From Tubulanus polymorphus (taxonomy: Eukaryota; Animalia; Nemertea), in assembly GCF_964204645.1 (NCBI RefSeq), contig NC_134032.1, forward strand, positions 14,558,275 through 14,622,274: a stretch of DNA of 64,000 nucleotides, given 5' to 3'. A model generated the notes under the pieces. That model searched no databases, was not told the DNA's origin, and saw nothing but the letters and a program-made list of their open reading frames with translations. Position 1 is the first letter of the stretch. Every line of letters begins with the position of its first letter. The translations under genes were made by a program, and so were the position numbers. This document shows positions 1-64,000 of the stretch, piece after piece.

Positions 1-557
1 TAATCCCTGGTTCTCCAAAGAAAAGCTTTTAAATCTAAATTGTAAATAAGATATATGGAAAAAAAAATAAATAAGGAAGTTTTTTTTTAAATAATATGTA
101 TTGATAATTTTAGTATTCTTAGGATCAGAGGATTTTCGCAACAAATTTTTTCGAATACAAGGAGCAAAGAAAAACTGGATGTCCCTGCCTTAGTCTCACA
201 GTTCAGGATCTATAGTCTCGCTGTTTCCAGACCAACTATCCACAATTCAGGTTTCAATTCCACAGTTCTGAACCGATAAACCAATATCAACAAGTTTTGA
301 ACCCAATTCCAGTTTCCAGACCCAGTTCCACTGTTTCTGTATCGAAAACTCGGCCATTTCAACCATGGACGCGCAGCTGGTTTGAGTGTCTGCTCTATCA
401 TACAAATATTGGAAGCCTAGACCCATGCCTGGCCCTACGGTGTTGGTCGTACCAAACAGGCATGGGACCATGTGGCGCCCATGTACTCACTGTCCCGGAC
501 CCAAAATGATCGCGTGATCGGTGTTGTCGTACAGTATTTAGTCCCAAGTGTTCGTTA

Positions 558-915
558 AGCCTAGCGCACATCGACACTGCGATTGGAGACAACTAGTTGC
601 TACCGAACGATTACCCCGCGCACATCGAAATCTAGTTACAACCGGTCAGTTGCAGCAACTGCATGACGCGTGTCGTTCGTCGAGATCCAGAGCGCGCACA
701 TCGACGGATATGACTGCGATTGAGTACAACCAGTTGCTCAAAAGTAGAACATGGGCAACTGGCTGGAACTGGAGATAGATCGACGCTTACCGATCGTAAG
801 CTCGCTCACATCGACACATTCGAGCAACTGATCGTATCCAGCCAGTTCCTCTCATGCGCCGAAAACTGTCTTGCAACTAGTTGTCTCCAATCGCAGTGTC
901 GATGTGCGCTAGGCT
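558..915. mobile_element. MITE family A (PIF/Harbinger-like), 358 bp
   Basis: ~43-bp TIR AGCCTAGCGCACATCGACACTGCGATTGGAGACAACTAGTTGC with TTA target duplication; further copies in the window. Confidence 0.85.
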
Positions 916-3108
916 TTAGTAGTAGGTCGTCACTGGACATACGTGAGACTGGACGACTGGGCGTGGAAGTACTCGTATCCACAGTATCAAGTGAACCTAT
1001 TTTGCGATCAAAGGTCAGAGGGGCAGACCGCATGACTAATCGGGGTCAATTCACATATTCACCACTTGTTTATAAATAAAACGCATTAATATTTCTATTG
1101 GTATAGACTATATTTATTTGTGTAATTGTCTCAATGAAATATATCTAACAAAACTGAATGCTAAAAACTAATACGGTATAGGAGCCTTTGTTTGCGACCT
1201 GTACGAGTTCTATTCTATATAGACCCCACGAGACCGGTCGATCGCGGTCCTGGAATAAACACACGACACCACCGCGCGAAGAGAAAAAATATTCGTTTAT
1301 TCACTTTCTGTCGCTACTCTATGCGTATATATGACTCGGGAGGCTCGTTACTAGTACAACCGAAATAACAAAAAGCTTTTTCTTTGCGTGTGACGCAGTG
1401 TCGTCGCAGGAAAGATGCGAATTCGCAGGATATAATGGACTCAATCAGTTTCAAATGGCGAAAACATGAAATAACTATGACGGTCACCATGTTTCATTTT
1501 TACGCAATTTGGTTAATTAAAAAGTTGATTCCATGTCGAATTCGGGGTGAAATTCAAATCACACTCGTGGATCTGGGCAAGTCTCGAAAGGCGTCGGACG
1601 TCAAACGTGCGTAAATCTATGAACTCTATCGGTCTGGCCTATAACAGTTATTAAAAAAGCCCGCAGTTATTGGTGGTTTTTACCACCCACTAAAAAGTGT
1701 TAATCGCACCGGTGCTGTTATACTGACACTGTTGGGAGCTGCTTAGAGGCGCATTGATACAATTACTAAACGAAATGTGAATTTCTTCTGGGATTCAATT
1801 TCGCGTATTATGAGAGATACTTGTAACAGTCGACTGGTCGTTCGTGCAGGACTCGAGAAATAGTTGGAACAATGACTGAGAGAGGAATGTTTAACTCTAC
1901 ATATGGAAATTAATGATCACAGACCTACTTATTAGACAAGTTTTTTATTCTAAATTCAAATGAAAGATTGCTGATTGTTGATTCGTTGTGTTTTGTTCGT
2001 TAGCGATGTTTGGCCTGTGAGAAACTGAGGTCCAAACCCGCGACATAGATGCGAATAAATTCTATTCGAATGTATTAATTAACGATTATCGGATCGACCG
2101 CTCTGACAGGGACCGCGCTCTGAACTCTCTTCGATATCGGAAAACGATATTTAAAAAAAAAAGAAACAGTCTGGAATTTTAATTTCGAAACCAATTTGAA
2201 TCTAATTCTCGATAGCCCGATCGAGTTAGATATATAGGCTACACCATGCGTGTGTTAGAATGCAATATAAGTGAATAAGTTGGTATCGGATATTCCATCA
2301 ACTCCGTGTTGGACTGTTCACACAAGGTTTGTATCCGGTTTTTATGAAATGATTATCAATTATTTTGAGATTTGGTTTTACCGATATAACATATAAAGAC
2401 CGCGGTGAATGTATTTCTTTGTGGTTTTGACGTTGAACGATTTCGTTGATATTTTCTGTCGCTAACACAAGCATCATTTTGTTATCGAAGGAAACGAAAT
2501 TCTTTCCTACGTTTCTATTCAGGGCTCCAAGTTTCACGTTTCAGATGAAAAATGATTCCTGGGTACATTTTGAAATACGTGTTATTACCATGGTTACTCA
2601 TTGTTACTATGTTGGTTGTCGACCAGGTTGAGGTTAGGGCTAACTTTGATATCCAGTCTATGAAACCAGGCCCAGGTTAAGAATTTAGGGGCCTACCCCT
2701 GGGGGGTAACTTTGATACCCCAGTCTATGTGACCCTGAAGATGCCTATTTTAGGACCTGAGATTAAACCCCCATTTTTATATTTCTTTTTTCGAAAACCA
2801 AAACCCGGTAAATCGCCTGGCACTATATATATATATTCTCAAAAATGTTTTGAAATATTTTTTTCTCACAAAAAATTCAGCGCCCATGCACAGCACAATC
2901 TCCGTGACCGGGAATATCTAAACATTCATCAATATCCGCGCGGGTTCTATTAGTATCGAATATGTATTATATACATTTGAATGGTATAATTATTTTCTGT
3001 CAAAAACAAGTTTACCCTTAAGCTGTCTGTCCATTCATTCAGTAGTTTGTCCCATTTTCTATTACAGCCGAATGCACCGTATTTCATTCAGTAATGATTT
3101 TTCACCTT

Positions 3109-3315
<207 letters not shown>

Positions 3316-4863
3316 GAGGGAGAGGTGGAAACTATGTTTCTCCTTATGGGAAAAAAATGCAACAGATCAAAACTTAAATCGAATAAGGTTATTATTGGAA
3401 GTTGTATGAATATCTATTTTTTCTAATTCTAAACGTGAATTTTACCACATTCAAATTGCTCTAGTTCGCTTGCCTGCCTATGATCCACCCCCTAAACCAG
3501 TCGTTCACATCGAGAACTGGGTCATTTGCGCGGTTTATGGCTGAGATTCAACATCAGCTTAAGACCATCTTATAGTTCTATAGCTTACAGTTATCAGTAA
3601 ACCCAATCTAACGTGTTGAATGCCACTTAAGAATCGAATGCCACTTAAGAATTGAATGCCACTTAAGGGCTGGAGTCACGTCGTGCAACCCTAACACCTA
3701 CTGTAGCACTCGAAGTGCCGCTAGGAACAACTTGAGGACTTGAGGACCTGGCAACGCCTATTATGGCAAGCAATTATCCACCAGGTGGCGATTGTGTGAA
3801 GTCCGTATTCAATGGGTAATGGGGACCTGGTGCAGCATCTACTGCGGCAAGTAAGGATCCGCTAGGTGCGCTATAGTGAGCCTTCCGATGCGTTAATCTC
3901 TTTAATTCGACGATGTTTTGATATTCGGCAACGTAACGGCTAAATATCTGGATACTCTTCCGAAATTATATTATTATTGCTGCAACCTTAGTGTAATGTT
4001 TGTGATAATACTAAAAGATAAAATAACCAATACCAGATCAGAGCAGTGGTAGATTTAGGGTACCTCACATGCCTCAGACGAGTAACTCAAAATCTGAAAT
4101 GCCCTTTTTGGAGACGCTGAAAAATTCGAAATGAATTTTAATACTTTTCCCAGGCAAAATTACCTGAGCATGCGCCTCGAACAATTGTTTTCTTCAATCG
4201 TACGCATTGAGTAAAAACAAAATGGTTGAAAGTGACTTTACTGTGCATTGGACTTGCTTCCTTTTGGTGAGTCAGTCTCGGTCAGAATTAGACCCCGATA
4301 TAGATTTGTCAGACGGTATTTATTTATTAGGTAATATATAATCGAATTTTAAAAAGTAGGCACTATAGCGCACTTAAAGCGTCAAGCACCGTCACTAATT
4401 CCACCGCCAATACATATCATTACTCTTATTGTGATAATTCCTCAATTCTAGTTTTATTAGTCGAAGCTCAATCATTATGCGTATATGTTTAGTGTCGTAA
4501 TTTGGTCGTATAATAGCCGCGCGGTCGTCAAATTTATGGCGTCGTAATTCGTAAATGCTGCGAGATTTTTGCTCCTGAAAACAAAAAACCGTTTTTATCA
4601 GACACACTTTCTCGACCGGTTTTTACCACACGCTTTCAATATTTACGACGTACATTTATACTAGTATGTTTTTGTCAATAATGAAAAATATACGGTCGTA
4701 GCGAACGTAATCTTGTCTAAAACATTTATTGAACGTGTGTTTTGTATTTCTTTTCAGCGGATCGCAGTTTTCAAAGCGTCGACTTTACGAATGTAATGAT
4801 TAAATGGTAACACGGGGATGAGGATTAGGGGCACACGTCACGTGGTGTCGATGCTCGTATAGT

Positions 4864-7049
4864 ATGAGTATTGATTTCGGGGGCTTTACGTATCCCCACC
4901 ATCGCCGCCGTCGTCGCAGCCGATGCAATTCTACACCCGGCGAAAACGCGCCCCCTATATTCACCGACCAGTTACTGAAAACGATGACCTTCACCTTTCA
5001 TCCGCCGGAAGACGATAGCAAAGAATCTGACGATTCAACGCGCCTCTGTGACGTCATAAAGTCGGCTCCGTTCGGATCGATGAAGCTACAATTCCCACAA
5101 ACCGACGTTTCGACCGGTACTTCCGGTGTTGCGCCTTTGGCGGGCAAAGTGCACAAATCTACGCAAGTCGTTTGCGAACGCCGCCTGGCGACGATTCTCG
5201 AAAACGATCCTCGTAATAGCGATAATGAATTGATGAAATCACACGTGTTTTTACGAGATCACGGCGTCCAGACATCTAAACGACAATTCAATAGAGGGCG
5301 CTGCTATTCGGCGGCTGATGCGGACGATGTCGATGATGACGGTGTAGAGGTAAGCGCGCTTACCGACGACATAGAATCATCGCCTGTTTCAAGGTCATTC
5401 AATGAAGGACCGAATTCTAGCGGATGTCGCAAACAAAGGGTTAATAGTAATGCGATTCAACGTAAACTGGCCACAGTTATTCAACCTGATCATCAACTGT
5501 TGGATATCAACAAATCGTGGGACGCTATCGAGAAAACGTGGGACACGCGTCTCGTGGGCGCTGATCCCTTCGACTCGCCTCCCGCGAGGGCTTCGTCCAC
5601 GCATCACCATAACGGTATCGGTGATCGTCACGAACTAATACCTCCTAGTTTCAGTAAGGGGTACATATCACCGAACTGGTCGCCGATTCTAGCGCGAAAG
5701 AAAATCGCCGTTACGCCAACGTCGCCTGCCAGAGACGGTTCGGCTGGTAGTTCGTCGTCGCAGACGTCCGATAGAGGCAGCGCCGACCGGTCAGAATCAC
5801 CCGTATCGGAATCGTCAGAAGATGAGGTTACAGTGATCGAAGTGATGCCGCCCTCTGGTGGCGATACCGAGGATATGGATAAACTGAAAGAACTAACGAA
5901 TAGGTTGAATTTGGTGACGAGACGCCCGAGTTACGTGCAGTGGAAACAACAGTATATAGACACCCCGTGGGCGTCTCATTGGCGTTCAAGCGCCGATATG
6001 GAAACCCAGAAACGATCGCGTAAATCCCTAGATGAAGGTAGACTCAGGAAACTGGACGAGAATATCGATATGTTAAAACAGGAATTGGTAAGTATTAAAA
6101 TCGATGATTAGATATAAGAATTAATCGGGATTCGAACCCAGGTCTCTTCTTCCAATGGTGGCAAACTCAGGGAACTAAGTGAAATGTATGTTGTAGAATG
6201 AAGTGGTAATTATTGTAATATATAAAATAATGTAAGGGCTGGGGTTCGGTGGCGTACGTTGAAGGTTGACCATCACTAGACCAATCGAGCTTTCATGTCG
6301 GTTATACAGCTTGATATCGTCTCTATACACATCCTCGCTTGCCAGGGTTTAACCTCCCACCGTAGCTCACTGGCCGCACACCCTTCATTGGTTTATTACA
6401 TTGCCCTAGATTTCTTGGACGGACAGGTTTCCGCTCAGCGTCAACTTATCCATTTATTTTACCAACTCGCCATACTCGAGTACCCAACTCGGCTCATTTC
6501 GAGTCGAGTTACCAACGCGTTTTAAGATGGCGCCTATGGCGAGTGCGTTCGTCGTTAGATGAACAAACAAAATGATAGTTAATTCAAGTTACGATAGTGT
6601 CATTAACTTAAGGTGATTCGATTTGTACCACGTGATCATACGCGGCTGTCTAACGCGAGTTAACCGAGTTGCTTAAATAAAAAACGCCTCAAGAAATGTT
6701 GGGCGGTGTAAAAGAAGAGTGAAGATGGTCACTGTATAATATTTCATTCAATGTATATTTCTTGTATCTAATCGCTCTACTTCAGTCGGGTATGCGTGAA
6801 CAGGACCGCGCGATGGCCAAACAGCTAATCGAGATCCGTCGTCGAATCTATCAGTTCAAACTGGAACGCAGCTGCGACGAACATCAGGAGATGTTGGACG
6901 ACGTTCAAGACGAACTTGAAGAACTCGTTGAAACCGATAAAATTTCTGACCTCGTCGAAATTCCGATCGATCGCGTCATGGCGATGCCTTTACGTCAACA
7001 CGGAATTACCCGTATGCACATCAGCCGCAGACGATTCTCCGTGTTTTAG
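4864..7049 (+). CDS. FAM167: FAM167-family protein, ~495 aa; coding exons 4864-6087 and 6786-7049
   Basis: Motifs LVTRRPSYVQW, LKQEL|SGMREQDRAMAKQL..I..FKLERSC.EH.EMLDD and C-terminal PLRQHGITRMHISRRRFSVF match FAM167A/B. Phase-0 intron TTG|gtaagt...ttcag|TCG. An acceptor at ~4757 implies an upstream 5'UTR exon. AATAAA at ~7434. Confidence 0.88.
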
Positions 7050-7805
7050 TGCCTGTGAACCCCACAAACGCTTAACTGTGGTGGCAATTGAGGATTCCAC
7101 TTGTGGCAAGTGAGGATGATCCACTAGGTGTCGCTAGTGCCAGTTGTACATCAACTACTGCGGCGATAGAGGATTCCACTTGTGGCAAGTGAGGTTCCAT
7201 CAGGTGTCGCTAGTTTGCAGTAGGACATTAAAATTACTGCGGCAATAGAGGATTGCACTTGTGGCAAGTGATGATCTGCAAGGTTCGCTAGTGTGCAGTA
7301 ATAGACTAAAGCGGTAATAGGGGATTCTACTTGAGGCAAGTGAGGATCCACCAGGTGTCGCTTGTGTGCATAATCAAATTGAAAATTGTGTTTTAGTGTT
7401 TATCATTTTATTTTGTTTCATTCGTTTTTTCTTAATAAATAAATATTATATACATTTTAACTATATGGTATTTACTCGAGTTAGTTGAGTTACAGTTTCA
7501 TGTTCGTGTTGTTGAGTTACAGGACATCGCTACTGTGGCTAGTGAGAATCCGCTAGGGGCGCTGGTGTGCATACTCGCTGTTACTCTGGGTCCGCTACGG
7601 GTGTAGTATATAACTTGCGCTTACTCGAGTATCCGGTGGGGTATAGGGGTGCTAATGTTAATGGCTCGGTATTGCTGTGGCAATCGAAGATCCACCAGGG
7701 GCGCTTGTGTGTAGTCTACGATAAAAACCTAACCTTACTTTAAAATCTCAACACAGATATCGGAAAAACGAAAAACATCTTTTACACAGTCACAATGAAC
7801 GTATA

Positions 7806-9543
7806 TTATTTTGTTGCGCATACATATAGTTTCGTAAAGCCAATGGCCGGTCCGCCCCATTTTTTGGCAACAGTGTTCCATGTTTTGAGCGCTGTTTGCG
7901 GCTGTCCGGGCATCAACGGCCAAAAACCGTTCAGATTCGCGCTCGTACAATTATTAAACCACCATCCACCGCCGTAATCCGAGGCGCAGTTCGATTCCGG
8001 AGACTGGTCGTTATCTCTGTCATACGTACTGAAATACATATTGTAAATCGACGTATTTTCACCCCCCGCGAACAACGCGTCGCCCCAATTCTTGAATCGT
8101 AAATCGCTCACGTCCAGCGCGGACTGGTTCAAGCTGATTCGATAGTTGTTCGATTCGTCCTCGACGAGTAGGTTATCGTAGAAAATTTTCTTCGAAATCG
8201 AGTGATTCGTTTTAGCATGCAGCTCGACGCATAGCGTGTAGGCGCGACCGTTCGTCACCAGTTTATGAAGTGTTTCTAATCCCAGCCACATGGAGTCGCC
8301 ACTAGTATTAAACCCGTCTTTGTATTCGGCCCAGGATTTGTTAAAGTTATCGGAATCGTTGAACGTTCGCTTGCTCAACATCGTGCAGCCCATACTGCGA
8401 ATGTAGCAGGTACAACGGACGAAAACGAGGCTGTCCGCAGCGCCACCTGGTCGTATGTATTGCCAATAGGAACCGTCAGATCGCACATGCGCATTGCAGT
8501 AATCCTCGCAGCCTAGAAAGAGATCGTTACGCATATATTAGGTTTGGTGGAGGATTCCACTGCGGGGTGCTTCGTTCGATCTTACCTTGGGCGAGTTTTT
8601 CACATCTCTGTCCCGTCCAACCTGGGGAACAGTTAATGCACAGTCGCTTCTTCGCAACGTATCGACCGCCATTCAAACAAAATCCAGGCTTGAAAAAAAT
8701 TACGAGATTTCAATATGGCAATCGGGCAGCTATATCACATTATCAGTTTTTATTGAAAATGGGCGAACGAACGAACGGGCTCTCAGAAACGATTTCTTCT
8801 TAGATTGAATATGAATACGGTAAGCATCTAAAATGGAAATCGAGGTTTGAGAAAAGTTACTAGATTATCAATATGGTAACCAGGCAGCCATAGTACATAG
8901 CCATAAGCATTACGTGAACTTTCACAATATTCTGTCTTAGATAAAGTACACGAATGCAAAAAGTCGTCCAACACTGAAATTCAGGCTTTAGAACTAATCG
9001 ATTTACAATATGGCAATCAGGCAGCTAAATCGCATTTATCCAATGGAACCAACGAGAGTGGAAATTTGTTCAAAGTTGCACGATGAGTTTTCTAAATATA
9101 AAAATGGAATATATGTAGTAAGTAATATGTAGTATATGGACTAAGATTTGAACCTTATCACCCCCCCCCCCTGTCCCGAAACCACCCTCACGCTCCGTTC
9201 ACAAACTCACCGGAGCTTCCTCGTAATATACAAACGCAGGAGCCGTAATTAGTTCACTACAGTTTTGATTATTCATCTGACGATTCCCTAGAATGCAAAC
9301 CGTTTCTCCGTAGCCAAACCCGGTACAAGTCGCCATTCTGCTACACTGACGAGCGCACTGAAATTCCGACGTAGCAGTCCGAGTTATCGTTACTGTCACG
9401 TCCGGTGCGTAGTCCGTACCGCATTTAGAATGTCGCGTGTAATGGTTGACGTATTGGTGCACGTTCTCGTGTCCGGTGCAGACGAAAATTAAACATTTCA
9501 GTAAAATTAGTTTCAGATTTGTTCCGAATATAAATTTCGCCAT
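7806..9543 (-). CDS. Secreted fibrinogen-related protein (signal peptide + PAN/apple + EGF + fibrinogen C-terminal domain), ~380 aa; exons 9543-9211, 8688-8586, 8512-7806
   Basis: FBG motifs FNKSWAEYKDGF, WLGLETLHKL, FSTYDRDND, GGGWWFNNC.SANLNG. EGF-like CLNGG...C.PGWTGQRCE. PAN-like QCARQCSRMATCTGF. GT-AG junctions keep frame (phases 0 and 1). Confidence 0.85.
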
Positions 9544-10459
9544 GCCTGATTCCCTCTCGACGGTTCCCAACTACACTGGGTTTTGCTGACGACGAATCGA
9601 GCGCTCGAGTTGTTTTTTCCCTTGCGATGACGCACTTTTAGGGTTTAATAGTCTACTATCATGGCAAGGAGACCTAAAAATATGAAATAACGAGCACGCA
9701 ACATTGCAATTAGCAGGAAACATTTTAGTAGTAGTAACTACAAGTGCTAAAGTATAAAAGGTTGAATTATACATTGTTGTTGATTGTATTCAAACAGATA
9801 GGAAGGACTTGCATAAAAAACTAGATGAATCGCATAGTATAGTATAATCTAAATAGTCTAATCTAAATGGTCTAATCTAAATCAATAGTGCCACACTCAT
9901 AATAAATCACTCATTTACCCGATGAAGCTACTCAACATTTAGGAAAGCTCTTACTTCAAATAAATATAGTTAACCCAAATATTACTAACTGTCTCTTCGT
10001 ATCTAAGATTAACTAAACTATGACATCTCGTCTGATGCTACTAACAGCATTAATCACATGCAATGATTAGACTAATGGATGATTAGGAACGTAGTTCAAG
10101 GTCGAATTTATTTCGTGGAAAGTATATTAAAGAAAGACAGAGATTAAAGGAGAGAAAAGACGAACAAGTTACCAATAAAATTACACAATTTCTTGCAAAA
10201 AGCACAATTATAAAAAGAAAGAGAGAAAAGTAACTTTCTGTTTGAGCTGAGCAAAGCCTTGCAGCCGCAATCGCACGCGACCCTCAGTTTTAAAAAGGGA
10301 AACGAAAGAACAAAAGTAAAAGAAATTCAGAATCGATGAATTTCGTAAGTTTTATCATGGACTCTAAAACAGTTTAAGGAGTATGAGTAAGCTGCAAAGT
10401 TCAGAAGAAGGGGCAATTATAGCAATTAGGGTTATTACGTTGATAGTTGCTGTCAGATG

Positions 10460-10612
10460 TTGACCGTCAGGTGCTGCCCCTATATATAATACAAGCGGTG
10501 AACACGTGAACTAATTCGACTGCACGATATTCCCACTGCGGCATGCGAGTAATGAATTAGTTCACGTATACACCGTCTACGATATGTAAAGAGGCAGCAC
10601 TTGACGGTTAAG
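10460..10612. repeat. Palindromic dispersed repeat; reverse-oriented copy at ~14930-15082
   Basis: TTGACCGTCAGGTGCTGCCCCTATATAT ... GAGGCAGCACTTGACGGTTAA occurs at both sites. Confidence 0.65.
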
Positions 10613-13600
10613 ATTTCAAACTGGTTGCGCTGTTAACGTGATCATAAACACGCTACATAACACAACCGCATTCATCACACCATTTTTTTGTAAAAAAAAC
10701 AATAAGCGGAACTATTTCTGAATTTATCGCGGTCTGAATTCAGGTTGATCCGCTTAAGAAGTGGGGTCTCAACATCTAAATCAGGGTGGCGTAGGCATGG
10801 TAACAATGTTCAAGAAGTTTCACAAAATGGAGAGGCTTTCCTCTCTATACAAAATTTGTCAATATCTAAATTTATTGCAATTGTTCTCATCACGTAAATC
10901 AATAATCAATAAGCTCTTATCCACACGTCACTCGAGGGTGGAAGTGGAACGCTGTTCGGTGTGTATCAGGATCAGACAAACTTTCTGTCGGAAATTCTCA
11001 TCGATGTCAACATCGGTTTCGTTAATGGATTTGTTTGCCGATCGATAAGTGCTACTTCCGGTTCTGAACAGCCATTTGTACGAGTGTGCCGGCCACGTGA
11101 TCACCAGTTTGAATTAACACGGTTCGCATTGTCTCATTATCAGTCGCAACAACGAATTCGGAAATAATGAATTATAATTCCTCGCTTGCCAGGGGATTGG
11201 TTGTTGAAACGAACAAGATCGCTTCGACAGTAGGGCAAGCGAGAGACCCCTGGGAAGCGAGGATTAACCACAGATTAGAACTCTGAGGCGCGGCCCATTT
11301 CCGTTTGTGAAGGGTTAACTCGAATTGAAATTAGTCTTCAACTCACAACTTTGGAACCTTGGACCACAGTTTTGATCCAGTTAACTCTCCATTAAAATCA
11401 GTTCATTTTCAGTAGCTCTGTACACACGGATGGAGTCTAGACATTCACATGAATAAATAATGAATTTTGCCGCTATACGTTTCGTGTTACATTGAAATCA
11501 AATACATATATTTGAATTATGTAGTATAGATAGATATATATTTTAAAAGTAGACCTACAAGCACTCGACTACACAAAAACAAAGCCCTCGTCCTAGAGAG
11601 AGAGGGGGCATGGGGAGGGGAAGAGGGGAAGAGAGTGGGGGAAGGAGAGATAGAGATAGAGCGGGTGAGAGGAAGGGAAGAGAGTGAGGGAAGGAGAGAG
11701 AGAAGAGGGGAGGATAGTGAGGGAAGGAGAGAGAGAGAGATGGGGAGAGAGAGATGGGGAGAGGAGGGGAAGAAAGAGAGTGAGGGAAGGAGAGGGAGAA
11801 GGGGAGAGGAGGGGAATGTTATTCGTTATAATCGATTCTCTCAACCAAATTTTAATTTCATTCAATGAAAAATTCCCTCTCCCCCCGGCGAACAGAACAA
11901 ATAAAATGCAAAATTCCCGGGTTTCGGGGCGCGAGAAATAAACAATCTACACTGGATACAAATTAACTAAATTACCGATGGAAATTGATGAAGTGAGCGC
12001 CTATAGCGCGCACGCGTGGATGATGGAATTCAAATTGTCAGCGTAGACGTCGCGAATACAAACACGGACGGCGCTGTGCGTTTCGCTCTGTTCCGCTCTG
12101 ACAGGTCGTTTGTGATCGGCTGCGGCTCAAAAACTATAGCGCGTGTTTTTGATGGGTTTATTTTTCAAGATTAAACTCCACTCATATCGCACCGCCGCCG
12201 CCGCTGCTGCTGCTGCTGCTGCTGATGTTGCTGTGTATCTATTGTTTACCACCTTCCGACACGATCCAATGAAAACACATCGATTTGAAATTTTTCAATT
12301 TATCGTTTTAAAGTGGTTTTGAAAATGCACCGTTCGGTAGCCAGAGAGAACGCGTAGTGCAGTGCGTACAGAGCGTGGTGCAATAATAACGAAACTAGCT
12401 GCTTGGTGGCCATTTTTGTTCCACCCGGTTAAATTTCCAAGCCCAAGAAGTCAAAGGAGCACCGAGCTTCAATATCAATAATGTTGCCAGAGGTTGCCAC
12501 GTTGAGTCTGGTCCAACTTTCAAAGTTCCACTGAGCATGTTCAGCTGGCGAGGAATATAACAGGTCGCCTGGTGGCCATTTTGATTCAAGTAAAAACCGT
12601 TTTCTAGAAATCGTTTTGCAAATTCTATTTCAGAATGAGTTACATCTTTATTTTGGGCACCGAATTAAACTTTATGCTCACTTGGTCCTGGGATATTATG
12701 AGAGTGAACTCAAGTTGGCTGCCTGGTGGCCATTTTTATATCGGTGATATCTATTTTTATATCGGAAACCGCGATCATCAACTAAAGACCGCGAGCATCA
12801 TAAAACTAAATCTCCATATTTTATTAAACTCATTTCTCTTGCTGACCCTTTCACTGTAAACCCAACCCTTTTACTGTGAAATAACCCCTTTCTGTAAACT
12901 TACCCCCTTTACTATTAACTTACCCGCTTACTGTTGGCGATTGGTGATGTTCGATTGAAAGACTCGTAAATGGTGGCGCCGGAATCACTGACACCTGACT
13001 CTTAAGTTTCGCGGACGTTGAGATTTATTCCCGATCAAACAAAACAAAATACTTCAAATCGTTCGAATCAAGCGAATATTTCAATTTCCAATCATTCAAC
13101 TGCGCAATAGGACAACTAGAAAATACGTTCGTTCACTATTTGAGTCCGTGTTTTAGCCGTAGAAAATACTAAATTCAGACAGAAAAAAAGAAAAGATTCC
13201 TTTAGTGTTAGTTTTTGTGATTCCTGAAGATTAATGCGATTATAGTGGAGATGTTGAAAATGAATCATTAAAACTAAAGGAAATCATTTCGGATTTTTTT
13301 CCTTTCAGAATGCGCGGCATTTTTGACTACTCACAATCATCTCAATCCTGTTCGTAGCTCCGATGAAGCGAATGGCTTTCTCGCGCGCGCATGGTGTGGA
13401 GGTATAGACGCCGCGTGGTGGTCGACAGAACTGCGCACTCAGCGCCGCTGGTTATACTCCCGAGCGGGCGGCGGCCGCGCGAGAAATGTCTACGTATTAA
13501 TCGGAATCCGATGAATTAATCCGCGAAAGCCAGTTAGAAAATTAGTTTCATACGTCAGAAAATGTACAGAACATTGTGATACATTGTTATAATTTTCTTT

Positions 13601-16600
13601 TCGTGTTTTACATAGATCCGTAAAGGAGATATGTTATCTGTGCGCATGCGTATATACACTGAACAGCTGCATCTTCTATCATTGTCCTCAGAACTTTTCA
13701 TTAAAAAGATTAACTCAGATGATCTTTAGGTTCATATATAGGGTGAATTACTGATTACAATTCGAAGAATTGAATCTGAGAAGAAATCTGGGAGTTGTTG
13801 TCTCATTGCACACTAGCGAACCTGGTGGATCTTCGCTTGCCACGAGTGGAATCATCGATTCCAACAGTCGAATGTAGAGTCCTAATTCCTGCAACATTAA
13901 AAAATCGAGTACTCTTATTTGATGGACGATTGTGCAATCAAGCGTGAAATAATTCATGCTGTATTGTTGAACACAGTGGAACCTCATTACAACGGAACTT
14001 CGCTGAGCCAGAGAAAGTATGTTCGTTATAACCGATAGTTCGTTATATTTAGTATGAAATTATAGTGAAATTCTGTTACTTGGGATGAAATTCTATATAT
14101 TTGTAATATCCGATGAATCGTTGTATCCGAGTTCGTTATAACGAGGTTCCACTATTTGCATATGTGACATGATAGTTAAGATTCTCTAAAATAATTTTTG
14201 GTTATCTTAGATATTATTTGCCGTGTGATGGTTTGAAATGGTTGTATCGTTCGACAACCTAGATGAGTTAACTAACTTTCTTGGTGAAGCAGATAAAATC
14301 GGAATCATTTTCTTTTTTGATCTGAGATTCCAGCTCGGTATCGCCTGCTGCCGATCGCCCGATCATTAATCTCTCGGCGCGTGTCGTCGTACGATCGAAA
14401 CTGACACGATTCGAAATTCTCGAGAAATTTGATTTATGCCCGTTCGTATTTTAATAATTGATTCTAATAAATGACCGTTTTAAAGACTTTCTCTCAGCGC
14501 AGTCGTTACAGTATTATAAATGACCCCATATATCCAGCTTCCTGAATGCGAGGTTTTAATGGAACTACGAGAGCGAACGAACGTTGTGAAACGCGATATT
14601 CTCTTTTTAATGCATTATCAACAGTTTCTGAGAATTAGACAAAATTCTGATTACATTTAGTTTAGATTACGTTTAGTTTCCCTTCAAAATGTCAGTGTAA
14701 AAAGATTTCTCATGCTTGGACCACTGGATAATGATAATCAATTCTGAATGATATATCCAGGTACGGTACCGGACACTTCATATTTAAGATTTGTCATTTT
14801 TTGGAAATGAGCTGCCCCTCAAAAAAGTTCGGCACGGACGAGTAAGCATGCAGATCCATCAGGTTCGAACCCCTGCCGGGGGAGGATGCCATAGTTTGTA
14901 AGGCCCAGCAGCGCAACCCGTTTGAAATCTTAACCGTCAAGTGCTGCCTCTGTACATATCGTAGACGGCGAATACGTGAATTATTTATTACTCGCATGCC
15001 GCAGTAGGAACATCGTACCGTCGAGTTAGTTCCCAGAATTACCGCTATTCTTATATATAGGGGCAGCACCTGACGGTCAATAGATGATAGCAATACTGCG
15101 GTATCTTTTTCGTGTAGCCTCTTCACATTGCTACGGAGCCCGGTGGATACTGGGCCCTTGGTTTATCTGTTCAGGTTCGAACCCGCTTATCGTCTATTCA
15201 ATAGAAGATTCGAGATAATGCCGCATCCGAAATTCTGACCGACTCGTCACAAAGAGTGGAAGAAATAGAAAATAAGCACACAAAATATTATCAATTTTCA
15301 ATTTGTACCTTTATATTTTGTATTTTGCCTAAAAATCTTATCGCATCAAGTACAACAACTGTTTACTGTACAATATATTAATAATTATACGAATAATGAT
15401 CATGTTTTATTTCATGTTGCCCGTTGAGGGTAGGAGGGAGGGTTGGATGAATAGAAAATTACAACCTCAGAGGACACGTTTATCATTCATCTACAGTTTT
15501 AATTCTCGCGTCGTTTCCGTGAATAAGTTACGACACTGAAATTTATAATAAATTCCGATTTTCGATTCTAAATTTCTCGCGTGGAAAAAAAGCTTGAAAA
15601 CGACAACGATTAAATAACAATAATACAACAGAGGAAAAAAAACATTTCATGAACACACTATAAAAATAAAACGAATTCGAGTATAATTTAATGTTAATTT
15701 GAAGAGAGGTGAAAATAAGGCGCAGCATGGTCAGCACGCTGTTGGTTGTATTTACAATCGATAAACGAGTTACAACTTGAATTTTGTAAACTGTTTTATG
15801 AATCTGGTTGAAGTTAGACTAGACAGTAACTGACATTCGTAAAGTAAGGCAGGTTATGAGTGAACGTATTCCGGTTAAGGAATAGCAAAACTCCAGGGTT
15901 GGGTTTCATAGATGTGCAAGCAAAATATTCCCTGGGAACATTTTGAAATTCGTCAGTTATAACCATGGTTTCTCATTGTTACTATGGTGGTTGCTTAACC
16001 AGATTTAGGAGTTATCCGTAGGGATAACTTCGATACGAGTCTATGAAACCGGGCCTAGATTACTGACTCTCAACTCAACCGATAGGTGGAGCGTACCAGA
16101 TGAGAATTCCGTAAACGGTGGAAACCAATCAAAACCTGCCAAAATAAGCTTACAATCACCTGTCCCGGTGAAGGCAAGATTTGCTATAGAACCTTTCTAA
16201 TTCAAAAGATTGAACAATACACATGTGAAAACTATTTAACATTTTAGTCATGGATCTAGTTCCTTAGTATCTCCGTTAAAATTCTCATCCTAAGGCAAAG
16301 ACATTCAAAGTGAACTAATTCAACATTCAGAACTCGAGAGTAAAGAACTTTGGAACCGAGTTCGAACGAATGGCGGCAGATGATTTCGACATTCTTCAAT
16401 TTCAAAGTAAAACAAATAAAACTAGAACCAGGCTTAAGCACCGTAGAATGATTTAACAGTATTTGCACACAACAGAATTCTTACTCTACTTTACGACGTA
16501 CAAGAAATACAAGTGAAATTAATAAACAGACTTTCGGTAAAACCTTTGAAAATCGAACTCAGGGGCAGGTCCAGAGCTCATATCGAGGGGTAGCACCCGA

Positions 16601-17329
16601 TGAAAGGAGCAATAATTATTCAGAAGGGGCACTTAAGTAGCGAAAATGGGTCTGACTGCCCTACCCAAGGAAAATTTTGAAATATGCAAGTCTGATGCCA
16701 TTTCCAAGGATTTGAGCTTGTTTCATCCTAAGAAAAATCACATTAGGAGCCTTTAGACGTCATCAAATTGTGCTGAATTTTTTACGGGAAAGATTTTCCA
16801 GGGCCAACTGAAAATCTAGAGGGTAGCACGTACCCCAGGTGCTGCCCTCTGGACCTGCGCCCGAACTCAACAGAGGGTTAATGTACCGGTGATCTTACCG
16901 ATTACTAAAATCAGTCCAAACTCCATCCAAAACGCAGAGTCTACTGCATAGCTTTGATTTTTGCATAGAAAATATATGAACTGCACCGATCGCGATCGCC
17001 GTTTCGTTTAAACAAGTAAAATTCAAGGATGTTGCGAATTCATCGCGTCGGTTTCGTTCTCCGCTAGAAACGCAGGAATCGAACGCGTCATTCGAGTTTT
17101 CTTCAATCGCAAGGAAGAAAATTATAGGAAATATCAGAATATTACGAGCAGAAATCGAACGATGGGCGGGGATGATAGTCTCGCGGTCAATCTGTCAGTT
17201 CAATTCTACCAGAAATACGTTTAAAATAGAACACGTGAAATGTAAACAGTTTTCTCTACATATTCATACACACATTATTTACATTAGTTACATTAGTAAT
17301 TACATACATAACAGATCATCATTATCAAA

Positions 17330-17710
17330 CTCGCGGAGACCGATACACTAGCACTGATCCCCACTGCTCGCGGAGACCGATACACTAGCACTGATCCCCA
17401 CTGCTCGCGGAGACCGATACACTTGCACTGATCCCCACTGTTAGCGGAGACCGATACACTAGCACTGATCCCCACTGCTCATGGAGACCGATACACTTGC
17501 ACTGATCCCCACTGCTCGCGGAGACCGATACACTTGCACTGATCCCCACTGCTCGCGGAGACCGATACACTAGCACTGATCCCCACTGCTCGCGGAGACA
17601 GATACACAAGCACAGATCCCCACTGCTCGCGGAGACCGATACACTAGCACTGATCCCCACTGCTCGCGGAGACCGATACACTAGCACTGATCCCCACTGC
17701 TCGCGGAGAC
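17330..17710. repeat. Minisatellite, 37-bp unit x ~10, in the probable CLK 3'UTR
   Basis: Unit CTCGCGGAGACCGATACACTAGCACTGATCCCCACTG. Confidence 0.95.
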
Positions 17711-18003
17711 TGGCACAGATTCTCAAACTACAGTTTGATATTACGCTCTGTTCATAATTCATCATTTAAAACTTGATGACGTTTATTAAGAGTTTGTTGT
17801 CGACGCGACGCAGCGCCGACCCCCGAAGAACCACTTGAACGAACCACAACTCGCCGTTTGAATTACCGAGCAAACGTTGTTCCGTCTCATCGACAATCGT
17901 TGTCACGACGACGACGATGGACGATTTCGCCTTTTAAGTACGTTTAGTTGTCGTAAATCTACCAGTAGATGGCGTCAGGTGGTATCATCGGGGCGGCCTC
18001 ATT

Positions 18004-21000
18004 TCATCTGCTCAGACTGTGCGATCGTTCGCGACTGGACGACGAGGTCGGGTTGCCGTTTTTCGCGACGAGGGCGCCCTCTAGACGTTGATGGCTCGGT
18101 AGCGGGTCGAAGAACGGATGTTGTAACGATTCGTCGAGGGAAAGCCTCTGAGATGGGTCGTATTCGAGCATCTTTTCGATCAGATCAAACAGATTACGAT
18201 GTTCTTTAGAATCGTTCATCATATAACGCTGAAAAACAAAACAGAAATTTCGTAAAAATTTATTTCGACGATTCGCGCAAAAGCTGATGAAATAATGTCA
18301 CATACAACGGGACCTCGTAATTTAAGTAATTCTCAACGTTTTGCATTTCCCCGAGAATTGTATTTTTCTAATTTTTCAATTTTCTTATTTCATGTAAAGT
18401 GCATAGATTACTATGGTAGAAAATGCGCTATATCAAGTAAATAGATTATCATTATTATTACTATAATTATCATCGTTACAATGTCTACAATCAGGGCACT
18501 TTCCGGCCATTTACAAATTCCTGAGATTTGCACAATTTTTTCATGTGATTACAGAAAATTCCCCGAGTAAATCAGAGAAGTTTCTTGGTTCAAAATGTTA
18601 CAATTCATTCGATTTTTATGCATCACGGTATTGAAAATATAAAGAAACACGTGGTCGATTGCATTATCCGATCTACCCGAGTTCTCCAGGTTTTTTGATA
18701 GAATTCCCTAAGTTTTCCCCGATTTGTTTCTAGATTTTTCTGATTCCCTGAGTTTTCTAGGTCAGTGGCGCTTCACTGGTGAGTGCCTGAGAAAAGCCCA
18801 TTTGTTATAACCGATAATTAGTTATATCCAGTACGAAGTAAACGTTAGTTGAAAATTCTAAGTTTGCTGTAACGAGGTTCCGCTGTATTTAGGTAATAAA
18901 ATGTTTAGTTGAACTATATTTCCCGAAATGATTGGCCCGACGGTCAGATGCTGTATCGAGGTTCCGCTGTATTTAGGTTATAAAATGTTTAGTTGAACTA
19001 TATTTCCCGAAATGATTGGCCCGACGGTCAGATGCTGTAATGAGGTTCCGCTGTATTTAGGTTATAAAATGTTTAGTTGAACTATATTTCCCGAATTGAT
19101 TGGCCCGACGGTCAGATTTAAACTCGGAAAACTGTAGCACTGAATCCTGGTTTTTAGTCATGATACGGAAAGCAATAAAACACGTCACGAAGCCAACCCC
19201 TTCACCCCCCACTTCCCCGACTGATATTTAACTCTAATGAATCTAACCAAATTCCACAAAACAGATGTAAAATAGATGAGAGCAAGGTTCCTACAATTCC
19301 CGGTATCCAGAATTCAAGGACTTTTCAAGGAATTTTCAAGGAGTAATTTTCAATATTCAAGGATGTTTACGCGGTCATATATAAGGAAAAAAAGTCGAAC
19401 ATTCAAAAACAAAATCCATGTTTTTCTCAAATTTTGATCAGTTGTTGTGTGTGCCGTTTTGGTTTTAATGTTTAAATGTTTTAAATCTCAAAGTGAAACA
19501 ACTTTCACTCACAAGTCACACAGTGAAGAATAATAGAATACACTGTCTTCTGAAAAGGACCTTTTGAAAAATTTTAATAGGACTTTCCCAGAATTTAAGG
19601 AGTTTCAAGGAGTTTATGGATATTTCTCAAAATTGAAGGATTTTCAAGGACCTTGAAAAATATATTCAAAAATCAAGGAGTTTTCAAGGAGTTGTAGGGA
19701 CCCTGGAGAGCTACGATACCATAAACTTTATGTGGAAAATATATTACATGCAGCGTGCAATAGGAGATTGAAAGCTAAGCACATTTAAATATGTGATCCT
19801 CAAGTGTGGGGACGTGGGCCTCTGATAAATGCTCTTCTTACCTGTAGCGGTTTACACAGTTTTTTAACTACCGAAGCTTGGTTACTGTTGCGACTTATCA
19901 ACGTCATCGAATCCGGCTTGAAATAGCGTTTTCTTGAAACGATAAAAAAATTTCGAAAAAATGTCGAAGGTAAGTCGGCGTACGCACTATTAACGGGACT
20001 TCATCGCCGGACTGCGCGTCTAAGTTATTCAATCGAAATCGGATGAAATCGAGCAAGATTTTGAAATTGAAATTTCTCTTTTTTTCAATCAGCGCCGAGA
20101 CTAGACGCTAGTTAATAGAAAATAACGCGCAGCCCGTATGAATAGTTGTCTGTCCGTCCATCTCGGTCAGGATTGAGAAGATCGAGGAAATAAAACAAAA
20201 ACATCAATAAAACTCAGGGTTCTTACAAGATCAGCGAATTAAAACTTAACCCAAATCCACTGACCAAAAATTTTCTGATTAAAATAAAAGATGTTCTCGA
20301 TGAGGGCTTTTTCTTAACCCTTTCAGTGCGTCTACACCGCAGTGCGGTGTATAAATCAGTGATGGATTTTGCTAGTACACCGCACTGCGGTGTATTGATG
20401 TAATTAGTAATTTGTAATTATCTCTATTGAAAAATGGCAGAAAGTGTCAAACATAGTGAAATACTAGTAACTAACGATACACCGCACTGCAGTGTAGACG
20501 CACTATAGTGGTATTCCCATTGTTCAACACACTAGGGTGGAATTTTTTAGAATTTTCAAATTTTCTCCAGCACTATAGGGTATTAATTAGTCAGCACTGA
20601 AAGGGTTAAAGGTTCCCTGAGCCACTCGGCAAGAACAACAAGACGCCAAAAAATTCATCGAATTCCCTCACTTTTCCGTGCGTGCAGTGCAGGGAAAAAT
20701 AAATCCAGAATTCAATGATATTTCCAATTCGTAAGAACCCCGAAAATTGGGCTTTCATGCTGCAAAAAATATAAATAAATGAAATAAAAGTCTATAGCTG
20801 CTACAGAAAAGCTTTTTAACACCTCGAAAATTGACTGAAGACACAGTGCCTGCTAAAACTAAAACAAATTTCAAAAAATATTAGAATATTTCATGAGAAA
20901 AAATCGAATAAATGAAAAAGCTCTTCGCCCGTCGATTATATATTTATATATATATATATATAAAAGCGTAATACGGGTTGTTGACACCAGGGGGCAGCAG

Positions 21001-24000
21001 GGTTAACGCACACGCACACATACAGAACATACCGTTACGATTTAGAGAACGAAAACAAAGCGTTGAAGAAAAAAAAAACAACTAAAATTTCATGCATTAT
21101 TTCAGTCCGAACGTAAAACCAGGTTTCAGTTTTCCGCAATTCATAAAACTGCGATAGCATCGTTTGTTACAACATGCGCGCTATCGTTACGAGACGTCCT
21201 TAAAATCCCGATCACCCTCAACCCCCGCCCTCCGAGCCACTGGGCTGCTGCTGCTGCTGCTGAACCGATTGACTTACGTAAAAGGGTTTACAGTTTTCGC
21301 GCACGTATCGACCGGCTGTGGTCGTAGCGTCCCAGTCTAGTCGGCCGTGCCAATAATAACCAGTTCTATAATATATTACAAACAGTATTACACAAAAACT
21401 TGATTCAACTGTATTACAGTAATACGTGATACGCAGGAGTGAGCGCGGCTTTAAACGGTAATACACACACATAGATAGCGAGCGTGGTTTTATAGAGACC
21501 TAGATCTATTCAATTCCACTGCATTAATGTGAGATCTTTTTCAAATTGTCAAACATCGTTTTAAGTCAATTTAAATTTGCTTAATTGCAACTGTTGAACC
21601 GGGCTCAGTTTTAATATCGTTATTCGAGGTTCAGTTGGTTCAGTTAAAACCTATCTATAAAACCGTGCCCCAGGGGGCGCTGCTAGTGCTGAAGGAGTGA
21701 TTAACTGACAGTACGCCTGTTATGCGGGTTGCGCGTTAGGAAGCCAGGACGGGACAGGGCGGGGCAAGCTGGGCCGGGGCAGGGCAGAGGTTCTGTTGTG
21801 TGGGTTGCCTGTTAAGGGAGCTGGACCGGGGTTCTGTTGTGTGGATGACGTGTTAGGGCCACGTTGGAGCGAGGGACATGCTAGGTTTTTATTTAGAGAT
21901 ACAAATGAAGCCTTCTTGTCGTCGACCTGTGAAGGAATAACATTCAAATTTTGTCGATTAGCAACAATATTGTTCTCTGATACAAAATTTCAGTTTCAAT
22001 CTCAGCCACCTGAACCACACGAATCGTAAACAGCCTGAAACATGAATTGTAATCAGCCTGAAACACAAATCATAATCAGCCTGAAACATGAATCGTAATC
22101 AGCCTGAAACATGAAACGTAATCAGCCTGAAACATGAAACGTAATCAGCCTGAAACATGAATCGTAATCAGCCTGAAACATGAATAGTAATCAGCAACCG
22201 TAATTAAGACTCGGGATGGACAGACAGACATTAAACTCATTTTCATTTACTATGATACGATATTTTGGTTTCAACAAATCAACAAATTAATTCACCAAAG
22301 ATTTCTCAATTTTAAAAATAACTTCTTTTTTTTGTCGAAATGCTTCTAATCTCGACGGGAAAACTTACTTGGATTTTTTTGCCATTCTGTAAGGAATCGA
22401 TCCTAATATTCGTTCCATCATTGCTAGGTGTTCTAAGTTATCGTGTGTCTGAAAATCAAAGAATATTCATTAACACGGTGGCGCCACTCACACTTTATCA
22501 GCTAAGAATCCAATCGATTAACGCAATGCAAGACATTGATGGAAACTGTCTGATTTTGCGCGATCTAACAATTTCAATAAATTCCCAGACCTCTGGGGCC
22601 GGTTCCATAGACAGGACTTAAGACCGGTCTAAGACAAACTTAGTTCTATAGCCAATCTAACAACTTAAGACAAGTCTTAAGGTTTAAGACCACTTTTGGT
22701 CTTAAGTCTCGACTATGGAACCAGCCCCTGGTGTTTTTTTCTTTAAAAAAATTCCCTGATTATTCCTAGACTTTTTTTTATAGCACAGAAAAATTCCCTG
22801 ACTTTTCTCTGATTCCCCCTGGTCAGTGACCGACCTTAATTAGTCACCGACGGTTGAGGTGAGGTACATGTATGAATCTGTGATACAACCTCGCTCACCG
22901 GACATTCTACACCGACTTATAGCATCACGAGACCCTGCCACATTCCTACCCTATTGGACCCAATTCCCTTTTGGAATAGTTTCAGTTGACAACGATGTAT
23001 TCGTGGTTGTGCAGAGGAGGGTAATTGCCACATACCTGGAATAGCGTGTAACCAGTGTATAATTCAAATATAATACAACCAATACTCCACGTATCACAAG
23101 GTTGACTCCAACCTAATTCTATAAAAGACAAACATACAAAAATAATGTTTACTTATATCAAAATTACTGGAACCAGGTTGATCAAGTATCTAACTGACGG
23201 TAGAAAATCCCTGCACACTAAGAATAAAAGAGTCTGAAATGTTTCCTTGAGCTAGTGTAGTTTATTCAACGTTTCGACTTTATCCTAATAGCCATCTTCA
23301 GGAATACTGTATTCCTTGAGCTAGTGTAGTTTATTCAACGTTTCGACTATATCCTAATAGTCATCTTCAGGAATACTGTATTCCTTGAGCTAGTGTAGTT
23401 TATTCAACGTTTCGACTATATCCTAATAGTCATCTTCAGGAATACTGTATTCCTTGAGCTAGTGTAGTTTATTCAACGTTTCGACTTTATCCTAATAGTC
23501 ATCTTCAGGAATACTGTATTCCTTGAGCTAGTGTAGTTTATTCAACGTTTCGACTATATCCTAATAGTCATCTTCAGGAATACTGTATTCCTTGAGCTAG
23601 TGTAGTTTATTCAACGTTTCGACTTTATCCTAATAGTCATCTTCAGGAATACTGTATTCCTTGAGCTAGTGTAGTTTATTCAACGTTTCAACTTTATCCT
23701 AATAGTCATCTTCAGGAATACTGTATTCCCTGACCTAGTGTAGTTTATTCAACGTTTCGACTTTATCCTAATAGTCATCTTCAGGAATACTGTATTCCTT
23801 GAGCTAGTGTAGTTTATTCAACGTTTCGACTTTATCCTAATAGTCATCTTCGGGAATACTGTATTCCTTGAGCTAGTGTAGTTTATTCAACGTTTCGACT
23901 TTATCCTAATAGTCATCTTCAGGAATACTGTATTCCTTGAGCTAGTGTAGTTTATTCAACGTTTCAACTTTATCCTAATAGTCATCTTCAGGAACACTGT

Positions 24001-27000
24001 ATTCCTTTTATTCAATTGATGCTGACATGAAGACATATATGTGTTATGTATGTCCAAAATCCAGAGAGAATGGCCATACCATAAAGAGAATGGCCGCACT
24101 GGACGTAAACAAACTCCTAAAACCTCAAAAGGGATAAAGACTGATTTTTCATCGAATGTTTTACGCGGCCACGGCTGATAACTACTGACCTAATATCACT
24201 TCAGGCGCTCTGTAGTGTCGTGTAGATACGATCGTGCTGTGATGTTCGTGGTCGAACGTCGCCGATCCGAAATCAATCAGTCGTATATCGGTATTCTTCA
24301 CAAAACGAACGTCTTTTTTCTACAGTGAGAAAATATCAACAACAGGCGTTTATGAAGTTTTAAAAAGATGACTTGTCAATTTTTTTTCTCGAAACTCTCG
24401 CACGACCGAAGTCACAAACCTTTTTACTGTTGTAAACCGTGTCATAATCGGAATCGACGAATAAGATATTTTCAGGTTTCAAATCCGTGTGGGTCAATTT
24501 CAGACGATGCAAAACTGTAGAAAAAAAAATAAATTCATAAATCGATGAGTCAAATATTTAAGCCTGATTCGTTACGAGTGCCGCCATCTATTGGCGTACG
24601 GATGACTTACATCTAACGCTATAACACAGTTGATACGCTATATGTCGAACTTGATGCAGTTTATACGGATAATAATTATTATCTTTCTGTAAACGAGAAA
24701 AAATATGAGAATATTAGTAAAAAAACATTCACAAGTTCATCGGCGGCTTCCAAAAAAATGCCAAAGTTTCAGGGTTAACTTGAATCTAGAATCAAAGCAG
24801 CGATAACGGGTTTTCTGCGTTGATGACCGTACAAAGTTTCATCGAAATCAGTCATTATCAGTTCAACCAAAACGGTATTTTTTGGTAGGAGCGCCACCTA
24901 GGGGTCAACACCTGTATTATACATTTGGTTCAAAGAGTACAAACCAGATTTGAGGACAACGGAGAAAACTATACGAACAATGCCACAATTCAGGGTTGAA
25001 TTGGAATAGGTTCATTTTGCATTCGTTTCTAAATCGTGGGTCATATTTAAAACTCTGCATTGACTGTGGGACTGGATTCTGTTTGCTTTCCAACGATAGC
25101 GTCAATGACCTATCTCATTTAAAGACTTTAAAGGACTCTTTTTTACTCCCAATTAATCGTATAAACTTACCAGAAAATCAAACACGCTTAAACCCAACAT
25201 GTCAAACGCGAGGCACATGTGACCGTGATAGTCAAACCAGTCCATCATATGTACACAGAGACTGCAGAAAAAAAAACAAGAAATATTTACAATCTAAAAT
25301 ACTGAAAACAATTGGAAATCAATTTGTAACTAAATTCTGCTGTTCTAAAAAGCGTTTAAAGTTTGCTCTGCTAAAATATCTGACAAAGAACGATTTCTCT
25401 ATTCAACTTTTCCCTCCTCTCCCTTCCCCTGGGGGGTGCCAACCTCTGACAACAGCTATCAATAACGAATAGAATCTTTCTTCAGTATAAACATTTCATA
25501 TAAAATATGAAAGAAAATGTTCGAATCAAGCGATCAACAGTGAGACCCTTCACGAATATCAAAACAAATCGAATCAGTATTTCTCATAATGAAATACCGA
25601 TATTGGCAGCTCTGTTTCTCCTCGTCGTCCCGAAACCTTTCGAATAAACTCACTTCTTTCCTTCGGGATCTTTATCTTGTAGTTTTTCCAGCACGTTGAT
25701 CTCGAGTTTCGCAGCTTCGCGATACTTCGTCACATTCTTTATCACCTTCAACGCGACATCCATTCCATTTCTGTTTAACGAAGAAAAAAAAACATGACAA
25801 CTGAAATATCTAAATGAACCTGTGCAGTGGCTGCGTGAAGGTCTCAAGGTATGATCTGCTGTACTACAGCTTGGCAACACTATGAATTTTCCATGTTACA
25901 GGGTTCTTTTTTTTTATAGATTAGGGATCGAAATTCCTTAAAATTATATATTTCCCCCGACACTTGGACAGATTCCTTGATAAGATATCATCATTGGCAG
26001 CTGTTTCTTATCAAGAGGTTCCTTGTGCCACTGGTCACCAGTCAGAACAACAAGACACCAAAAACACATATTCCCTGATAAGATTATAAGATATCCGCAG
26101 TGCGAACTGATTCTTCTGGTTTATCAAAGAATCATTGATCGTCTTCATATTCCAAACCTCTCATGAATAAATGGTTTCCCATAGTAAACAAGCAGATCAC
26201 ATGCTACTCATATCCAAGTCTCTGATTCGCCAGAGCTGGTCACCTGGTATGCAAATTACCCACATGGTCACTAGCCCTGGCCCCTGATTGGCCAGAGCTA
26301 GTCACATGATGTGCAAATTACCCCAAGGTCACTAACCCTAGCCCCTGATTGGTCAGTGCTGGTCACATGGTATGCAAATTACCAACATGGTCAATAAACC
26401 TAGACCCTGATTGGTCAGTGCTGGTCACCTGGTATGCAAATTACCCACATGGTCACTAACCCTGGCCCCTGATTGGCCAGAGCTGGTCACATGGTGTGCA
26501 AATTACCCCAAGGTCACTTACCCTAGCCCCTGATTGGTCAGTGCTGGTCACATGGTATGCAAATTACCCACATGGTCAATAAACCTAGACCCTGATTGGT
26601 CAGTGCTGGTCACTTGGTATGCAAATTACCTACATGGTCACTAACCCTGGCCCCTGATTGGCCAGAGCTGGTCACATGGTGTGCAAATGACCCCAAGGGA
26701 TTAACCCTAGCCCCTGATTGGTCAGTGCTGGTCACATGGTATGCAAATTAACCACATGGTCACTAACCATAGACCCTGATTGGTCAGTGCTGGTCACATG
26801 GTGTGCAAATTACCCACATGGTCACTAACCATAGACCCTGATTGGTCAGTGCTGGTCACATGGTATAAACAAATAGACCAACCTTGTAGCATGACCAAAT
26901 GTGTCAACATGAATTGACTTGGATTTTTATTGGATTGTTTTTTTTTGTAAAGTTAGATTGATTCTTGTTTGAATAAATTCTTAAAACTTAAAATTTATGG

Positions 27001-30000
27001 GTTTTTCTTATCTCATTAATAAGTTAAAATCCTGGATCCAGTTCCACAATTAGTGAGTTGAATTTGACCCTGTAGAGCAAAAAATTCTAAGATGAACTCC
27101 GGAGCTCACAACTCTCTCAAACTCAGATGTCAATTTTGCTGCCTTTAAACACACTGAATTAATGATGATATTCTAAACGCAGTTTGATTTTACCAGTAAA
27201 CTGCGTTCCACACTCAGAAACAAGCTTCATCATGTTCATACACTACACGCACTGAGAGTACTAACACTGCATCAGTGTGGTTTTTATCGAGTGCTAGAAA
27301 TACCTGAGAGGAGTGGAGAAGAATGATGAGGGGAGAGGAGCAGGTAGATGAGTGGGAGGGGAGGTGATAGAAGAGATTTGGAGGATTAGAAACTTTTATA
27401 AGCCTTTGTTGGCTTCATCTAATCTCCTCCACATTGTATTAAAATGACCAATGCTTGTATATTTTTTGTATATCATTATGGTATGTTGTAATTTATCGTG
27501 GAAATGATTAATTATCGTTATTATTATCACGACGAGGGAGGAGTTGAGCTGGAGAGGGATTCAAAGGTGGTAAGGGGAGAGAGATTAGAGGCAGAGGAAG
27601 ATGAAAGAGGTTAAAAGCTTGGAGCAAATGAGGAAGGGAAAAGGAGTCAGTAGGAAAGAGTATATAAAGGCATAGATAGAGGGAGGGACAGGGAGGGAGG
27701 TAGGGGCAGAGAGGAAGAGGAAGGTGTGGGGAGGGGAAGGAAAGGCAGGGATATGGAGAGAGAAGGGAGACGGCGGCAGGGAGGGAGGCGGCGAGAGGGG
27801 AAGGAGAGGCAGGGAAAGGGAGAGGGAGGGGAAGAGAGGGAGGTATGGAGAGGGATAAGGATAGGGAAAGAGGGAGAGGAAGGCAGGGAGAGAGGGAGGC
27901 AGTGAGAGGGGAAGGAGCGGGCAGGGAGAGGAAGGCAGGGAGAGAGGGGAAGGAGAGGGCAGGGAGAGGAAGGCAGGGAGAGAGGGGAAGGAGAGGGCAG
28001 GGAGCGAGGGAGAGGGCAGGGAAAGAGGGAGGCAAGGAGGCAGGGAGTTTAGATGTTATGAAGTGAAGCATGCGTTCGATGTACCAGGTATTTATCTATA
28101 AATTAAACATTACGTCAGCCACCTGTGTGTTTTCCTCCCCTCCCCCTCCTCCTCCCTCCCCCTGATTCCGGCTAGTAACTACTTGTATATATATACCTAT
28201 CTAACCGAGTTGTATCTATATATCTACATGTATTAAGACTTTCCTCGAAAACTGACGTTTAAACTAACAAGAATACAACGTAGCAGTTTACGTCATCGTT
28301 AACAGCCACGCAGTAGAATTATTGAGTATACCTCCGCTAAACCGTCAGACGGGTGGAGGGAGAGAGGGGGGGTAATAGATAAACCATACTAGGGTTCAGG
28401 GAACATAATAATAAACACTATATATATATTACTATCATACTGCCGGTTTTATGGAGTGGTATTACCTTTAACCCGCAGGCTCACTCAATTCATTATCAAT
28501 TTAGTTAGCCCCCGGGTTAAAGGTAATACCACTCTATAAAACCGGGCCCTGAGGTTCTTACAGATCAACAAATCCATATTTCCCTGTCCCTTGACCGAAA
28601 ATTCCATGATTAAATTATAAGATATTTTCAGTGAGGGCTGTTTCTTATCAAAAGGTTCCTTGTGTCACTCGTCAGAACAACAAGACACCAAAAATTCAAA
28701 TCCCGACTTTTCAAGAAAAAGATATATCAGAATTCCCTCATTTTCCGTGATCTGTAAGAACCCTGGATAAACAGTTTAGTACATCGAAGTTGAGTTCAGT
28801 ACATCGAAGTACGTCGACAGTTGAGTACATCGAAGGGTTAGGATCGGTTGATGGAACGCCTGCTTCATTCGTGTCGGGAATGACCAGGGGGGTTTGTTAG
28901 GGATGACACGAAATAAGCATCAAGTCAAATCAAATAAGATGGAGGTTCATGCGAAAAGAAAAAATATGATCTACTCACTTTTGTCGGTCTTTAACGTGGA
29001 TCACTCGTCCGAACGTACCCTCACCTAAAGTTCGAATAACTTCGTCTGAAAAAAGACCAATCGACAGGCGTCAATCACCACGTCAGAACGACCCTGCCCC
29101 GCCCACTGATGGATAGAGAGGGTGTGTCGGATATGTCGGACCCCAGACGTCGAACGACTGGAATCCAACATAACCCACGTTGCGTCTCAACCGACGACGA
29201 TGACGAATTCTTCGAAGCGTTTTTCCGCGATGAAATTTTTTTGCGTCGTGAAATTTTTTCCGAAGAATTCGCGCGTTTCTTTTTTTTCATCGCGGAAGAA
29301 ACACCTCGAAAATAACGTCAAACGCTAAGTAAAAATCGATCGGACAAAAAATTTACCAAAAATATTTTCACAATTTTATTTTAATGGGGTCAATTTCTAG
29401 TTAGCGTTTTCGCGTCGATACAGAACCTGAAAATAATCTCACTAATTAAGAATTCATTATCATTGATCAATTTACTTTTTCTAACAAACTATTTTCAAGT
29501 TTGATGATATCGGTTTTTTTTAAGCATCCACTTGCAGGCCTTTAGGCGGACGCTGTATTTAACTTCAATCTAGGTTTCAAGGCTAGGAATGCAGCAGCCA
29601 ATAACAAACGTGCCGCATCTAGGGCAAGATAGACCCTCGTGAGGGCAGAATGTACCCTCGTAAGGGCAACACATGTTCTCATTAAGGGGGTCTGCTAATA
29701 GGGGGCTCTGTGATCATTAAGAGTTTGAACTCTTCTTCATACGAGGATAATTTTGATAATAATAACTCACGGCGACGGCTGGCATTGTTGCTAAACGACC
29801 AGCGGTTTCAACGATACCACGCGCCTCGTCATCATTATTTCCAAAAAAGAAATGGCCAAATATTTCTTTTTTTCACTTTTAAGAAAATCGAGAGCGATTG
29901 AGAGAGAGAGAGACTGGGTATTTGATATTTAAACGTTACGAAAAGAAAGTTGTGTGTACATCTAGCTTGTAGAAGATCGCCTGTCTTATAGATGAGGTGC

Positions 30001-30366
30001 CCATCGGAATCATCTTCAATACTCGGTGCCCTCGCCTTCGTCTGCTATTGAGTAACCATAGTAACAACATCAGCGTCATCATCGCCGTCATCATTGGTAG
30101 TTTGGTATGGTCGTCGTTGGTAGTAGTTGGTAGTAGTTGGTGTAGGCGGCGTTGGTAGTAGTAGTAGGGCGTCGGCGGCGTCGTCGTCATGGCGGCGTAT
30201 TTTCATTCGTAACAATGTACACAGATTTCGTTCGTTGCGTTTAATGAATTTGCGAAGCGCGAACCGTTCGTAGGATGTGGTGGTTTATATGTGTGATAGA
30301 GAACAAGGAACAAGCAACCCGAAATCAGTTATCAGGTAACAACAACAATAATAACAATAATAAATC

Positions 30367-30419
<53 letters not shown>

Positions 30420-33400
30420 TAGTTGTATCCATGTATAGATACAATACAATGAAAGTGTGGGAGATGAAAAAATTTGTTTAAATCGACATCTATTTCGATA
30501 TCGATTTCTAGTAGTATATCTAAATATATAATCAATAACGTTATAATCTAAATGTTCATCAACGTTTTAGATTAGAGCGTTATAACATTAATTCGTTATA
30601 ACCCGCGCGATTGTTATTTCTAGTCGAATAAAAAAAAGTTCTAATTTCGATACGTTTTTTCGTCGAAATTAATTTTGACTAATCGTAATCCAGCATCTTA
30701 GTGGAATATAGCAGATTTAACCAGTCTATTACCATGTGATGTTTCAGGTTGAATACCTCTACCCAGTTTGATTAATTCTAAATACCAATGCTTTTAATAT
30801 ACTCAGGGTCTTTTAAATACGGTTTCTATTATTCAAGATGGCCACCACGAGGTAGAGTAGGTCGAGCGACTTCAAAAAGTACACATGCATCCATGACTGT
30901 CCCAGAGAGAAGGGGCTCAAAAACTAGCCACTCCTGCCCTTCTTGAGGGGAATTTGAAATTGCGCTTACAGCCATTTTTTGGATTTGACCTATTTGATGG
31001 CAGCCAATTTTTAGAATTTGACCTTTTCAATAGCAGCCATCTTGAATTTGACCTATTTAGTGGCAGCCATCTCTAGAATTTGACCTATTTAATGGCAGCC
31101 ATCTCTAGAATTTGACCTATTCAATAGCAGCCATCTTGAATTTGACCTACTTAATGGCAGCCATCGCTAGAATTTGACTTATTTAATGGCAGCCATCTGT
31201 AGAACTTGACTTATTCAATAACAGTCATCTCTAGAATTTGACCTATATAATTGCAGCCATTTTAAGAAGTTGACCTATTTAATGGCAGCCATCTTAAGAA
31301 GGATGAATCTAGCATATTTCTTCAAACTGCGGTGCAGTTTAGTAAACCAGACGCCTGAGTTCATTCCGAGCTCCGATGCGAAGCTCTATTTTGCGGGTAT
31401 TCTTTGTTTTTGTGCAAATCGTCGTATTTTTCCAGAAGATTATTTCGAATTTGATGAAATATGTTTGCATCGCGCCGAATTATCTCCCCACACCTCATCG
31501 CTTTACATTGGAAAAAAAAACAACAACCAGAGAACATAAACTTTACTGCGTTACCGAAAATATGGTTGAAACTCGCGGAGAATAATTTTTTCCGAATTTT
31601 TGAAATTTCAGTAAAATTCACGTCCGTCGGGAATTCATTTTTCTTTCATTAAGGGTCAAGGTCGTCTCATGCAAACCGCGCTCAAACGAAATAAACGTCC
31701 ATTCAAAATTCCACACTCGACTTTTTACACATTTCAACACCAGTCACGCGGCAGTACACTGTATACATCTCATCAAAAATTTGTCATTATGAATTTTCGA
31801 TCTGATTCATTCAGTCACCTGCTGAACTATAAATGCCACTAATAACAGTTAACGATTCCAATCAACAAAGAAATGAAAATAAGGCAAAAATTAAAAGTGA
31901 CTTGTGGCACATCGACAATTAGTTCACTAACTGTAAAGTGGGTCATCGAGATACGAATTTTGCTACAAGCATCCATCGACAATATACAATAACACCCTGA
32001 ATCAACCGCTAAAATCAAACCACATTTATTCATATCCTCACACCTGACTCTCAACGGAAACCCTCACGCTCCTCACACCCTCACAGTAGACTTTCATACA
32101 CCTCACTATCTACAGTCAGAGATGTAAGTGGTGAAAATGGCGAAACCCGTTGGAAATGAAGTGAGAGTGCTTCATTCGGAAAAATGTGGAATCAAAATAA
32201 CCGTTCAAAAACTGGAAAACTTACATCTCTGTACAGTAGACGCTCGGTTTTCCATCTGTCAGTCTCAGTCCATGCAGCAGGCGACGAGTATCACCTTCAT
32301 AAAAATACTTAAACAATTCTCATCTAACTGAATTTCGCAGGAAATATTCAAAATAACACTGTGTGTGCATTTAATTTAAATTTGAACAAGTGATCTAATA
32401 ATAAAAATCTCAACATATTTCCATGAGTTTTCTGAAGAAAGTTACCCGATTTCCAGTTAAGTGGCCACGCTGGTAGACTGCTCCAGAGAGGTAATTGGAT
32501 CAGGGGTCCAACAGCGATGCTGAAGGCCGCAATACTTTCCAATATAACGAAAATGGCTTTCCCCTAAATTTTAGCAGTTTTTCAAAAACAAATTCCCTGA
32601 CTTTTCTTAAGAAAAGTAAATTCTGTGACCTTTCCCTGATTTGCAGCTCATAAATGTAATTAAACTAATTTCAGAGTCGTGAATTGCGAAACCGGACCCT
32701 GGCGAGTGAATGTTTGATGAGAATTAGTTGAGTATTGTTACTGTGGTTACGTACCGCGTTAGAAGCTCGGCGACCGCTAGAATGTTCCGTACTCGGTTCA
32801 CTACCGGGTTTAACGTGACGATCGGCGTACGGTAACGGTAAGTGTACACCGACACCGCCACCGGGTGGCGCCGCCGCGGCCGCTGCAGACGTATCCGCGT
32901 CGCCGCCGTACGTAGAAACAGACGGATCCATACCGGTAACCGGGTTGAGCAGACGTTCTGTACGGAGTAGTGGTGCACCCGGTGGCGCCGCTGCCGCAGT
33001 GGTGGTCGTACCAGCGGTTGAGATTGGCGCGGCGTGTCTGGCGCGTGTTTTCGCCAGTAATTCGGCGAGCGGATTTTTCTCCTTCGGCAACTGGTACGAG
33101 TCGAGTAAAACCGGTTTAAACGAGTCGACGTCGTCAGCGTCGTGCTGCGTCGCCGTCGTCGGACTCGGTCGTGGTTTACGCTGCGGCGGTCGTTCTCGTT
33201 CCGGTTCCAGGTAAACCTCCGCTTGTCGCGACACCTCGGCGTCGTCGTTATTGACGACGGTAATCTCCGGCAGCGGCGACGGCGCGGCGGCCATTTCTTC
33301 TTCTTCTTCCTCGTCCGGACTCGGACTCGGCGGTGGCGGCGGCGGTTTTTTCATCGTTACTTTCGACACGCCTAAACTCAACAATCCGAGGCATCCTTCC

Positions 33401-36400
33401 GGTATCGGTCCGGTACGAGTCGGCGCGCACGCCAGGAAATCGCTGAGCGTCGGGCGTTCGCGGGCGCTACTCGCACCGTCTACCCATCTCATATTCGTCA
33501 CCAGATGATCAGCCTGTAAATTATCGGTTTGTTTACGTTTGGTTTGAGCTGCGACGACAGACGCCGGCTCCGTCTGTTCCTGCGGCACCTGCACCCGCTG
33601 CTGCTGCTGCTGCTGCTGCTGGTTTTTAGTTTTCGCTCCGCGTAATTTACGCCGGCGTTCCAGACGCTCGTCGAGGTCGAGGTCATCGAAAGTATCGCCG
33701 TCGAAGATCGCCGCTACGAAGTCATTGTTGTCGTCGTCCTGGTTACGATGAAAAACGCGGAAGTGTTTACGCCGCGATAGAAAACGAGTCATCGGATTAA
33801 TACGGTAACTGACCACTAGGGGGAGCTCTATTGAATTAATACGATAATCGATCGCTAGAGCGTGCTACTAACTGATGACGATATCGAAGCTGTTTCTAGA
33901 TCGTACAGAAAAAAACCAAACAAAACCAAGCTGAATATTATAAATAGTGCGACAAGTCACTCTTCTATCTAAATTCAAGATGGCCGACATGGTGGAGGTT
34001 TGTACTACGAAAATGTTGTTCATATTTTTTTCGTCGAAATCGACAGCTATTCCCGGTGCGCTGTGTCATTCTTTTAAGATTTATACGGATTAATTACTAG
34101 ATTACGTAATTACCGATTCTATTGTACGAGTTGTATTTGACTAGTCATACACACCGGGTACCGCGTACACCGACCTCATTGTCAATTCAACCCAATTAAT
34201 TCAACTACTATAAACCAGTACATTTTTAATTACTCTCCTATCAGAGATACGAAGACCGTTATAATAAAAACATAACTAATTAACGTCATAATTAGGGAAA
34301 ATTCATGAAAATGAGTTTGTCCACGATCTACTCACTTCAAATCAACGATCAGAGATAGGCCTACCCAACGAACGGTACTGCCACAAGTATCAATTGTCTC
34401 CACCAGTAACTGGGCCAGTTATACTATCCTGGCTTAGATGTATAACCAGGCTAAGACTATGTTAAGCCTAGCGCACATCGACACTGCGATTGGAGACAAC
34501 TAGTTGCAAGGCAGTTTTCGGCGCATGAGAGCAACTGGCTGGATACAATCAGTTGCTCGAATTTGTCGATGTGAGCGAGCTTACGACTGGTTAGCGTCCA
34601 TCTATCTCCAGTTCTACCCAGTTGCTCATGTTCTACTTTTGAGCAACTAGTTGTACTCAATTGCTCTCATATCCGTCGATGTGAGCGCTCCATAATCAAC
34701 AACACATGGTTGTAACTGACTAAAACAAAGCTATTTGTCACGTGACTTGTGATGCCCTCAAGAATATTTGCTAAACCACATCTCAGTTGCTGTCGATGTG
34801 TGCGCTATAGACCTAGCGACCGGCATGAGCCACGCAGTTGCTGGGGTTTACTAAATTTTTGATGTGCGCGGGGTACTCGCTCACTAGCAACTAGTTGTCT
34901 CCAGTCGCTTTGTCGATGTGCGCTAGGCTTTAGTACTTAATCTAAATAACACCATATTTGTTCCATTTAGAGACAATTAAACTACGTAACATCAGTGAAA
35001 TATCATTTCAAACTCTGTAACAAATCTAACGACGTTAAAACACTAACTCTCCGGCAATACAAACCAACCTTCTCCGCGACAACAACAATTACTATAGGTC
35101 TCTCAAGACAAGATGTTGTTTAAAAACTTGACAACAGGACCCAGTTCCACAGTTCTGAGTTAAATTTGACTCTAAGAGTTAAAAACATTGAAAATGAACT
35201 AACTTTAACTCTGAGTTAACTCTTAACTCACAACTGTGGAACCGGGCCCAGAGCTTCTAAATTTACGCGATATCCAAATTCTATCGAGCGCTTCCGATAT
35301 CTTGAAACGTTCACTGTTTCACGGTCGTCCCAAACGGAGGTATATCAGCTACGCTCAAATTCAAGTTGATCAACAATATCAATATTAGACAGAACTGAAA
35401 CGTCTATCTGTGAACCTACTCGATATGTTACAAGATTAAATAACAACCTTTTTTACAAGATAACATCCGGCCTCGAAATACAATCAAAACATTACCCGAA
35501 CCCCTTATCACATTGGGTCATAATTACTAGATTATCTTACTGTCTTTTAATAGCGCACATAATGTTTCTTGCCTTGTGAAAAATTGTCATCCAAAAAGGA
35601 ATCCAATCCTGTATTTCTCTAAATTTCATTTTTCAAAAATGAGCTTCGGGTTAAAATGTGAATCAACAGACGTTTAGTACAACCTCCACGAGTGGCGCCA
35701 TCTTTTAATGAGAGAGTGAGTTAGTGCTGACACGACAAATAAAGGTTTGCACAAAAAACGAAATGATTTCTAGTGTAGCGAAATATGCGGTTACAAAAAG
35801 TGAGAAATTCCACATCTCTTCGGAAAGAGGCCGCAAGACCTAACTGTGAGACACGCCACACCATCTGGTGACACGGACAGAAACCCTCACAAGGACCTAC
35901 TGCGAGACACGCCATCTGGTGAGGGAAAAACAAACATCTATTCATGAACTGAAGATAAAGCGCCACCTATTGTGTGAGCAGTCAATCACGGCAAACGTTG
36001 AATATGATAAGAGTCAAAACCAGCAGCGAGCAGGCCGGGCAGCCAGCTGGGCCGCCGGGGCAGGCAGCCGGGCCCGGCGGGCAGGAGACACGTTAGCTCA
36101 AACCAAAACTATTACAATCAATCAGTGCAAGTGTTATCACTACAAAATTAAAATATATATATAATATACAGCATACGTGATGAACTATAGACGATGGGGG
36201 GGGGGGCTAGAGAAAAACAGGGTCTATTATTAGTCTCAATGGGGCCGTTTTAACTAAATATATACCGATTCATGAACCCGACACCAGGGGGCGAGTTTCA
36301 CAGGCAGTTGAAGAAGATGGCTGACTAATTACTTATTAGGTTCTTCACTACGTACTATTAAGTGATCGAAGAGTCTCATCCCTGGCAAGTGGGGACTGGC

Positions 36401-36658
36401 AGATTGAGAGCAGTAGCTAGGTACGGGTTCGAGGGGGGAGGTTGTCGCTATATTCTAGTTCATACTTCTCTTCGAGTTCAAGCAAAGCGATGGCGAGGTA
36501 AAGCAGAGAGCGAGAAGCATGTTATAATAGCGCCTGGTATAAGCTCACAGCAGGATACACGCATGGCGAAAGGGAAGAAGAGAAGTTGAAACAGCAACTG
36601 GTGCTCTGTATATAAACTTGTTCTCACTCTCTCTCTGAGGAATGCGCGTAGCCAGTTT

Positions 36659-36699
<41 letters not shown>

Positions 36700-39600
36700 A
36701 ATGTAAAACCAGTGGAATTTTCCAACATTACGGAAAACGTTAACCCCTTCATATCTGATTACAAACAACCGTTCAATATCGGAAATATCCGAATTTCAAG
36801 TTGGCTTCACAATTTCCGGCGATTACTTCTCACAAAAATCCAAATCATCTAAAGGATCCGATTTACAGTTCACGGAGTTACTTACATTTATCACAGAAAC
36901 CAAGAACTGAGTTCAACAAAGTAAAAGTTTTGACTCAAAAGTCATCAGATTTTGAACTAATTCTGACTTATAAATCTATGGAACCAGATCTAGTATCAAC
37001 TTTAACCCGGCCCAGTCATGATTTGAGACCAAAAATAATCCTAATCCTTAAAACTGGCCCTAAGTGGTTAGATTGGATATTTTGTATGGAATGCTGGTTA
37101 ATTATCATGATTAAATGATTTAGCTGCTCTGTAGAGTAGTCGTATAGAAGCACACAGTCGTGTGCTGTTATTTTCTAGTCACCACCAACACCACTGGGAG
37201 GGTGAGGGGGTGGTGGTGTACGGAGGTGCTGATGGATTTTAACTGCGTAAAAACTATTCGCAAACCGCGGAGGAGTGAGAGGGAAGTCAGCCATCTTCTT
37301 TTTCAATTATAAACCGACCTCCTAAACTAATAGTTCGTCCAAACTGTCCCTTATCGAAAAGCATTTCTGATTAAAGCCCCGACGGACCGTTAGGGCCCCG
37401 ACGGCCGTTCGGGCCCCGTGTGTCTTACGTGATAGCGTCGTCATACATCTCGTGTATTATTCCGTGTTGATCGAGATTGAATCACCGGTAATCGAAGAGT
37501 TTCATCAGATTTATTACAGCGCTAACAAAGAACCACACACACACACACACGGTCGGTGTTCTAACTACTAAAGTTCAGCAATGATTCAAATATTCTTTCC
37601 TAAGTTATCAAAACTTCGCTAGCTATATTCCAGAAACGAACATTTTCAAAACTTAATAATCCCCTTCGATTAATTCACAAATCCTCGGTAGAAACAACGA
37701 TCTCTCGGGAAGTTGTTTGTTGAGAATATTTTCAGCGCTCTACGATCATCCTCTACTGTAGGAGGCTGTTTGCATGTAATGTATATGAGACCCTGATTCA
37801 TAGTAAAACTGATGACCTAATTTTAGTAAGTATATATATATACAGAGCTGATTATTAATTGAAAGCTGAAATAACAGAACAGTAACCCGGCTTATAATTA
37901 CTGACCCCGATCGATCCCCCCCCCAATCTAAACATCCTCAGATCGATAAAAACCGATCACAATCCGTAAGACAGCTAGTCAAAGTTTGATTTTGATTCGA
38001 GTTTCTTAACAAGAAAACACTGGAAAGAATTAGATGGAAACTTATTCTAGTTGGGTAGTCAGAAATATCTCGTATCCTCCTGCCCGGTTCGTTACGTTCA
38101 TTTTCAATTTTTAGAACCCCCAACAATGAATCTAGTATCCACGGATAACGGAATACTTCCAAAAATCAAGACGATAAATTCGGAATAGCTACCACCCCTC
38201 CCCGAGTCATTCGAGAGATTTCTATAATTACAAACGGGACCAGTTTGGACAGACTAAAGTCCGGCGTCGAGGGGTGTTACCTTCTTCATCGGTTTACGAT
38301 TCTCCGTCGGTTTCTTCTGTTTGACGGCAGCGCCACCTCGGCCGCCGCCGCCGATCGCGGCAGCGTTCTCACCGACGCCGCCATCTTTCTCTTGTTTGGC
38401 GGTATCCACCTCGGATCCTGGCATCGCTCGATAGTCACAAACGATCGTACTGCATATTCCTTCGATCAACTCCTAAATCTCCTCCTCGCGCTTCCTTTAA
38501 CGCGCGTGCAGACGCCACGGATAGAAAAAACCTCTCAAATTTTTCAAACCGACTAAAAAGTCAGGATTTCTCGTCGGACGGTTTGTTGTGAGGAGGGATA
38601 GATGGTGAATGCAGAGCGGGGAGGATAGATCGAGATAGATTCAACAGGCCGTGAAGAGGGGAAGGTATTTTTAGACGTCTATAGCCGGTAATCGACTAAG
38701 AATGATGTAGACCACATGCCACACGTATCAGCGCGAAGAGCACGAGATACTCAAAACATCACACACATATAGATATATATATATACACTGTCTGAGTATG
38801 AGTTATAGATATAGTAACACCGACGGAGATAGCAGCGCCACCGAGTGGTAGAAAAACACACCACAACAACTGAGATAGTAACGACACCTGGTAGTAGATA
38901 GATACACCAAAACAAGTGAGATAGCGGTGCCACCGAGTGGTAGAAAAATACACCACAACAACTGAGATAGTAACGACACCTGGTAGTAGATAGATACACC
39001 AAAACAAGTGAGATAGCGGTGCCACCGAGTGGTAGAAAAACGCACTGAAATAACCAAGATAGTAGTACCATCTGGTGATCGAAAAATACAGTACAAAAAC
39101 TGATAACAGCGACACCTGGTGGTAGATAGACACACCGCAATAACTGAGATAGTAGCGACACCTGGTTGACTAGGGATTTGCGAATTATGAATGATAGTTT
39201 ACACGGTTCCAGGCATATTCCATTTACAAAATGTAAGTCATCATCTGTAAAACGGTCACTGATTGGTCGTTAATCTACGCACACTCTGTAAAACAGTCGC
39301 TGATTGGTCAGTAATATACGCACACTCTGTAAAACAGTCGCTGATTGGTCAGTAATATATGCACCCTCTGTAAAACAGTCACTGATTGGTCAGTAGCGTA
39401 CGCACACTCTGTAAAACAGTCACTGATTGGTCGTTAATCTACGCACACTCAGTAAAACAGTCGCTGATTGGTTAGTAATATACGCACACTCTGTAAAACA
39501 GTCGCTGATTGGTCAGTAATATATGCACCCTCTGTAAAACAGTCACTGATTGGTCAGTAGCGTACGCACACTCTGTAAAACAGTCACTGATTGGTCGTTA

Positions 39601-42600
39601 ATCTACGCACACTCTGATTGGTCAACACCTCATTCACAGCATACCCATACATGCAAAATACATCCAGTACTCCTGATTCACAACTACTAGCACCACCTAT
39701 CACTCATACACCAAACTAAGGCTTGTAAACATTCTTCATCAAATATATCGTTATTTTTTCAAATACAATAAAATAATAATTCAAATTCAGATTGACGTCA
39801 AACACCGACGACAGACGAACCGGCCAGCCGAGAGATTGCACAAAACAGAATTCACGCAAATCACGCTAAAATATCGTAGTAGGTAAATCAGAAAATTCAA
39901 ATTTCCGTTTTAAGCATCTTAAAACTGGAACTTCATCTATTCGCTGATTCGTTCGTTTGTTACGTTAGACTTACCGACTAAACCCCATCGATCGAAACTT
40001 TTTAAAAAGAAATTACTAAATTCCTAATCAATCTTTTAAATATTTTTTCGAATTTCTTTTTTCTAATTTCTCTCTAGGGAAAGAATTTTAAAAACCGTGG
40101 ATCATCGATATTGGACTTACCGAACTTATAGAATGTGTAAACGAGGAGGAGCCTACTTGATGTACGGCGCTGTCCGACCTCCGTCTGCCGTACGAGTGTC
40201 GATTACGACGTCTCCACCTTGACCTTGAACTCGTCGTCGACGGCGTCTGCTGTTCGACGTTGTTGTTGTTTTTTGACGACGATCGTCGGTCCACGCCACC
40301 GCGGTCCCTACGCCTCGACGACGATCGTCGGTCCCCGCCGCGGTCCTTACGTCTCGACGAATAACTGCTTTTGAAACTGGAACTGCGACGATGTCGGCCG
40401 CGCTCGCTGAAACAACGGAGAAAAATTAAATTAGGATTACCAGACTACGTTAGGATTTCTCAGGGTGGATATAGACAGGGTGGATCTAGGGTGCTATTAG
40501 GCAGGGTGGATCTAGACAGGGTGGATCTATGGTGCTATTAGACAGGGTGGATCTATGGTGCTATTAGACAGGGTGGATCTAGACAGGGTGGACCTATGGT
40601 GCTATTAGACAGGGTGGATCTAGACAGGGTGGATCTATGGTGCTATTAGACAGGGTGGATCTAGACAGGGTGGATCTATGGTGCTATTAGACAGGGTGGA
40701 TCTATGGTGCTATTAGACAGGGTGGATATAGGGTGCTATTAGACAGGGTGGATCTATGGTGCTATTAGACAGGGTGGATATAGACAGGGTGGATCTATGG
40801 TGCTATTAGACAGGGTGGATCTAGACAGGGTGGATCTATGGTGCTATTAGACAGGGTGGATCTAGACAGGGTGGATCTATGGTGCTATTAGACAGGGTGG
40901 ATCTAGGGTGCTATTAGACAGGGTGGATCTATGGTGCTATTAGACAGGGTGGATATAGACAGGGTGGATCTATGGTGCTATTAGACAGGGTGGATCTAGA
41001 CAGGGTGGATCTATGGTGCTATTAGACAGGGTGGATATAGACAGGGTGGATCTATGGTGCTATTAGACAGGGTGGATCTAGGGTGCTATTAGACAGGGTG
41101 GATATAGACAGGGTGGATCTATGGTGCTATTAGACAGGGTGGATCTAGACAGGGTGGATCTTTGGTGCTATTAGACAGGGTGGATCTAGACAGGGTGGAT
41201 CTATGGTGCTATTAGACAGGGTGGATATAGACAGGGTGGATCTATGGTGCTATTAGACAGGGTGGATCTAGACAGGGTGGATCTATGGTGCTATTAGACA
41301 GGGTGGATCTAGACAGGGTGGATCTATGGTGCTATTAGACAGGGTGGATCTAGACAGGGTGGATCTATGGTGCTATTAGACAGGGTGGATCTAGACAGGG
41401 TGGATCTATGGTGCTATTAGACAGGGTGGATCTAGACAGGGTGGATCTATGGTGCTATTAGACAGGGTGGATATAGACAGGGTGGATCTATGGTGCTATT
41501 AGACAGGGTGGATATAGACAGGGTGGATCTATGGTGCTATTAGACAGGGTGGATCTAGACAGGGTGGATCTATGGTGCTATTAGACAGGGTGGATCTAGA
41601 CAGGGTGGATCTATGGTGCTATAAGACAGGGTGGATCTAGACAGGGTGGATCTATGGTGCTATTAGACAGGGTGGATCTAGACAGGGTGGATCTATGGTG
41701 CTATTAGACAGGGTGGATCTAGATAGGGTGGATCTAGGGTGCTTTGCACCATGGAGATAAATTTTTTTGAGGAATACTAAATGAACAAAAAATTCAGTTT
41801 ATTTCCAAACAAAATTTACCAACGCATTTCTTTGAAAGACTCGAATGATTAATTAGACTTATAATCATTACCTTAGATTAATAAGACATATTTTATTTTG
41901 AAAATCATCGTACGCCGAGACTAATTTTCCAACAAGCATTCGAGCGGGTGGCTGATCGCATGCGCGATCATTTGAAGGCTTAATGACTATGCGTTTAATC
42001 AAATCCTCCAAAAGTTGAAATATGAATGACATACGGTGACAAAATCAAAATTTTTCATCATTTTCAAAGGTATGCTGATCAGCACGTTGAAATAATTGAT
42101 ACACGGATAAATCTTTAGAAGATAAAATCCCACTATTTACAGATTAAAAGAATTTAAAAACCAGAATTCATTTATTAAATCTAAAATATTTAAAAGACAC
42201 GACGTTTCGATCTCACCCTAGAGATCATCGTCAGGTGTGAGATATAGATTAAAAACAGGGGTATATATACAGAGGAGGACAGGTTAATTGAGTAAATTGG
42301 TGAGTGAGTAAATAATTAGTGTTTGGCAAGGCATGAAGTAATATACTTAGAAAGAAGGGAATTATGCGGAGAAAAGCCATTATTTAAATTGGTACTAATA
42401 TCTGAGTGACGAGTAATTAGGGCAGACTCAACTATGTGGCGTTTAGTGTAATTGCTTCCACTAATTATTTACTCACTCACCAATTTACTCAATTAACCTG
42501 TCCTCCTCTGTATATATACCCCTGTTTTAAGTCTATTTCTCACACCTGATCTCTAGGGTGAGATCGAAACGTCGTGTCTTTTAAATATTTTAGATTTAAT

Positions 42601-45600
42601 AAATAAATTCTGGTTTTTAAATTCTTTTAATCTGTAAATAGTGGGATTTTATCTTATTGTCCGTTCACCACGTTTGAGTGTGGTCATCGTTCTATTAAGT
42701 TTTTAGAAATTGATTTAATCGTGTAGATATAAAATTGTAGAAAAGGTACCCGCCGAGTTGGTGGGTATTTGACACTGGTTTGTAGGTTGATAGCTGCGCA
42801 GCGAGTGTGGTAGATGGACACGTGTGGATTGTGTTTACAAACTGAATGTCGAGCATCATGGCGGAAACTCTCAGGCCTTTTTTTAATAGCTTCATTTACG
42901 GGGTAGACCTATTAAAATATCATTTCGGAGGAAATAAAATTCAAAAAAAAATTCCCTTTGTGTGATAAAATCAGTTTTTGAAGGAAGAGGGAACTGTTGA
43001 TATGTCCAAACTAATGATTCTTGGAAAGTTCGAATTCTGCGCACTGTGATTAAAAAAAATCAACCTCGCGTTTTTCAATTTTTTTCATCATTAAAGCCAG
43101 GATTCTCATTCGGAAGAGGTGAAAAACTTCTTTTTTTTTGCTTGTTTTTCCACTGAATTAGTTCCACGGAAGAAAATAAAAATTTTTAAAATATTTTTTT
43201 TTAAATTTGACTTCTTCAAATTTCGGGAGGCGGTTCCCGTAAACCAAGCTATTAGAAATAAAAGCCTAAGTAGTGTGTACAGTGTGAGTCACTAGTGATC
43301 CAGTTCCAGTCAGTTGCCCATGTTCTACTTTTGAGCAACTGGTTGTACTCAATCGCAGTCATATCCGTCGATGTGCGCGCTCTGGATCTCGATGATCGAC
43401 ACGCGCCATGCAGTTGCTGCAACTGACCGGTTGTAACTAGATTTCGATGTGCGCGGGGTAATCGTTCGGTAGCAACTAGTTGTCTCCAATTGCAGTGTCG
43501 ATGTGCGCTAGGCTTAAGGGAACATTCACTTACACAAGGCCTCCGCGTGCGCGCAGAAATCATTAGATTAGACTGTTGCACCTATTCAAAAACCTTTCTC
43601 ACTTCAGATAAAGAACTGTTATTAGGTAGGAGGTACAGCGGATATTACAAATATAGAATTCTAAAGAAAGTATTTTCTATACAAACTGTTCTTACTGCGT
43701 ACAGGGGAAAACCTCAGTCTATTTTCAGGATCACATTGACAATATGAAAAACCTATTGCGATTGGTGGAACTGATAAGGATTTCAATTACTAGACCAATA
43801 ACAACCCGGCTAACAAATAATAAATTGCCCATGGGCAAAGTGTGGTTTACCTTGAAAGTTAGAGGTTGTTAGGGGTAAGGGCATTGCTTGAAAAATCTTT
43901 TTAATTCGTGACAATTCAAATTTCTACAAGTTTAAATATTGTATTTTATAAATAAAATATTTTATCTTTCTTAAAGGATTATTTTGTAGTCAAATAAGAC
44001 CAAAGATATACATTTGTTTACGGTCCACATCCAAAAATTTCTTAGGGTACAGGTAGGCGTGGAAACTATTTTATATTTTCAAAGAAATATTTTTTCATAA
44101 TATGAAAAAAATACAAATAAAATTCATGATATCACATATCAGAGGGTGGCTGAATGTATGGCCGCGGAAGCTAAATACCGGTGCAGTAAGAAATCGGCGT
44201 ATTAGATCCTGGAATTTACCACTACAATATTCAGACCTCGACTTACACCTATAGTTTGCTGCTTAGTATTTTCAGGTCACAAGAAATTACAATCGATTAC
44301 AAATTCTATCAAACAGAAAACACAGCGCTCATCTTCTGCTGATGAAATAACGCGCCAGCAAGCAGCGTTACAGTATCACTATAGTAGTGTATACTGTACG
44401 CGCGTGTGTTTGTGTCAAGGTGCAACAGTCTAATCTAATGATTTCTGCGCGCACGCGGAGGCCTTGTGTAAGTGAATGTTCCCTTAAGCCTAGCGCACAT
44501 CGACACTGCGATTGGAGACAACTAGTTGCTACCGAACGATTACCCCGCGCACATCGAAATCTAGTTATGACCGGTCAGTTGCAGCAACTGCATGGCGCGT
44601 GTCGATCGTCGAGATCCAGAGCGCGCACATCGACGGATATGACTGCGATTGAGTACCACCAGTTGCTCAAAAGTAGAACATGGGCACTGGACTGGAACTG
44701 GAGATAGATCGACGCTTACCAATCGTAAGCTCGCTCACATCGACACATTCAAGCAACTGATCGTATCCAGCCAGTTCCTCTCATGCGCCGAAAACTGCCT
44801 TGCAACTAGTTGTCTCCAATCGCAGTGTCAATGTGCGCTAGGCATTACACTTTCAAATGTCAATCAAATCAATCACCGGGTATTAAAATGAAACAATACC
44901 TATGGCGGATAATGATTACATTCTCACCAGTAATGAGCATTAGTCCAATGAAACGTTCGCCATTCTATGGCTTTCCCATAATTATTTTAGTAGCGCCGGA
45001 ATTCCCCGTATATCCCAAAAAACAGCCAATCACATTCGCTCGTAGAGACGACGCCCCCCAATCGAGGTCATTGCAATTTTTTACGCGAGAGCTAAGAATT
45101 TTCCCGCCAAAAACAGTTTTTCGTAGAATTTTAACTCAGTTGACCATGTACATCGACGGAGGTTCGCCATGTCTTCAATCGCATCAATTATACATCGTTT
45201 AAGCCGAGAACCAATGAAACAAATGCTCACATAAAAAACGTACCGCGATTTTACATGAATTGGCTCAATGCCAACATCATATCGCTGACAAAGGTAAACC
45301 AAAAACCTTTCTCACTTCAGATGAAGAACTGTTATAAGTTAGCGGGAACAGTGGAACCTCGTTACAACGATTCATCGGACATTACAAATATAGAATTCTA
45401 AAGAAAGTACCGGTAAGAAAATTTCACTAATTGTATATATATAATTCATTGTCTGTCGATGCTGCAACATGATCAGTGATGGATCGAGAAATTCTGAATC
45501 GGGGAAGGCCCAAAAATCCAAGGCCTACATGTACCTGGTATAGGTGACACGAGCACGAGTCCTGAATATGACAATATATCATCTAATCGGCCCAACTTTA

Positions 45601-48600
45601 GAATCCTTACTTAGAAACTTAGAATACTTAAGAATCATTAAAACTGCACCGAAACAATCGGGAAGGTTCCATTACCCAGATCAATGAAGTGGAGATTTGT
45701 TGCAAAATGGCGATGCCCAGAGATTGAGTATTCAAGTATTCAGTAAAAACTGAGTAGCCTAAAAGTGGTGGCGATATTCAAACAAGCAAATTCTCATCCA
45801 CTACCGTGCCATGACAGTTTTTTTCTTGTTTTACAGATGGATACCGCGAAGGGATGCTGTTGGAAGTGCGACAAACCGCGGGATGTGAAAACTTGCAGCA
45901 GATGTAAAATTGCTAAATACTGCACAAATCAATGTCTACAAGCCGATGCTGCGAAACATAGGGTACAAAATACTATCTGTTATTTCTGTCATCAGTAGGC
46001 GATTACCAAAAACTCATCCCCCCCGACCTGCAACGTATAATCACCGATAATTTCAGCCCACATTTTTCTCTAAATGTTATAGATCGACTGTCAATATTTG
46101 GGAACCGACAAAAATCGACCGTGTGATTTCTGTCAGCAAGTGAAACCATCGCGGATGTGCAGTAGGTGTTTAGAAGTCGGTTACTGCTCAAAAGATTGTC
46201 AACGCAAAGACTGGCCGTCGCATAAACAAGGGTGCAACGAATTTAAACATAACATGCTTCGTGATTTCCGTTCAGGGTTCGTACTATTTGTGTGTCTTCC
46301 ATTTTCTATAACTTCCAAAGGGCCAAATTTCCATAAAGTGGAACCTCATTATAATGACCTCTGAAACTACGATTTATCAGATATACCAAACTTAAAATAT
46401 GGTCTAGTGTAAAAAGCTATTGGTTATTAAGATTTTCAACGACTTTCAGGTCCGGTGGGATTACTCAATATAGGCCTATCCAATTCTATGATTTACCGTG
46501 GTACTGGGGCAATCAGGCCGCAGTCGATTGGTTACAGTTGCCGAACAAAGAGGGCGCTGACTACGAACGCGACATCAACGTCTTGAGCGTTGGATGCGGT
46601 AACCTCGGTAACGTATTGTTGACGACGGCGAACGTACCAGACGCGTTCCGCAACAAAGTGAATTTCGTTCTGGTTGATTTTTGTCCGCACATAATGGCTA
46701 GAAATGTGCTGTTTCACTACATGATAACAGCTGCAGCAACGGAATACCAACAACGCGGTCCGGAACGCGGCGAGGACCAAACTGACAAGGCATGTCGTTT
46801 GATGTCACAGATCATGTATTCCCTGCGATTGTCTCCGGACGCGCGGAATTATTTGGTCGCGGCTCTGGAAACACTCGTCGAAATGAATGAAGAAAACGCT
46901 GATCATATTTTGGGAGGAAAGTTTGAAACATTAAAACAAATTTGGCAAAAATGGAAAGATTTGGCGTTTGACGACGCAGCTGTGGAGGCGATGAGATCAA
47001 CTAGAACTGACATGATGAGCACAGCAAATGAGCAAAACGGAATTGATCATTATCTGGCATCGATACCAAAACGTTACGTAAAATCGTGTAAACAGTGGTT
47101 CGAAAATGGACTGTTCGCTCGGACCCGAGACACGGACGAACGAGAAAAGATGAAATTCCCGAATCCAACCCTAACGATGATGAATCCATGGCTCAATGAA
47201 TCGGAAGATGAAGAATTATTGCGGCGAATTTTGTTGAATTACTACCAACAACGACCAAACTACCGGGACGAGATGTTGTACGTGGTTCACTTCAATTGCG
47301 CAGCGCCACACTGGTGGAAGTACGACGACGTACGACGACACCGCGACAACGATGACATCATCGACATGTTCGACGCGTATTTCAGACATGTTTTACGCCG
47401 AGCGATTGTTAACTATCGCCGTATCAACGTCACGTTCATCGTCGACGACTACAGACAAATCAATAAATACATCGGAGACCGAAAATTTGACCGAATCGCC
47501 ACGTCGAATGTGGCCGATTATTACAAAGGTTTGTACGAGCTCGTCGATGACATGGCGCCGCGTTTGAACCGCGAAAATAATCACTCAGTTTTGATGACAT
47601 CACTGATGAACTGGCCCTTCAGACCAGTAATCATAGCTGCCGAAGAAATTGCTAAAATGAAAGCTAGAATCAGCAAACTGTTCAAAGGGGTGACATTGAA
47701 ACTTGAAGACGATTTGGAATTTCAGGAAAGTAATATTGATCGGTGGCCGGCATTTTTGAATTACCTACGAGGCATGTTACAAGCTCATTTGAAATGTCGA
47801 AATGTCGTCAAACTGAATGATGTTTGGAAATGCCGAAACGGAGTGCGTCTGGCGAGGTTTGATTTATTCGAGAATTCAATCGTACCGTTCCAGCGTTCAC
47901 AAGTGAAATACGCAGTCAACCTACCACAGAAATACGAGAGAAATTTGGAATTCATTGTCGCCGATAGCGATGACGAAATGTAGTTCACAAAGGTCAACGA
48001 GCCTCATTTGACGAGTAATTCTCGATTGAGAACATTGATGAATAATACTTTATGATAAAAATAAGTAACTACCGTAAATAAGAATATCTGAAAGAGCTCT
48101 CACCAGTGTTCAGTGTTTTCAATAAGAAATTAATAAGCCAGGTCCCTTTGAAAAACAGGAGGGTCCCATAATATGTCACAGTCCCTGAAATGAAAGCTGG
48201 TTTGAAAAATCAAGGCGGGTCCTTTACAAACGACAGACAGGTCTGGGACCTGGCTCTTATTGAAAACACTGGTGTTGAGTTCGAATTGCTACAATAGATA
48301 TCCGCATTTTTTAATTTCATTTTTTTCAATGTACCCTCAACGCACTGAGTGCCAATTTACGATAAACTGAATCAATTAAGAAATTAAATCAAATCGATAG
48401 AATCGAATCTGTGTGAAACGTTTTTGTGGGGTTAAAATTGGAATTTAGGAGGGTTAAAACCTTCGAAATGCACCGATTATAGATCAACTTGTATATAGGC
48501 CTAGTTGTATTTAACAGATAAACTGTAGTTGAACTGAGAGTCCTGTGGTTTATATCCAACAACTGAGAAAGGATGTAAGGGGTTGACTTTATCTAGGGCT

Positions 48601-49251
48601 AACAGAAATACCTTGTGTTTCCCATTTCTGATACAGTTGACCTGCTCACCAAGTATCTATTCTACATATTACTTTTTTTTAAATCATGGTCGAGCTGCTT
48701 ACTTACAGTCCCGGCAGTTATAGCAATGAATTAAATTATAGAAATTTAACAAAATAACCAATTACAAGAAACAAGGTATCCAGACAATATAATAGACATA
48801 GCAGAACGATATAACGACATACCCGGCCAATTACAAGAAACAAGGTATCCAGACAATATAATAGACATAGCAGAACAATATAACGACATACCCGGCCAAT
48901 TACAAGAAACAAGGTGTATTTTTTTTTGTCTTGAACCACATATATCAGACAATATAGGCCTAATAGACATACTGGTGAACTTCAGAACATCTCTCCCTGA
49001 ACTTTTCATTAGGAACGTTCAAAAACCTTTCTTTCGATATCCGAGCGGGGCCTGGTTTATAAACTGATCGTTACAAAATCACAACAATGTACGTACCTTC
49101 GTCGCGGTAACGGCGAATGCGACGACCTTGACCTGTCTCGTTTATAACGAGAATCGGACGAGACGCGACGACGTTTTCTCAACGACCGATAGCTGTCGCA
49201 ATCATCGGCGGAACTCGGGCTGCGGCGTCTACGTCTAGTGCTGCGTGGCAT
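18004..49251 (-). CDS. CLK: CDC-like (LAMMER) dual-specificity kinase CLK/Doa, RS-rich isoform ~525 aa. Exons 49251-49097, 40406-40121 (alt donor 40157), 30044-29960, 29045-28979, 25770-25654, 25261-25171, 24686-24611, 24514-24420, 24319-24190, 23118-23036, 22448-22369, 21365-21278 (or 19932-19842), 18228-18004
   Basis: Spliced translation gives [40 protein letters not shown], the signature [11 protein letters not shown], an RS-rich N-terminus and C-terminal RERSHSLSR. All junctions are GT-AG and phase-compatible. Confidence 0.95.
18874..19117. repeat. Tandem repeat, 84-bp unit x ~3
   Basis: GAGGTTCCGCTGTATTTAGG... repeated. Confidence 0.9.
19283..19705. mobile_element. Probable MITE with TTCAAGGA subrepeats
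   Basis: Ends CAAGGTTCCTACAATTCC / GGAGTTGTAGGGACCCTG are inverted; subterminal repeats at both ends. Confidence 0.55.
19842..19932 (-). CDS. CLK: CLK mutually exclusive exon B (91 nt): [30 protein letters not shown]
   Basis: U-rich tract then tttcaag acceptor, CAG|gtaaga donor, open frame, same phases (2 to 0) as exon A, homologous ends (RYF ... CKPL). Confidence 0.75.
20318..20605. mobile_element. piggyBac-like MITE nested in a family-C repeat (20216-20741); a partial copy lies at ~58340-58427
   Basis: TTAA-CCCTTTCAGTGC ... GCACTGAAAGGG-TTAA. Confidence 0.8.
21278..21365 (-). CDS. CLK: CLK mutually exclusive exon A (88 nt): [29 protein letters not shown]
   Basis: ttatag acceptor and gtaagt donor, phase 2 to 0; canonical CLK RLDWD...[11 protein letters not shown] motif. 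Confidence 0.92.
22030..22195. repeat. Minisatellite, 23-bp unit x ~7
   Basis: Unit CAGCCTGAAACATGAATCGTAAT. Confidence 0.9.
22596..22728. mobile_element. Short MITE family D; copies at ~55645-55770 and ~62250-62390, expanded arrays at ~53835-54195 and ~61615-62248
   Basis: TIR GGGGCCGGTTCCATAG / CTATGGAACCAGCCCC with internal TTAAGACCAGTCT..TTCTATAGCCAATCTAACAAC units. Confidence 0.7.
23243..24002 (-). ncRNA. Tandem array of 11 x 69-nt units, each a minimal type-I hammerhead ribozyme motif (Penelope/retrozyme-like)
   Basis: Minus-strand unit: UAUUC-CUGAAGA-U-GACUA..loop..(U/A)AGUC-GAAA-CG-UU-GAAUA. It has both core boxes, stem II, a palindromic minimal stem III, a GUU cleavage triplet and stem I UAUUC/GAAUA. 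Confidence 0.75.
26222..26865. repeat. Minisatellite, ~62-bp unit x ~10
   Basis: CCCTGATTGGTCAGTGCTGGTCACATGGTATGCAAATTACC... repeated. Confidence 0.92.
27530..28050. repeat. Purine-rich (G/A) low-complexity tract; a similar tract lies at 11594-11816
   Basis: Predominantly G/A on the + strand. Confidence 0.9.
28552..28765. mobile_element. MITE family C; related copies at ~20216, ~25900, ~57010-57375 and ~63240-63570, some with internal tandem expansion
   Basis: Termini (C)AGGGTTCTTACAGATC / GATCTGTAAGAACCCTG and shared core AAATTATAAGATATCCTCAGTGAGGGCTGTTTCTTATCAAGAGGTTCC. Confidence 0.65.
29179..29290 (-). CDS. CLK: Putative CLK proximal first exon with lysine/arginine-rich leader [37 protein letters not shown]
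   Basis: ATG-initiated ORF with phase-1 donor C|gtgggt, separated by a 133-nt intron from the phase-1 acceptor at 29045. Confidence 0.35.
30965..31298. repeat. Degenerate minisatellite, ~32-bp unit
   Basis: GAATTTGACCTATTTAATGGCAGCCATCTCTA repeated ~10 times. Confidence 0.85.
32225..32255 (-). CDS. CLK: Putative CLK micro/first exon [10 protein letters not shown](Y), 31 nt
   Basis: ATG...CAG AGA T|gtaagt, a consensus phase-1 donor. Splicing to 29045 regenerates [14 protein letters not shown], as the canonical exon does (AGA T|gt). Confidence 0.5.
32755..33792 (-). CDS. CLK: CLK alternative N-terminal exon, 346 aa low-complexity (polyQ, polyP, acidic, polyA), non-RS
   Basis: GC-rich >1-kb ORF in a CLK intron, same strand. 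ATG at 33792 and phase-0 donor GCG|gtacgt at 32755 fit the phase-0 acceptor at 30044. Candidate acceptor at ~33895. Confidence 0.7.
34465..34929. mobile_element. MITE family A, longer 465-bp variant in opposite orientation
   Basis: Same TIRs, TTA on both sides. Confidence 0.85.
35138..35250. mobile_element. Short MITE family E; copies at ~51826-52072, expanded arrays at ~54485-54985 and ~56030-56560
   Basis: TIR GGACCCAGTTCCACAGTT..GAGTTA / TAACTCACAACTGTGGAACCGGGCC. Confidence 0.7.
38281..38424 (-). CDS. CLK: Putative CLK alternative first exon [48 protein letters not shown]
   Basis: GC-rich island, ATG to AAG|gtaaca phase-0 donor, in frame with exon 30044. Confidence 0.55.
38825..39165. 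repeat. Minisatellite with ~45/92-bp periodicity
   Basis: Alternating GAGATAGCGGTGCCACCGAGTGGTAG and GAGATAGTAACGACACCTGGTAGTAG subunits. Confidence 0.85.
39245..39623. repeat. Minisatellite, 41-bp unit x ~9
   Basis: Unit CTCTGTAAAACAGTCGCTGATTGGTCAGTAATATACGCACA. Confidence 0.92.
40461..41742. repeat. 1.3-kb composite minisatellite (15- and 26-bp subunits)
   Basis: AGACAGGGTGGATCT alternating with AGACAGGGTGGATCTATGGTGCTATT. Confidence 0.97.
42119..42655. mobile_element. Penelope-like element remnant: ~200-bp inverted repeats (42119-42321 and 42459-42655)
   Basis: Near-perfect inverted arms, each with a hammerhead-type motif followed by an AT-rich tail with AATAAA. Inverted pseudo-LTRs with hammerheads are characteristic of PLEs. 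Confidence 0.6.
42197..42238 (-). ncRNA. Minimal type-I hammerhead ribozyme
   Basis: ACAC-CUGACGA-U-GAUCUC(UAGGGU)GAGAUC-GAAA-CG-UC-GUGU: 6-bp stem II, GUC triplet, stem I ACAC/GUGU. Confidence 0.75.
43300..43514. mobile_element. MITE family A, truncated inverted copy (a solo end also lies at ~58222-58269)
   Basis: Reverse complement of the first ~215 bp of the 44487 copy. Confidence 0.8.
44487..44844. mobile_element. MITE family A, 358 bp
   Basis: Nearly identical to 558-915, flanked by TTA. Confidence 0.85.
45837..47983 (+). CDS. Tandem MYND zinc finger + DUF4470 (SAM-methyltransferase-like) protein, ~617 aa; exons 45837-45962, 46083-46276, 46450-47983; nested antisense in a CLK intron
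   Basis: Two CxxC..CSRC...YC..xCx..D..xH..xC MYND patterns. [11 protein letters not shown]...[17 protein letters not shown]...MARNVLF and [13 protein letters not shown] resemble DUF4470-type proteins. GT-AG junctions in frame (phases 0 and 2). Confidence 0.85.
48111..48271. mobile_element. MITE with CAGTGTTTTCAATAAGA termini; second copy at ~62515-62650
   Basis: Terminal inverted repeats and a dispersed second copy. Confidence 0.6.
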
Positions 49252-49957
49252 CTATAAAAATAGAAACGCATATATTAACTACTATTGAGAACAGTCTACC
49301 CGGTGCGCGACACCATGGGATGGGATGCTATTTCCAGAGGTTAATTATGACTGGAGACCGAGCGGTTATTGTTTACAGGCTGCTACTACCGTTTTCATAT
49401 CATTTGCAGGTGCGTTGGAAGCAGTTTTTGATTGCTGCGGCCAAATGCCGATTTTGGACAGGTTCTAAATATTGCCGCGGCGAATTTACTTAATTTCTTC
49501 AAAAATGTGGTGGTCAAAGAAAAAAAAAACGTTATTCAGTAAATTATTACAATTACAATTCCAAAATGTTTAGAGGGGAAAATTTAGCTCACAAAAACGT
49601 TTGCTATAATAAAATTACTATACTGAAAATCAGATTTGTAGTATTGTTTTTGCTTCTTAAGGTATATGGATTTTCATCTATTTGAACCTCTTGAATCTTA
49701 CCGAAACTATTATTTAATGTGACATTAAATGAAGGCTGGCTAAAAATGTATTGGTGTAAAATTGATTCATTTCAAGTCGTTTTATTCGGATTAAAAGACT
49801 GAGGAGCGTAAAACGGACAGACTAAGCTATACGCGGAAAAGAAAATCTGTGAAGGTTTTACTGGAAATAGGCGTAAAATCGGAGCGATATAAACAACACG
49901 TAACATCCAGATCAGAGACTTCTTTAATTAGACTCCGGTTTCAAACTATCAACTCAC

Positions 49958-50125
49958 TTCTATTGCTGGAATCGTCGCGATTTTATTCAATATAAAATCA
50001 ACAAAAACCATCGGAATCATCGAAGGATTTTCCGTAAATCCGTGACGTCAGGTTCTACTCGAGTTGTGATTGGCTCCGGTAGATAATGACGACACTTTCT
50101 TCTACGGCGTCCTGATTGGCCCAAT
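49958..50125 (-). promoter_or_regulatory. CLK distal promoter and non-coding first exon
   Basis: Donor AA|gtgagt at 49958/49957, perfect CRE TGACGTCA at 50043-50050, CCAAT boxes at ~50068 and ~50114-50125. The ATG exon begins directly after an acceptor (ttttatag|ATG). Confidence 0.6.
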
Positions 50126-52506
50126 TTTTGTGGAGTAGTTTCGAATCCTGATTTTTTCGTAGAAAATATCACAGCGGATTTGTCGCGATATTTGAAATAA
50201 GAAGATACTTGAAATATCTACATCTATTCTAGGGTACATAGAAATCAGAAAAATCAGAGAAATCCAGACTTAACCGGAAAATCTGGGAGAGTTCCGACGA
50301 GAAAAATTAAAAAACAAAACGGATTTTGGCTTCATCCTCAGAGCCAGAGTTGCCTTAGTTGATTCAGAAATGATAAAATATGACATCAGATATACCGGTA
50401 GTGCACAGTTAAGTTTATTAGCAAAAACTATATCGCATCAGCATCATAAAACATACAATAAAATACATTCAATATCAGCGTTTGATAATCAATTATTCAC
50501 CCTTAAAATATTTCAATTATGATTCATCATAAAAAGATTTCAGGTTTTATACAGTGGTGGCGCAATTCTAATGATTAGAACTTTATAAAAACGCATAGCC
50601 TGTCCACCCTACCTCCTCTAATCCCATATACATCTTTCAATTTAACTCTTGTTCAAACTAGAAGCTTGCATAGGAGACCTACCCAGCATATAAAATAACA
50701 AATAAACAGTGGTTAAAACACCCTCTTGTCATGCTATCTCTATTCAAATTTAGTCATATATACATGTACATAAATATACAAAAATTGTTTACATGATATC
50801 CACATTTCAGTAAATATATACAAAATAGATCGTGATAATTCATTTGTATAACATAGTACAGACATGGGATTTAAAACATTCATTTAAATTGATTTAAATA
50901 AACACGCATACTAATCAGAATAATATGAACAATATGCAAATATTACGCATATTAGATAGTAGATAATTCATTTCCTTTTATAAACAACTTAACTACCGTA
51001 CCGAATATTTTAAAGTCGGTACGAATGAAAAGTCATCATCCCTCAGCAAGGAATCGAACCCGATGGCATCGCTAGACTCAGCCACGGCACGAAACTCAGC
51101 CACAATAGATCGAGTGCTGCACAGCTACACGCGTAGTTTAGATATGATGTCGGGATTAGCCAATCAGGAGTTCTGCTTCATTTTAGCGCGGGTTTTCCCA
51201 TTCATAGTTATTTCTGTGAAATTTTCCTCAGCATTTATACAACGAGGAATCTAATTGGTGCCGCAAGTTTTTATATGGTAAACCTGCGTACCCGGTCTGT
51301 GGCAGGGGTACATATCGTGGTTGAGTCTAGTTATCTACTGAGGCAGGGTTCATACCGTGGCTGAGTGTAGCGATACCATCAGGTTCGAATCCCTAAAAAG
51401 GGAGGATGAAGTAAAGTATGTCATGTACAAATATGTAGATTGAACTACGGATCGACAAAAAATTAATGCTCGATTTAAAAATAGAATTTACTGGACTATA
51501 CCCTGACGCCCACATCAATAAAATATATTCATTAGTTCATTAAGTTACGCAACAAGCTTCCCACCCAAGAACCTTGATATATGGGTACATTATGTCACCA
51601 ATAGGCGCCACCTGCATGAAACATTAATAACAAAAAACCTCTTTGAATAAGGCACAATATTTACAGCATAAAAACAGTTAACGTTGTTCAACATGGAGAC
51701 ACATCTACATTTCAATACAATTTTCACAATTAGGAACTGTAACCCTGACAACTGTAATATTTTCTCTACGTCTGATGATGGCCGATAGTCTTCAGCCAAA
51801 GCGTTGTTCAAAGGGTTATTCCCCAGGGTCCAGTTCCACAGTCGTGAGTTAAGATTTGACTCCGAGTTAAAACATTGAAAATGAACTAACTTTAACTCCG
51901 AGTTAACTCTAACTCAAAACTGTGGAACTGGTTCCTGGGTGATATTAGCTAATATACTAGACTCAGTTCCACAGTTGTAAGTTCAGACTTGACTCAGAGT
52001 TAACTCAGTGAAAATGAACTAATTTCAACTCTGGGGTTTACTCGTAACTCACAACTGTGGAACTGGATCCTGAATTATTATTGAGGTGGATTTAGCCGTA
52101 ACCCTAACCCTAGCCTAATAATCTGAAGTCCAACTGACAGCATCACACAATATGAACACAAAAGAATATGGATGAAATAAATCCTCAGAGAATTCCACAG
52201 CATTTTTTGATAACTGCCTAAACCCTGAGATTTTCTGGAAGCCCATGTAAACATTTGACAATCCTAAGTTCAACTATTGTAAGCTAACCACCAAATCAAC
52301 TTCACAGTCTTTACCTTAGTCATACTGCCCCTGCTGGAGAGCCTAGATATTAAACTACGTCCGAATCACAGAGATCTATAAAAAAATATTACATTTTTAA
52401 TTCCATCATATAGAATTCACTAAGACATGTATTCTAAACCTGCAATATAGTGGCTGTATGTCCAGTATATTGATTCAGTGCATCTCATAAAGAAACTGAA
52501 CACTTT

Positions 52507-55500
52507 TTAATTAAGAAGAAAATCTTCACTGGAAGCAGGTGTCTTCTCGTTAATTCCAGTCTCACGTAGTATTCCATTTTCCATTAACATCAAGCTGACA
52601 GTTTCTTTCTTACGTTTTTGTTTCCTGGAAAATCACAAGTTTACGAAGTAGTAGCACAGGAACAGTAATTTAGTCTTACTGGTACCAGCTGATCTTACGG
52701 GTTACCTCTAGAACAATGTAAATACCAGCTGATCTTACGGGTTACCCTTAGAACAGTGTGAATACCAGCTGATCTTACGGGTTACCCCTAGGACAATGTG
52801 AATACCAGCTGATCTTACGGGTTACCCCTAGAACAGTGTGAATACCAGCTGATCTTACGGGTTACCCCTAGGACAATGTGAATACCAGCTGATCTTACGG
52901 GTTACCCCTAGGACAGTGTGAATACCACCTGATCTTACGGGTTACACCTAGAACAGTGTGAATACCAGCTGATCTTACGGGTTACCCCTAGAACAGTGTG
53001 AATACCAGCTGATCTTACGGGTTACCCCTAGGACAATGTGAATACCAGCTGATCTTACGGGTTACCCCTAGAACAGTGTGAATACCAGCTGATCTTACGG
53101 GTTACCCCTAGAACAGTGTGAATACCAGCTGATCTTACAGGTTACCCCTAGAACAGTGTGAATACCAGCTGATCTTACGGGTTACCCCTAGAACAGTGTA
53201 AATACCAGCTGATCTTACGGGTTACCCCTAGAACAGTGTGAATACCTGCTGATTTTACGGGTTACCCCTAGAACAGTGTGAATACCAGCTGATCTTACAG
53301 GTTACCCCTAGGACAATGTGAATACCAGCTGATCTTATGGGTTACCCCTAGAACAGTGTGAACACCGTCTTGAATTCAGACAATTGAAAATGAATGACAT
53401 TCAACTCTAGAATTTAAATAAGATCCTCACTGCAGTGTTGAGTGAAATAATTAGCCTACTAGGCCCAGTTTAACTGAATTATGTAGAGCCTTTGATCCAG
53501 ATTTACTGAAATATGTAGGCTACTTACGGCGAACTCTTTCCGAAAGTCTCTCCATCCTCGAGCGTTTCGGGAAGAACTTGATTCAAAGTTTCAGGCAGAA
53601 GCAGCGCCAAGAGGCCGGCAGCGATGGCTGTACTACCGAATATTATCGATGGCAAAGGATTCCAATATTTACTCTACAATATACAATATACGATACATGA
53701 TATACGATACATGATATACGATACATGATATACGATATCGGGGATGAATCCAGAAAAATTGGAAGGTAGGGTCCAGAAGAAATGACTAATTCACGGAATC
53801 CCAGAGGAGGGAAGTTTGAATTTTGCTATTTAGTTCGATTGGTTATAGAATCAAAATGGGTTTAGACTGATCTCAAGTTGTTTGATTGGCTATAGAACCA
53901 AAATGAGCTTAGACTGGTCTTAAGTTGTTAGATTGGTTATAGAACTAAAATGAGCCAAGACTGGTCTTAAGTTGTTAGATCGGTTATAGAACTAAAATAA
54001 GCTTAGACTGGTCTTAAGTTGTTAGATTTAGTTATAGAACCAAAATGAGTTTAGACTGATCTTTAGTTGTTAGATTGTTTATAGAACCAAAATGAGCTTA
54101 GAACTAAAATGAGCTTAGACTGGTCTTAAGTTGTTAAACCTGGCTCTAGAACTAAGTTGATCTAAGTCTAAACGATGACTGTGGAACCGGCCCCAGAGGG
54201 AAGCAACATTATAACGGTTGATACTTACGAGACTAGCGATCTGAGGAGCGATCAGTCCGCCGATTCTGGCGTGCATCGATCCGGTTCCTACCCCCACGTT
54301 ACGTATAACAGTCGGGAAAACTTCGGCCGAATAAACGTAGATGATCGAAAACGACGCGGAAATTCCGAACTTCCCGATATTCGCTAGGGTCAACAGCAGC
54401 GGCAACAGTTCTAGAAATAGCAATAATTATGAGAAAATATGAAATCGATATTTCAGTGGATTTGGTGCGTCACCTCCAGGACCAGGGCTCAATTCTACAG
54501 TTCTAGGTTTTAGTTTCACTTGTAGTTTTAACTCAGTTGTGAGTTAGAGTTAACTGTGAACTCAGGATCCAGTTCCACAGTTGTGAGTTAGAGTTAACTG
54601 TGAACTCAGGATCCAGTTCCACAGTTGTGAGTTAGAGTTAACTCTGAACTCAGGATCCAGTTCCACAGCTGTGAGTTAGAGTTAACTGTGAACTCAGGAT
54701 CCGGTTCTACAGTTAAGAGTTAGAGTTAACTCTGAACTCAGGATCCGGTTCCACAGCTGTGAGTTAGAGTTAACTGTGAACGCAGGATCCAGTTCCACAG
54801 CTGTGAGTTAGAGTTAACTGTGAACGCAGGATCCGGTTCCACAGCTGTGAGTTAGAGTTAACTGTGAACGCAGGATCCGGTTCCTCAGCTGTGAGTTAGA
54901 GTTAACTGTGAACTCAGGATCCAGTTCTTCAGTTGTGGTGTTTGAGTTAAACCAATAATTAAAACTTAACCGTAGAACTGGGTTGAAGATCTTAGGGAGT
55001 CTAATGAATGATGACACATCATAAATCTACGAGCACCTTACACATTCCCCTTCGAACGTGCATTATAGTATAGAGCTTCTTGATTTAGTTTCGAATCCTC
55101 ATTATCATTATCATCGTCATCATTATCATCATCATCACTTTCACTTACTTTCATTTTTTATGAGTGGCGCGCAACAGAGACAAGCAACGCCACCTAGCAG
55201 CATCATGAATACTAACGTGCGTTGGCGTCCGATTCGATTGAGAACGAAACACGTTAAAACGTACGACGGTATTTCCACGGCGCCGGAGATGAATATACTC
55301 AGATATATGTTACCGCCCATCTCTTCGGAACTCAACGCTAAACCGTAATAAATTAAACTGTTTACAAACCTGAAAAATATAAATGAAATTTGTTCAGGAT
55401 CCACACGCGGGGATATTTTGTTTGATTTTTTGATTGAGTGTCCCTTACAGACCGACCACACCTGCCGGGAGCGAAACAGGGGGTTTGATTTTGAAATCGG

Positions 55501-58500
55501 AAATCGAAGTACAGATATAGATGTGTGATCGGCGGTCGAGTTAACACGCGGGATATTAGCCGTATGGCTCGAGAGTGCCCCCCCTCGAAAGTTTGCCCGT
55601 TGAAATATAGGGATTCATTTTTATCAACTCTGATAGCCTCTAGGGACTGGTTGCACAGTTGTGGCCATAAATGGATCTTTAGACTGGTCTTAAGTTGTTT
55701 GATTGGCTATAGAACTAAGTTGGTCTAAGACTGGTCTTATGTCTTAGCCGTGACTGCGCAACCGACCCAGGAGGTTCTAAAATGGTCATACAATTTTAGA
55801 CCCCCTTTGTTCGGCTTCATTCCTTTGGCTTTCCCTTAGGCTAGGGGACTGGGAGTGCCCTTTTTTAGTGCTGTCAATTTTTGTTTCAGTACATTCTAGC
55901 CCTGACCCTAATTTTGTATATCTAGATATATCTAGATTGTTAGAGGATTAAGTTAAGACCTGTCTTAGATCTCACACCTGTGCTGCAGTGCGACATGTCC
56001 GTGGTTTGGTAAAGCTTTCTACAGTTATGGGACCCAGTTTCACATATTGTCAGATTTTACTTCGGTGTGGGTTGTTAATTTAACATAGTGTGGGTTTGAT
56101 TTGATTCTGGATCCAGTTCCACAGTTGTGCGGGTTAAATTTGACATTGGGTCCAGTTCCACAGTTGTGTGGGTTTAATTTAACTCTGGATGCAGTTCCAC
56201 AGTTGTGTAGGTTTAATTTGACTCTGGATACAGTTCCACAGTTGTGTGGGTTTAATTTGACTCTGGATATCATCCCACAGTTGCGTGGATATAATTTGAC
56301 ACTGGATCCAGTTCCACAGAACTTAGTGTGGGTTTGATATGACTCTGGATCTAGTTCCACAGTTGTGTGGGTTTAATTTGACTGTGGACCCAGTTCCACA
56401 GTTGTGTGGGTTTGATTTGACTCTGGATCCAGTTCCACAATTGTGTAGGTTTAATTTGACTCTGGATGCAGTTCCACAGTTGTGTGGGTTTAATTTGACT
56501 CTGGATATCGTCCCACAGTTGCATGGATATAATTGGACACTGGATCCAGTTCCACAAGTTATGCGAGTATAATCTTATCATCTTTGGTTTTATGTAATTA
56601 CTGTATTAAACTGTGACATAAAATCTGAAATGGATCCAGTTGTCAAGGATCAATGCTAAAACAACATAAACAAAGGTACTGATGAAAACAATCTTCTCAA
56701 CGCTAAACCGTGATCCCTGTAAACATGTGATGTTATTTTGGCCGTGCCATATACATATATCTCTCTAGTGCATGACTCACCAGTTGAAAAATATGTTTAA
56801 AGACTTTTTTCTCATATTCGGTGTTCGCACCAAGTCAATTACATTTGGCATTGGGCCTTCCTGTACCTGGAATAATATTCAATAGTATCGACAACATAAA
56901 TCACCTGATCATCTCAGGAAAGATCTTAGGTCGTCTCTTACTAAACGCATCATTTTTCCTTCATTTTCTCTAAATCTACTAAATCTCTAAAACTACATAA
57001 TTGCAAGGCACCAAAAATTAAAATTCCCTGATTGAATTATAAGATATCCTCAGTGGAGGCTGTTTCTATTTAAAGAGGTTCTTTGTGCCACTGGTCACCA
57101 GCAAGAATTCATATTCCCTGATTAAATTATAAGATATCCTCAGTGAGGACTGTTTCTCATCAAGCGGTTCATTGTGCACCAGCAGGAACAACAAGACAAA
57201 AATTCAAATTCACTGATTAAATAATAAGATATCCTCAGTGGGGGCTGTTTCTAATCAAGAGGTTCCTCATGTCACTCGTCACCAACAAGAACAACAAGGC
57301 ACCAAAAATTCAAATTACATGATTTTCAAGAAAAGAGTCAGAATTCCCTGATCCTCCAGATCTGCTGGAGCCCTGATTTTCAGAGTAGCTGTTTAGATCA
57401 ATTTCACGCCCACTCATTTTTTCTATCATAGGAATCTTAAGATAATGTTTACCCTACCCAGTCTAGTCACTCCTTCCTCCTGAAGCCCAAACTCATAATC
57501 AAATTTCAACTGTATAATTCCCTGTTGTTGTATAAGGTATGGGCCACACGAGCATATTTTTTTTCACATTTGATATTTTCGCCCGATTATTTACGTCGGC
57601 GATCGTATCGCCCGCAAATTCGCTCGTGTGCCCGCACTCGGGCGAATTCCGCCGAGCGATCCATTTCTATCAACCAATCGGACACATTGTTGACATCACG
57701 TGATCTATTAACCGTCACCCATTAAACGGCGTCAGAATTTTGGTTTAATCGCTACACGTGAGCCCGCTCTTATCGGGCGTATAAATTCGCCGACGAATTC
57801 GTCGCGATTGGACAAAAAAATACGCTCGTGTGCACGTAGCTTAAAACATGGCCAATTTTGCTCCGACGGAACAAACTTTAGCGTGTCTCCTAATTGTTGT
57901 TTTGACTCTTACCTTTACTTGGACGTTAAAGCATATTTTTTCCGGAGCAATTTTACCATTTAATCGAGCTATTTTCTCGACGATAAGTTGCGCCTCTTCG
58001 CACCGGCCTTCCGAGATCAGCCACCGCGGCGATTCAGGAATTATCCTGCAAGCATCGAATTTATATAAGCTTAAAATGGTTTGGATTTTATAAAAGAATT
58101 TAACAAGCTAACCATCGATGGAACACTGTGTATCGAGATTTTGAGGATTGGACATCCTACTTCTGGCAGGGATTCGAACCTGATGACATCGCTACACTCA
58201 GCCATGGCCCAAAACCCAGCTGCCTTGCAACTAGTTGTCTCCAATCGCAGTGTCGATGTGCGCTAGGCTTTAGTTACTAATATTTCACTATGTTTGACTG
58301 GTGCTGCCATCTTTCAAGAGAGATTAGTAATTACTAATTAAATCAATACACCGCAGTGTGGTGTACTAGCAAAATCAATCACTGATTCGTACACCACACT
58401 GCGGTGTAGACACACTGAAAGGGTTAAGGGGTTGTGGAATCGGAGAAACTTACCACCAGTAGACGAGTAACAGAATGAATGGAATGGAAATGCTGAGTTG

Positions 58501-61483
58501 TAACATGATGTGATTCCTGACGAAATACGCGATTCCCGGTAACAACATGAATCCACATGCGAAATAACCCTGCACGAATATACCCATCCCCATACGATAC
58601 TTCGGACCCATCATCTCCATCACTAAAATAACACAGAAAATAAAAACATGGTCAGAGCATTAGAAGTACGATAGCCCCCCCCCCCCCATACATTCTAGAG
58701 ACTGTAGGTAATAGTAGAGGTTCACACAGACGTGGAGAGTAGATGATACAATTAAAACCCACTCTTTACGAAGTTATACGTTAAAAACGAAATTCATTAA
58801 CTAAATCAAAAGTAAAAGAGACTATTGGTAATAGTAGAATAATCCAGTTCACCCAGATGCAGAATTTAAAGCATTTAAAATGAAATTTATCAATCAAATC
58901 AGAAGTTAAAGAGACTATTGGTAATAATAGAATATCTCGGTTCACTCAGACGTGGAGAATAGATTAAACCAACTATATTTATATATAAATTTGAAACATT
59001 AGAAATGAAATTTATAAACCAAATCAGAAGTTAAAGAGACTATTGGTAATGGTAAAACAGTCTGGTTCACTCACACGTGTGGAATAGATTATATATACAA
59101 ATTTAAAGCATTTAAAATGAAATTTATAAACCAAATCAAAAGTTAGAGACTATTGGTAATCGTAGAATAGTTTTGGAATTTTGATGTAAATAAAGTATGA
59201 AAATAAATTCGAAAATTTTTTCGAAAAAAAACAGACTTTACCGAACACGAATGAGGTCGTGAACGCTCCTGCGGCGGCGGTTCCAACAATGAATCGTAGA
59301 ATTACGTACGTCGTATAGTTCGGAGCAAACGCGGCCGACACTGCCGTTATCGATTCCAACAATAAGGCCAAAACCATCGTTTTATGACGACCAAATCTAT
59401 AAATAGAAAATAATAAGGAATTTCTACCAAGGAGAAATAATTTCACCCTATTTCCGCCTCAATATAATTTCTTAATTTTCTTACATCTCAATTTCATTAA
59501 TTTCATAATCACTAATATCTCAATTTCATTATTTCTTAAATTACTTATATCTCAATTTCATTATTTCTTAAATTACTTATATCTCAATTTCATTATTTCT
59601 TAAATTACTTATATCTCAATTTCATTATTTCTTAATTAACTTATATCTCAATTTCATTATTTCATAATCACTAATATCTCAATTTCATTATTTCTTAAAT
59701 TACTTATATCTCAATTTCATTATTTCTTAAATTACTTATATCTCAATTTCATTATTTCTTAAATTACTTATATCTCAATTTCATTATTTCTTAATTAACT
59801 TATATCTCAATTTCATTATTTCATAATCACTAATATCTCAATTTCATTATTTCTTTAATTACTTATATCTCAATTTCATTATTTCTTTAATTACTTATAT
59901 CTCAATTTCATTATTTCTTAAATAACTTATATCTCAATTTCATTATTTCTTAATTTACTTATATCTCAATTTCATTATTTCTTAATTTACTTATATCTCA
60001 ATGTCATTATTTCATAATCACTAATATCTCAATTTCATTATTTCTTTAATTACTTATATCTCAATTTCATTTAGTTGTTAATTATCAATATCCGTGAGTG
60101 TTGGAGGGAAAAGTAATCCACACCATCAATTAAGTTTGATGGGAGTTAAACATTAGTTGTCAGACTCCTGCAGCTAAATACACTCAATCAATTCGTCTCT
60201 CTGTAAAAGGGGGGATCCGAAGGAGGTCACCACTTCATCGACTAACTACATATTGTTTCCAAGAACATCATACAATAAGTGGTTCATAACAGACAAAACT
60301 TTTTAACTATTATCAAAAGTATGAAAATAGAATAAAAACAAGAAGTCAAAAAGTTTTCTCTGCACGCAATGACCTCATAAAATTTATCTTGGGATTTTTG
60401 TTGTACGACACAATACGTGAGACGACAGGTGAAATCAGTTCATTCTATATCAGATATTTCAAATCTATATCAGATATTTCAAATCTATATCAGATATTTC
60501 AAATCTATATCAGATATTTCAAATCTATATCAGATATTGCAAATCTATACACGATAATTTCAAATCTATACACGATAATTTCAAATCTAAATACAGGGAC
60601 GTCACATGAGTAGTTCGCATCCGATGTATTGTCCATCATATTGTCCATGAGGTCATAGCTGTGGAACTGGGTTCACAGTCAAATTTAACCAACACAACTG
60701 TGGAACTGGATCCAGTTTTATCAAAGGTGGAATTTTTCTACGTGAGTGGAACCTGATTATAACGCTACCTCAGCTCAGAAATAACAATTTATCAGTTTTA
60801 ATACATTCGTGAATTCAGTCCCAAATCTCAATGATTTTGGAAATTAACAGGGAACTACAGTTAAATGAAGATCGCCGTAATCAGTTTCACTGTACAACAT
60901 TATACATATGAGAGACTGTTCATGCATACCGTGGCACTTAAGGTAGGGGCACACGAGCGTATTTTTTCGCCCGATCGCGGCAAATTTATAAATCGCCAAC
61001 TCGATCGCCCGGCGAATCGCCCGTATCAAACATGTTTGATATTTTCGGCCAATTATTAACGCCGGCGATCGGATCGCCCGCAAATTTGCTCGTCTGCCCG
61101 CACTCAGCGAATTTCGCCGAGCGATCCATTTTTATCAACCAATAGGATGCATTGTTGATATCATGTGATTCGTTAACTCTCTCCCTCTTAGTGCCAGTCG
61201 CTGACCGAATATCGGTTTGGTCGCTATGTGTGCCCGCTCTTATCAGGCGTATAATTTCGTCGACGAATTCGCTGGCGAATTTAATCGTCGCGATCGGGCG
61301 AAAAAATACGCTCGTGTGTCCCTAGCTTTACAAACTATTCCTTAATGCGGAGCTTAAAAAGTTTATAACCATGGTTTACCTGTCTGATACAGCTCCAAAC
61401 CCGATACACCCGGTCATAAAACCAGCCATATAAATTGTTTGTATGAGTGGCTCCATCCAGTCGTATTTACATATCGTACCGAA
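52507..61483 (-). CDS. Orct: SLC22/Orct organic cation transporter (MFS), 5'-partial; exons 61483-61380, 59396-59242, 58622-58454, 58045-57913, 56866-56781, 55369-55149, 54410-54229, 53673-53528, 52624-52507
   Basis: Motifs [47 protein letters not shown]...LPETLED. Exon sizes 104/155/169 nt are typical of SLC22 genes. All phases are compatible. Confidence 0.92.
52683..53365. repeat. Minisatellite, 40-bp unit x ~17
   Basis: Unit TACCAGCTGATCTTACGGGTTACCCCTAGAACAGTGTGAA. Confidence 0.96.
57535..57841. mobile_element. MITE family B, shorter diverged copy
   Basis: Shares termini and internal sequence with 60941-61327. Confidence 0.7.
59480..60071. repeat. AT-rich minisatellite, 32-bp unit x ~18
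   Basis: Unit TATCTCAATTTCATTATTTCTTAAATTACTTA. Confidence 0.95.
60444..60590. repeat. Minisatellite, ~20-bp unit
   Basis: Unit TCTATATCAGATATTTCAAA. Confidence 0.9.
60941..61327. mobile_element. MITE family B (PIF/Harbinger-like)
   Basis: TIR AGGTAGGGGCACACGAGCGTATTTTTTCGCCCGATCGCG with TTA duplication. Confidence 0.8.
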
Positions 61484-63645
61484 CTATAAAAAAAAATATT
61501 CAAAGAAAATAAAACAACACTGTAACGTTTTATAGACAGGGGGAAGGGGGCTGTCTCTTAGCCCCCCTCGGGTAGAGCAGCCATGTCAAAGGCCTCTATC
61601 GGGGTGACGCCCTGGGGCCAGTTGCACAGTCATGACTTAACTCCAAAAGAGGAATCAAAAGAGGACTGGTCTTAAGTCATTAGATTGGCTATAGACTTTA
61701 TACGGTCTAAGACTGGTCTTAGGAAAGTTGTTAGATTGGCTATAAGAACTGAAATGAGCTGAGACTGGTCTTAAGTTGTTAGATTGGCTATAAGAACTGA
61801 AATGAGCTGAGACTGGTCTTAAGTCATTAGATTGGCTATAAGAACTGAAATGAGCTGAGACTGGTCTTAAGTCATTAGATTGGCTATAGAACTTATACGG
61901 TCTAAGACTGGTCTTAGGAAAGTTGTTAGATTGGCTATAAGAACTGAAATGAGCTGAGACTGGTCTTAAGTCATTAGATTGGCTATAGAACTTATACGGT
62001 CTAAGACTGGTCTTAGGAAAGTTGTTAGATTGGCTATAAGAACTGAAATGAGCTGAGACTGGTCTTAAGTCATTAGATTGGCTATAGAACTTATACGGTC
62101 TAAGACTGGTCTTAGGAAAGTTGTTAGATTGGCTATAAGAACTGAAATGAGCTTAGACTGGTCTTAAGTTGTTAGATTGGCTATAACACTACGTTAGTTG
62201 GTCTTAGGCTGAGCTTAAGTCTAAGCCATGACTATGCAACTGGCACCAGGGGCCGGTTGCATAGTCATGGCTTAGACTTAAGACCCGTCTAAGACCAACT
62301 TAGTTCTATAGCCAATCTAACAACTTAAGACCAGTCTTAAGTTTCAAGAACACTTTTGGACTTAAGTCACGACTGTGCAACTGGCACCTGGTTTTAACTA
62401 TCTCTGTCCTGATGAAACGGGTAACCTCGATAGGAATCCGAACCTCCTAAATCTGTCCCTCTGTACTTCATGAAAGATACTTTAATATGTAATTCAATGT
62501 ATTCTGCATCTATGCAGTGTTTTCAATAAGAGCCAGGTCCCAAGTCCTGACCCGCCTGTTTTTTCAAACCAGCCTTCGTTTCAGGGACTGTGACGTATTA
62601 TGGGACCCTACCGTTTTCCAAAGGGACCCGGCTTGTTTATTTCTTATTACTTCTTTGATACAGAGATCTGGACCCCCAGACCACACCCTTCTGCCGCTCC
62701 ATATTTCACGAGAGATACATCAATTATGTATCTAATATATTCAGTATCTCCGCAGCCCCTGTAAGTCAACATGTCAAGTGAACACAGCTTGTATCGCTAA
62801 CAATAACGAATCTTGTCTTTCTAGGTATTTGTGATCACAATGTTGAATCTGTCTTTCTACATATTTGTTTTAGCGCACAACGACATAATGACAAAAAGGC
62901 AGCTGCGAACCATACAGCTAGACATGGGTTGGGAACAGCGTATCAAATAATAGTTAATTACACATAGCATAATACCCCTGGTATATATATATACAGTAGG
63001 ATCATTTTGTCTTCAATAACCCGATATATTTACCACTATAATTTAACACTAGGTCAAGTGAAGCTGAACAGAGTGTAGGCAGAGGGGGGTCTGAACAGGA
63101 TAACTCCATTAACTGAAGAATTAACAATCATAACAGGTCCCTAGATGTTCATTTTTTTACTGAAAATTTGCAGTCATTTGAGTGTTCATTGACTGCTAGT
63201 TGATAATGGGAAACCCGGGTGAGGGATCTCTCCAACACCTCTTACAGTTCGGAGAATCTGAAATTCTCTAATTAGATTCAAAGATATCCTCAGTGAAGGC
63301 TGTTTCTTATCAAGAGGTTCATTGTGTCACTCATCACCAGCAAGAACAACAAGACACCAAAAATTCAAATTCCCTGATTAAATTATAAGATATCCTCAGT
63401 GAGGGCTGTTTCTTATCAATAGGTTCCTTGTGTCATCTCATCACCAGCAAGAACAACACGACACCAAAAATTCAGATTCCCTGATTGAATTATGAAATAT
63501 CCTCAGTGGAGGCTGTTTCTTATCAAAAGGTCCCATATGCCACCAACCAGTCAGAACAACAAGCAGGACTGCCAACCACCGAAAAGTGCTATCAGGAACA
63601 AATTGATTTTTTTTCAGTAACATTTCATTGAAATATGGAAGAAAA

Positions 63646-64000
63646 TGTTCAAATTAATCAGTAATCAACAGTAAGACCCTCAGTAACATCTTTCATATTT
63701 CTGTTCAAATTAATCAGTAATCAACAGTAAGACCCTCAGTAACATCTTTCATATTTCTGTTCAAATTAATCAGTAATCAACAGTAAGACCCTCAGTAACA
63801 TCTTTCATATTTCTGTTTAAATTAATCAGTAATCAACAGTAAGACCCTCAGTTACATCTTTCATATTTCTGTTCAAATTAATCAGTAATCAACAGTAAGA
63901 CCCTCAGTAACATCTTTCATATTTCTGTTCAAATTAATCAGTAATCAACAGTAAGACCCTCAGTAACATCTTTCATATTTCTGTTTAAATTAATCAGTAA
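63646..64000. repeat. Minisatellite, 56-bp unit, running off the window end
   Basis: Unit AAATTAATCAGTAATCAACAGTAAGACCCTCAGTAACATCTTTCATATTTCTGTTC. Confidence 0.95.

Follow-up and report, generated by a model that had tools for sequence, protein, structure and literature searches.

A tandem exon pair in the CLK kinase gene of the ribbon worm Tubulanus polymorphus and its orthologues in other lophotrochozoan phyla

The CLK/LAMMER kinase gene of the ribbon worm Tubulanus polymorphus contains two tandem exons, A and B, and exon B is spliced precisely into abundant mRNA. Comparison of exon order, length and phase indicates that the pair is orthologous across lophotrochozoan phyla, hence ancient, and that B is the orthologue of the second, less conserved copy (c2), with A corresponding to the first (c1). 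Exon B lacks a tryptophan whose conservation in CLKs is otherwise strict, and its product would be a kinase with an altered surface.

Exons A and B in the CLK gene

One CLK/LAMMER kinase gene lies on the minus strand of the window, i.e. the whole 64,000-nt stretch of contig NC_134032.1 that was analysed. A genome-wide search found one CLK locus in the assembly; the gene is single-copy. A protein kinase core is present: ORF 24360-24512 includes a 13-residue stretch with the catalytic-loop HTD, a feature of CLKs (PMC2667211), and the adjoining exons carry the motifs ALKIIKN and GWSQPCD.WS. The LAMMER exon encodes the 11-residue LAMMER motif of helix aG and ends in phase 2, its last codon being cut after two bases. 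The last coding exon is 45-67% identical to the CLK C-termini of other species.

Table 1. Exons and intron discussed in the text (positions in the window unless a contig is named)
Feature	Position	Strand	Remarks
LAMMER exon (includes a 16-residue LAMMER stretch)	22369..22446	-	Sequence; donor gtaagt; common to both isoforms
Exon A (c1), 88 nt	21278..21365	-	Acceptor ag; donor gtaagt
Intron between A and B, 1,345 nt	19933..21277	-	Sequence
Exon B (c2), 91 nt	19842..19932	-	T-rich tract and ag; donor CAG/gtaaga
Last coding exon (RYMM…RERSHSLSR)	18004..18228	-	Sequence; stop at 18006-18004; common to both isoforms
Lingula anatina (brachiopod) pair	L027 13473-13560 and 14594-14684		c1, c2
Lottia gigantea (mollusc) pair	L028 18416-18503 and 20453-20543		c1, c2

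Re-reading of the sequence returned the same boundaries, lengths, phases and translations for the pair as the original prediction. Both exons have AG...GT ends, are entered in phase 2 and left in phase 0, and the splice sites of B are no weaker than those of A. Exon A encodes this CLK segment in its canonical form, LDWD Trp and AGRYV helix aH included; in searches run exon by exon, it matched human CLK2 (E 1.5e-9) and 26 of its residues aligned to CLK1 411-436. Exon B retains the KRYF and CKPL ends, but the Trp and the AGRYV motif are gone and no Trp occurs anywhere in it. Its middle is rewritten, with YF and V..K..CKPL the only surviving positions, and A and B are 17% identical. Both the translation and the alignment with c2 of other species thus agree with the predicted retention of the YF/CKPL anchors and loss of LDWD/AGRYV.

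Since A and B are each 1 mod 3 in length, the frame is kept only in transcripts that include one of them and not the other. With both included, the frame hits a stop at codon 17 of B; with neither, the junction of LAMMER and last exon reads AAC GTT ATA TGA (by eye), so the claim that both or neither would break the frame holds. Taken by itself, B keeps the reading frame between the LAMMER exon and the last exon and hence is not a poison (NMD) exon. As had been noticed earlier, the B peptide is found in no ORF of the window's ORF list, because its 66-codon open frame lacks an upstream start codon.

The original prediction named two junctions by which use of B could be recognized, 22369-19932 and 19842-18228, and a single 831-nt RNA-derived contig of run X4 contains both, each with GT..AG boundaries. 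The X4 contig with B has a depth of 171 and that of the last exon 362, contig depth not being the same as expression level. X4 depth is zero in the first 152-nt bin (18254-18405) of the intron that precedes the last exon. One caveat here is that the support for B splicing comes from one contig, one run and one sample, and that no record describes this run as RNA. For exon A, contigs of X1 and X3 end exactly at its acceptor (21365). At RNA level, one half of the predicted mutual exclusivity is seen, in the B-only contig; no A-only, A+B or skipped (LAMMER-last exon) joint is among the joints listed.

Orthologous pairs across phyla

Tandem pairs with the same order, phases and AG/GT boundaries are present in six other genomes (Lottia, Lingula, L010, L013/14, L015/16 and L017/18), each with a c2 orthologue at the same position, in line with the conservation expected from the original prediction. 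The two exons measure 88 and then 91 or 94 nt, all 1 mod 3. The first is an 88-nt exon of the 'FWHGRL..WD...PLY' type; the second, of 91 nt, is ancestral-like. Exon B matches c2 of L013, L015, L017, Lingula and Lottia in length, order and phase, and exon A is 79% identical to c1 of Lottia. A homologous LAMMER exon lies directly upstream of the exon pair in L027 and L028 and likewise in L004, an Adineta-like (bdelloid-rotifer-like) sequence in which a single 91-nt exon follows 60 nt after the LAMMER exon. L007 and L021/22 were left out as 'single-exon' species, because their contigs break off within 760 nt on the upstream side of the exon, where c1 would lie.

Identity between c2 and c1 is 33-57% in the other species, and one exon profile matches all c1 exons, all c2 exons and B. 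The homology of A and B is thus transitive: in position, length and phase B corresponds to c2, which in other species resembles c1. Against a profile of the canonical exon, B scores 8.7 bits. As a control, we scored 2,640 windows of 91 nt with an open frame from the span of the gene, none touching A or B; the best reached 4.4 bits, and only 4 of the 2,640 have AG..GT ends.

In a tree of these exons, all ten c1 exons, exon A included, form one clade (support 97/95), and the c2 exons form an unresolved grade mixed with the single exons of other phyla. The end branch of exon B (2.01, versus a median of 0.14) is the longest in the tree. Mean identity between species is 72% for c1 and 42% for c2, and c1 is better conserved than c2 in every species pair. 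Loss of the Trp and of the AGRYV motif from c2 is seen only in T. polymorphus among the compared species. The L023 lineage has lost c2 outright, and at least six other lineages retain it. These comparisons indicate that B derives from the copy whose length and end motifs stayed nearest those of the ancestral exon, and A from a derived copy that is now the better conserved. The duplication that had been proposed is borne out by the tandem pairs of other phyla; the event is ancient and shared rather than particular to this lineage.

The intron between the two copies is just 85 nt in L013, compared to 1,345 nt here, where it contains a high-copy MITE with inverted repeats at 20314-20609 (word depth 4e3-1.8e5 across 20230-20685).

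Gene models differ in the copy they include: Lingula P0130 and Lottia P0267 take c2, and Helobdella models and several transcript-derived proteins take c1. About 350 CLK proteins, gathered by searches with the last exon, P0002 and the Lingula protein, include no B-like Trp-less segment. The sole Trp-less protein among them is a CLK2-like paralogue of the spider Argiope bruennichi (P0149, XP_055926507.1), whose post-LAMMER insert is also short. However, this paralogue is a separate gene with a degenerate LAMMER motif (HFIMMHDVLG), not related by descent to B. Among the proteins fetched, we found no same-species pair with identical flanks but a swapped exon.

Structural role of the exchanged segment and competing explanations

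In CLK1, residues 409-418 form a two-strand sheet, Trp419 packs on an alanine of the LAMMER helix, and residues 424-432 form helix aH (PMC2667211, Bullock et al. 2009). Trp419 has been termed strictly conserved in CLKs, and in the human enzymes the LAMMER helix lies buried under the element, which also covers the groove that serves for docking in SRPK1 (PMC2667211). From its alignment to CLK1 411-436, the segment encoded by exon A spans part of the sheet, Trp419 and aH, which confirms the earlier assignment to the MAPK-like insertion that packs on the LAMMER helix. Exon A thus encodes the element of human CLK1/CLK3 almost unchanged, with the Trp419 equivalent in LDWD, whereas exon B replaces it and lacks both Trp419 and the AGRYV start of aH.

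We consider it probable that A and B go back to an old tandem duplication of one exon in a single CLK gene. The duplication most likely took place in an early lophotrochozoan, after the rotifer split. The upstream copy would then have become the well-conserved version, and the downstream copy would have held the ancestral length and end motifs and changed far more between species. Each transcript would take one exon, with both or neither leading to an early stop. The choice is probably made by ordinary splice-site competition, wrong products being lost through the frame. Isoform B, we infer, is a translated kinase with an altered aG/aH surface, and hence altered partner binding or stability. 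The open frame, the retained 91-nt length and the good splice sites are signs of constraint on B, and a functional isoform with an altered surface seems somewhat more likely than a useless by-product.

The latter possibility deserves weight. B could be a decaying copy that is still spliced and gives a misfolded or inactive CLK, either as noise or as a way to lower the dose of active kinase; we regard this as unlikely, though by no means far-fetched. The absence of the strictly conserved Trp that packs on the LAMMER helix, together with AGRYV, argues for a destabilized product, and the rapid evolution of c2 everywhere, with lower conservation than c1 in every species pair, the longest branch in the tree for B and the loss from L023, is as expected for a dispensable exon. 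However, all 30 codons of B are still open at a length of exactly 91 nt, it has strong splice sites, it still shows the end motifs and the V..K..CKPL positions, and c2 persists in at least six other lineages. The B contig also reaches about half the depth of the last exon, which both isoforms share, and this is high for noise. That B is instead an unrelated piece of intron, exonized by chance and with coincidental YF/CKPL ends, might be suspected from the 17% identity of A and B and from the result that exon B alone has no match to PDB sequences, CLKs included, at E<=10. We find this very improbable, given that B shares position, order, 91-nt length and phase with c2 in six other genomes, exceeds the best control window in profile score and is not a repeat.

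It is scarcely credible that the spliced contig is an assembly chimera, stems from another organism or derives from a retrocopy, with B unused in vivo. In favour of this reading, only one contig shows the joints, the type of its run is unrecorded, and graphs may be simplified in Logan contigs; nevertheless, the contig matches the genome over B with zero mismatches, both of its joints, which are independent, coincide with AG/GT boundaries predicted in advance, and the adjoining intron bin is empty. Nor does the contig stem from a retrocopy, since the assembly has a single CLK locus and contains B once. Three other candidates were rejected. A compensated frameshift does not account for the middle of B: the other two frames score -2.1 bits or nothing, like control off-frames, and B in frame still aligns at A..V.K..CKPL. 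Nor is B part of a repeat or transposon, being single copy in the 268-Mb genome, with the nearby MITE ending 380 nt away. Steric or U2/U12 incompatibility does not explain exclusivity, as all sites are GT-AG and 1,345 nt separate the exons. As for docking/selector RNA pairing, 27 inverted pairs were found in 4.1 kb, none placed as such a set and nothing beyond chance; a 16-nt pair (19139-19154 / 21115-21130) might place B in a loop, but is within chance.

Returning to the old duplication with one exon taken per transcript, a more ambitious version can be imagined, which we think rather improbable. A switch common to the lophotrochozoan phyla and dating back over 500 million years would swap the Trp/aH module over the LAMMER helix and the SRPK-type groove, and the ribbon-worm B would expose or remodel the aG groove, giving a different and perhaps narrower range of substrates or partners. 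Exons are picked by SR proteins, which CLK phosphorylates, and CLK activity itself could therefore set the choice between A and B in a self-tuning manner, e.g. with temperature.

Relation to known exon switches and significance

Skipping of CLK1 exon 4, which gives a truncated, kinase-less CLK1 and is probably under CLK's own control, is likewise a case of CLK splicing that alters the amount of active kinase. However, that skip causes a frameshift and removes the kinase domain, whereas A/B is an in-frame swap inside the domain. A close parallel in a CMGC kinase is exons 6a/6b of JNK1/JNK2 (MAPK8/9), where one of two homologous exons likewise supplies a segment of the C-lobe; the resulting isoforms differ in substrate binding (PMC8699841). 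The JNK exons differ in encoding another C-lobe segment in another kinase family. Moreover, both JNK versions presumably keep the fold-critical residues, whereas exon B is without the conserved core Trp.

The pair also resembles tandem duplicated exon substitutions, e.g. FYN exon 7 (FynB/FynT), in which homologous neighbours are spliced singly. Such substitutions are mostly ancient and fine-tune a region of the protein (PMC9741552); CLK has 0 occurrences in the main text of that human catalogue. Unlike pairs of the FYN type, the CLK pair has been seen in no animals other than lophotrochozoans, and the rates at which its copies evolve differ greatly. We found no paper on this CLK exon switch in the literature.

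The choice of splice sites is under CLK control, and CLKs attract study as drug targets and temperature sensors. To our knowledge, the LAMMER helix and its covering insert have been treated as invariant in these kinases. Vertebrates have four CLK genes, whereas molluscs, brachiopods and the ribbon worm appear to have one, with two swappable buried modules maintained over hundreds of millions of years. The exon pair would thus be a missed route to CLK diversity. Because the Lottia and Lingula models take c2 and those of Helobdella c1, cross-phylum comparisons of CLKs mix non-orthologous exons. An active isoform B would call for revision of the part ascribed to Trp419 and aH; if isoform B is inactive, the gene would offer a clear case of a conserved alternative exon that has drifted to non-function and is nonetheless abundantly spliced.

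An alternative exon pair in the CLK gene

A CLK/LAMMER kinase gene is present on the minus strand of the window, with two alternative exons, A and B, between the LAMMER exon and the last coding exon. The lengths of A and B are both 1 mod 3, and hence exactly one of them must be used. When A and B are joined together, the frame entering B reaches a stop at its 17th codon; when neither is used, the junction of the LAMMER and last exons, read by eye, runs into TGA after three codons. The original prediction that both or neither would shift the frame is thus upheld, and its translations of A and B were the same on re-reading. Exon A matches human CLK2 in a PDB sequence search (E 1.5e-9), and its alignment with CLK1 spans residues 411-436; exon B has no PDB match at E≤10.

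Coordinates of the CLK exons, of the homologous pairs in two other genomes and of neighbouring ORFs
Feature	Position	Strand	Remarks
LAMMER exon	22446-22369	minus	encodes the 11-residue motif; terminates two bases into a codon
Exon A	21365-21278	minus	88 nt; acceptor ag, donor gtaagt
Exon B	19932-19842	minus	91 nt; long T-rich tract and ag, donor CAG/gtaaga
Last coding exon	begins 18228	minus	
Lingula anatina pair	L027 13473-13560 and 14594-14684		
Lottia gigantea pair	L028 18416-18503 and 20453-20543		
Long single-exon ORFs beside CLK	7806-8534 and 46538-47983		

To compare exon B with chance, we scored it against a canonical-exon profile. It reaches 8.7 bits, against a maximum of 4.4 bits for 2,640 open 91-nt background windows in the gene span (none touching A or B), only 4 of which have AG and GT flanks. 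Exon B is single copy in the assembly (268 Mb, 77 contigs), which contains one CLK locus only. A compensated frameshift was rejected as the source of its changed sequence, as the other frames of B carry no trace of canonical sequence.

The B region was found in four sequencing runs (X1-X4) of one study, and their contigs were placed on 17950-22500. One X4 contig of 831 nt (depth 171) contains two joints, 22369 to 19932 and 19842 to 18228, both CT..AC on the plus strand, which corresponds to GT..AG in the orientation of the gene. Both joints match the junctions named in advance exactly; B is thus spliced precisely into mRNA. The evidence for B splicing comes from a single contig of one sample in one study, and contig depths (362 for the X4 contig of the shared last exon) cannot give an A:B ratio. 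In the intron adjoining the last exon, X4 depth is zero over the first bin; X2, at ∼32-fold over everything, is DNA-like. Among the joints listed, none in any run enters or leaves exon A. In X1 and X3, a contig end falls exactly at the A acceptor (21365), with the contig continuing through A into the next intron; exon A use is seen here indirectly only.

In the same two runs, the last-exon contig (17950-18321) continues beyond the acceptor for 93 nt of intron, where it shows G>A at 18270 and lacks 2 nt at 18254; this extension represents a retained intron, an internal start or the other allele. X1 and X3 also have a GCT insertion in a CAG run immediately after the exon A donor (∼21243-21260). 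The A-B intron contains a miniature inverted-repeat element (20314-20609) with internal palindromes and perfect 16-nt terminal repeats starting TTAACCC (piggyBac-like), whose word depth of 4e3-1.8e5 in all four runs indicates that it is very abundant in the genome. A tandem repeat of ∼96 nt (17385-17765), seen as repeated-peptide ORFs, follows the CLK stop at a distance of a few hundred bases and may belong to the 3' UTR. One of the neighbouring ORFs encodes a fibrinogen-related domain protein (minus strand); the other, on the plus strand, encodes a DUF4470 protein of 481 aa, with an atlas score of 0.96 to DUF4470 clusters.

Distribution and divergence of the two copies

Exon-by-exon searches were run, and genomic loci with CLK last exons were then fetched. 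Besides Lingula and Lottia, loci L010, L013/14, L015/16 and L017/18 have the same tandem pair in the interval from the LAMMER exon to the last exon. In every pair locus, copy 1 (c1) is 88 nt with the pattern ..[FY]FWHGRL[DE]WD...PLY, and copy 2 (c2) is 91 nt (94 in L010) with the pattern K.[KR]YF...LDW[DN]...PL[KRGS]; all have AG and GT flanks and are 1 mod 3. Exon A is c1, with 79% identity to its Lottia counterpart, and exon B is c2 in place, length and phase. Possession of c1 puts this animal among the lophotrochozoans. The alternative exons are 85 nt apart in L013 (438-522) and L014, compared to 1.1-2.4 kb in other genomes.

The Lingula and Lottia gene models include c2; Lottia c2 is without the Cys of CKPL, reading ETKPLS, and the annotated protein nonetheless uses it. 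c1 is the copy used in both CLK paralogue models of Helobdella robusta and in several transcript-derived proteins. Locus L023, which groups with this leech, has c1 at 391-478, and c2 is absent from the 486 nt preceding its last exon; c2 may have been lost in clitellate annelids. A compact, Adineta vaga-like genome (L001-L006) has a single 91-nt exon, just 60 nt past the LAMMER exon.

In an exon-peptide tree, all ten c1 exons fall in one clade (97/95), and c2 exons are not resolved from the single exons found in rotifers, arthropods, vertebrates, a sea anemone and a sea urchin, with which they form a grade. Together with the 91-nt length common to c2 and the rotifer exon, this topology suggests that a single duplication took place in an early lophotrochozoan. 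It also points to c2 having stayed near the ancestral form and c1 having become a new, tightly conserved version. That the pair arose by exon duplication, as first proposed, is shown by its recurrence in Lottia, Lingula and four more assemblies.

Mean between-species identity is 72% for c1 and 42% for c2. Exon B diverges most, its end branch being 2.01 versus a median of 0.14, and among all c2 exons seen it alone is without the LDW Trp and the AGRYV motif. It retains KRYF, an A..V.K.. remnant and CKPL, such that alignment with other c2 exons agrees with the earlier description of B as without LDWD/AGRYV but with the YF and CKPL anchors. A gene-level parallel is a spider CLK2-like paralogue (P0149; Argiope bruennichi XP_055926507.1) whose LAMMER motif is degenerate (HFIMMHDVLG) and whose insert is short and Trp-less; here Trp and LAMMER motif seem to relax together.

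Structural role and probable place among exclusive exons

In CLK1, an insertion (residues 400-432) holding a two-strand sheet (409-418) renders LAMMER helix αG inaccessible; the strictly conserved Trp419 packs on LAMMER's central alanine, and helix αH (424-432) covers the groove used by SRPK1 for substrate docking (Bullock et al. 2009, PMC2667211). By the exon A/CLK1 alignment, A and B supply residues ∼409-437, comprising part of the sheet, the Trp position and all of αH, which fits the original placement of these exons in the MAPK-like insertion packing on the LAMMER helix. A 2025 survey of CLK evolution describes the region as a divergence hotspot with a conserved splice site, does not mention a pair of alternative exons there, and gives molluscs and brachiopods as having single CLK genes (PMC12795684).

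Most likely, A and B are a classical tandem-duplicated, mutually exclusive exon pair. Exclusivity would be enforced, at least in part, by the reading frame. Steric or U2/U12 incompatibility was rejected, since every splice site is of the U2 type and the intron separating A from B leaves enough room (1,345 nt here, 85 nt in L013). An inverted-repeat search of the pair region (27 pairs in 4.1 kb) gave no convincing docking/selector RNA pairing. One 16-nt pair (19139-19154 and 21115-21130, 94% complementary), with arms in the introns after B and after A, would loop out exon B, but is within chance for that search.

We favour the reading that B is translated, giving an isoform whose surface or stability is altered, because B is open, has kept its length and ends, has strong splice sites and shows high contig depth. 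Loss of the core Trp from B, the rapid change of c2 wherever it occurs and its total disappearance from one lineage would suit a decaying exon, which we consider the unlikelier reading, though one to be taken seriously.

No report of an exclusive exon pair in any CLK was found in the literature searched, and CLK is not in the main text of a human catalogue of tandem duplicated exons, a source that documents exclusive pairs arising by tandem duplication as a known kind (PMC9741552). JNK exons 6a/6b are likewise an exclusive pair in a kinase, and there the pair alters substrate binding (PMC8699841). The CLK pair joins this known kind and would provide an animal that has one CLK gene with two versions of the αG/αH surface. 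Its form in T. polymorphus, where the c2 version has been rewritten, is an unusual twist.

Follow-up and report, generated by a model that had tools for sequence, protein, structure and literature searches.

A tandem array of Penelope-type minimal hammerhead motifs in a CLK intron of Tubulanus polymorphus, probably a passenger copy of a Penelope-like element derivative

Results

The window analysed is a stretch of 64,000 nucleotides from Tubulanus polymorphus (GCF_964204645.1 NC_134032.1:14558275-14622274), for which an array of hammerhead ribozymes within a CLK gene had been predicted from the sequence. The coding stretches on either side of the array, each searched on its own, gave CLK4, CLK2, CLK3 and CLK1 as best PDB matches (E 3e-17 and 1e-12). 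They align to consecutive segments of CLK2, which therefore delimits the intron between them, places this CLK/LAMMER gene on the minus strand and makes the array sense-oriented (Table 1), as the original prediction for a kinase-domain intron of CLK had it. The insertion (23204-24015) makes up ~812 nt of the intron and leaves the final 85 nt, including the polypyrimidine tract, unaffected; from the end of the array to the 3' splice site is 124 nt (earlier given as ~125).

Table 1 Features of the CLK intron and its insertion, in window positions.
Feature	Position	Strand	Basis
Upstream CLK exon stretch, matches CLK2 6fyk_A residues 186-221	24190..24301	-	
Host intron, 1071 nt, phase 1, GT 24189-24188, AG 23120-23119	23119..24189	-	Flanking exon matches
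Degenerate partial unit, 14 nt, TTGAATAAA-AGGAA, internally deleted	24002..24015	-	
Hammerhead array, 11 tandem 69-bp units	23243..24001	-	Tandem Repeats Finder and sequence reading
Core of unit 3 (transcript order), U4 to C (CCGAAGA)	23833..23853	-	
Element-family 3' tail, ACATTTCAGACTC...GTGTGCAGGGATTTT	23204..23242	-	
Downstream CLK exon, matches CLK2 6fyk_A residues 222-249	23036..23118	-	

Tandem Repeats Finder reported a period of 69 with 11.1 copies, 97% matches and zero indels at 23243-24007, and the eleven full units were recovered in the phase first proposed. Each consists of a 44-nt minimal type-I hammerhead motif and a 25-nt spacer, and parses exactly as predicted: UACAG-UAUUC-CUGAAGA-U-GACUA-UUAGGAUA-(U/A)AGUC-GAAA-CG-UU-GAAUA-spacer. 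AAUAAA is present in the spacer of all eleven units, and the CUGAAGA and GAAA boxes are intact in ten, again as claimed; the remaining unit, third on the transcript strand and ninth on the plus strand, is expected to be inactive because its U4 to C change departs from the hammerhead consensus. The window contains 11 matches to the motif, with 0.00 expected from shuffles, and A32 and T32 variants of the unit are interspersed along the array. The predicted cut follows GUU and separates unit positions 44 and 45, which would place the sites at 23958/23957 and then at every 69 nt to 23268/23267. With the partial unit that precedes the array, the insertion has a ragged start, truncated at the 5' end, while the end of the tail corresponds by homology to the 3' terminus of an autonomous Penelope-like element (PLE). 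Inspection by eye of the CLK-intron insertion revealed no clean or convincing target-site duplication.

Helix I of the motif (UAUUC/GAAUA) has 5 bp, and an unpaired (bulged) U precedes helix II (GACUAU/AUAGUC), which has 6 bp in T32 units and one A-A mismatch in A32 units. Helix III is minimal (GAAA-CG-UU, with the palindrome ACGU and H17 = U); in the unit A15.1 pairs with U16.1, and the cleavage-site nucleotide next to this pair, H17, is not G. A two-nucleotide loop excludes a monomeric helix III, so that a dimer would be required. In other families of the same genome helix III is ACGU+C or AUAU+U. Across four element families of this genome the core columns C3-U4-G5-A6-N7-G8-A9 and G12-A13-A14 are invariant, while both sides change in 8 of the 11 helix pairs; paired cells amount to 90.8%, compared with 30-45% in slid controls, and none of 500 shuffles reached as high a value.

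Published minimal hammerheads (min-HHRs) of PLEs are weakly active in vitro; their helix III is small and palindromic, one nucleotide is left unpaired on the 5' side of helix II, and helix I measures 4-5 bp (Cervera & de la Pena 2014, PMC4209133). The 69-bp unit shares their type-I topology, conserved core, helix I without a defined loop 1 and tiny palindromic helix III implying dimeric action, whereas its 6-bp helix II with an invariant UAG opening the loop sets it apart. Judged by this architecture and by the covariation of the helices across families, the array units are genuine Penelope-type minimal type-I hammerhead motifs, as the original prediction had proposed. The literature search found no occurrence of the unit's core string.

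The unit belongs to a large dispersed family. A three-unit query gave at least 227 matches in the genome at 95-100% identity, on 8 contigs. In the sample analysed further, 251 full copies fall into 32 arrays of 1-31 full units each, spread over 7 contigs; array sizes in the family range from 6 to >34 units. A hammerhead descriptor (CTGAWGA-N14-30-GAAACGTT) had 2,804 matches genome-wide versus 13 for its reversed pattern, used as the control. Among 17 distinct arrays, 13 have the same tail at the 3' end, while the 5' ends each lie at a different position of the unit. Several arrays are preceded by an inverted partial copy, a hallmark of PLE insertions.

The CLK-intron array is thus one insertion of a very abundant non-coding PLE offshoot, with nothing specific to CLK, and it is regarded as young because its units are 97% alike. 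The original prediction had named absence from most conspecific haplotypes as evidence against a regulatory role; the junction of flank and array was instead found in two other sequenced samples, where the depth of the insertion equals that of its flanks, and both carry SNPs relative to the reference.

The hammerhead of the unit is 95% identical over 41-54 nt to the 3' end of a Penelope-like element, and the tail is homologous as well. In the parent element, studied in 3-kb loci, the hammerhead and homologous tail lie ~320 nt past the stop codon of an ORF that encodes an RVT_1 (E 5e-10) and a GIY-YIG (E 1.5e-6) domain and whose nearest named relatives are PLE-type reverse transcriptases of crustaceans (decapod, stomatopod) at ~40% identity. 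Aligned with the window's tail, four copies of this element diverge just beyond the point where that tail ends. Unit and element are joined by a 167-bp satellite that contains the tail and the unit end; mixed 236-bp repeats (167+69) are also present. The 69-bp unit corresponds to the 167-bp unit minus 98 nt, and the deletion junction (GGAA/TACAG) is common to all 32 sampled arrays, which indicates that the 69-bp unit spread after it had formed.

Per-position conservation was calculated from family copies chosen by their match to the whole unit, which was used in three rotations. The mismatch rate is ~1% in every part of the unit (core, stems, loop, spacer). According to the earlier statement, most changes in the stems are G-U tolerant. 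This is true of the 4 in the CLK array and fails for the family, where 44 of the stem changes over the 251 copies are disrupting, 23 are wobble-compatible and none is compensatory. The A32 variant, which breaks one helix II pair, occurs in ~40-48% of units.

In a nearest-neighbour model the dimeric active fold is predicted to lie ~18 kcal/mol above the ensemble (double hammerhead -4.3 kcal/mol versus a minimum free energy of -29.8 to -33.4; equilibrium fraction ~1e-13), figures that come from two 69-mer results with an energy model that takes no account of tertiary contacts, Mg2+ or co-transcriptional folding. An 8-bp helix (GUAUUCCU/AGGAAUAC), a product of the 69-mer junction, is predicted to mask helix I and C3-U4, and each unit is modelled as a closed, self-paired domain.

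Discussion

The array is probably a passenger in the CLK intron: a copy, truncated at its 5' end, of a non-autonomous PLE derivative that is repeated in tandem and amounts to a very short satellite of the 'non-LTR retrozyme' type. A 167-bp repeat, consisting of hammerhead, 3' tail and the 5' head of the element, would have lost 98 nt to give the 69-bp unit. Multimeric copies would then have been dispersed; the most likely agent is the PLE reverse transcriptase/GIY-YIG endonuclease, working via target-primed reverse transcription, which copies in a way that would account for a fixed 3' tail with ragged 5' ends. A single such event may have hit a formerly ~250-nt CLK intron in the sense orientation. 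The hammerhead fold is kept in the parent element lineages, and the young copies of the CLK array most likely drift neutrally. The insertion would most likely be removed with the intron by splicing, and self-cleavage, if any, would require that two units pair via the ACGU palindrome as a double hammerhead, and its efficiency is most likely low. As its fallback the original prediction had kept a neutral satellite with its origin in a PLE end, and it is this reading that the tail and 5'-end patterns, together with the homology to the parent element, favour. The case for transposition of multimers rests on the patterns of the array ends; later unequal crossing-over could add copies within one array.

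Were the array a functional retrozyme, its transcripts would self-cleave as double hammerheads into 69-nt linear or circular RNAs, and these would be the templates from which PLEs spread the repeat. Most units retain an intact motif, the helices are held by covariation in the parent lineages and all arrays have the 98-nt deletion junction; the self-paired unit domains predicted here resemble retrozyme RNAs, and dimer-dependent type-I hammerheads are known from axolotl retrozymes (Cervera & de la Pena 2020, PMC7229834). However, the modelled energies strongly disfavour the double hammerhead, the junction helix would cover helix I and C3-U4, the frequent A32 breaks helix II, the min-HHRs of PLEs are poor cleavers in vitro (PMC4209133) and, for an active PLE, reads ending at the cut site were not found. 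Linear multimer templates also fit the ragged 5' ends and fixed tail better than circles do. This explanation is unlikely; if true, the array would represent the smallest working retrozyme. An extended form is very unlikely: that the CLK pre-mRNA folds co-transcriptionally into double hammerheads before the 8-bp helix can form and is cut after GUU, the freed 69-nt RNAs circularising and feeding PLE spread, while cleavage in competition with splicing lowers CLK output. As a new class, the 'ultra-minimal retrozyme' first proposed is not supported, given the cost of the dimer fold and a preprint that already lists non-LTR retrozymes with bioinformatic consensus lengths of 51-972 bp (Li, Clavereau & Pollet 2026, 10.64898/2026.07.22.740005). 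It is also improbable that one PLE tail with a single hammerhead was inserted and expanded to eleven copies by slippage or unequal crossing-over without multimeric RNA. In-place expansion is common among satellites, the array sizes vary widely and the A32/T32 variants are interspersed in the CLK array. The 69-bp period, however, needs one specific deletion junction, and since this is common to all 32 arrays on 7 contigs, it is implausible that each arose locally on its own; what moved must have spanned the junction as a dimer or more. The invariable tail and variable 5' phase likewise point to copying from the 3' end.

The sense orientation within a kinase-domain intron, the ten intact cores, the presence of the insertion in two further samples at the depth of its flanks, and the conserved intronic hammerheads of amniotes, for which a role in mRNA biogenesis has been proposed (cited in PMC7229834), could be taken to indicate that the array was co-opted, cutting the CLK pre-mRNA in competition with splicing or polyadenylating it early via the 11 AAUAAA, and so acting as a timer on a splicing-regulator kinase. 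The timer role put forward in the original prediction is nonetheless unlikely, and the regulatory reading as a whole highly improbable: the genome has dozens of such young, near-identical insertions and this one shows no locus-specific features, the core is no more conserved than the spacer, pair-keeping changes are not preferred across the family, and the active fold is predicted to be disfavoured. Intronic retrozyme copies are also common elsewhere, 44% of those in Xenopus overlapping introns (10.64898/2026.07.22.740005). The proposal that the CUGANGA and GAAA boxes are coincidental, and the repeat an AT-rich satellite from a MITE- or Helitron-type DNA transposon, is close to refuted. It could draw on the inverted copies at one end of some arrays, which are MITE-like, and on Rfam, where no hammerhead family matched over 22500-24800 at E<=10 and the matches elsewhere were only weak miRNA- or snoRNA-like ones. 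Inverted partial copies, however, are typical of PLE insertions too, and the Rfam result is weak evidence because the models were not built on minimal helix-III variants. Both helices show compensatory changes over four families with an invariant core, the descriptor is ~200-fold in excess of its control, and the motif lies in the 3' end of RT+GIY-YIG elements, as published for PLEs (PMC4209133). A MITE as the source of the array was rejected, an inverted repeat of at least 14 nt around it not being found.

As in the published PLEs (PMC4209133), the motif here occurs in a terminal repeat of RT+GIY-YIG elements, with frequent close inverted pairs and a massive copy number; whereas those elements carry it once per ~3 kb, it has been amplified alone here as a 69-bp head-to-tail array. 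Like metazoan non-LTR retrozymes (PMC7229834; 10.64898/2026.07.22.740005), the array is composed of tandem AT-rich non-coding repeats with one type-I hammerhead each, and the family is scattered in arrays of two to tens of units, with many intronic copies, which co-occur with PLE terminal repeats and are homologous to them. Demonstrated retrozymes have canonical hammerheads with loop-loop contacts, whereas the unit here is a PLE-type minimal hammerhead.

One genome therefore holds all three forms, the autonomous PLE, the 167-bp 'head plus tail' repeat and the 69-bp, nearly bare ribozyme repeat, and this series supports the view, recently proposed, that the retrozymes of animals derive from PLEs and are non-autonomous. 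The 69-bp unit is a very small substrate for testing dimeric cleavage by PLE minimal hammerheads in vivo. For the CLK gene the array is most likely merely a recent intron insertion, and annotators should mask the family as a PLE-derived satellite instead of flagging each locus.

Transcripts of the satellites of newt (satellite 2), axolotl and Schistosoma (Sm-alpha) would likewise need two units for an extended helix III (double hammerhead); the satellite units, however, are ~330 bp, with a helix III of 1-2 bp that has its own loop, and their transcripts and cleavage are documented. The amniote intronic hammerheads HH9 and HH10 (de la Pena & Garcia-Robles 2010, as cited in PMC7229834) also lie in the sense orientation in introns of protein-coding genes; they are single, full-size and ultraconserved at orthologous sites, whereas the CLK array is a young multicopy insertion without a sign of site-specific conservation. 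At 69 bp the unit is shorter than the ~170-400 nt of experimentally demonstrated retrozyme RNAs (PMC7229834), yet lies within the length range of the preprint, while the 167-bp sister satellite fits the classical retrozyme size.

The hammerhead array and its host gene

The array comprises 11 head-to-tail units of 69 bp (period 69, 11.1 copies, 97% matches and no indels in Tandem Repeats Finder), and the window contains 11 instances of its 21-nt core string where 0.00 would be expected. The unit RNA parses, as the original prediction stated, into UACAG-UAUUC-CUGAAGA-U-GACUA-UUAGGAUA-(A/U)AGUC-GAAA-CG-UU-GAAUA followed by a 20-nt spacer that includes AAUAAA; the deviant CCGAAGA box, assigned to copy 9 in the earlier numbering, lies in unit 3 in transcript order. 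The order partial unit, 11 units and tail is the same plan as that of other arrays in the genome.

Features in the window (units numbered in transcript order; changes relative to the consensus)
Feature	Position	Strand	Remark
CLK coding piece, upstream	24301-24185	minus	CLK2 (6fyk_A) residues 186-221
Intron border GT	24189-24188
Degenerate partial unit	24015-24002	minus	5' start of array
Array	24001-23243	minus	11 units
Unit 1			A>G in helix I, C>U in helix II
Unit 3	23833-23853	minus	U4>C (CCGAAGA); coordinates are those of the core
Unit 4			two changes, both in spacer
Unit 5			C>U in helix II
Units 7, 9, 10			U at unit position 32
Unit 11			A>G in helix II
Tail, 39 nt	23242-23204	minus	directly after unit 11
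Intron border AG	23120-23119
CLK coding piece, downstream	23119-23033	minus	residues 222-249
Solitary PLE-type tail, different family	42100-42240	minus	motif at 42196-42239
23-bp tandem repeat	22017-22195		7.8 copies, 91% alike
Long hairpin	22593-22730	minus	~138 nt, near-perfect, MITE-like
Repeated ~185-bp block	26311-26917	plus	series of similar short ORFs

The coding stretches flanking the array were searched separately against PDB. The best matches of the upstream piece are CLK4, CLK2, CLK3 and CLK1 (E ~3e-17) and the downstream piece matches CLK2, CLK3 and CLK1 (E ~1e-12). The two adjoin within the kinase domain (..RAPEVIL / ELGWSQPCD..) and the phase-1 junction between the GT and AG borders rebuilds a Glu codon, which places the array on the transcript strand of an intron of a CLK/LAMMER gene, as had been proposed. 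The insertion accounts for ~812 nt (23204-24015) of the 1071-nt intron and leaves its final 85 nt, including the pyrimidine tract, intact. The 23-bp tandem repeat is downstream of the next CLK exon.

DNA contigs from two other sequenced samples, X1 and X2, span the unique 3' flank, the tail and the start of the array (22950/22952-23255), and those from X1 also cross the opposite border, between 5' flank and array (23996-24350). At these junctions the contigs are as deep as in the flanks, and they show SNPs against the reference sequence, so the insertion also exists outside the assembled haplotype. Among the joints listed, none corresponded to an empty site. Of the public runs searched, no RNA run contained the stretch, and the only one labelled as RNA gave no alignment here. 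Absence of the array from most conspecific haplotypes, raised earlier as an argument against a regulatory role, is thus not what was seen in X1 and X2.

Identity of the hammerhead

Each unit has the core elements C3-A9 (CUGAAGA), G12-A14 with A15.1 (GAAA), U16.1 and U17, a helix I of 5 bp, a helix II of up to 6 bp and, in place of helix III, the palindrome ACGU. As a two-nucleotide loop cannot close, helix III could form only between two units (double hammerhead). The Rfam hammerhead models gave no match in 22500-24800 even at E<=10, which counts against membership. As a separate check, the 44-nt motif of both satellites (69-bp and 167-bp) was aligned without gaps to that of four element families, namely Penelope-like element (PLE) family A, PLE family B (locus L070), the solitary window tail (42196-42239, minus) and locus L072, the sources being window 23332-23375 and 42196-42239 and loci L052, L064, L070 and L072. 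No variation is seen in the core, at G10.1 and U16.1, or in the three opening bases of loop II (UAG), while 8 of the 11 helix pairs have changes on both sides, with only four independent lineages. Paired cells make up 90.8%, versus 30-45% with slid partners, and none of 500 shuffles reached the observed pairing and covariation values. Judged from these sequences, the covariation signal is clear despite the small number of independent lineages and, with the complete core, bears out the claim of a minimal hammerhead.

The solitary tail (CACAC-CUGACGA-U-GAUCUC-UAGGGU-GAGAUC-GAAA-CG-UC-GUGUC, then AAUAAA, 3' end ..GTGGGATTTTAT) is wholly unlike the 69-bp unit in the sequence of helices I and II, with pairing kept. 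The descriptor CTGAWGA-N14-30-GAAACGTT matches the genome 2,804 times, versus 13 for the backwards pattern, and the matches listed include more helix II variants with compensated pairing, such as GGCUGU/ACAGCC. Loop II begins with UAG in all four families while the sequence of helix II varies freely, which suggests either a tertiary contact or a site recognised by a protein.

Drift and predicted fold

Among 200-250 full-length copies from 32 arrays, mismatches run at ~1% throughout, whether in core, helices, loop or spacer (core 0.010-0.012, spacer 0.008), and helix changes comprise 44 disrupting, 23 wobble-compatible and no compensatory changes. A at position 32, found in ~40-48% of units sampled across the genome and 8/11 in the window array, breaks one helix II pair that the parent PLE retains. 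The array copies are young and drifting.

For two adjacent units the predicted minimum free energy is -29.8 to -33.4 kcal/mol and that of the bare double hammerhead ~-4 kcal/mol; the double-hammerhead ensemble lies ~18 kcal/mol above the free ensemble (predicted fraction ~1e-13), these energies being indicative only as the model omits tertiary contacts, Mg2+ and co-transcriptional folding. The competing fold is an 8-bp helix of GUAUUCCU with AGGAAUAC, a product of the 69-mer junction, predicted to bury helix I and C3-U4. Every unit junction (e.g. 23385-23369, minus) forms a perfect palindrome, AGGAATAC-A-GTATTCCT, missing from the 167-bp parent repeat; by prediction it folds each unit into a self-closed domain in which the ribozyme is masked. 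Minimal PLE hammerheads are poorly active in vitro (PMC4209133); the disfavoured double-hammerhead fold agrees with this and with the case of an active PLE for which no read was found to end at the cut site.

Genome-wide family and probable origin from a Penelope-like element

A 3-unit query of the 268-Mb assembly returned at least 227 matches of 95-100% identity on contigs C2, C3, C5, C6, C8, C9, C10 and C60, in arrays of 6 to >34 units, and in public DNA runs the k-mer depth over the CLK array exceeds that of its flanks by orders of magnitude. The CLK array is a single member of a family spread across the genome. When 17 distinct arrays were oriented to the hammerhead strand, no two began at the same unit position, 13 closed with the common tail ACATTTCAGACTC..TTAGTGTGCAGGGATTTT or one much like it, and several had a partial inverted copy immediately upstream.

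The unit end and tail are shared with a 167-bp satellite (97% identity over 62 nt), which consists of the hammerhead, the tail and ~55 nt more; mixed 236-bp repeats (167+69) are also present. Removing 98 nt from the 167-bp unit gives the 69-bp unit, the deletion junction being GGAA/TACAG. A profile search for GIY-YIG gave at least 150 genome matches, many in open frames of 817-841 codons. At four such loci (L064, L065, L066 and L071) the same hammerhead, with U at position 32, occurs ~320 nt past the ORF stop on the ORF strand (95% identity over 41-54 nt), followed by a tail homologous to that of the satellite (83-85% over ~85-100 nt). The ORF encodes RVT_1 (E 4.8e-10) and GIY-YIG (E 1.5e-6) domains, and its closest named relatives, at ~40% identity, are PLE-type reverse transcriptases of crustaceans (Penaeus japonicus, Procambarus, Cherax, Oratosquilla). 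The four copies part from one another just beyond the position aligned with the window tail end, one continuing into a 'head' shared with the 167-bp satellite. At L065 (~900-960, minus) there is a 21-nt internal duplication (..GACTATTAGGATATAGTCGAAACGT ATTAGGATATAGTCGAAACGTTG..), a small-scale instance of tandem duplication inside the hammerhead motif.

The shared hammerhead, tail and head point to a chain in which an autonomous PLE gave rise to the 167-bp head-plus-tail repeat and this to the 69-bp repeat; the single deletion junction common to all sampled arrays indicates that the 69-bp form arose once and dispersed afterwards. A multimeric RNA was probably copied by PLE-type target-primed reverse transcription, as the constant 3' end, the variable 5' ends and the partial copies in inverted orientation fit published descriptions of that process (PMC4209133, PMC11167929).

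The original prediction had offered an ultra-minimal retrozyme, a co-opted timer on CLK or, as a fallback, a neutral satellite from a PLE end. The timer role is without support and unlikely, and the position within CLK looks incidental, while the homology of hammerhead and tail to the 3' end of an RVT_1 and GIY-YIG element favours the fallback. Demonstrated metazoan retrozymes are ~170-400 nt with canonical type-I hammerheads (PMC7229834), unlike the 69-bp unit with its PLE-type minimal hammerhead. A 2026 preprint (Li, Clavereau & Pollet, 10.64898/2026.07.22.740005) derives non-LTR retrozymes, with consensus lengths of 51-972 bp, from PLE terminal repeats and reports that 44% of Xenopus retrozyme copies overlap introns. 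By its sequence, the CLK array would belong to this already described kind, as a new and very short member.

On contigs C2, C3, C6, C8, C9 and C10 the 69-bp and 167-bp arrays are concentrated towards the contig ends (e.g. C8, 0.2-3.7 and 14.5-16.2 Mb; C6, 0.2-1.9 and 21.7-23 Mb), unlike the ORF-bearing PLE copies, which are mostly mid-contig. The long hairpin in the window has weak matches to plant miRNA families far under the cut-offs (MIR4378, 26 bits versus 90).
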